From contig NZ_NVQC01000016.1 in assembly GCF_003044035.1 (NCBI RefSeq), positions 1 through 32,000 on the forward strand: 32,000 nt of DNA. Direction: 5' to 3'. Positions 1 through 32,000 of the stretch are shown in pieces. Numbering within the stretch: position 1 is the first letter of the stretch; each line of letters opens with the position of its first letter. Source of the stretch: Candidatus Methylomirabilis limnetica (GTDB taxonomy: Bacteria > Methylomirabilota > Methylomirabilia > Methylomirabilales > Methylomirabilaceae). Position numbers and translations under genes: made by a program. The notes below the pieces were generated by a model. It was given only the letters and a program-made list of their open reading frames with translations. It had not been told where the DNA came from and did not search any database.

Positions 1-118
1 GCTTGCAGGTGACGGCGACGTTCTGCTTGAAGACGCCAGAGGCGGGATCGGCAGCTCGTCGGATCTCGTGAGCGCCATGGCAATCGGTGCAGGTTGCGGC
101 AGTGAGATTGCCTTTCTG
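1..118 (-). CDS. Fragment of a c-type (probably multihaem) cytochrome gene that continues out of the window; its 5' side is replaced by IS-related DNA
   Basis: The minus-strand frame reads KGNLTAATCTDCHGAHEIRRAADPASGVFKQNVAVTCK. It has a CXXCH haem motif (encoded at 77-91), and a second Thr-Cys begins at the window edge. It is absent from the ORF track because it is open-ended. Confidence 0.4.
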
Positions 119-129
119 TAGGATGGCCA

Positions 130-569
130 AACAGGAGACAGGACAGGGGGCGGTGCGAAGCATCGCGAATCAGGTATTTGATGTTTTCCCCTACAGCGCC
201 ACGGTAACCCAGGTAATGATATTGTGACAAGAGGCAGTTGAACAGCGCATAATCCTCCGATTTGAGGCTTACAACCGTGATCCGAAGGGGAATCAATGCC
301 TTGAGACTGTCGCTGATCCCTTCCTTTCGATATGGAACAGATGGATAAGAAGGACGGGACGTAAAAGTAAGTTTCCCCTGGCGGGGAGGCAACACAATAG
401 AGCCAGCTCGCTCCAGTTTCAGCAGGAGGCTGCGGCAGGCCATGTCTTTGTATTGCCCTGTGGGACTTTGCCAGTTCCACAACCTGCAAATCTCCAAAGA
501 GAGGCGGGTGCGGTGCCAGTCGGGGTTGGCAGTAAGCAGCTGTCGGATTTGCTGGACATTTACGGTCAT
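130..569 (-). pseudogene. N-terminal fragment of a DUF4338 (DruA-like) protein, truncated
   Basis: The minus-strand ATG at 569 opens MTVNVQQIRQLLTANPDWHRTRLSLEICRLWNWQSPTGQYKDMACRSLLLKLERAGSIVLPP...QYHYLGYRGAVGENIKYLIRDASHRPLSCLLFG, the typical DUF4338 N-terminal half. Homology is lost near 130, where the cytochrome frame takes over. Confidence 0.55.
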
Positions 570-715
570 GGATTGTTCCATGCCGTGGAATATCACATAA
601 AAAAACGCGTGAGTCCAGCAAAAATGAAGGGGTTCATGAAACTTTTTTAAGGGGTATTCCGTCAGGAAGAAATCACACCTGTTTTATTACTCCATGCTCA
701 GTAGCGGCAAATTAT

Positions 716-1072
716 GTGCCGAACAGTATTGGGACAGACACTATTATCGTGACGATTAGTGGTGTAAAAAACGTCATCGCTGCCATCAAACGGCTGCAGC
801 CGCAGAACCCGTCGGTTCGGGAGGAAGTTCACAAAACAGTGGGGTATTTTGAGACGAATCAAGATCGCATGCGCTATGCTGAATGGATAAAGCATGGCTT
901 GTTTGTAGGATCCGGAGTGATTGAAGCCGGCTGTAAAACGATCGTGGGGCAGCGGCTCAAACAGTCGGGAATGAGATGGACTGTCAGAGGGGCCAACGCA
1001 ATTATCGCCCTACGTTGCTGTCAGATCAGTGGCCGGTGGGAGGAGTTTTGGGGAAATCGGGCAACGGGATGA
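716..1072 (+). mobile_element. C-terminal fragment (about 110 aa) of an ISKra4-like transposase; IS remnant
   Basis: The ORF ends ...YFETNQDRMRYAEWIKHGLFVGSGVIEAGCKTIVGQRLKQSGMRWTVRGANAIIALRCCQISGRWEEFW, the conserved tail of this transposase family. The catalytic N-terminal two-thirds are missing. Confidence 0.6.
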
Positions 1073-1927
1073 GAAGCTTACCCATAAATTTGTCTTACAC
1101 CCCGTTGCGACCACCTACTAGCATCTAAACCGATACCAGACTATGCGAGCGATGGCGATAAACCTTCTTGCTTATTCCGATGCGCGGGACGGGCATCCTG
1201 CAGACGGTAGCGCATATACCGACTGGGGACATGGGCCAAACGGAACGGTGTCAGGGCCCCCACGCCTCTCATACAAGAGAGTGTGTCCCCAAAAGAACCA
1301 CTACTGGACCGAGCTTGGACACAGGCAACGAGTAGAGGGGAGCCCGACGGCTTCTCTACGGACCCTGACCATTCTTGGGATGACTGCCTCTTAGGCCTGA
1401 CGCACTGCCAATAGCTGGATCGAGTGTATGAGGGGTTCGCTTTCCCAACAACAATTGAAAAGGTCCTGTCTGGTCATCGTTAGTCTCATTTCTGAAAGTC
1501 ATGAATCCGAAGTGGAAAAAGCGAACGATTGTCAATGCCGTTCTTCCAAGTTTGAAAAAGCGGTTCTTGACACCCAAAAACGGGTGGTGGTATCCTCCGC
1601 TCGAAAAAGGAACTTCCTATCAATGAATCAATGACGAGCCGTCCATCGGGCTCGCGCCGGTGCTCGCCAGCGCACACTGGAGACGGCGGTCCAGATCAAC
1701 CGACGCTTCGGCACGGCCGATTGTACTGATGGAGTTGAGCATCAAGACGGTGCTCGGCATGGCGAGCCGCAGCCTACGTGATAAAATCGTGGCGCATCGT
1801 GCACGAGAAGCCGGTCGCCGAGCTCCTGGCCGCGCAGGACTCCTGGTGGAGTTCTACTAAACGATTCTCCCGACCGAACGTCTGGTGCATCCTAACGGAA
1901 GATTTCACCTTTCAGAAAGGGGTCCTC

Positions 1928-2599
1928 ATGTATCGAATCGTCGCGTGCATCATCGCAATCCTGACCGTCGGCGCGGTCGGCGTCGTCTGGGGCCAGGAGC
2001 CAAAGACTGAGGAACAGAAGACGTTTTACGCCCTAGGGCTCGCGCTCAGCCAGAATCTCGGCTCGTTCAATCTCAGCGAGGCCGAGCTGGATCTGGTGAA
2101 GTCAGGCCTCGCCGACGGGGTCCTGAATCGGACGCGGAAGGTCGATCTGCCCGCGTACACCGGCAAAATTCAGGAGTTGCAGGTGTCGCGTCAGGCCGCC
2201 ACCGCCACCGTCGAGAAGAAGCAGGGCCAGTCGTTCCTCGATAAGGCCGCCGCCGAGAAGGGGGTGACCAAGACGGCCTCGGGCGTGATCGTCACCACGC
2301 TCAAGCCTGGCACCGGACCCTCGCCCGCGGCCAGCGACAAGGTGAAGGTGCACTACACGGGCACCTTGATCGACGGCACTGTCTTCGACAGCTCCGTGCA
2401 GCGCGGGCAACCGGCCACCTTCCCGCTCAACGGCGTGATCAAGTGCTGGACCGAAGGCGTCGCCACCATGAAGGTCGGCGGTAAGGCCAAGCTGGTCTGC
2501 CCTAGCGACGCGGCCTACGGCCTCCGGGGGTCGCCCCCGAAGATCAAGCCGGGCGCCACGCTGGTCTTCGAGGTGGAACTGCTGGAGATCGTGAAGTAA
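1928..2599 (+). CDS. FKBP-type peptidyl-prolyl cis-trans isomerase (FkpA/Mip-like, exported)
   Basis: An internal ATG at 1928 is preceded by AAAGGGG. There is a hydrophobic signal-like N-terminus (MYRIVACIIAILTVGAVGVVWG) and a C-terminal FKBP domain (VHYTGTLIDGTVFDSS...PGATLVFEVELLEI). Confidence 0.85.
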   Translation: MYRIVACIIAILTVGAVGVVWGQEPKTEEQKTFYALGLALSQNLGSFNLSEAELDLVKSGLADGVLNRTRKVDLPAYTGKIQELQVSRQAATATVEKKQGQSFLDKAAAEKGVTKTASGVIVTTLKPGTGPSPAASDKVKVHYTGTLIDGTVFDSSVQRGQPATFPLNGVIKCWTEGVATMKVGGKAKLVCPSDAAYGLRGSPPKIKPGATLVFEVELLEIVK

Positions 2600-2665
2600 C
2601 GTACCTGAGAGCTGTGCTGACTCCGCCCGCCCGGCTGACCTAGTATCGCGACGGGAGGTGCGGAC

Positions 2666-3130
2666 ATGTTCAACGACGTCGTGACGTCGAAGTAGGGTCT
2701 GCGCGCCTTCATCGCGACCGCGCCGTTCGTGCTGCTCGCGATCTCCAGCGCCGTTTCACAGTGCGATGTCTCGCCCAAGGGCGCCACGTCGGACTTCGTG
2801 CTGGTACTTGACCCCACGCATCTCGTCGGGTCCTATCGCTCGGGCAACAACCGCATCGATGGAATGACCAACGTTCTCAAGAATCCGCACGTGGGAATGA
2901 TCCTCTTGGTGCCGGGGCGTGGGGATATGTTGCGCGTCAACGCTGCGTCTCCATCATCCGCGACGAGGAGATCCTGGCGCGCCTGGCCGTGCATGGCAAG
3001 CTCCCCAAGGTCGCGCTCGGCGTCGAGGTTGAGGAGGCGTACCTGCACTATTCCAAGGTCTTCCTCCATTCGACGGATCATTCGGGTAGAATTGCGATCG
3101 ATTGGGACGTTGATGACGGGGGGAGGCAAC
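2666..3130 (+). pseudogene. Pyridoxamine-5'-phosphate-oxidase-class FMN-binding flavoprotein, disrupted
   Basis: The sequence reads LRAFIATAPFVLLAISSAVSQCDVSPKG...NVLKNPHVGMILLVPGRGDMLRVN, then continues in another frame as VSIIRDEEILARLAVHGKLPKVALGVEVEEAYLHYSKVF. There is an in-frame TAG at 2693-2695 and a frameshift near 2940-2950. Confidence 0.6.
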
Positions 3131-3276
3131 GTGCGCCGACGTCGCCTGGTCGGTATTCAGTGGATCAAGGTCTTGAGGCCGGGGTATGGGCTTTGGCTCG
3201 CCCCCTTCATGTCGCCACCTTCCCAGAGAAGGGGATCGTCAAACTCGAGGTGCTGAAGCGAGCCTATATATTCGCG

Positions 3277-3353
3277 TGGCGTCCCCAACGGGATTCGAAC
3301 CCGTGTTTCAGCCTTGAAAGGGCCGCGTCCTGGGCCGGCTAGACGATGGGGAC
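3277..3353 (-). tRNA. tRNA-Glu (anticodon UUC), CCA encoded
   Basis: The reverse complement is GTCCCCATCGTCTAGCCGGCCCAGGACGCGGCCCTTTCAAGGCTGAAACACGGGTTCGAATCCCGTTGGGGACGCCA. It has a 7-bp acceptor stem, a GTTCGAATC T-loop and anticodon loop CTTTCAA, and closely resembles canonical bacterial tRNA-Glu. Confidence 0.93.
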
Positions 3354-3409
3354 ATTGAAGGGAAGACCGGCTCTTTATAACATAGTTCCGGTTACATGGG
3401 AAGGGCTGG

Positions 3410-3793
3410 TTACGAGATCCTTTGGCGGCGGGTCATCACCTCCACCCGGCCACGGTCGTTAATGAACAGATTTAAGAGACCACTGATCAGGCTTAACAGG
3501 ATTGCCCCGAACACCGCAGACCAGAAGCCATGCACCTCGAACCCCTGGATCATCAGCGAGACGAGTTTCAGGAGCGCTGCGTTGAGCAACGGGATGAAAA
3601 GCCCCAGTGTCATGATCGTGAGTGGAAGCGTCAAGATCACGAGCACAGGTCGCACAACGGCGTTGACCACCCCGAGAAAAAAGGCGGCTGACAATGCAGG
3701 CAGGACCCCCCGCACCTCGATGCCAGGGATGACGGTTGATACGATTAAGAGGGCCAGCGCGTTGAGAAAAAGTCGGACGAGAAAGCCCATCAC
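3410..3793 (-). CDS. DUF360 / phage-holin-4_2-type four-TM membrane protein
   Basis: 127 aa and highly hydrophobic (MMGFLVRLFLNALALLIVSTVIPGIEV...LVILTLPLTIMTLGLF). It lies immediately downstream of, and co-oriented with, the adenylase gene. Confidence 0.7.
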   Translation of the reverse strand: MMGFLVRLFLNALALLIVSTVIPGIEVRGVLPALSAAFFLGVVNAVVRPVLVILTLPLTIMTLGLFIPLLNAALLKLVSLMIQGFEVHGFWSAVFGAILLSLISGLLNLFINDRGRVEVMTRRQRIS

Positions 3794-3811
3794 TCGCGCC
3801 TCAGGGTTGAT

Positions 3812-5710
3812 TTAGCCGAACTCGCCCCGAAGGAACCGTTCCCGGGCGTCGAGTCGCATCCGTTTGCCGCTGGTGGTCTTGCTCAGAGTTCCTGGTACGA
3901 CCAGCAGGACCTGGTCTAGAACCGTCCCGCCCGCTGGTCGATAAACGTCATCCACTCGAGCACGGATCTCCCTCATCAAGGTTTCCCGGCGCGGCTCAGG
4001 GCAGTGTGGCTCTGCAAACTCGACAACTGCCACTACACGCTGGGTTCCGGCTCTGACGTCGGTCACGCCAAAGACGACGCTCCGGCCCGGCTTGACTCCC
4101 TCAACGGTTTCGATGACCTCTTCCAGGAGGGCCGGGGCATAGTTGCGGCCACCCTTGATCACCGTCTCTTTCAGCCTCCCGGTGATGTACAGCTCTCCCG
4201 CAGAGTCGATCATTCCCTCATCGCCGGTGTGCAGCCATCGGTGTCCGTCTCGATCGAGAATTACCTGCGCGGTCGCCTTCGGGTCCCCAAAATAGCCATC
4301 CATAAGGCTTGGCCCCGTGACGGTCACCTCTCCGAGATGTCCTGCCGGGAGCTTGTTGCCTTCAGTATCAATGATTCGGATCTCAAAATTCGTCAGCGGC
4401 CGCCCTACAGATACCCACTCCTCGCCCCGCTGGCGGCAGACCCGATAGGGCGCTGCGAGGTCTGGGAAGGAGACGGCGAGCGTCATCTCAGCCAGCCCAT
4501 ATACCGGCGACAGCGCTTCCCGACGGAGACCGAACTGGCCGAACTCGCGTTGAAACGCTTCCATTGCCTGCACCGTAACCGGCTCAGCGCCGTTCATTAA
4601 GATCCGGATGCGGGAGAGGTCAAGACGGCTCCCTTGTCCATAGGTCGGATGTTGCTCAAACCGTCTGGGGGAAATCTGGCACATTCGTGCGAGCCGGCCG
4701 ATGGCTGAGTTATTTGAGACCGAGATCGTCGCTCCGAACTGATGAAGCGCCCAGATCCAGCGGAGTGGGTCGCGGGTGAAGTCGGTAGGCGACATCAGGT
4801 AGGTTTCTAGACCGAGCGCAAAGGATCCCAGCGTGATCCCGATGAGCCCCATATCGTGGTAGAGCGGTAGCCATGAAACAACCTTATCGTCAGGCCTCGG
4901 TTGGACCATTTCCCCGAATGCCTGAATGTTGGCCAGGATCGCTCGATGGCTAAGCACTACACCCTTCTGGACGCCGGTTGACCCGGAGGTAAACTGTATC
5001 AGTGCCGTTGCGTTGCCGTCGAGACTCGGCGTCCGAAACTTTGCGGTTCCTCGCAGAAGATCGGACGCAGCCACAAAAGCAGGCGCCTCAGGGAGAAACC
5101 GGGCGGCAGTGTGACACACGGGAGCGAAATCTTGTTCGGCGATCACCACGGCAGGCCGGGAGGTCTGACAGATGTGGACCTGCTGGTCGACGTAACGGCT
5201 GAGGCGCTGAAGCCCTTCCAGTATTGCCATGAGAGGCTGCCCCGCCTTCTTCCCCTGTCGCCAGCGTTGGGCTAATGGCTGTCGTAGGAGCCGGTCGATC
5301 GCCCATTTGGCTGGGGTATATGTGCGGGTGGCCCTCGCCGCAGCCAGGGTGTGCAGCAGGCCTTTCGGGAGAAGCAGGGGTGGGTAAGTGGGAACGGCCA
5401 CAGCACCCGCTAACCAGGTTCCGAACAGGGCTTGAAGGATCGGTCGCCCGGTGGGGAGCATGATGAGGACCCGGTCGCCCGGCCGAACCCCCAGTTCCTG
5501 AAGAAGCGCTGCCACTCGCTCGGCTTCCTGGTACAACATGCCGAACTGAACCGGCTCACCGGGGTCAAGGCCGCGGAGCAGATAGCACCAGGCCTCATCC
5601 ATGCGGTGTTCCGCTTGGTAACGGACGATCTCGCCGATCGTGTCCGAAACCTTGAGGGCAGCGAGTGAGGAGGGGTCAAAAAGGTCGGGCTTCGAGGAAG
5701 AGGTCGTCAT
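3812..5710 (-). CDS. Fatty-acyl-AMP ligase-like adenylate-forming enzyme (AMP-dependent synthetase)
   Basis: Motifs present: IQFTSGSTGVQKGVVLSH, WLPLYHDMGLIG, HTGDEGMIDSAGELYITGRLKETVIKGGRNYAP. I place the start at the internal ATG at 5710 (MTTSSSKPDLF), which has AGGTGA upstream. The longer track ORF running to 6007 is rejected. Confidence 0.8.
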   Translation of the reverse strand: MTTSSSKPDLFDPSSLAALKVSDTIGEIVRYQAEHRMDEAWCYLLRGLDPGEPVQFGMLYQEAERVAALLQELGVRPGDRVLIMLPTGRPILQALFGTWLAGAVAVPTYPPLLLPKGLLHTLAAARATRTYTPAKWAIDRLLRQPLAQRWRQGKKAGQPLMAILEGLQRLSRYVDQQVHICQTSRPAVVIAEQDFAPVCHTAARFLPEAPAFVAASDLLRGTAKFRTPSLDGNATALIQFTSGSTGVQKGVVLSHRAILANIQAFGEMVQPRPDDKVVSWLPLYHDMGLIGITLGSFALGLETYLMSPTDFTRDPLRWIWALHQFGATISVSNNSAIGRLARMCQISPRRFEQHPTYGQGSRLDLSRIRILMNGAEPVTVQAMEAFQREFGQFGLRREALSPVYGLAEMTLAVSFPDLAAPYRVCRQRGEEWVSVGRPLTNFEIRIIDTEGNKLPAGHLGEVTVTGPSLMDGYFGDPKATAQVILDRDGHRWLHTGDEGMIDSAGELYITGRLKETVIKGGRNYAPALLEEVIETVEGVKPGRSVVFGVTDVRAGTQRVVAVVEFAEPHCPEPRRETLMREIRARVDDVYRPAGGTVLDQVLLVVPGTLSKTTSGKRMRLDARERFLRGEFG

Positions 5711-5880
5711 GGTTACGTATTCACCTAGAGGTGTACTTGAATCCAGCGATGACGGGTAGCGTGATGCCCTTTCTGAGGCGTTGAAATGAGGTTGACTAAG
5801 CTTGCATAGCATACTATCCTCGGCCTGGCAAGCAATTGTCACAAGGGAACACGCCATGCGACCGCATGGGAAGGGTGGTG

Positions 5881-6336
5881 ATGGCCGCGTTCGGGTGTCG
5901 TGATTCGCGGCAGGGTCATGCGCTGATGCAGGAACTCGCCATAGTTCGAAAGATGCTTGGCCGACTCGAAGCCAAACTGCTGGAGGATGATACTGATCAT
6001 TTCCCAAAGGGGGATGATCAGGAACTTCGCCTCGCTCTGCAGCGTATTGGCGATGACCGGTTGACTCAACTGATGCTGGGTTATGCCGTCTGTGTCCGGG
6101 GGCTCACTGCGCCGATGGCGTCTCGCGCATGGAAGCAGGAGTTGGCGGAGGAGGCGGAGGATACCCACCGTCTCCTCCTGAGCCGCCTGCAGAGGCTAGA
6201 GCGCCTGGCTCGGTCCCCCGTGGGACGTCTGTGGCTGCGGTTGCAGGCCTGTCTTTACCGGGTCTTTCATCAGTCTCCCCATCCACAGCGCCTGCCTTCA
6301 CCCAAGGAGAATGGCAACCGTGGGCAGTTGCTTTGA
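5881..6336 (+). CDS. Hypothetical protein (helical, Arg/Leu/Glu-rich); start uncertain
   Basis: The open frame has genome-like third-position GC. Its TGA (6334-6336) overlaps the TTG (6333-6335) proposed as the DUF218 start. A GGAAGGG motif lies before the ATG at 5881. I recognised no family. Confidence 0.4.
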   Translation: MAAFGCRDSRQGHALMQELAIVRKMLGRLEAKLLEDDTDHFPKGDDQELRLALQRIGDDRLTQLMLGYAVCVRGLTAPMASRAWKQELAEEAEDTHRLLLSRLQRLERLARSPVGRLWLRLQACLYRVFHQSPHPQRLPSPKENGNRGQLL

Positions 6337-7031
6337 TAGGAAAACTGATCCGGTGGCTGATCGTTCTCCCGCTCCTTGGCCTTCTGCTCTACGTCGGACA
6401 CCCATTCCTCCTGAGAGCCATGGGCCGCTACCTGATCACGGAGGATCGTCTACAAAAGGCCGGCGCGATCGCGGTTCTGGCAGGGGATGGAGGCGTCGGT
6501 CGCACGCTCGAGGCTGTCAGGCTCTACCAGGATGGCCATGCCCCCAAGATCGTCCTGACCCATCAGCGCTTGCCGAAAGGGTACGAAGCGCTGGTACGGC
6601 TGAGTCTTACCGTCCCGGAAGAGCGAGGCATCCAATTGATGGTTCTCAAGGCGATGCGGATCCCTGCCACCGCCGTCCTTCAGGTCAGTGAGCGGGCTGA
6701 CAGTACCGATACAGAGATGATCTACCTCGCACGTCTTCTCAAAGAGCACCAGATAGGAACAGTTATCCTTGTTACGGACAGATCGCATTCAACGCGGGCA
6801 AGGAAGATTCTGGCCCGCGTCTCCGGTGGGAAGATTGTGATCATCAGCCGGCCTACCCGCTACGACACCTTTGATCCGGAAGGATGGTGGCGATCTCACG
6901 CTGACGCTAAAGAGGTCTTGATGGAATACGCGAAGCTGCTCAACTACCTCGTGCAGTCGGCGAGTGCCGGCCTCACCGGCTGGCGGAAAGGTGGGAGTGA
7001 TTCGGCCGTTTCGGCCGAGGGTACATTCTGA
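6333..7031 (+). CDS. DUF218 (YdcF/ElyC/SanA-like) protein with N-terminal TM helix
   Basis: LIGKLIRWLIVLPLLGLLLYVGHPF forms the TM helix. The DUF218 core follows (AIAVLAGDGGVGRTLEAVRLYQDGHAPKIVLT...VILVTDRSHSTRARKIL). The upstream G/P-rich extension to 6129 looks like out-of-frame sequence. Confidence 0.7.
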   Translation: MIGKLIRWLIVLPLLGLLLYVGHPFLLRAMGRYLITEDRLQKAGAIAVLAGDGGVGRTLEAVRLYQDGHAPKIVLTHQRLPKGYEALVRLSLTVPEERGIQLMVLKAMRIPATAVLQVSERADSTDTEMIYLARLLKEHQIGTVILVTDRSHSTRARKILARVSGGKIVIISRPTRYDTFDPEGWWRSHADAKEVLMEYAKLLNYLVQSASAGLTGWRKGGSDSAVSAEGTF

Positions 7032-7094
7032 CTATCAGGATCTAAGGTCTGGTTGCTGCGAGAGTTAAACCGTTCATGGATGGAGGGACACGTC

Positions 7095-7550
7095 ATGCAA
7101 GAGAAGCGAGGGATGTTTGACAAGATTTGGGGGGCCATGGAACCGACCAGCCAGGAGCCGACACGGCAAGCTCCAATGATGGAGATGTCGACGAGCGCTT
7201 TTGTCGTCGGTGAGAAGATTCAGATTCACGGTGAGTTAACCGGCGAAGGCGACATCCACCTTATGGGTAAGTTTCACGGGACTATTGATCTTGTTGGAAC
7301 GGTCGTGATCGGAGAGTCGGCTCAAGTAGAGGCCGATATCGCTGCGACCAACATTAGTGTTGGCGGCCACGTAAAAGGCAATCTGATCGCCAGCGGACGG
7401 GTCGATCTCCTGCCAACCGGCAGCGTAACGGGTAACGTGAAGACCGGCAGCATCGCTGCCGCAGAGGGTGCCTCCTTGCATGGCGAGATTGAAATCAATC
7501 GCCGACAGATCCAAGGCCAGATGGAGAGGGACCGGATCGGTCCAGTCTAG
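7095..7550 (+). CDS. Bactofilin (polymer-forming cytoskeletal protein)
   Basis: Repetitive beta-helix signature: IHGELTGEGDIHLMGKFHGTIDLVGTVVIGESAQVEADIAATNISVGGHVKGNLIASGRVDLLPTGSVTGNV. GGAGGG lies 7 nt before the ATG at 7095. Confidence 0.8.
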   Translation: MQEKRGMFDKIWGAMEPTSQEPTRQAPMMEMSTSAFVVGEKIQIHGELTGEGDIHLMGKFHGTIDLVGTVVIGESAQVEADIAATNISVGGHVKGNLIASGRVDLLPTGSVTGNVKTGSIAAAEGASLHGEIEINRRQIQGQMERDRIGPV

Positions 7551-7607
7551 CCTGAGAAGCCCAGTTGCGCTCAGAGCACTTGACAACAAGCGTGACGAGG
7601 AGGACGT

Positions 7608-10205
7608 ATGGCCTTTATGCGGTTTGATAAATTCACCTTTAAGGCGCAGGAGGCGATTCAGCAGGCCCAGAAGCTTGCCGAGGAGCGGGAGCATCAGACG
7701 ATTGACGTCGAGCACCTGTTGCTGGCGCTAGTCGACCAAGCGGAAGGGGTGGTTCAGCCGATCCTGAGAAAGGTGGGGACAACCCCCGGCCAGGTCGCCT
7801 CACGACTCATAGAGGAGCTTAGGCGACTCCCCAGGGTCTCCGGTTTGCCACAAGGCCAGGTCCACATCACGCCGCGCATGGAAAAGGTGTTGAACGCGGC
7901 GCTGTCCGAGGCGGAACGCCTGAAGGATGAATATGTCAGCACCGAGCATCTGCTCCTGGCGATCTCCGACGAGGATGGCGGCGCCGTCGGGAAGGTCCTG
8001 CGCGAGGCCGGAATCACGAAAGACAGGATCTACGCGGCCTTGCAGGAGTTCCGCGGCAGCCAGCGCGTTACCGACCAGGCTCCAGAGGAGAAGTACCAGG
8101 CGCTGGAACGGTACGCTCGCGATCTGACCGATCTAGCTAGAAAAGGGAAGTTAGACCCGGTCATCGGTCGGGACGATGAAATCCGCCGGGTGATCCAGGT
8201 CCTGGCGCGTCGGACCAAGAACAACCCGGTCCTGATCGGCGAGCCTGGCGTGGGGAAGACTGCCATCGTGGAAGGGCTGGCGCAGCGGATCGTCAACGGG
8301 GATGTGCCGGAGTCACTGAAAAACAAGCGCGTCATGGCGCTGGACATCGGCGCACTTGTGGCCGGGAGCAAGTACCGTGGGGAGTTCGAGGACCGGCTGA
8401 AGTCGGTCCTGCGCGAGGTCACTGAACAGCAGGGGCAGATCGTCCTCTTCATCGACGAGTTGCATACCCTTGTTGGGGCTGGCGCGGCCGAGGGGGCTAT
8501 TGATGCTTCGAACATGCTCAAGCCTGCGCTGGCCCGAGGTGAGCTTCGGTGCGTGGGGGCCACGACACTGGACGAATACCGCAAGCGGGTAGAGAAGGAC
8601 GCCGCGCTTGAGCGACGCTTCCAACCGGTCCTGGTCGGTGAGCCGTCAGTAGAGGATACCATCTCGATCCTCCGTGGTCTGAAGGAGCGGTACGAGGTCC
8701 ACCACGGCGTCCGGATCAAGGACTCGGCGCTGGTGTCTGCTGCGGTTCTCAGCAACCGGTACATCGCCGACCGGTTCCTGCCGGACAAGGCGATCGACCT
8801 GATCGATGAGGCGGCATCACGCCTCCGGATGGAGATCGACAGTATGCCGACAGAGCTGGATGAGCTCAGTCGGCGAGCCCGACAGCTCGAGATTGAACGC
8901 GAGGCCCTGAAGAAAGAGACCGATCCGGAGTCGCAGGAGCGCCTTGCGCGTTTGGCAGACGAGCTTGCGGAGATCCGGACCAAAGAGGAAGGGCTCAAGG
9001 CCCGCTGGGAACAGGAGAAGGGATTCATCCAGCGGATCAGGAGCCTCAAGGAGCGGACTGAGGCGGCGAAACTCCAGGAGCAGATGGCCGAGCGGCAGGG
9101 AGAGCTGGGGAAGGTCGCCGAGCTCCGCTATGGCCTGGTCGCCTCCATGCAGAAGGAGATGGAATCCGAAAAGCGCGGCCTCGAGCAGGTCCAGCAGGAT
9201 GGCGCCATGCTCAAGGAGGAGGTCGATGAGGAAGACATCGCTGAAGTCGTCTCCAAGTGGACCGGGATTCCGGTCACCAGGATGTTGGAGGGGGAGACGC
9301 AGAAGCTTCTGACTATGGAGGACAAGCTCAGGGAGCGGGTAGTGGGGCAGTACGAGGCGATCACCGCGGTGAGTGATGCAATCCGCCGCGCCCGCTCGGG
9401 GCTCCAGGATCCGAATCGGCCGATAGGCTCGTTCATCTTTCTGGGGCCGACTGGGGTGGGGAAGACGGAGCTCGCCCGGGCGCTGGCTGAGTTCCTGTTC
9501 GACGATGAGCGCGCGATGGTCCGCCTGGACATGAGCGAGTACATGGAGAAACACACGGTCTCCCGCCTGGTCGGCGCGCCGCCGGGGTATGTGGGGTTCG
9601 AGGAGGGGGGCCAGCTCACCGAGGCGGTCCGGCGTCGCCCGTACTCTGTCCTGCTCCTGGACGAGATCGAAAAGGCCCACAGCGACGTCTTCAACATCCT
9701 GCTGCAGATCCTGGACGACGGCCGCCTGACCGATGGCCATGGGCGGACCGTGGACTTCAAGAACGTGATCATTATTATGACCAGCAACCTGGGCAGCCAG
9801 GCTATCCAGGAGCTGGGCGGCCGTGATGACGAGGAGATGCGACGACGGGTTATGGAGGCCGTGAAGGACCACTTCCGGCCGGAGTTTCTCAACCGCGTCG
9901 ATGAGATGCTGATCTTCCACACCCTCTCGCTGGCCCAGATCAAAGCGATTGTGGAGATCCAGCTCAAGCATGTGGCGAAGCGACTTGCCGAGCGGAAACT
10001 CGGTCTTGAGGTTACGGAGCAGGCCAAAGAGTTCCTGGCCAGGGAAGGGTACGATCCAGTCTTTGGGGCGCGTCCGCTCAGGCGAGCCATCCAGCGAGTG
10101 CTGCAGGACCCGCTGGCCCGTCGGCTGCTGGAGCATGAGTTTGCCGAAGGCGACACCGTGAGAGTCGATGCAGCTCGAGGAGAACTGATCCTGAGTAAGG
10201 ACTAA
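7608..10205 (+). CDS. clpB: ATP-dependent chaperone/disaggregase ClpB
   Basis: 865 aa with two AAA+ modules ([15 protein letters not shown]; [15 protein letters not shown]), a long coiled-coil middle domain and a typical N-domain. The start could instead be the ATG at 7617. Confidence 0.97.
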
Positions 10206-10211
10206 CAGAAG

Positions 10212-10478
10212 CCTTCAGCTATCAGCAGTCAGCTTTCAGCAAGATCAAGCAGATGCCAGAGCGCGTGCAAGCAGTGCGTGTTTGCCATATTACGGGGAGC
10301 ACAAAATAGCTTCCCCCCCCTTTCGTAAAGGGGGGTCAGGGGGGTTTTGAACCATCAGAAAATCCCCCTCAATCCCCCTTTCGTAAAGGGGGAAGTTGCT
10401 TGAGATGCTGTGTGAGAATGCAATCTAGTTAGCGCTCCCTGTCATAACTGCTGATGGCTGACAGCTGAGAGCTGACCA
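10212..10478. repeat. Composite palindromic intergenic element: inverted heptamer arrays flanking C-run/G-run hairpins
   Basis: Four CnnTCAG heptamers (10212-10239) face four CTGAnnG heptamers (10451-10478), matching as an inverted repeat at 21 of 28 positions by eye. Between them are two copies of CCCCCTTTCGTAAAGGGGG (10315-10335 and 10374-10392). Confidence 0.8.
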
Positions 10479-10496
10479 GCTATCACGGAGTGATCC

Positions 10497-11291
10497 ATGG
10501 CACCGGTCCCGTATATCGAACAGATTCGGCGGCTCTATCCGAACGATCCGCCTTACCAATGGACGGTCAATCTCGCGAGCCCGTGGGCGCCGATGCTCAA
10601 GCCGGTTCGGGACTGTCGGATTGTTCTGATCAGTTCCGGGGGGATGTACCACCTCACACAGGAGCCGTTCAATCCCGTCAAGAACGACCTGACCTTCAGA
10701 GAGATCCCGAAAACGGCCGATCTTGCCGACCTCCGAATCTCCCACTACTCCAAGAACGCCCGGGACGTCAAAGACCTCAACACGATCTTCCCCCTCGATC
10801 GGTTCAGGCAGTTGGAGGCCCAGGGGCACATCGGCGAGCTCGCGCCGTACGCTTTCACCTGTATGGGACGAATCTTCACACGGACCAGGCTCCAGAAAGA
10901 GATGGCGCCGCATCTGATCGAGCGCCTACAGGAGATGAGCGTCGATGCGGCCTTCCTGGTCCCGGTCTGACAGTTGTGCCACCAGTCCGTGGGACTGTTC
11001 GCCCGCGCGATCGAGGAGGCCGGTATCCCAACCCTCATGCTTTCCGCTGCCCTCGACATCACCTCCTCTGTCAAACCTCCCCGCGCCGTCTTCGTGAACT
11101 TTCCCCTCGGTCACCAGGCCGGTAAGCCGTGTGACCCGGAGGGGCAGACCCGGATCCTTCTCGACGCGCTCCACGTCCTGGAGACGGCGACCACTCCAGG
11201 CACCCTCGTCCAGCTTCCCTACAAGTGGGACGAGCACGATCCCCTGGATTCCTGGGAAGCGGAGGAGATGCTCCACCCTTCGCTGGTGTGA
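10497..11291 (+). CDS. GrdB/PrdB-family (glycine/betaine/sarcosine/D-proline reductase selenoprotein B-like) protein with an in-frame UGA read as selenocysteine
   Basis: Track ORFs 10497-10970 and 10974-11291 share one frame and are separated only by the TGA at 10968-10970. The joined sequence, ...VDAAFLVPV-U-QLCHQSVGLFARAIEEAGIPTLMLSA..., fits the family's redox motif, where homologues have Cys or Sec. A hairpin follows the TGA. Confidence 0.65.
10970..10998 (+). promoter_or_regulatory. Candidate bacterial SECIS hairpin
   Basis: ACAGT-tgtg-CCAC-cagtcc-GTGG-g-ACTGT starts at the last base of the TGA. It gives 5-bp and 4-bp stems and a hexaloop containing GU. Confidence 0.45.
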
Positions 11292-11370
11292 CCCACCTTT
11301 ACAGACGCTTCCCTCACGGTATCCCCCGAGATCGTCCCCACAAAACGCCTCTCTTTCAACCCATTTTGCC

Positions 11371-11399
11371 TTGACAGGAGAAGGCCATGGGATTACTAT
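11371..11399 (+). promoter_or_regulatory. Sigma70-type promoter for glyA and possibly the downstream cluster
   Basis: TTGACA (11371-11376), an exact 17-nt spacer, then TACTAT (11394-11399), about 50 nt upstream of the glyA GTG. Confidence 0.5.
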
Positions 11400-11449
11400 T
11401 TGCGTGAATTTGACGCATCTTTTTCATAGTCTATCAAGGGAGCCAGAGC

Positions 11450-12718
11450 GTGAAGCGTCTTATCGATGTTGACCCGGAAATTGCTGAAGTGATTCGGCTC
11501 GAAACCGAGCGTCAGGCCACCAAGCTGGAGTTGATCGCCTCGGAGAATTTTGTCAGTGCTGCGGTGATGGAGGCGGCCGGCTCTACGCTCACCAACAAGT
11601 ATGCCGAGGGGTACCCGGGACGCCGCTACTACGGTGGGTGCGAATTTGTTGACATGGCGGAGAACTTGGCGATCGAGCGAGCCAAGCGGCTCTTTGGCGC
11701 CGACCATATCAACGTCCAGCCGCACTCCGGCACGCAGGCCAACATGGCCGTCTACTTTGCTGTCCTGGAGCCCGGGGATACCATCCTTGGGCTGAACCTG
11801 TCCCACGGGGGCCACCTGTCCCACGGCAGCTCGGTCAACTTTTCCGGCCGCTTCTTCAAGGTGATCCCGTACGGTGTAGATAGGGCGACGGAGCAGATAG
11901 ACTTTGACTCGCTACGATCTCTCGCGAAGACACACCGGCCCAAGCTGATCGTAGTCGGCGCCAGCGCCTATCCCAGAATCCTCGACTTCGCGAGGTTTGG
12001 CGAGATTGCGAAAGAGATCGGCGCGCTCGTCATGGTCGATATCGCCCACATCGCCGGGCTGATCGTGGCCGGGCTTCACCCAAGTCCCATTCCCTACGCC
12101 GACTTCGTCACCACCACCACCCATAAGACCCTTCGCGGCCCGCGAGGTGGGATGATCATGTGTAAGGCGGAGTATGCCCCGGTTCTGAACAAGCAGGTCT
12201 TTCCCGGGATGCAGGGCGGTCCGCTGATGCACATTATTGCGGCCAAGGCGGTGGCGTTTGCTGAGGCGCTCTCGCCGGAGTTTGCCACTTATCAGCGCCA
12301 GATCGTGGCGAATGCGAAGGCGTTGGCGGAGGCGCTGCAAGGGCACGGCTTCCGTCTGGTCTCCGGCGGGACCGATACCCATCTCCTCCTGATCGATCTG
12401 CGAGGGAAAGGGCTGACGGGGAAGGCGGCTGAGATCGCGCTGGATCAGGCTGGGATCACGGCCAACAAGAACGCTATCCCCTTCGATGAGGAAAAGCCGA
12501 CCGTGACCTCCGGCATTCGGATCGGGACGCCGGCCGTGACGACTCGGGGGATGCGGGAAGGCGAGATGAGGGAGATCGCGAACCTCATTGCCGACGTTCT
12601 GAAAGATGCCTCGAACACTGCGGCTCTGTCTGGGGTCGCGGCCCGTGTGAAAGAGTTGTGCGACTCCTTCCCGTTGTACCGAGAGCAGCTTGCCCTCTCC
12701 TCTCCCCACCTGGCGTAG
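11450..12718 (+). CDS. glyA: Serine hydroxymethyltransferase
   Basis: GTG start with AAGGGAG upstream. Contains [26 protein letters not shown] and the PLP-lysine region [14 protein letters not shown]. Confidence 0.97.
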
Positions 12719-12739
12719 GATCCTCCAAGGGGCTCGCCT

Positions 12740-13213
12740 GTGAAGTGTCCCTACTGTGGCAGTCTTGAAGAAAAGGTCGTCGATTCTCGTGAGGGCAAGG
12801 ATGGCGCGGTGGTTCGTCGCCGACGCCAATGCCAGCAGTGCCTCAAGCGCTTCACTACCTATGAGAGGATCGGTGAGATCCACTTCATGGTCATTAAGGC
12901 GGATGGACGCCGGGAACCATTCGACCGGCACAAGGTTCTGGGGGGATTGCTCAAAGCGACCCAGAAGCGGCCTGTCAGCGTCGTCCAGCTCGAGAAGATT
13001 GTCGATGAGATTGAGGGCCGCCTTGCGGAGAAGGCGGAGCGCGAAATGCCTTCTACTGAGATTGGTGAGCTGATCATGGAAAGGCTTTACGAAATCGATG
13101 AGGTGGCGTACGTCCGCTTTGCATCGGTCTATCGCCAGTTCAAAGACGTCCGTCAGTTCGTTGAGGAGGTCAAGGGCCTCCGGGGAGGGGGGAGGCGTCG
13201 GAGAGCCCCGTAG
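12740..13213 (+). CDS. nrdR: Transcriptional repressor NrdR
   Basis: MKCPYCGSLEEKVVDSR...RRRRQCQQC forms the zinc ribbon, followed by an ATP-cone. Confidence 0.95.
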   Translation: MKCPYCGSLEEKVVDSREGKDGAVVRRRRQCQQCLKRFTTYERIGEIHFMVIKADGRREPFDRHKVLGGLLKATQKRPVSVVQLEKIVDEIEGRLAEKAEREMPSTEIGELIMERLYEIDEVAYVRFASVYRQFKDVRQFVEEVKGLRGGGRRRRAP

Positions 13214-13256
13214 AGGATAGCGACGGGTCCTTCGGGGATCGGCTCTCGAAACGACG

Positions 13257-14066
13257 ATGGAACTCACCTTCACGTACCTTGCATTGCTGTTCTACCTGAG
13301 CGCGAGTCTGGCGTATATGGGCTCCCTTGCAGCGCGGCCCGGCAAGCTCCTCAAGGTCGCGGGCATCCTAGCCCGGGCCGGGTTTGTTTTGCATACGGGG
13401 GCACTGGCGGTTCATCTCTACCAACAGGGCCGCCCGCCGGCCAATCTTGCCGATTGGCTCGCCTTCTATGCGTGGGCGACGGTTGCTGTGTATCTCGTCA
13501 CCGAGGCGCACTACGAAAGTAAGGTGATCGGCTCGTTTGCGATCCCGCTGGTACTCCTCCTGCTCGGGGCATCGGCCGCCCTGCCCAAGACGATTGAAAC
13601 CCTCTCCCCGCCGCTGAAGCACTTCGGGGTCTGGATGCACGTGATCCTGACCCTCCTCGGAAACGCCGCCTTTGCCCTCGCCTGCTGCGGGGCAGTGATG
13701 TTCCTGGTCCAGGAATGGCTGCTCAAATCCAAGCATCCAGGAGTACTCTTCGAGCGCCTTCCCTCATTGAAGCTCCTCGACGACCTGAGCTACTTCAGTC
13801 TCGTGCTGGGCTTTCCGCTGCTGACCCTTGGCTTGTTGAGCGGTGTGCTGGTAAGCTATTCCGTGTGGGGTTCTTTCCTGTCCTGGGACGGCAGACAGAT
13901 ATGGTCGTCCATCACATGGGTCTTCTATGCGGCCCTGTTGCATGGACGACTGGCAGGGGGCTGGCGGGGCCGGAAGGCCGCCATTCTGTCGATCATCGGA
14001 TTCTGCGGGGTTGCCTTTGCTTCCCTCGCAGCGAATCTTATCATCAGAGGGACGCACGCGTTCTAA
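13257..14066 (+). CDS. Cytochrome c assembly family membrane protein (CcsA/HemX-like)
   Basis: A polytopic membrane protein with a Trp-rich segment (VWGSFLSWDGRQIWSSITW). Its position next to hemA matches hem-operon ccsA-like genes. Confidence 0.75.
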   Translation: MELTFTYLALLFYLSASLAYMGSLAARPGKLLKVAGILARAGFVLHTGALAVHLYQQGRPPANLADWLAFYAWATVAVYLVTEAHYESKVIGSFAIPLVLLLLGASAALPKTIETLSPPLKHFGVWMHVILTLLGNAAFALACCGAVMFLVQEWLLKSKHPGVLFERLPSLKLLDDLSYFSLVLGFPLLTLGLLSGVLVSYSVWGSFLSWDGRQIWSSITWVFYAALLHGRLAGGWRGRKAAILSIIGFCGVAFASLAANLIIRGTHAF

Positions 14067-15334
14067 TGGAAATCATTGTCCTCGGTCTGAGCTACAAGAC
14101 AGCGCCGATTGAACTCCGGGAGAAGTTTCACGTCCCGGAGTCGGAGCTACCGGAAGTCCTGGAGCAGCTCGGCGGATGCGGGCAGATAGAAGAGCGGATG
14201 ATCCTCTCCACCTGCAACCGGGTGGAGACGTACGCTGTCGTGGACGACGTAGATGGTGCGCGTCAGTTCCTTGTGGAGTTCCTGGCCGAGCGGCACAAGC
14301 TTCCGTTGCAGGCCTTCGAGTCCTCTATGTATCTGTTGACGGCCGATCAGGCCATTCGGCATATCTTCCGTGTTTCGTCGAGCCTTGACGCGATGGTGAT
14401 TGGTGAATCTCAGATCCTGGGCCAGGTGAAGGCGGCGTACGCGATCGCCCTCGAACGGGATGCCACCGGCCCGATTCTCAATGCCCTTATGGAGAGGGCG
14501 TTGCGCGTCGCGAAGCGGGTGCGGACCGAGACCGGGATTGCAACCTTAGCCGTCTCGGTCTCCACCGCCGCCATCGAGCTGGCTAAGAAGATCTTCGGCG
14601 ACCTGTCGGGCCGCACTATCATGCTGATCGGGGCAGGAAAGATGTCGGAGTTGTCGGCCAAGCACTTGCTGGCTGATGGTGTGAGTACGGTGATCGTGAC
14701 CAATCGGCATTTCGATCGTGCGGTAGAATTGGCCGAGCGATGGGGCGGCCGGGCCGTTCCGTTCGATCACGCCAAGTCGGAGATGGTCCATGCCGATATC
14801 GTTATCAGTTCGACCGGAGCCCCGCATCATATCCTGTCCAAGGCTGACCTCCAGGAGATTGTCCTGCAGCGCCGTAATCGTCCGATCTTCGTAATCGATA
14901 TCGCCGTTCCCAGGGATGTCGATCCCAAGGCCAACGAGATCGATAATGTGTACCTCTATGATCTTGATGACCTCCAGGGGGTGGTGCAGGCCAATCTTCT
15001 CGAGCGGCAGCGCGAGGCGGATCTGGCGGAGGCGTTGATCGACCGGGAGGTCGGGCAGTTTGCCGAGTGGCTTACGAGCCTCCATGTCGTCCCGACTATC
15101 GTCGCCATGCGTAAGAAGGTGGAATTAATCCGCGAGGAGGAACTCCAAAAGATTTTTGCGAAACTGCAAGACTTGACTCCAGAGGAGCGTCATACTATCT
15201 CCCTCATGACCGGCTCGATCGTGAACAAGATCCTGCACGAGCCGACGACAGAGCTGAAACGCCAGTCGTCCCTGAAAGAGGGCCACCTCTACGTAAATGT
15301 ACTGCGGAGGCTCTTCGGCATCAGGGAGGAGTAG
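14066..15334 (+). CDS. hemA: Glutamyl-tRNA reductase
   Basis: The start MEIIVLGLSYKTAPIELREKF overlaps the previous stop (TAATG). STCNRVETY contains the catalytic Cys, and GAGKMSEL is the NADPH site. The track ORF start at 13715 is an upstream extension. Confidence 0.95.
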   Translation: MEIIVLGLSYKTAPIELREKFHVPESELPEVLEQLGGCGQIEERMILSTCNRVETYAVVDDVDGARQFLVEFLAERHKLPLQAFESSMYLLTADQAIRHIFRVSSSLDAMVIGESQILGQVKAAYAIALERDATGPILNALMERALRVAKRVRTETGIATLAVSVSTAAIELAKKIFGDLSGRTIMLIGAGKMSELSAKHLLADGVSTVIVTNRHFDRAVELAERWGGRAVPFDHAKSEMVHADIVISSTGAPHHILSKADLQEIVLQRRNRPIFVIDIAVPRDVDPKANEIDNVYLYDLDDLQGVVQANLLERQREADLAEALIDREVGQFAEWLTSLHVVPTIVAMRKKVELIREEELQKIFAKLQDLTPEERHTISLMTGSIVNKILHEPTTELKRQSSLKEGHLYVNVLRRLFGIREE

Positions 15335-15376
15335 GGGCGCTGCTTGCTGCGCCAATGTACGGGTGCGAGGTGAAAT

Positions 15377-16312
15377 ATGCTGAAGCTGGGTACGCGTGGG
15401 AGTCCGCTGGCGCTGTGCCAGGCGGGGCTCGTTTCGGAAGGCCTGAGCCGGCAATGGCCTGGCCTGCAAGTCGTCATTGTTCCTATCCAGACCTCCGGTG
15501 ATAAGTTTCTCGGTGCGGTCCTTTCGCAAGCCGGCGGAAAGGGCCTCTTTGTGAAGGAGCTCGAGGAGGCCCTGCTCGATAGCCGGATCGACCTTGCGGT
15601 CCACAGCCTGAAGGATCTGCCTGCGGAGCTGGCGCCAGGTCTTCGAGAGGGGGCCGTCATGTGCCGCGAAAACCCGCTCGATGCGCTTATTGCGAGGAAC
15701 GGCCTTCGGTTTACCGAACTCCCCCATGGCGCCAGAATTGGAACCAGCAGCTTGCGCCGACAGGTCCAGCTCCTGCATCGTCGCCAAGACCTCCAGATCG
15801 TTCCCCTCCGCGGTAATGTGGGGACACGGCTGAAGAAGCTTGAGACGCTCGACATCGAGGCCGTGGTTCTGGCGGCCGCCGGGCTCATCCGCCTTGGTCT
15901 GCAGGATCGGATTACTGAGTGTTTGCAGCCGGATCTGTGTCTGCCGGCTATTGGCCAGGGAGCGCTGGCGATCGAAATCCGGGAGGACGATCAGCGAGTG
16001 GCCGATCTTATCGAGACGCTCAATCATCGCGAGACCAGACAGGTCACGATGGCGGAACGAGCCTTCCTGCGGCGCCTGGGCGGGAGCTGCGTGACCCCTA
16101 TTGCCGCCTTCGGCCACATTGAAGGAACGACGCTCGGTCTCACTGGAATGGTCGCCAGCCTGGACGGCAAGCGGATGGTCAGACAAGCCATTCGGGGGGA
16201 GACCAGTGCGCCCGAGCAGGCAGGGCAGGCGTTGGCGGAGGCGCTGCTCGCCGCTGGAGCCGAGGAGATCCTTCGAGAGATTGATCCCCAGCTCTTAGAG
16301 AGGGGCAAATGA
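15377..16312 (+). CDS. hemC: Hydroxymethylbilane synthase (porphobilinogen deaminase)
   Basis: Contains LKLGTRGSPLALCQA, IQTSGDK and RGNVGTRLKKL. Confidence 0.95.
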   Translation: MLKLGTRGSPLALCQAGLVSEGLSRQWPGLQVVIVPIQTSGDKFLGAVLSQAGGKGLFVKELEEALLDSRIDLAVHSLKDLPAELAPGLREGAVMCRENPLDALIARNGLRFTELPHGARIGTSSLRRQVQLLHRRQDLQIVPLRGNVGTRLKKLETLDIEAVVLAAAGLIRLGLQDRITECLQPDLCLPAIGQGALAIEIREDDQRVADLIETLNHRETRQVTMAERAFLRRLGGSCVTPIAAFGHIEGTTLGLTGMVASLDGKRMVRQAIRGETSAPEQAGQALAEALLAAGAEEILREIDPQLLERGK

Positions 16313-17841
16313 CGGGGAAGGTCTATCTCATTGGCGCGGGGCCGGGTGATCCCGGCCTGTTTACTCTGCGTGGTGTCGCATGTCTCCGCGAGGCTGATGT
16401 GATTGTGTACGACTACCTCGCCAACCCGCGTCTCCTGTCCTATGCGAAGGCTGACGCCGAGCTGATCTACGTCGGCAAGAAGGGCGGCAACGCCGAAGCG
16501 GCCACACAGGAGGAGATCGGCCGTCTGCTGATCGACAAGGCGCTGACCGGAAAGGTAGTAGCGCGACTGAAAGGGGGCGACCCATTCATTTTCGGGCGGG
16601 GCGGAGAAGAAGGGGAGGAGCTATTCCATGCAGGTATCCCCTTCGAGGTCGTTCCAGGCATCACCTCCGCTATTGCCGTACCGGCGTATGCAGGCATCCC
16701 CCTCACTCACCGCGATTATGCCTCGACAGTGACCATTCTGACCGGACATGAGGATCCATCGAAACAGACGTCGGTAATCGCCTGGGACAAGGTGGCGACC
16801 GGCATCGGAACGTTGGTATTCCTGATGGGTGCCGGCAATCTTCCAACTATCATTGACAAGCTTCTCGGGCATGGTCGGTCCAAGGAGACGCCTGCCGCTG
16901 TCATGCACTGGGGCACCAAGCCCGAGCAGGAAACGGTAGCCGGTACGCTCGAGAACATCGTGGCGCTTGTCCAGATGCGCGGACTTGGGCCGCCGGCAGT
17001 CCTGGTGGTCGGCGATGTCGTCCGGCTTCGGGAGCGGTTGAACTGGTTCGAGCGGCGGCCACTCTTCGGGAAGCGGATCCTTGTGACCAGGACCAGTGAG
17101 CAGGCGGGTCGCTTTGCCGAGTTGCTGGAGGGACAAGGGGCGAAGGTTCTGGAGATTCCCCTCATTGAGATCGTGCCACCCAAGAGCTGGGAGCCGTTGG
17201 ATCAGGCTATCGGGCGGCTCGAAAGCTATCAGTGGGTGATCTTTACCAGTGCGAACGGCGTCGATGCCTTTTTCCGCAGGCTACGGGAGCGTCGCCAGGA
17301 TGCCAGACGTCTGGGCGCCGCCAGGATCTGTGCTATCGGACCTGCAACCGCCGAAGCACTAGAGAGACATGCCGTGATCCCCGACGTAGTCCCGGCTGAA
17401 TTCCGCGCCGAAGGGGTCATCGAGGCGCTGAAGCCGTATGATCTGCAAGGGGTGAAGATCCTCCTGCCACGGGCCGAAGTCGCGAGGGATCTGTTGCCGA
17501 AGGATCTGGAGCGGCGGGGCGCAACCGTTGAGGTCGTGCCTGTCTACAGGACAATACAGTCGAGTACTGCCAGGGAAGTCTTGAAGCCGCTTCTCCAGGA
17601 CCGGAAGATCGACCTCGTCACCTTTACCAGCTCCTCCACCGTCACCAACTTCGTGGAGGCGCTAGCGAAGGAAGACCTCAAGGCGATCTGCAACGGAGTA
17701 CGCGTTGCGTGTATCGGCCCTATCACACAAAAGACAGCCGAAGGCTTCGGTCTACCGATCGACATCGTCCCGGAGCACTACACCATCCCATCCCTGGTTG
17801 ACGCCATCGTCCAGTATTATCGAACACCAGGCGCAGGATAG
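16309..17841 (+). CDS. cobA: Bifunctional uroporphyrinogen-III C-methyltransferase / uroporphyrinogen-III synthase
   Basis: The N-terminus is SUMT (VYLIGAGPGDPGLFTLRG...LKGGDPFIFGRGGEE). The C-terminal half is HemD-like (ILVTRTSEQA...VIFTSANGV). ATGA overlap with hemC. Confidence 0.9.
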   Translation: MTGKVYLIGAGPGDPGLFTLRGVACLREADVIVYDYLANPRLLSYAKADAELIYVGKKGGNAEAATQEEIGRLLIDKALTGKVVARLKGGDPFIFGRGGEEGEELFHAGIPFEVVPGITSAIAVPAYAGIPLTHRDYASTVTILTGHEDPSKQTSVIAWDKVATGIGTLVFLMGAGNLPTIIDKLLGHGRSKETPAAVMHWGTKPEQETVAGTLENIVALVQMRGLGPPAVLVVGDVVRLRERLNWFERRPLFGKRILVTRTSEQAGRFAELLEGQGAKVLEIPLIEIVPPKSWEPLDQAIGRLESYQWVIFTSANGVDAFFRRLRERRQDARRLGAARICAIGPATAEALERHAVIPDVVPAEFRAEGVIEALKPYDLQGVKILLPRAEVARDLLPKDLERRGATVEVVPVYRTIQSSTAREVLKPLLQDRKIDLVTFTSSSTVTNFVEALAKEDLKAICNGVRVACIGPITQKTAEGFGLPIDIVPEHYTIPSLVDAIVQYYRTPGAG

Positions 17842-17861
17842 CGCTAGCAGGAGATCCTGAT

Positions 17862-18313
17862 ATTCCTTAGGATATAGCATTCAACTGTAGGTCGGGTTAG
17901 CGCAGCGTAATCCTACACCACTCGGCTGACCGCTATTTTCTAAGGAACAGCCCATGTGCCACCGGCACACCACGGCGTACGAAAAGGCAACTTCACCCAC
18001 CATCCTCACCTTCCCCCCCGGATCGAGTCCGGGGCAGGCTCTCATGGGTGGGAAGGGACCTCTTACGCGGACTCCTCCCCCCTCGGAGGGGGAGGATACG
18101 GGTGGGGGGGATTTTCTAAGGAAGACAGCAGTTCGCCATGGGCGTGTCGAAGGGTGAAGTAGGTCGGGTTAGCGTAGCGTAACCCGACACCACTCGGCTG
18201 ACCGCTCTCTCAGAATGGCATTTTCGTGAGCCGTGGTGCGGCTGCGGCCGCATGAGGTGTTCCTTCTTCCGCCTGGTACTGAAAGCTGATCGCTGACGGC
18301 TGAAAGCTGACAG
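17862..18313. repeat. Cluster of intergenic structured repeats (families R1, R2 and a heptamer array)
   Basis: - R1 (GTAGGTCGGGTTAGCGYAGCGTAA...ACCACTCGGCTGACCGCT) at 17887-17934 and 18159-18240.
- C-run/G-run palindrome TCCTCCCCCCTCGGAGGGGGAGGA at 18073-18096.
- GGGGGGGATTTTCTAAGG at 18104-18121.
- Five CTGAnnG heptamers at 18279-18313. Confidence 0.85.
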
Positions 18314-18341
18314 CTTCCAGGGAGCCACATGGGAGGATCGA

Positions 18342-18611
18342 TTGGCTAAACGAAGTGACAGCGTAGTCGTGTTGTTGGTGATCCTCATATTGGGGGCATT
18401 GATAGGCACCGTGATAGGAGAGGTGATCGCCACCATAGCGCCCGGCGGGACACTGGAAAAGATCTTCAGCAAGGGGATCCATCCCGGTCTCTCCCCGCCC
18501 GCAACCCTCGACCTGAAGATACTGAGCATTTCCTTCGGTTTCACCGTGAAGATCAATCTCTCAAGCCTGCTGGGCATCGGCCTGGCCTTCTTGGTCTATC
18601 GGAAGCTGTGA
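18342..18611 (+). CDS. DUF4321 small membrane protein
   Basis: 89 aa with N- and C-terminal TM helices and the central segment LDLKILSISFGFTVKINLSSLLG. It has the typical position upstream of maf and overlaps the maf start. Confidence 0.7.
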   Translation: MAKRSDSVVVLLVILILGALIGTVIGEVIATIAPGGTLEKIFSKGIHPGLSPPATLDLKILSISFGFTVKINLSSLLGIGLAFLVYRKL

Positions 18612-19192
18612 TTATCCTGGCCTCTGCTTCGCCCCGGCGAGAGACGCTGCTACAGGCGCTGTGGGTCGAGTACCGAGTCATCCCAAGCTTAGTTTCCGAA
18701 GCGGGTCCGCTTCCCGGGACGACGACGGCATCCCACGCCGAAAGCCTAGCTCTTCTAAAGGCGGCCGAGGTGGCAGCTCGGGTGGGGGAGGGGTTGGTCC
18801 TTGGTGCCGACACCATCGTCGAATGTGACGGTCGCCTCCTGGGTAAGCCGAAAGATCAAGGCGAGGCCCGCGGGTTTCTACGCCTGTTGAGCGGTCGGAG
18901 TCATCTCGTGGTGACCGGCCTCGCCCTCGTGGAGATCAGCGATGGTAGAACCGAGGTAGGACACGAGGTGACCGAGGTGCGGATGCGCGCTTTGACGAGC
19001 GAGGAGATTGACGCCTACGTGCAGACGGGCGAACCGTTAGATAAGGCCGGTGGCTACGCGATCCAGGGTGCTGCCGGGACCTTCATCGAGGGGATCAAAG
19101 GAAGCTTTACAAACGTGGTCGGACTCCCACTCGGCAGGCTACGAACCCTGCTTCTGCGTTTTGGCATCGATCCGCTCCATCGGCAGGTCTGA
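18608..19192 (+). CDS. maf: Maf-like nucleoside triphosphate pyrophosphatase
   Basis: Contains IILASASPRR, GADTIV, GKP and KAGGYAIQG. Confidence 0.9.
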   Translation: MIILASASPRRETLLQALWVEYRVIPSLVSEAGPLPGTTTASHAESLALLKAAEVAARVGEGLVLGADTIVECDGRLLGKPKDQGEARGFLRLLSGRSHLVVTGLALVEISDGRTEVGHEVTEVRMRALTSEEIDAYVQTGEPLDKAGGYAIQGAAGTFIEGIKGSFTNVVGLPLGRLRTLLLRFGIDPLHRQV

Positions 19193-19201
19193 GGGCAGAC
19201 T

Positions 19202-19545
19202 TTAGCGAACAGCCATCAGGAGTTGGCAGCCGTGCTCGGGCCAAGCCCATAGGCCCTCCGCCCCGCACGTGAGTATAGACCATCGTTGTGCTGACGTCTG
19301 CGTGCCGAGAAGTTTCTGGACCGTGCGAATGCCACACCCGCCCGCTTCGACTACACCCCGTTTGACCGCATGCCACCCCCGAATCTCGTAGAGGTGATGG
19401 CGCCGCCGGCCGCCGCCACTCATCGATACCCAGGTCTTCGAATACCCGCAAGTACCCCGCCAACCACCAGAGATCCGGGTTGAAGGGGGCCACATGCCCA
19501 CGCCTGAAGTGTCGGATATCATCGTCCGCATTGCCCAGTAAGTCC
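19202..19545 (-). pseudogene. intI: Integron-integrase-type tyrosine recombinase: C-terminal remnant with frameshifts and an internal deletion
   Basis: Minus-strand frames give ...GGRRRHHLYEIRGWHAVKRGVVEAG-[box II region missing]-GIRTVQKLLG, then in another frame HADVSTTMVYTHVRGGGP. The RRHH..E...AVKRAV..AG and DIRTVQ.LLGH.DV.TTMIYTHV patterns are those of IntI. The N-terminal two-thirds or so is absent. Confidence 0.65.
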
Positions 19546-19557
19546 CCTGGCCTCAGC

Positions 19558-19611
19558 GTAGGGGCGACCCTTGTGGTCGCCCAATCCGGGCAGGCACAAG
19601 GCCTGCCCCTA
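19558..19611. repeat. Cloverleaf-like palindromic element
   Basis: An outer stem GTAGGGGC/GCCCCTAC encloses two hairpins: GCGACC-cttgt-GGTCGC and GGGCAGGC-acaa-GCCTGCCC. It sits exactly where the intI homology stops. Confidence 0.75.
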
Positions 19612-19692
19612 CAAAGGGGAGGAGGATGGAGGGTGCACGCTACCAACTTTCATGCCCATGGGCGCACCGCAGGCGCATGGGGTATTGCTTCG

Positions 19693-19757
19693 AAAGTCCC
19701 CCCTCAACTTTCCCTTCCCCCCTGGGGGGGGAAGGGGGGGGGGGGGGGGGGGACTTT
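19693..19757. repeat. Nested palindrome containing G8 and G19 homopolymer runs
   Basis: AAAGTCCCCCC (19693-19703) pairs with GGGGGGACTTT (19747-19757). Inside, CCCTTCCCCCC pairs with GGGGGGGGAAGGG. The runs are 8 G at 19724-19731 and 19 G at 19734-19752. Confidence 0.85.
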
Positions 19758-19886
19758 AGGGTCAATGACACACCCCTATCTCTTTGTTTTTACGTCACTA
19801 GTATCGTATTGCATTTTATGCATCACTATCGTAGAGTCCGTCCAAGAAGTGTCGGCTAATATCTGTTGTGCGGAAATGTGAAACAC

Positions 19887-20180
19887 ATGAATCAGCAACT
19901 CGTTAACGCCATCCGGAACAGGAAGATGATCGAGTTCGATTGCGGAGGTCATCACCGTGTAGCGGAGCCACACGTGTATGGACGCAACGGTGGTGCCGAG
20001 CAACTCTTGGTCCACCAAGTTGGAGGCGGTAGCTCGTCCGGGGGGCTTCCTGAGTGGAGACGTGTAGATGTTCCCCGAATGAGTGGATTGGTCACCCTGG
20101 ACGACACCTTTCCTGGACCTAGGCCGAGTCCGTCTGGGCAACACAGCAGATGGGATGAGACCTATGAGATCGTGATATGA
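19887..20180 (+). CDS. Cassette 1: small WYL/Sm-like beta-barrel-type hypothetical protein
   Basis: MNQQLVNAIRNRKMIEFDCGGHHRVAEPHVYG...GLPEWRRVDVPRMSGLVTLDDTF resembles short WYL-like proteins. The family assignment is tentative. The ORF starts 16 nt after a GTTGTGC core. Confidence 0.5.
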   Translation: MNQQLVNAIRNRKMIEFDCGGHHRVAEPHVYGRNGGAEQLLVHQVGGGSSSGGLPEWRRVDVPRMSGLVTLDDTFPGPRPSPSGQHSRWDETYEIVI

Positions 20181-20190
20181 CCTTTGGGCA

Positions 20191-20263
20191 CTCTAACAGG
20201 GCGCTGCACGCGACGGCCTTGTTGGTGATTGTGAGCGGCCGCGCGTGAGCGCTGACGTTCAGC
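20191..20263 (+). other. Candidate attC site 1
   Basis: CTCTAAC ... GTTCAGC. The arms pair as AAC/GTT, GCGCT/AGCGC and CACGCG/CGCGTG, with one unpaired G in the left arm. The next ORF starts 10 nt downstream. Confidence 0.5.
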
Positions 20264-20272
20264 GATGAGATC

Positions 20273-20620
20273 ATGAAACGAATCTGGATACCGCAAGTCG
20301 TCACGAGCGCGATGCTGCTATGGGCGCTCAGCCCGGACAATCCCTACGGATATTACATCCTTCTGCGTTGGGTGTGCTGTGCTGTCTTTGCCTATCTCGC
20401 GATTCAGGCGCTTGCCCAAGGGAAGCAGGGTTGGGTATGGGTTCTCGGCGTTACCGCGGTGGTTTACAATCCCATCATCCGAGTTCACCTGACAAGGCAG
20501 ATTTGGTCAGTCATCAATGTGACCACCATAGTAGTAGCTGTGGCGTCGATCTTCGCTCTGAAAGACGAGTGTGGAAGGAAAGAATCATCGAACAAGACGG
20601 CTGCAGGCGACTCGCAATAG
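20273..20620 (+). CDS. Cassette 2a: small multi-TM membrane protein (DUF6804-like; assignment tentative)
   Basis: 115 aa. Contains NPYGYYILLRWVCCAVFAYLA...VYNPIIRVHLTRQIWSVINV and 3-4 hydrophobic helices. Confidence 0.55.
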   Translation: MKRIWIPQVVTSAMLLWALSPDNPYGYYILLRWVCCAVFAYLAIQALAQGKQGWVWVLGVTAVVYNPIIRVHLTRQIWSVINVTTIVVAVASIFALKDECGRKESSNKTAAGDSQ

Positions 20621-20664
20621 CTCGCGCCTAATCCGCAACGTTATCCATGCAAGGGAGAGCGACC

Positions 20665-21231
20665 GTGAAGATAATCATGACCTCATTGTTGCTGTTCCTG
20701 TTCGCGTTCGGGATAGGCGCCGCCGTCCATGCGCAAGGCATCGAATGGGAGACGCTCAATGATGAGGCCACCTCGCTGTACAAGCAAGGACACTATGACC
20801 GCGCGGTGGTCGTGGCGAAAAAGGCCTTGGCGGTCGCCGAGGAAGCGGTTGGGCGCGATCATCCCGCTGTGGCCACGAGCTTAAATAACCTCGCTTTGCT
20901 GTACAAGACCCAAGGCCAGTACGCGCAGGCTGAGCCGCTCTACAGGCGCTCACTGGCGATTTATGAGAAGGCCCTCGGCCCGAATCATCCTGCTGTCGCC
21001 ACGAGCCTGAACAACCTCGCAGAGATCTACCACACCCAAGGCCAGTACGCGCAGGCTGAGCCGCTCTACAGGCGCTCACTGGCGATCCGGGAGAAGGCCC
21101 TCGGCCCGAATCATCCCGATGTGGCCATAAGCCTTGAGAATATGGCGGCGCTCTTTCGAAAAACCGGCCGGGAAAAGGAAGCAGAGGTACTAGAGAAGCG
21201 AGCCGCAGACATCCGGGCAATAAAGCGATGA
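20665..21231 (+). CDS. Cassette 2b: exported tetratricopeptide-repeat protein (TPR_12-type units)
   Basis: GTG at 20665 with AAGGGAG upstream. Signal peptide VKIIMTSLLLFLFAFGIGAAVHA. Repeated HPxVATSLNNLAxLYxTQGQYAQAEPLYRRSLAI units. Confidence 0.8.
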   Translation: MKIIMTSLLLFLFAFGIGAAVHAQGIEWETLNDEATSLYKQGHYDRAVVVAKKALAVAEEAVGRDHPAVATSLNNLALLYKTQGQYAQAEPLYRRSLAIYEKALGPNHPAVATSLNNLAEIYHTQGQYAQAEPLYRRSLAIREKALGPNHPDVAISLENMAALFRKTGREKEAEVLEKRAADIRAIKR

Positions 21232-21239
21232 AATCAAAT

Positions 21240-21310
21240 GGCCAACAAGACACTGCACCTGATGGCAATTTCGCTACGCTCCATTGCCGCTGGTGAGCTT
21301 GGTGTTAGAC
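21240..21310 (+). other. Candidate attC site 2
   Basis: GGCCAAC ... GTTAGAC, where the right core is a perfect GTTRRRY. Stems are AACA/TGTT, CACC/GGTG and GGCAAT/ATTGCC around a 13-nt loop. Confidence 0.55.
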
Positions 21311-21327
21311 CGATTCATGGATAGTTG

Positions 21328-21957
21328 ATGCAACAAGGGGACGTGACCGCCAGGCGGTTTACGGAGCTTGAACGCCAGATGGCGAGAGTCCAACCCTCGG
21401 GTAACAGCCCCAGCGGGGAGTGGTATGAGTGGGCGACCAGCGTCCTCAATCTACTCCAGCGAGCCTTTGGCGCAGAATCGGCTCACCTTCAGAACTTTCA
21501 GCGTGTCTACAACAACTTCACAGGCTGGGGGTCCGACGTTGAGGCCGCAAAGGGAGTGTTCCGTGCCGCAAAGACTGATTATGACGGTGGCTACATCTTC
21601 AATCTCGAGACGGCCATCTCTGGTGAGATTTTCGGAGATTTCGTCGGCTTGGCAAAGCGCTCTCTGGCCGAAGGCCACAAGGATGTTGCAGCCGTTCTCG
21701 CCTGTGCTGCCCTCGAGGATGTCCTCAAACGTTTTGCCGCCCGGCATCGAATCGATACTGCCGATCGATCCATGCAGGACGTCGTCAACGCTCTCAAAGC
21801 AAAGGGCCTGGTAGGTGGCGCCCAGAAGACTCTTCTCGGCACGATGCCAAAGATCAGGGACTACGCAATGCATGCGGAATGGACAAAGATCGATCCCGCT
21901 GATGTAAGCAGCGTGATCGGTTTCGTCGAGCAATTTCTGATCTCTCACTTCTCGTAA
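21328..21957 (+). CDS. Cassette 3: HEPN-superfamily (DUF4145-like) protein with an Rx4H motif
   Basis: The C-terminal domain, AVLACAALEDVLKRF...LKAKGLVGGAQKTLLGTMPKIRDYAMHAEW, matches the DUF4145/HEPN layout, with R-DYAM-H as the Rx4H motif. I did not recognise the N-terminal ~110 aa. Confidence 0.6.
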   Translation: MQQGDVTARRFTELERQMARVQPSGNSPSGEWYEWATSVLNLLQRAFGAESAHLQNFQRVYNNFTGWGSDVEAAKGVFRAAKTDYDGGYIFNLETAISGEIFGDFVGLAKRSLAEGHKDVAAVLACAALEDVLKRFAARHRIDTADRSMQDVVNALKAKGLVGGAQKTLLGTMPKIRDYAMHAEWTKIDPADVSSVIGFVEQFLISHFS

Positions 21958-22027
21958 CAGCAGATAGCAGATCACTCCAGCGACTGGCACAAAAAGCCGT
22001 GCCAGTCGCTGAGCTTTGTCGTTCGAC
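21952..22027 (+). other. Candidate attC site 3
   Basis: TCGTAAC (overlapping the TAA stop) ... GTTCGAC, with a perfect 13-bp hairpin CAGCGACTGGCAC/GTGCCAGTCGCTG (21978-21990 and 21999-22011). Confidence 0.5.
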
Positions 22028-22064
22028 CCCGCCTGCGCAGGTGTCGTGGTGGAGTGAATGATCG

Positions 22065-22093
22065 TTGACAAGTTGTAATCGTTCGATTACAAT
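22065..22093 (+). promoter_or_regulatory. Cassette-internal sigma70 promoter with an overlapping operator palindrome
   Basis: TTGACA (22065-22070), a 17-nt spacer, then TACAAT (22088-22093). The 20-bp palindrome TTGTAATCGTTCGATTACAA (22073-22092) spans the spacer and the -10. An ATG at 22100 lies 6 nt after the -10. Confidence 0.6.
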
Positions 22094-22134
22094 CTTCCCA
22101 TGTTCTTGATCAAACCCATGCCCGAATTTACCGA

Positions 22135-22392
22135 ATGGCTGGACGTCTGTCCGATGCGTCGGTGCGCGGGGTGGTTGCGGCGCGCATCAAGCGCCTGGAG
22201 CGCGGCTTGATGGGGGACGTGGAGCCGGTTGGCGACGGGGTGTCAGAGATGCGCATTCATGTCGGCGCGGGCTGGCGCATGTATTTCGCGCAGCGTGGCG
22301 GTCAGTTGATTGTATTGCTCGTTGGCGGCTCCAAGCGTACCCAGAAGACTGACATCAAGCGCGCCAAGGCATTGGCGGCGCTATTGGATTGA
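22135..22392 (+). CDS. Cassette 4: addiction-module killer protein (RelE/ParE superfamily), possibly 5'-frameshifted
   Basis: GDVEPVGDGVSEMRIHVGAGWRMYFAQRGGQLIVLLVGGSKRTQKTDIKRAKAL matches the killer-protein family. The expected N-terminus (MFLIKPMPEFTEWLD) lies in a different frame, starting at 22100. Confidence 0.7.
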   Translation: MAGRLSDASVRGVVAARIKRLERGLMGDVEPVGDGVSEMRIHVGAGWRMYFAQRGGQLIVLLVGGSKRTQKTDIKRAKALAALLD

Positions 22393-22407
22393 GTGAAGGA
22401 GATGACC

Positions 22408-22713
22408 ATGCCCCAACGTATCAAGGTGGCTGACTTGCCCGAGTTTGATGCCGCGCCGTATCTCGACAGCGAGGCGGCAGTTGCGGCGTACCTGACGGAT
22501 ATTCTAGAAGCGAACGATTCGTCTTTGCTGGCGTCGGCCTTGGGAGACATCGCTCGGGCGCGTGGCATGAGTGAGATTGCCAAGGCATCGGGACTGACCC
22601 GCGAAGCCTTGTACAAGGCGCTCAGACCCAATGCAAAGCCGCGCTACGACACCATCGCGAAAGTCTGTGGGGCGCTGGGGGTGCGGCTGGTGGCACAGGC
22701 GATTCATGCTTGA
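22408..22713 (+). CDS. Cassette 4: addiction-module antidote protein (HigA-type HTH antitoxin)
   Basis: FDAAPYLDSEAAVAAYLTDILEAND...IARARGMSEIAKASGLTREALYKALRPNAKPRYDTIAKVCGALGVRL. GAAGGAG lies 6 nt before the ATG at 22408. Confidence 0.8.
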   Translation: MPQRIKVADLPEFDAAPYLDSEAAVAAYLTDILEANDSSLLASALGDIARARGMSEIAKASGLTREALYKALRPNAKPRYDTIAKVCGALGVRLVAQAIHA

Positions 22714-22729
22714 GTCTCCAAAGTCTGAG

Positions 22730-22971
22730 CGGTCGGGGAGATAGGTAACAAAACAGTCCGGGGACATAGGTTACACTTTGTGGCGTGCTAATCTACCATA
22801 TTCATCCTTGATGCGCATATGTCGTTCATGGAGCCGGCCGAGTTTCAGCGGGCCGGTGTAGTAGACGTTCCAAATGCCATCGTCGATTTTTTCCAGGCCA
22901 ACATACTCCCCTACGGGTTGGAGATGCTTCGCATTTCTCCCCCGCCTGCGCTAACCTGACCGCCGCTCAGC
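22730..22971 (-). mobile_element. Copy 1 of a ~240-bp repeat carrying the 3' tail of an rve-type (IS481/IS3-like) transposase gene
   Basis: The minus frame reads GEYVGLEKIDDGIWNVYYTGPLKLGRLHERHMRIKDEYGRLARHKV*, followed by PMSPDCFVTYLPD. There is a stop immediately upstream and no catalytic domain. Copy 2 lies at 24427-24665. Confidence 0.5.
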
Positions 22972-23013
22972 TTGAACATCGGTTCGACATCAGATCCTCC
23001 GCGGCCGTTAGAG
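22949..23013 (+). other. Candidate attC site 4
   Basis: GCGCTAAC ... GTTAGAG, with CTAAC..C.GCCGC pairing to GCGGC.C.GTTAG. The left arm belongs to the ~240-bp repeat. Confidence 0.45.
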
Positions 23014-23016
23014 TGA

Positions 23017-23045
23017 TTGACACCGCCCCTATGTGTTGGTATTCT
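23017..23045 (+). promoter_or_regulatory. Cassette-internal sigma70 promoter
   Basis: TTGACA (23017-23022), a 17-nt spacer, then TATTCT (23040-23045). The ATG at 23053 lies 7 nt after the -10, which suggests a leaderless mRNA. Confidence 0.5.
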
Positions 23046-23052
23046 CTCCAAC

Positions 23053-23349
23053 ATGAAGGCAGTGCCCCTGCTTCACCGCCGAGTAGTTGTTGCCGTCGAC
23101 GCATTCGTCGAGGTGGTGATTTGGCAAGTTCCGGAACCGGTTCCGCCGTCGACGCATGAATTGAAGTACCGGCTGGCCTATGTCGTTGGTGGGAAATGCG
23201 TGTTGCGTTACGACAACGAACGAGGAACAGGTGATCACCGACACACCGAAGCAGCCCAAGAGCCTTACAACTTTTCTACGCCGGATCAACTGATGACCGA
23301 TTTCGAATCGGACGTGGCGAGGTGGAATCATGAACACGGTCGTTCTTGA
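23053..23349 (+). CDS. Cassette 5: DUF6516/TumE-like putative toxin
   Basis: AFVEVVIWQVPEPVPPSTHELKYRLAYVVGGKCVLRYDNERGTGDHRHTEAAQEPYNF, including the conserved YDNE.G.GDHRH core. Confidence 0.6.
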   Translation: MKAVPLLHRRVVVAVDAFVEVVIWQVPEPVPPSTHELKYRLAYVVGGKCVLRYDNERGTGDHRHTEAAQEPYNFSTPDQLMTDFESDVARWNHEHGRS

Positions 23350-23677
23350 AGTTCGGTCTCTCAAAGGCACGTTGGCCGATGCCGCAAGTACAATGAAAAC
23401 TAGGCGCGCGGAGCGCGAGGCGCGCATCAGCTTCGCGACACCGGAACTGCTCTGGGAGGTGCTGACGGCCAAGCGGTGGGGACTTCTCAAAGCCCTTTGT
23501 GGGGCCGGCCCCGTATCGATCCGCGAGGCCGCGCGTCGGGTTGGGCGCGATGTGAAAGCCGTCCATGGCGACGTGACAGCACTCCTGGAGGCTGGGGTGC
23601 TGAGCCGCGTACCCGATGGGCGCATCGAGTTTCCGTTCGACGCTGTGAAAGTAGAGTTCCTACTGCGAGCGGCATAA
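23330..23677 (+). CDS. Cassette 5: winged-HTH DNA-binding partner (putative antitoxin/regulator)
   Basis: It overlaps the upstream gene by 20 nt. ISFATPELLWEVLTAKRWGLLKALCGAGPVSIREAARRVGRDVKAVHGDVTALLEAGVL is typical of the HTH partner of DUF6516 proteins. Confidence 0.6.
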   Translation: MNTVVLEVRSLKGTLADAASTMKTRRAEREARISFATPELLWEVLTAKRWGLLKALCGAGPVSIREAARRVGRDVKAVHGDVTALLEAGVLSRVPDGRIEFPFDAVKVEFLLRAA

Positions 23678-23691
23678 GCCGGAGGCGGCTG

Positions 23692-23811
23692 ATGCCTAAC
23701 AAAGGCTTCAACCGGACACAGTACCACCCTTTCCACGTGTCGATTCCTGAAGGCCAAGATACCACCGGTCTTGTCATGGTCGAGCAGATCAAGTCGATCG
23801 ATTTCCGTTGA
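23692..23811 (+). pseudogene. MazF/PemK-family toxin, C-terminal stub only (39 aa)
   Basis: MPNKGFNRTQYHPFHVSIPEGQDTTGLVMVEQIKSIDFR matches the family's C-terminus (P..V.I....GL...S.V...QI.tID..R). The N-terminal ~70 aa are absent. The first codons coincide with a GCCTAAC core. Confidence 0.5.
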
Positions 23812-23861
23812 ACGGATAATAGGGACAGCGACCATTTAAGCTTGATACACAAAGAGGATGT

Positions 23862-23918
23862 GCCTAACAAATCGTTCCAGGGATGGCGTAAACGCCGCCG
23901 CTGAACTCGCCGTTATGC
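23862..23918 (+). other. Candidate attC site 5 (57 bp)
   Basis: GCCTAAC (a perfect RYYYAAC) ... GTTATGC. The arms AACAAATCGTTCCAGGGATGGCG and CGCCGCCGCTGAACTCGCCGTT pair imperfectly around a TAAA loop. Confidence 0.5.
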
Positions 23919-23956
23919 ATCAGAAATCGCCGGACTAAATAAATAGGGATTATCGA

Positions 23957-24217
23957 ATGGGGAAGTATTCAAAGCTCAGGGAGAAAATATTGGCTGGCGG
24001 TGCCGACTCAAACATCGAGTTCGCCGACCTGTGTAAGTTACTTGGCCGCCTTGGCTTTGAAGAACGGGTGAGGGGTGATCATCATATTTTCACCCTGGGT
24101 GGCGTTGCCGAGATCATCAATTTACAACCGAAGGGCAAAAAGGCTAAACCGTATCAAGTCAAGCAGGTCAGGAATACTCTTGTAACATATCGATTAGGAG
24201 AAGGCGATGTCGATTAA
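23957..24217 (+). CDS. hicA: Cassette 6: HicA mRNA-interferase toxin
   Basis: LCKLLGRLGFEERVRGDHHIFT...KAKPYQVKQVRNTL shows YcfA/HicA features. It overlaps the hicB start. Confidence 0.8.
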   Translation: MGKYSKLREKILAGGADSNIEFADLCKLLGRLGFEERVRGDHHIFTLGGVAEIINLQPKGKKAKPYQVKQVRNTLVTYRLGEGDVD

Positions 24218-24419
24218 GTATGAACTCGTGATCTACTGGAGCGATGAGGATCAAAGCTTTGTGGTCGAGGTCCCAGAACTGCCTGGGTGCATGGCAGACG
24301 GAGAGACCTACGAGCAAGCTGTTGCGAATGCGCAAGAAGTGATCGAGGAGTGGATCGAGACCGCTCGGGAGCTCAATCGTCCAATTCCACAACCCCGGGG
24401 TCGGCTGATGTATGCATAA
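24207..24419 (+). CDS. hicB: Cassette 6: HicB antitoxin
   Basis: YELVIYWSDEDQSFVVEVPELPGCMADGETYEQAVANAQEVIEEWIETARELNRPIPQP. Confidence 0.85.
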   Translation: MSIKYELVIYWSDEDQSFVVEVPELPGCMADGETYEQAVANAQEVIEEWIETARELNRPIPQPRGRLMYA

Positions 24420-24426
24420 TAATAAC

Positions 24427-24665
24427 CGGTCGGGGAGATAGGTAACAAAACAGTCCGGAGACATGGGTTACATTTTATGACGTTGTAATCTACCATGTTC
24501 GTCCTCAACGCGCATGTGTCGTTCATGGAGCCGACCGAGCGTGTGCGGGCCGAAGTAGACGCTCCAGATGCCATCGTCGATTTCTTCCGGGCCTACATAC
24601 TCCTCGACGTGTTGAAAATGCTTCGCATTTCTCCCCCGCCTGCGCGAACCTGACCGCCGGTCAGC
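24427..24665 (-). mobile_element. Copy 2 of the ~240-bp repeat with a transposase-tail remnant
   Basis: The minus frame reads EEYVGPEEIDDGIWSVYFGPHTLGRLHERHMRVEDEHGRLQRHKM*, followed by PMSPDCFVTYLPD. It is collinear with copy 1 from CGGTCGGGGAGATAGGTAAC through CTGACCGCCG. Confidence 0.5.
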
Positions 24666-24723
24666 CCGTATTGGGCACTAGGAAGTCGGCCCTCGCATTG
24701 ACGCAAGTTCGTATGAGTGCTAA

Positions 24724-24930
24724 CCTTCATTACTAGTATTATCCGCCGAGTACTTCCATGAGCGAGTTCAGGCCGAGATCGAGGCCTCCGGAAAGCATGC
24801 GCCCTCGGTGGGCTCGCTGAAGCGATACGCCGCTGCTGTTGGTTGTACACTCAAGAACAAACTTATCCCAACTGTGCCCAACCAAGCCTTCGAGCGGGCC
24901 TGCCGCATAAAGCTGCGGCAGGCCGCTTAA
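24724..24930 (+). pseudogene. XRE-type HTH antitoxin, C-terminal remnant without a start codon
   Basis: The frame opens after the TAA at 24721 and reads ...IEASGKHAPSVGSLKRYAAAVGCTLKNKLIP.... This resembles the helix-3 to C-terminal part of HigA/XRE antitoxins. No ATG, GTG or TTG start is present. Confidence 0.4.
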
Positions 24931-25030
24931 CGTGAACATTCGGCGGCACGGAGAATTCGTATCGATTCGGATCGATCAAGAGGTATGCTGAAGCTGAAAG
25001 GGTTTCCGGTCGAAGGTCGGTAGGTTGTGC
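24925..25030 (+). other. Candidate attC site 6 (long, weakly paired)
   Basis: GCTTAAC (a perfect RYYYAAC overlapping the stop) ... GTTGTGC. The GTTGTGCGG core is identical to the one at 19865-19873. Arm pairing is only partial by eye. Confidence 0.35.
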
Positions 25031-25046
25031 GGGAAGGGGGTTCCCT

Positions 25047-25364
25047 ATGCCTGAGATCGTGCGGAACCGGAAGGAAGTAATCGAACGCCTGGAATCAGCC
25101 GAGGCCGCGATCCGTGCGCTGGGGGTTCGGCGGCTCGCGCTGTTTGGCTCGTTTGTTCGGGAAGCGGCGTCGCTCGACAGTGATGTCGATGTCCTGGTCG
25201 AGTTCGAGCCCGAACGGAAAACATACGACCGGTTTCTCGATCTCTCGGAACTCTTGGAGCGCCTGCTTGGACGTCGTGTTGAGATCGTGACGACCGAGTC
25301 GCTGAGTCCCCATCTCGGCGCTTATATCCTTTCCGAGGCCAGAGATGTCATTCGAGCCGCTTGA
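25047..25364 (+). CDS. mntA: Cassette 7: MNT-type nucleotidyltransferase antitoxin
   Basis: [24 protein letters not shown] contains the GS...D.D nucleotidyltransferase motif. It overlaps hepT by 20 nt. Confidence 0.85.
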
Positions 25365-25719
25365 GTACCTGCGTCACATCCTCATCGAGGCAGACTATCT
25401 GGCCGAGCAGTGCGCATCGCTCAGTAAGGAGCAATTGCTGGCCGACGAAACCTTGCGCCGGGCGTTTGCGCGAAGTCTGGAGGTCATTGGTGAAGCCGCC
25501 AAGAAAGTACCCGATGCGTTTCGCGAGCAGCATCCCGAGGTGGAATGGCGGGCAATGGCCGGCATGCGCTACCGACTGATCCATGGGTACTTCGGTGTGG
25601 ATTACGAGCTTGTGTGGGATGCCGTGAAGAACAAGGTACCCGTTTTGAGGGGTCAAATCGTAAACATCCTCCGTGATGCGGGCAGCCGCACCCAGCCCAA
25701 AGACCCGACGAGTCGTTGA
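25345..25719 (+). CDS. hepT: Cassette 7: HepT (DUF86) HEPN RNase toxin
   Basis: [12 protein letters not shown]...[25 protein letters not shown], with the Rx4HxY motif. Confidence 0.85.
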
Positions 25720-25869
25720 ACTGTACCCGGAAGACATCCCGCCGAATATCGGGATCGAGCGGACTGGCGGTGCCGGGACGGAACGGGGGATCGCTGCTTG
25801 CGGCTCATCGCGGGCATTGGCCCTGAGGTGGAGAATGCGGTATATTTGTGACCAAGTAAGGAGAACACC

Positions 25870-26070
25870 GTGACAACTGTGGAGACGATCGAGCGCGCCA
25901 TCGAGCAACTTCCTTCCGAAGAACTCGCGAAGCTTCGACGCTGGTTCTTGGAGTTCGATGCTGCTGCTTGGGATGCCCAGATTGAGGCAGATGCTGCTGC
26001 CGGAAAGTTCGACGCGTTAGCTGAAGAGGCGCTAGCTGAATATCGCACCGGTAGGGCGCGCGAGATGTGA
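25870..26070 (+). CDS. Orphan antitoxin-like protein (partner type of RelE/ParE toxins)
   Basis: GTG start with AAGGAG upstream. IEQLPSEELAKLRRWFLEFDAAAWDAQIEADAAAGKFDALAEEALAEY is typical of small antitoxins. Downstream there is only a 32-codon stub (26067-26162). Confidence 0.6.
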   Translation: MTTVETIERAIEQLPSEELAKLRRWFLEFDAAAWDAQIEADAAAGKFDALAEEALAEYRTGRAREM

Positions 26071-26131
26071 GGTACTTCACAATAATGCTTCTCTGGCTGC
26101 AATATTTGAGCAATACCCTATACGGCTCGGT

Positions 26132-26254
26132 CGTACCACGGCGCACGAGAATGCCATTCTGAGAGAGCGGCCAGCCGAGTGTTGTCGGGTTACGCTGCGC
26201 TAACCCGACCTACGGCTGACTACGGCTGACGGCTGATCGCCATTTTCTAAGGAA
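26132..26254. repeat. Intergenic repeat cluster (R1 copy in reverse orientation, GGCTGA repeats, ATTTTCTAAGGAA motif)
   Basis: The reverse complement of 26132-26213 aligns almost base-for-base with 18159-18240. TACGGCTGAC occurs twice (26211-26230), and ATTTTCTAAGGAA lies at 26242-26254. Confidence 0.85.
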
Positions 26255-26267
26255 TGTTCACACAGCT

Positions 26268-26861
26268 ATGGTGAATCGGATCGACGCGAAGCAGGAATAT
26301 ATTCTGGGGATTACCGGGGCCAGCGGGGTCGTTCTTGGCATCCGGACGCTTGAGGTGCTCCAGGAACTGAGGCTGCCCGTCCATCTGATCGTGTCCGAAG
26401 GGGCGAAGGCGACACTTCGGGAAGAAAGCGGACGCACGATGGAGGATCTCAAGCGCCTTGCCACCTTTTTCCACGACGATCGGGACCTCGGCGCTTCCAT
26501 CTCGAGCGGCTCCTACGTCTCGCCCAACGTGGCCGCGATGATTGTCTCGCCTTGCTCGATGAAGAGCCTGGCGGCCATCGCTACCGGTTACACCGAGACC
26601 TTGATCGCCAGAGCGGCTGACGTTGTCCTGAAGGAGGGGAAGCGCCTTGCTCTTGTGGTGAGGGAGAGCCCCTTTACCGCCATCCACCTGGAACAGATGT
26701 TGACATTGGCAAGGTCGGGCGTCAAAATCGTTCCGCCAGTGCCGCCGTTCTATCAGAGGGCACAAACGGTCGAGGAGTTAGTGGATCAGATCGTCGGACG
26801 GGCGCTGGATCAGATCGGTCTGCACACCGACTTACCAAATCGGTGGCTGGGCACAGGATAA
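26268..26861 (+). CDS. ubiX: Flavin prenyltransferase UbiX
   Basis: Contains ILGITGASGVVLGIRTLEVL, IVSPCSMKSLAAIATGY and LVVRESPFTAIHLEQM. Confidence 0.92.
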   Translation: MVNRIDAKQEYILGITGASGVVLGIRTLEVLQELRLPVHLIVSEGAKATLREESGRTMEDLKRLATFFHDDRDLGASISSGSYVSPNVAAMIVSPCSMKSLAAIATGYTETLIARAADVVLKEGKRLALVVRESPFTAIHLEQMLTLARSGVKIVPPVPPFYQRAQTVEELVDQIVGRALDQIGLHTDLPNRWLGTG

Positions 26862-27034
26862 CGATCGAGGCGCTGCCGGCGAACGTACTCACCCGATTCG
26901 TTATCCACTTCCGTTCGGCGCCATTCCATGCTATACAGCTTGATCGAGTATTAGCGAGCTGCGTGGTCTGGCAGGGAAGCGAGGAGATTGGGGAAAGAGC
27001 TGTGTATAGTCGTCATTTTGAAGGATAATCTGAC

Positions 27035-27712
27035 ATGATGGGGCAGGGAACCTTCCAGTTTATTGCTAACGGTGGGATCACGATGGTGATCCTCGCCATA
27101 TTCTCTATCTACTCACTCGCGGTGATCGGCGAGCGGTTCTATACATACTATAAGGCTCAGAAAGCTACCGAACAGGTAGCCGGGAAGGGGTTGCAGTATG
27201 TGGCGGATGGGAAAAGGGCGGAAGCGCTCCGTCTGTGCGAACAGAATGCCGGCAGCCCGGTTGGCAAGGTCCTGCAGGCCGGTCTCCTGGCCATCATCGA
27301 CCAGGAATCTCCGGACCTCGCCGGTAAGCGATTTTCGCGTCGGCTCGAATCGTGCAAGGGGGCTATGCAACGGGCCACCTCCGCGGAGATCACCCGGCTG
27401 GAACGATACCTGGGCTCTCTCGCGACGCTCGGTAATGTCAGCCCATTTGTTGGCCTTTTCGGGACCGTTCTGGGGATCATTCGGGCCTTCGAGGCGATTG
27501 CCAAGACGGGGTCGGGTGGGATTGGTACGGTATCATCCGGGATAGCCGAAGCGCTCGTGGCAACAGCCGCGGGCTTGTTCGTGGCTATTCCTGCAGTGAT
27601 TGCGTACAACTATTTTGTCGGCAGGGTCAAGGATTTTACCACGGCAATGGACAATGCGGCCTCGGAGATGGTGGACAGGCTATTGGATCAGGCCACCCAT
27701 CATGGAGACTAA
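27035..27712 (+). CDS. MotA/TolQ/ExbB-family proton channel
   Basis: Three TM segments and the conserved C-terminal block LATLGNVSPFVGLFGTVLGIIRAF...GIAEALVATAAGLFVAIPAVIAYNYF. Confidence 0.9.
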   Translation: MMGQGTFQFIANGGITMVILAIFSIYSLAVIGERFYTYYKAQKATEQVAGKGLQYVADGKRAEALRLCEQNAGSPVGKVLQAGLLAIIDQESPDLAGKRFSRRLESCKGAMQRATSAEITRLERYLGSLATLGNVSPFVGLFGTVLGIIRAFEAIAKTGSGGIGTVSSGIAEALVATAAGLFVAIPAVIAYNYFVGRVKDFTTAMDNAASEMVDRLLDQATHHGD

Positions 27713-27717
27713 AGAGG

Positions 27718-28134
27718 ATGGGCATGCAGACTAACAGTGGGAAAGATCGGCGGCTGCTTTCAGAGATCAACATCACTCCTTTGGTGGACGTGACCCTTGT
27801 CCTGCTGATCATCTTCATGGTGACGACCCCGATGCTCCAGCGTGGGACTGATGTCCAACTCCCGACAGCGCAGGCGTCGCAGGTGAAAGAGGAAGAGCGC
27901 ATCACCTTGACGGTGACGAGAGACAGCCGCATCCTCGTCAATAATGAGGAGGTACCCCGGAAAGACCTTGAGACCCGCCTTAAATCCATGACCGGTTCCG
28001 GGAAGGAGCGGGTTCTCTACTTACGCGGCGATGCCAGGGTCCCTTATGGTTTCGTCATCGATGTGATGGATGCGATCAAATCTTCCGGCATCGAGACGGT
28101 TGGAATGATCACCGAGCGAGCAGAGTCCAGATAG
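27718..28134 (+). CDS. ExbD/TolR-family protein
   Basis: SEINITPLVDVTLVLLIIFMV is followed by a periplasmic domain. The start may instead be the ATG at 27724, which is better spaced from AGAGG. Confidence 0.9.
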   Translation: MGMQTNSGKDRRLLSEINITPLVDVTLVLLIIFMVTTPMLQRGTDVQLPTAQASQVKEEERITLTVTRDSRILVNNEEVPRKDLETRLKSMTGSGKERVLYLRGDARVPYGFVIDVMDAIKSSGIETVGMITERAESR

Positions 28135-28165
28135 CCCACTTCACCGCTGTGAGCCCACACCCGGT

Positions 28166-28783
28166 ATGTTCAGACTGATCCTACGGGAAGAGAAGTTCTT
28201 TGAGTTCTTCGATGAGGCAGCCAATAATATATTGGAAGGCGCAAAAGTCCTCGTTCAGATGACCGATGAACACGACTCGGACCTTCAGGAACGCTGGAAG
28301 CGACTTGAGGAGCTCGAGCACGTGGGAGACAAGATCACCCACCAGATCATCCGAAAGCTGAACCGGACATTCATTACCCCCATCGAACGCGAAGACATTC
28401 ACGGTCTGGCTGTGGCGCTGGACGACGTTATGGACCTGATCGAGGCGTCGGCTGCCCGCATGAGTCTTTACAAGATCAAACGGCCTACCGAAGAGTCCGG
28501 GAAGCTTGCCCAGGTCATCCTGAAATCGGCTGAGGAGATTGTCAAAGCGGTGTCAAGCCTCGAGCGAATGGACGACGTGATGGAGCATTGCATCGAGATC
28601 AATAGACTGGAGAACATGGCCGATGATATCAGCCGAGAGGCGATTGCCGACCTCTTTGACAAGGAGCACGATCCGATGGATGTTATCAAGTGGAAGGAGA
28701 TTTACGAGACGATGGAGACGACCACCGACCGATGTGAAGATGTGGCCAACATCGTCGAATCCGTGGCATTGAAGAGTACCTGA
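28166..28783 (+). CDS. DUF47 (PhoU-like) family protein
   Basis: Contains [51 protein letters not shown] and [31 protein letters not shown]. Confidence 0.85.
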
Positions 28784-28832
28784 TCCGCAAGATCCACCAA
28801 TCGAAAAGAGGCCGCAGTGGGGGGTTCGTAGG

Positions 28833-29120
28833 ATGTTCGGACTTGGGATGCAAGAGCTGATTGTAATCTTTGTCATCGCGCTCTTAGTCTTCGGCCCCAA
28901 GAAACTGCCGGACCTTGCTCGATCGCTAGGCCGAGGTATGGCGGAGTTCAAGCGAGCCTCTGATGAGCTGAAGGAAGGATTGTCTACCGAGCTAGCGGAA
29001 GAGGAGGAGAAGGCAGGTGCGGTGGCAGAGCAGAAGACGCAAGCCGCCGAGGCTGAAACGCTTCCGACCGTAGGCCAGGAGGAAACGCCGAAGGGAAAGC
29101 ACGAGACGCGGAATGTCTGA
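28833..29120 (+). CDS. tatA: Twin-arginine translocase TatA/E-family subunit
   Basis: [42 protein letters not shown]. Confidence 0.9.
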
Positions 29121-29913
29121 TGAGAAGATGGCGTTTTTCTCCCACCTGGAGGAGCTCCGAAAGCGGATCCTCATATCCATAGTAGCCATCGGGATCGGGT
29201 TCATTGTCACCTTCAACTATTCGGAGACGATCCTTCGTGTTCTGAAGCGCCCCCTGACGACCGATCTCATTTTCTCCAGGACCTACCCCTTCCTACGATC
29301 CGCCCCACGCCAGGGCCCCCCCGTCGACCTGTTCTTCCTGGCGCCTGCCGAGGCCTTCTGGATGCACATGAAGATCGCCATTTTTGCCGGCCTTTTGTTA
29401 GTCCTGCCAATCGTCCTCTATCAGATCTGGAAGTTCATTGCGCCCGGCCTACTCGCTCACGAGAAGCGTTATGCCCTTCCCTTTGTGGTGCTGTCGACCG
29501 TCTTCTTTTTTTGCGGCCTGCTGTTCTGCTTCTACCTTGTCCTCCCGTTCGCCCTGAACTTTCTCCTGACGTACAAAACCGAAAATCTGAAGCCGATGAT
29601 CTCCATCGGTAACTACATGGACTTTACCACAAAAGTCCTGTTGGGTTTCGGAGTAGTCTTTGAGCTCCCGTTAGTCATTGGACTTGCGGCCAAGATAGGG
29701 CTGGTCACGCCCCAGGTTCTTGCCAAGAATCGGAAGTACGCGATCCTGGCTGTCTTCACGATTGCAGCCATTCTGACCCCCACCCCGGACGTCTTCAACC
29801 AGACGCTGATGGCTGTGCCGATGTATCTACTCTATGAGGTCGGGATTCTCGGGGCACGCATTCTGGTCAAGAAACCGGCAGTCACCTCGCAGGAGGCGAC
29901 GGAAGGAGTCTAA
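29113..29913 (+). CDS. tatC: Twin-arginine translocase subunit TatC
   Basis: Contains [13 protein letters not shown], six TM segments and WKFIAPGL...E.KY. It overlaps the tatA stop. Confidence 0.92.
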
Positions 29914-29951
29914 GACGTTAGAGGTCCCAGGGTTAGATGAGTGGCTCAGGC

Positions 29952-30329
29952 TCACGCATGCTTGAGGACGATCGTTTCGACCACGTTCGCTACATCCTCA
30001 CAGCGGTCGGTCACACCTTCGAGCAATTCGTAGATCTCCTTCCACTTGGTCACCTCTAGAATCGGTTGCTCTCCTTCGAACAAGCCGGCGATCGCACGCC
30101 GATACAGATCGTCCGCCTCGTTCTCCAACCGATTGATCTCCACGCAGATCTCCTCCACCCCGACGAATCTGGGCAGGTCCCCAATCGCCTTCACGACCTG
30201 CTCGGCCGATGCTAGAATGAGGGCCACCATCTCGCGGGATATTCTCCTGCAAACGCCGTCACTTCTGCCCATCGTGTCATCAGAAACGAGTGATCGAATT
30301 CGGTGAATGGTTCCTGGATGATCTTGCTG
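29952..30329 (-). pseudogene. Decayed DUF47 paralogue (C-terminal half, N-terminal part frameshifted or lost)
   Basis: [65 protein letters not shown] parallels residues of the intact copy at 28166-28783. The frame has a stop at 30330-30332, and only weak other-frame similarity lies further upstream. Confidence 0.6.
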
Positions 30330-30372
30330 TCACCATCCCTCAGCGTCACATTGTCTTCTCCGTCCCCAAGCT

Positions 30373-31239
30373 GATCCGCCAACGTGGGCGGAGATCGACC
30401 AGATGAGGGCGCATGGCGCTCCGCTCAGCCTGGTGTGTCGGACGTTGGGCGTCTCGCGGGCGGGCTTCTACAAATGGCAGCACAGCTCGGCGCCCACTCC
30501 ACCGCGGCAGGAGCCGCGTGATAAGCGCTTGGCCCAGCGGATCCGGAGCACCCTGGGCCGGGAGGAGACCTTCGGCTGCCGCCGGGTGTGGGCCTGGCTG
30601 CGGTTGAAGGAGGGGGTCGTGGTCAATCGGAAGACGGTGCATCGGGATTATGCAACTGAAGGGCTGGCATCGCCCTGCCCGTCGGCCCAAGCCGACATGG
30701 GTGAGAGCTCGACCGTGGACCAGCCGGACCGACTCTGGGCCACCGATACGACGAAGATCTGGTGCGTCCGGGATGGCTAGGCTTCCCTGGTGGGCGTCCT
30801 TGATGCCGGGAGTCGCGAATGTGTGGGCGCTCGGCTCGCCCATCATGGCCGGGCGATCGAGGCCATCGATGCGCTGGAGCAAGGGATCGTCCAGCGCTAT
30901 GGGGGTCTCCGCCAGGTGCCTGCGGGGCTGCGGCTCCGGCACAAGAACGGCTCCATCTTCCTGGCCCAGCTCTTTGTCGGCACCGCGCAGCAGCTCGCGA
31001 TCACCCGGGAGTTCATCCTCCGCGACTCGCCGGAGTACAACGGGGTCATCGAGCGATTCTTCCGGACCCTGAAGCAGGAATGTGTCTGGCTGCATCACTT
31101 CGAGTCCTTCGAGGAGGCCGAACGCATCATCATGGACTGGATTGCGCGCTACAACACGGAACGGCAACACTCGGCCCTGGGGTATCTCACCCCTCGTGCT
31201 TGGCGTGAACAGTTCTACCAACTCTCCCAGGCGGCATAA
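30373..31239 (+). mobile_element. IS3-family transposase OrfB (rve integrase core), inactivated; orfA and the left end are missing
   Basis: LSLVCRTLGVSRAGFYKW...DRLWATDTTKIWCVRDG-TAG-ASLVGVLDAGSRECVG...YNGVIERFFRTLKQECVW...YNTERQHSALGYLTPRAW. The in-frame TAG at 30778-30780 sits where the family has Trp. An additional frameshift near 30645-30700 is possible. Confidence 0.8.
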
Positions 31240-31567
31240 GACTTGTTGACTTTCGAGGGGGCACTACACTGACTACCATGATTGTTTCTGGTTCTCCCGC
31301 CTCGACCGCGCATCCAAGGATGATCAGACCTTCAAGTCTGGAGTCGCCGTAAGGAAAGGGAGAGGCACGATCTATAGATGGGGCGAGAAGCGTCCTGAAA
31401 AGGAGCCGGCTCATCTTCGGACCCACCGCGGAGGCAGGCTAGGTCTGCACTAACCGCAAGACTCGTTGCGATGCGGTAGTGAAATCACTGCTGCGTGGGC
31501 AGCAGTGGGCAATTAGAATATCCCACACGAGGTGTTGCACAAGTTAGCACAAGGAACCGGGGAGCAT

Positions 31568-31681
31568 ATGCGCAGACATGTTTTAACCGTTTTCGCCATG
31601 CTTCTCGCCTGGATACTTGATTGTAGTGCCGCCCCTTTCATGACGTGCAGCAGCAGTTACCTATCGAACGGATGGTTCTAA
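31568..31681 (+). CDS. Possible 37-aa exported Cys-containing peptide (speculative)
   Basis: GGGGAG lies 6 nt before the ATG. MRRHVLTVFAMLLAWILDCSAAPFMTCSSSYLSNGWF has a signal-like N-terminus. It lies in an AT-rich stretch and is too short for the ORF track. Confidence 0.2.
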   Translation: MRRHVLTVFAMLLAWILDCSAAPFMTCSSSYLSNGWF

Positions 31682-32000
31682 TATGATGTCAAACTGTGGG
31701 ATGATCCTTTTTTCAAGCAAGTAGATTTATTTGGACTGGTTTTACCGTCCGTCACAAATCCAGTGGCAATTGGACAAACAGATGTTATATCCTTGGTAAT
31801 TCACCTTCAACGACGTGGACGTCATCCATCCCCTTGGATACTATGGGGAGCTACTTTCAGTTGCTCCTTTTCTTTACCGAACAGCATCCTGAGCTTATTG
31901 AATAGCGACAACGTTACGGAGAACGACGGGGCCTCGTGAGCCAAGTCTTAAGGACCGCGGGCATGAAACACGAGATCGACGGCGCTATCATCAAGGCGGC

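Follow-up and report, generated by a model that had tools for sequence, protein, structure and literature searches.

Genes and remnants between maf and ubiX

The window (the whole 32,000-nucleotide stretch of DNA analyzed) comes from Candidatus Methylomirabilis limnetica, a methane-oxidizing bacterium. An element extending from maf to ubiX occupies positions 19193-26257. It contains a dead intI stub, a conserved attI, about 10 same-strand cassettes or cassette remnants, four to five recognizable attC sites, several truncated ones and two IS481-like fragments. The features are as follows.

18608-19192, + strand: maf, left flanking core gene (Pfam Maf, 1.1e-56)
19205-19531, - strand: intI pseudogene, C-terminal ~110 codons only, adjoining the maf stop codon (19192)
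19545-19770: REP-like palindromes and a G-run (inverted repeats I1 and I2), where the missing 5' part of intI would lie
19770-19871, + strand: attI, ~95 nt conserved, ending CTAATATCTG|TT; crossover G19865|T19866
19866-20257, + strand: cassette 1, 104-aa ORF (to 20180) plus attC, bounded by the attI crossover and attC_a
20191-20263, + strand: attC_a, complete, CTCTAAC...GTTCAGC (architecture score 14.5)
20258-20646, + strand: cassette 2, DUF6804 gene at 20273-20620 (Pfam DUF6804, 8.8e-25)
20641-21310, + strand: cassette 3, TPR protein at 20647-21231 (Pfam TPR_12, 3.6e-56) plus attC_b
21240-21310: attC_b, GGCCAAC...GTTAGAC (architecture score 14.0)
21305-22027, + strand: cassette 4, DUF4145 protein at 21325-21957 (Pfam DUF4145, 5e-5)
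22022-22729, + strand: cassette 5 genes, Gp49/HigB-like toxin at 22135-22392 (Pfam Gp49) and HI1420-type antitoxin at 22393-22713 (dnstrm_HI1420, 1.8e-33)
22730-22907, - strand: IS481-like fragment A, true IS terminus and last ~50 transposase codons
22908-22988, + strand: attC_x remainder, copy 1, 3' two-thirds; R' GTTCGAC, G22982|T22983
22983-23715, + strand: cassette 6, TumE toxin (to 23349; Pfam TumE, 6e-16) and TumA/HVO_A0114 antitoxin at 23330-23677 (HVO_A0114, 2e-27)
23716-23918, + strand: MazF/PemK C-terminal stub (to 23811; Pfam PemK, 0.002) plus attC_c
23862-23918: attC_c, GCCTAAC AAATC GTT[C]CAG...CTGAAC TCGCC GTTATGC (architecture score 14.5)
23913-24426, + strand: cassette 7 genes, HicA at 23957-24217 and HicB at 24207-24419 (Pfam); the cassette starts TTATGCATCAG
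24427-24598, - strand: IS481-like fragment B, same two boundaries as fragment A
24599-24676, + strand: attC_x remainder, copy 2; R' ATTGGGC, A24670|T24671
24671-24944, + strand: cassette 8, HTH-antitoxin-like stub plus attC_d
24876-24944: attC_d, GCCCAAC...ATTCGGC; crossover A24938|T24939 (architecture score 15)
24939-25822, + strand: cassette 9, TA pair of MNT (25047-25364) and HepT (25345-25719) (Pfam NTP_transf_2 and HepT-like, 4.9e-26), with a weak attC_e
25741-25822: attC_e, GCCGAAT...ATTGGCC (architecture score only 13)
25817-26130, + strand: cassette 10, 66-aa ORF at 25870-26070; its own attC is lost
26160-26257: REP-like cluster, right edge of the island; repeat family D8, resembling 18159-18240
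26268-26861, + strand: ubiX, right flanking core gene (Pfam Flavoprotein, 7.7e-38)

A first-pass annotation of this DNA had proposed an integron remnant between maf and ubiX, and its main elements are present where it had placed them. Its estimate of about seven cassettes gives way to the larger number above. The cargo was described as typical of sedentary integrons, with five TA modules; intact TA pairs number four, alongside TA stubs and the DUF6804, TPR and DUF4145 genes. The same annotation had placed every credible gene on the plus strand. From 19866 to ubiX (26268), this is true of all ORFs with Pfam matches, but two transposase C-terminal fragments, the only minus-strand coding remains there, had been overlooked.

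No Pfam or NCBIfam match was found for the 104-aa ORF of cassette 1, and family models matched neither the HTH-antitoxin-like stub of cassette 8 nor the 66-aa ORF of cassette 10. The N terminus of the Gp49/HigB-like toxin is apparently frameshifted. A consensus scan revealed strong promoter-like sites ahead of two TA cassettes and a weak one (9/12) where the 66-aa cassette begins; in the attI region, it showed no promoter-like site that could represent Pc. Cassettes 5 and 6 each have a predicted promoter of their own, at 22065-22093 (TTGACA-17-TACAAT) and 23017-23045, respectively.

The integrase pseudogene and the attI site

The integrase of an integron is a tyrosine recombinase of the IntI type, whose gene is divergent from the array. 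It folds the bottom strand of attC and, at the G|TT of the R' box, recombines that strand with attI or a second attC, so that promoterless cassettes are inserted, excised and reshuffled. An intact, catalytically competent integrase is absent from the locus: the remnant lacks the first ~200 codons, a 21-aa deletion takes out the HxxR catalytic box, and a frameshift precedes box II. IntI homologues match 19498-19298 and 19304-19242 in tblastn, and the remnant aligns with VchIntIA residues 222-260 and 277-313, on either side of the deleted box.

The remnant had been described as an IntI-type recombinase on the minus strand abutting maf, with an HMM comparison against generic integrases suggested as a check. 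Its best family is the NCBIfam integron integrase TIGR02249, at 46 bits, versus 31-34 bits for Xer models. An HMM of the IntI-specific patch matched it at 26 bits (E = 2.6e-7), the single match among 858 six-frame segments; the patch is partly kept, with the alignment covering profile positions 25-57 only. The closest database homologues are themselves IntI proteins, scoring 154-255 bits on TIGR02249 versus <100 bits on Xer models. These results support the IntI assignment. XerC/XerD or a phage integrase was considered as the identity of the remnant and rejected on the lower Xer scores and the presence of the IntI patch.

Protein searches returned no close intact homologue of the remnant, the best non-self matches being 40-48% identical. 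No intact orthologous IntI was found anywhere, and past integrase activity is therefore deduced from the cassette junctions only. Among the sequences compared, the 21-aa deletion is common to the window, L042 and L053, and the N-terminal truncation is common to the window, L045, L047, L048 and L053.

Next to the pseudogene, attI could be delimited by comparing five genomes, which are identical up to CTG|TT and then continue into five different first cassettes. Judged from this alignment, an attI site with its G|TT crossover is retained and mappable. Neither this site nor the exact mapping of cassette junctions to the crossover had been part of the first-pass annotation.

attC sites and IS481-like fragments

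The first-pass annotation had interpreted palindromes in the gaps between genes as attC sites, for which it proposed a model search and bottom-strand folding. We built a covariance model, R1, exclusively from 10 trimmed, validated class 1 attC sites. R1 matched the array four times, always on the bottom strand, in intergenic positions and in cassette orientation. R1 is home-made and not the IntegronFinder model, so its E-values are rough: attC_c scored 26.9 bits (E = 1.3e-4), attC_a 18.9 bits (E = 0.016), attC_d 17.4 bits (E = 0.038) and attC_b a weak 9.4 bits. Only the first three have an E value of <0.05; attC_b, attC_e and the site at 21968-22027 are weak or partial. In a positive control, the environmental integron L019, two R1 runs gave four matches, all on the correct strand. 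An independent scan for attC architecture found three matches on the bottom strand and none on the other, compared with a mean of 0.10 in 200 dinucleotide shuffles, in which at least three matches occurred 0 times out of 200. Together, these searches bear out the attC interpretation.

Folding of the bottom strand gave z = -3.8 for attC_a, whose arms are laid out as 7-5-3-bulge-6-bulge-5 versus 5-6-3-6-7, and z = -4.0 for attC_d. The fold of attC_e was not significant, yet the following cassette does join at its A25816|T25817. Three sites carry A|TT rather than G|TT.

The site list itself required revision, since several of the proposed sites are fragments and two have had their 5' parts replaced by IS fragments. 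Cassette 2 retains only the R' end of its attC (20634-20646, ...CGCAAC GTTATCC). Cassette 4 retains the 3' two-thirds (21968-22027, R' GTTCGAC at 22021), 93% identical to part of L042 12215-12278, a copy that R1 scores in full (R'' GCCCAAC). Cassette 6 retains only the left half (23692-23715, GCCTAAC AAAGG CTTCAACCGG); the orthologous unit in L001 has a full palindrome, which R1 and the architecture scan leave unscored. A "106-bp" site proposed to begin at GCTTAAC had been misframed, as this heptamer belongs to the true site at 24876-24944, where it forms the L' box.

Could the palindromes instead be terminators or REP elements, in a generic TA/defense island at a hotspot beside maf whose recombinase stub derives from an unrelated integrative element? 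The genome is rich in TA modules and REP-like palindromes, and elements of the REP cluster at 19545-19770 recur at 17881-18162 and 26160-26240. In addition, R1 gave one wrong-strand match, at 26856-26906, which is a conserved hairpin 3' of ubiX. Against this, the attC matches are strand specific, with canonical box spacing and bulges; no T-run or terminator-like sites occur at the attC positions; and the remnant carries the IntI-specific patch. The junctions described below, exactly G|TT in four independent comparisons, already contradict a generic island, which we consider very improbable.

IS481-like fragments A and B are identical direct repeats (22730-22907 and 24427-24598) whose homologues are transposase C termini; the terminus of fragment A was set by alignment with L041. 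They stand in for the 5' parts of two copies of attC_x, a recurrent attC type that is intact in L047 (13525-13606) and L053 (from 3258), where R1 scores it at 16-18.6 bits. The second copy in the window was aligned with these. Assembly of the island by IS481-like transposition, as a composite transposon or through IS-mediated rearrangement, would account for two IS fragments in the array and a third in L053, each with a true IS terminus directly after a cassette ORF. The pieces are, however, truncated, internal and in the same orientation, and none flanks the array. The attC sites that they disrupt have intact counterparts in relatives, and the island is bordered by intI and attI, not by IS ends. 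We find this explanation scarcely credible compared with site-specific recombination.

Cassette junctions and the history of the array

Comparison of maf-ubiX synteny among relatives, another check proposed at the outset, showed that the gene order is not conserved. In ~17 related Methylomirabilis contigs, maf and ubiX are adjacent and the interval is empty; in other relatives, it holds arrays with different cassettes, in which 8 of 8 R1 matches fall on the bottom strand. From genome to genome, the TPR, HicAB and 66-aa cassettes are each preceded by different attC sites, and the point at which homology changes is precisely the G/A|TT crossover. What precedes the TPR cassette differs in all three of the window, L053 and L045, and its junction, G20640|TT, matches those of the latter two. 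In L047, the HicAB cassette follows attC_d with a junction exactly at |TT, and the attC_d body is joined to another cassette. For the 66-aa cassette, homology to L001 and L047 starts precisely at TT, after an attC end that differs in each of the three contexts. At the level of sequence comparison, these junctions are the decisive evidence for an integron. We therefore interpret 19193-26257 as a degenerate sedentary chromosomal integron, with a probability of roughly 90%.

The first-pass annotation had called the array fossilized. This description fits: diverged lineages have the intI lesions in common, and three other M. limnetica samples carry the array in unchanged order at 98.7-99.96% identity. 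The integrase would already have been inactive in an ancestor common to several Methylomirabilis lineages. Differences among arrays today would stem mostly from differential loss out of a larger ancestral array, and the present array would now be a static island, which its TA modules may help to keep in place.

One observation counts against a purely fossil model: the first cassettes differ among lineages that share the dead intI, so that such a model needs precise deletions. Alternatively, the array might still be live, with attI and cassettes exchanged in trans by an integron integrase whose gene lies at another genomic site or on a visiting element. Five lineages with one truncated intI have five different attI-proximal cassettes, all joined exactly at G|TT, and shared cassettes are distal, as insertion at attI would be expected to produce. 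Compared with the window, L047 has the HicAB and stub-attC_d cassettes in permuted order, L050 and L051 carry a second, different IntI C-terminal fragment at the same locus, and L048 has a strong attC match 9 kb upstream of maf. However, precise deletions between GTTRRRY microhomologies require no integrase, and the stasis among M. limnetica samples and the failure to find a close intact homologue of the remnant also speak against continuing exchange. Moreover, shared cassettes diverge about as much as core genes (88-95% versus 82-90% identity), which fits vertical descent with differential loss. On balance, we judge a live array unlikely and favor the degenerate integron.

This kind of element is already well known; the unusual part is its host, a member of NC10/Methylomirabilota. 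The Vibrio cholerae superintegron has ~180 cassettes. Like it and other sedentary chromosomal integrons, the array has same-strand cassettes with attC sites; it further resembles them in its TA cassettes with apparent promoters of their own and in one repeated attC type (here attC_x), but it has only ~10 cassettes, heterogeneous attC sites and a dead integrase. Among the class 1 mobile integron attC sites compared (aadA1, VIM-1, qacL and others), that of blaVIM-1 shares the R''-spacer-L'' TAACAAATCGTTC and the 7-5-3-bulge layout with attC_c. Unlike class 1 integrons, the element is carried by neither a transposon nor a plasmid and has no resistance genes, and the A|TT crossovers set three of its sites apart.

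A Xanthomonas chromosomal integron downstream of ilvD was reportedly described by Gillings et al. in 2005. The Xanthomonas integron (Colombi et al. 2025, bioRxiv 10.1101/2025.06.18.660453) is likewise ancestral and fixed at one locus by a core gene, with early intI inactivation in several lineages and arrays that vary by species and are steadier where intI is dead. In the NC10 host, by contrast, the comparison turned up no lineage whose intI is intact, the entire element has been cleanly lost from many relatives, TA modules dominate the cargo, and IS fragments lie in attC sites.

IntegronFinder defines a CALIN as at least two attC sites within 4 kb with no intI detected by both profiles. Because the remnant scores 27.0 against the Pfam PF00589 cutoff of 27.1, the locus would probably count as a CALIN accompanied by a pseudo-intI. 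An IntI C-terminal pseudogene was found within 10 kb of 15 of 279 CALINs (Cury et al. 2016, PMC4889954). The locus shares with these elements at least two clustered attC sites without a functional integrase and a pseudo-intI within 10 kb, but differs in that attI is also retained.

The maf-ubiX interval and its cargo

The 7-kb stretch between maf and ubiX, otherwise annotated as "hypothetical proteins plus TA genes", was proposed in the first-pass annotation to be a decayed chromosomal integron. We consider this reading well supported, with a probability of about 0.9, by an IntI remnant, attC sites, an attI site, and cassette junctions at |TT.

Main features of the island and its flanks
18608-19192, plus strand: maf, the left end of the feature order
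19205-19531, minus strand: recombinase remnant (intI pseudogene), following maf
about 250 nt between the remnant and the plus-strand genes: REP-like palindromes and a G-run
22730-22907, minus strand: IS481-like fragment, copy A
24427-24598, minus strand: IS481-like fragment, copy B
26268-26861, plus strand: ubiX; all genes from the palindrome stretch to ubiX are on the plus strand

The plus-strand orientation previously claimed for every credible gene to the right of the remnant, up to ubiX, holds; the IS481-like transposase fragments lie on the minus strand. Pfam assignments in the island comprise DUF6804, a TPR protein, DUF4145, and four toxin-antitoxin (TA) pairs (Gp49-like toxin/HI1420 antitoxin, TumE/TumA [HVO_A0114], HicA/HicB, and MNT/HepT), where five TA modules had been counted at first; a PemK/MazF C-terminal stub is also present. 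Cassette 1 (a 104-aa ORF), the ORF of 66 aa, the antitoxin-like stub, and the transposase fragment matched no Pfam or NCBIfam model. Two of the TA cassettes appear to have promoters of their own (promoter-like sites at 22065-22093 and 23017-23045), as is usual for TA cassettes in sedentary integrons.

The Gp49/HigB-like toxin has an apparent N-terminal frameshift at 22103-22140, with MFLIKPMPEFTEWLD in one frame and the remainder from 22135 in another. Restoring one base improved the Pfam score from 32.1 to 34.5 bits; this toxin may be inactivated, and its antitoxin intact. The TPR gene contains a 126-nt tandem duplication (20828-21079; 79% identical) that corresponds to repeated TPR units, and its counterparts in loci L053 and L045 apparently have one extra unit. 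REP-like palindrome families lie at 17881-18162, 19545-19770, and 26160-26240 (GTCGGGTTACGCTGCGCTAACCCGAC; GTAGGGGCGACC...GGGCAGGCACAAGGCCTGCCCCTAC; GCTGA-rich repeats). The G-run, at 19726-19750, is about 25 nt long. Palindromes and G-run occupy the place of the lost intI 5' half and both island edges; the repeats are found too in the maf-ubiX spacer of relatives that lack the island.

Maf-based scans yielded about 30 Methylomirabilis-like loci. In about 17 of these (L002, L003, L006, L007, L009, L017, L043, L044, L049, L052, L054, L055, L056, L058, L059, L060, and L062), ubiX directly follows maf after a short gap, with no island. Among them are the two with the closest Maf (89%), L043 and L044; the empty site of L043 reads ...GGTCTGA ACA GTGGTGAATCGG. 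Other loci (L001, L042, L045, L047, L048, and L053) are occupied, with partly different content; in L048, ubiX is absent from the 10 kb downstream of maf. Gene order at maf-ubiX, which the first-pass annotation had singled out for comparison, is not fixed. Judged from this comparison of loci, the content of the interval is an insertion.

An IntI-type recombinase remnant with shared lesions

The intI stub has been deposited as a 73-aa M. limnetica "hypothetical protein", which is 100% identical to the remnant. The top NCBIfam model for its conceptual translation was TIGR02249, "integron integrase", at 46 bits, versus 31 to 34 bits for the XerC/XerD models. Nine database homologues scored 154 to 255 bits with TIGR02249 and below 100 bits with any Xer model. 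From these nine we built a profile restricted to the segment flanked by "LPDAL..KYPNA" and the HxxR box, that is, the IntI-specific region and the RRRHH motif. It matched 19205-19552 on the minus strand (26 bits, E = 2.6e-7; profile positions 25-57 aligned), and the runner-up among 858 six-frame segments had an E value of ~1. Among solved structures, the remnant is closest to Vibrio IntI4/VchIntIA (2a3v), to which it aligns in blocks 222-260 and 277-313; the HxxR box falls in the gap between the blocks and is removed in the remnant. In tblastn searches, IntI homologues aligned to 19498-19298 in one frame, with a 21-aa gap, and to 19304-19242 in another, reading HADVSTTMVYTHV. Because no sequence resembling IntI was found upstream of ~19545, the first ~200 codons are gone. 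By its sequence, the recombinase is of IntI type, truncated as first described, and dead.

The 21-aa deletion is common to the window, L042 (Maf 87%), and L053 (Maf 76%), with a stop codon at the junction in L042 and L053 where the window has a Cys codon. In the window, L045, L047, L048, and L053, intI is truncated at the same 5' point, near 19523-19544. These shared lesions argue that the integrase died before all of these lineages split. L050 (1247-1363) and L051 (10688-10804) carry the C-terminal fragment of a different IntI just downstream of maf and in maf's orientation, which suggests a second, independent integron remnant at the maf locus, in a lineage whose Maf is 77% identical.

attC sites and cassette junctions

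Since Rfam has no attC family (the search otherwise returned noise on the G-run), we built our own covariance model, R1, from ten attC sites (aadA1, aadA2, qacL, blaGES, aac(6')-Il, aac(3)-Ib, blaVIM-1, aacA4, dfrA12, and qnrVC4) in eight plasmid class 1 integrons. Their bottom strands were checked beforehand and fold as expected. The model was built on the bottom strand, with long central parts trimmed and the textbook R-box/spacer/L-box/two-bulge structure, and was run with filters off on both strands of the window and L001 (44.8 kb). The sole Rfam gathering-score match in the window is a minus-strand tRNA gene at 3280-3353.

Candidate attC sites, attC fragments, and one rejected hairpin
20191-20263, minus strand: attC_a, R1 18.9 bits, E 0.016
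20634-20646: attC fragment, R' end alone
21240-21310, minus strand: attC_b, R1 9.4 bits, E 4.7
21968-22027: attC fragment, 3' two-thirds; full version with R'' GCCCAAC at L042 12215-12278
23692-23715: attC fragment, left half of the TumEA site joined to the mazF stub; whole palindrome kept in L001
23862-23918, minus strand: attC_c, R1 26.9 bits, E 1.3e-4
24876-24944, minus strand: attC_d, R1 17.4 bits, E 0.038
25741-25822: attC_e, canonical box spacing, compensated AAT/ATT pair, poor central stem
26856-26906, plus strand: hairpin after ubiX, R1 15.5 bits, E 0.12

All four minus-strand matches are intergenic in the island and on the bottom strand that plus-strand cassettes require, bearing out the attC matches anticipated within 19-26.5 kb. 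The hairpin at 26856-26906 was rejected as an attC site: it is on the wrong strand and, because it is kept after ubiX in the empty-site loci L002 and L003, is not part of the integron. The 3' end of ubiX, with its stop at 26861, lies within this near-perfect palindrome (GGATAACGATCG...CGATTCGTTATCC), which is probably a terminator or regulatory hairpin. As a positive control we used L019, an environmental integron from a high-GC organism with a frameshifted intI and about a dozen minus-strand cassettes; R1 gave four matches over two runs, all on the correct strand and directly after cassette genes. An IS110-family insertion lies within this array (L019 1-10400). In the occupied relatives, eight of eight R1 matches are on the bottom strand and seven are downstream of maf. 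The top R1 score among related loci (27.9 bits) is at L048 1147-1209, about 9 kb upstream of maf and outside the maf-ubiX island.

An architecture scan, in which only AAC and GTT anchors are fixed and only pairing in the canonical layout is scored, found three bottom-strand sites with scores of at least 14 (20191, 21240, and 23862) and none on the opposite strand. Dinucleotide-preserving shuffles (n = 200) averaged 0.10 sites, with a maximum of 2, and never reached 3. Permitting AAY and RTT anchors added 24876-24944, with the top score of 15. In L019, four sites scored at least 15 on the right strand and none scored 14 or more on the wrong one. The sequence of attC_c, GCCTAAC AAATC GTT[C]CAG...CTGAAC TCGCC GTTATGC, closely resembles that of the blaVIM-1 site (GCATAAC AAATC GTT...). 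None of the attC sites coincides with a sequence resembling an intrinsic terminator. Most gaps, when folded whole and unconstrained, did not yield attC shapes, and a crude scan (6/7 R-box complementarity plus a fold-energy threshold), with criteria that were too strict, found only the post-ubiX hairpin.

The gap palindromes first noticed by eye are thus attC sites in the four cases matched by R1; several others are fragments, and the GCTTAAC...GTTGTGC site at 24927-25031 was misframed, its GCTTAAC being the L' box of attC_d. A palindrome at L001 11563-11636 looks canonical by eye, yet was scored by neither R1 nor the architecture scan. For attC_e, with an architecture score of 13 and a fold that is not significant, the sole reason for counting it as a site is that a cassette junction falls on it. 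Behind the last cassette there is no attC site.

The strongest evidence for an integron, read from the aligned loci, is that cassette junctions fall at the canonical crossover. About 95 nt ending ...GTCGGCTAATATYTG are common to the window, L053, L047, L045, and L048; after the next TT, the five genomes diverge fully (TTGTGCGGAAATG, TTAGGCGGACATG, TTAGCCTTCTCTG, TTAGGCCTCGTTG, and TTAGCGGTCTATG). As aligned, this stretch is an attI site with its crossover at G19865|T19866 and five different first cassettes in five genomes. The TPR cassette, which starts TTA[G/T]CCAT[A/G]CAAGGGAGAG, is preceded by unrelated sequences in the three genomes that have it (window, L053, and L045): an R1-positive attC (2336-2408) in L053, and in the window ...CGCAAC GTTATCC, the sole remnant of the DUF6804 cassette's attC. 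The HicAB cassette, starting TTATGCATCAG, is preceded by attC_c (...TCGCCG|) in the window and by an attC_d body (...TTGAACA|) in L047, and the window's own attC_d body runs into TTCGGCGGCACGG, with which the MNT-HepT cassette begins. The 66-aa cassette, starting TT[A/G]GCCC..GGAGAATGCGG, comes after a different attC end in each of three genomes (window A25816|TT, L001 G11635|TT, and L047 A|TT near 14180), and its blastn alignment to L001 begins at the first T. Such switches are predicted by IntI-mediated recombination and not by generic island formation. Because both genomes carry the A of the attC_d A|TT with different cassettes joined to it, the A is a property of the site rather than recent decay. 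The A|TT sites of the island have a precedent in the ATT (instead of GTT) crossover core of the class 1 ereA cassette on pNA6 (L023 ~3338-3436), where the dfrA1 cassette start TTAACC stands behind GCGCGA.

Decay of the array and IS481-like insertions

Lineage-specific cassettes adjoin attI, as might be expected had another integrase serviced the platform in trans after its own intI died. The shared cassettes, however, diverge roughly as core genes do (TPR cassette 88% versus ~82.5% for maf between the window and L053; HicAB 95% versus ~90% core with L047; TumEA 90.6% versus 87.5% core with L001), a pattern consistent with vertical inheritance of a larger ancestral array, parts of which were lost differentially. 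We regard servicing in trans as unlikely. In three other M. limnetica samples the array is 98.7 to 99.96% identical with its order unchanged, and metagenome contig L029 is 99.96% identical to the window across 18.7 kb. The initial picture of a fossilised array with a dead integrase agrees with this constant order and with the shared intI lesions, and is tempered by the small chance left to servicing in trans.

The closest parallel to this decayed integron is the ilvD-adjacent integron of Xanthomonas, described as acquired ancestrally, with intI inactivated early in particular lineages and with arrays that are more stable where it is dead (bioRxiv 10.1101/2025.06.18.660453); given this parallel, the island extends rather than changes the picture of integrons. 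In IntegronFinder terms it is probably a CALIN next to an intI pseudogene, a setting reported for 15 of 279 CALINs (PMC4889954). A full-text literature search for Methylomirabilis and integron found no paper describing an integron in this genus; the sole substantive mention was an M. oxyfera group IIC-attC intron, listed as outside any cassette array. The island accounts for an otherwise unexplained stretch and puts an integron in NC10, the lineage of nitrite-dependent methane oxidisers. The related contigs form a natural decay series, from empty site through arrays with different cassettes to eroded arrays, with one dead integrase throughout, which could address how arrays decay and whether servicing in trans is possible.

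Two cassette ends carry a 245-nt direct repeat (22730-22971 and 24427-24665; 85 to 89% identical). On its left the repeat consists of the minus-strand 3' end of an IS481-like element, which holds the last ~50 transposase codons (homologues read ...GEYVGLEEIDDGIWNVYFGPLKLGRL...), with a true IS terminus set by alignment to an unrelated copy, L041. The right ~60 nt are not IS sequence; they are the body of a compact attC, attC_x, that is intact in L047 (13525-13606, with a second copy near 14890) and L053 (from 3258), reading GCCTAAC TCCGG CGGGTTGGAAATRCTTCGCATTTCTC.CCCGCCTGCGC.AACCTGACCGCCGGTCAGC GGCGC N|TT and scoring 16 to 18.6 bits with R1. The R'' ends of the window's HI1420 and HicAB cassette attC sites have thus been replaced by an identically truncated IS piece, and copies A and B share an identical inner boundary. 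The same fusion is found at L001 10626-10851 and L053 3128-3330. In three different cassettes the IS terminus (at window 22730, window 24427, and L053 ~3128) has an R''-like core directly before it: GTCTGAG in copy A, TAATAAC in copy B, and ATCTGAC in the L053 TPR cassette. It lies 17, 7, and 9 nt, respectively, past the cassette stop codon. The element could prefer attC R'' cores (CTAG/TAAC). The joint proposal that an integrase-less attI and cassette platform, conserved at maf-ubiX across Methylomirabilis species, went on gaining cassettes at attI, serviced in trans, after integrase death, and that the IS481-like element is an undescribed attC-targeting DDE insertion sequence, is more doubtful still than servicing in trans by itself.

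A tblastn search of plasmids with the transposase fragment gave no match. A reading of the repeat as a MITE with terminal inverted repeats is not supported: the transposase reading frame runs across its inner end, and the two copies disagree in their putative inverted repeats. Also set aside were 84-aa transposase-like proteins as a small gene family; in the one contig inspected, the ORF is at the very start of the contig and so is probably a truncated gene call.
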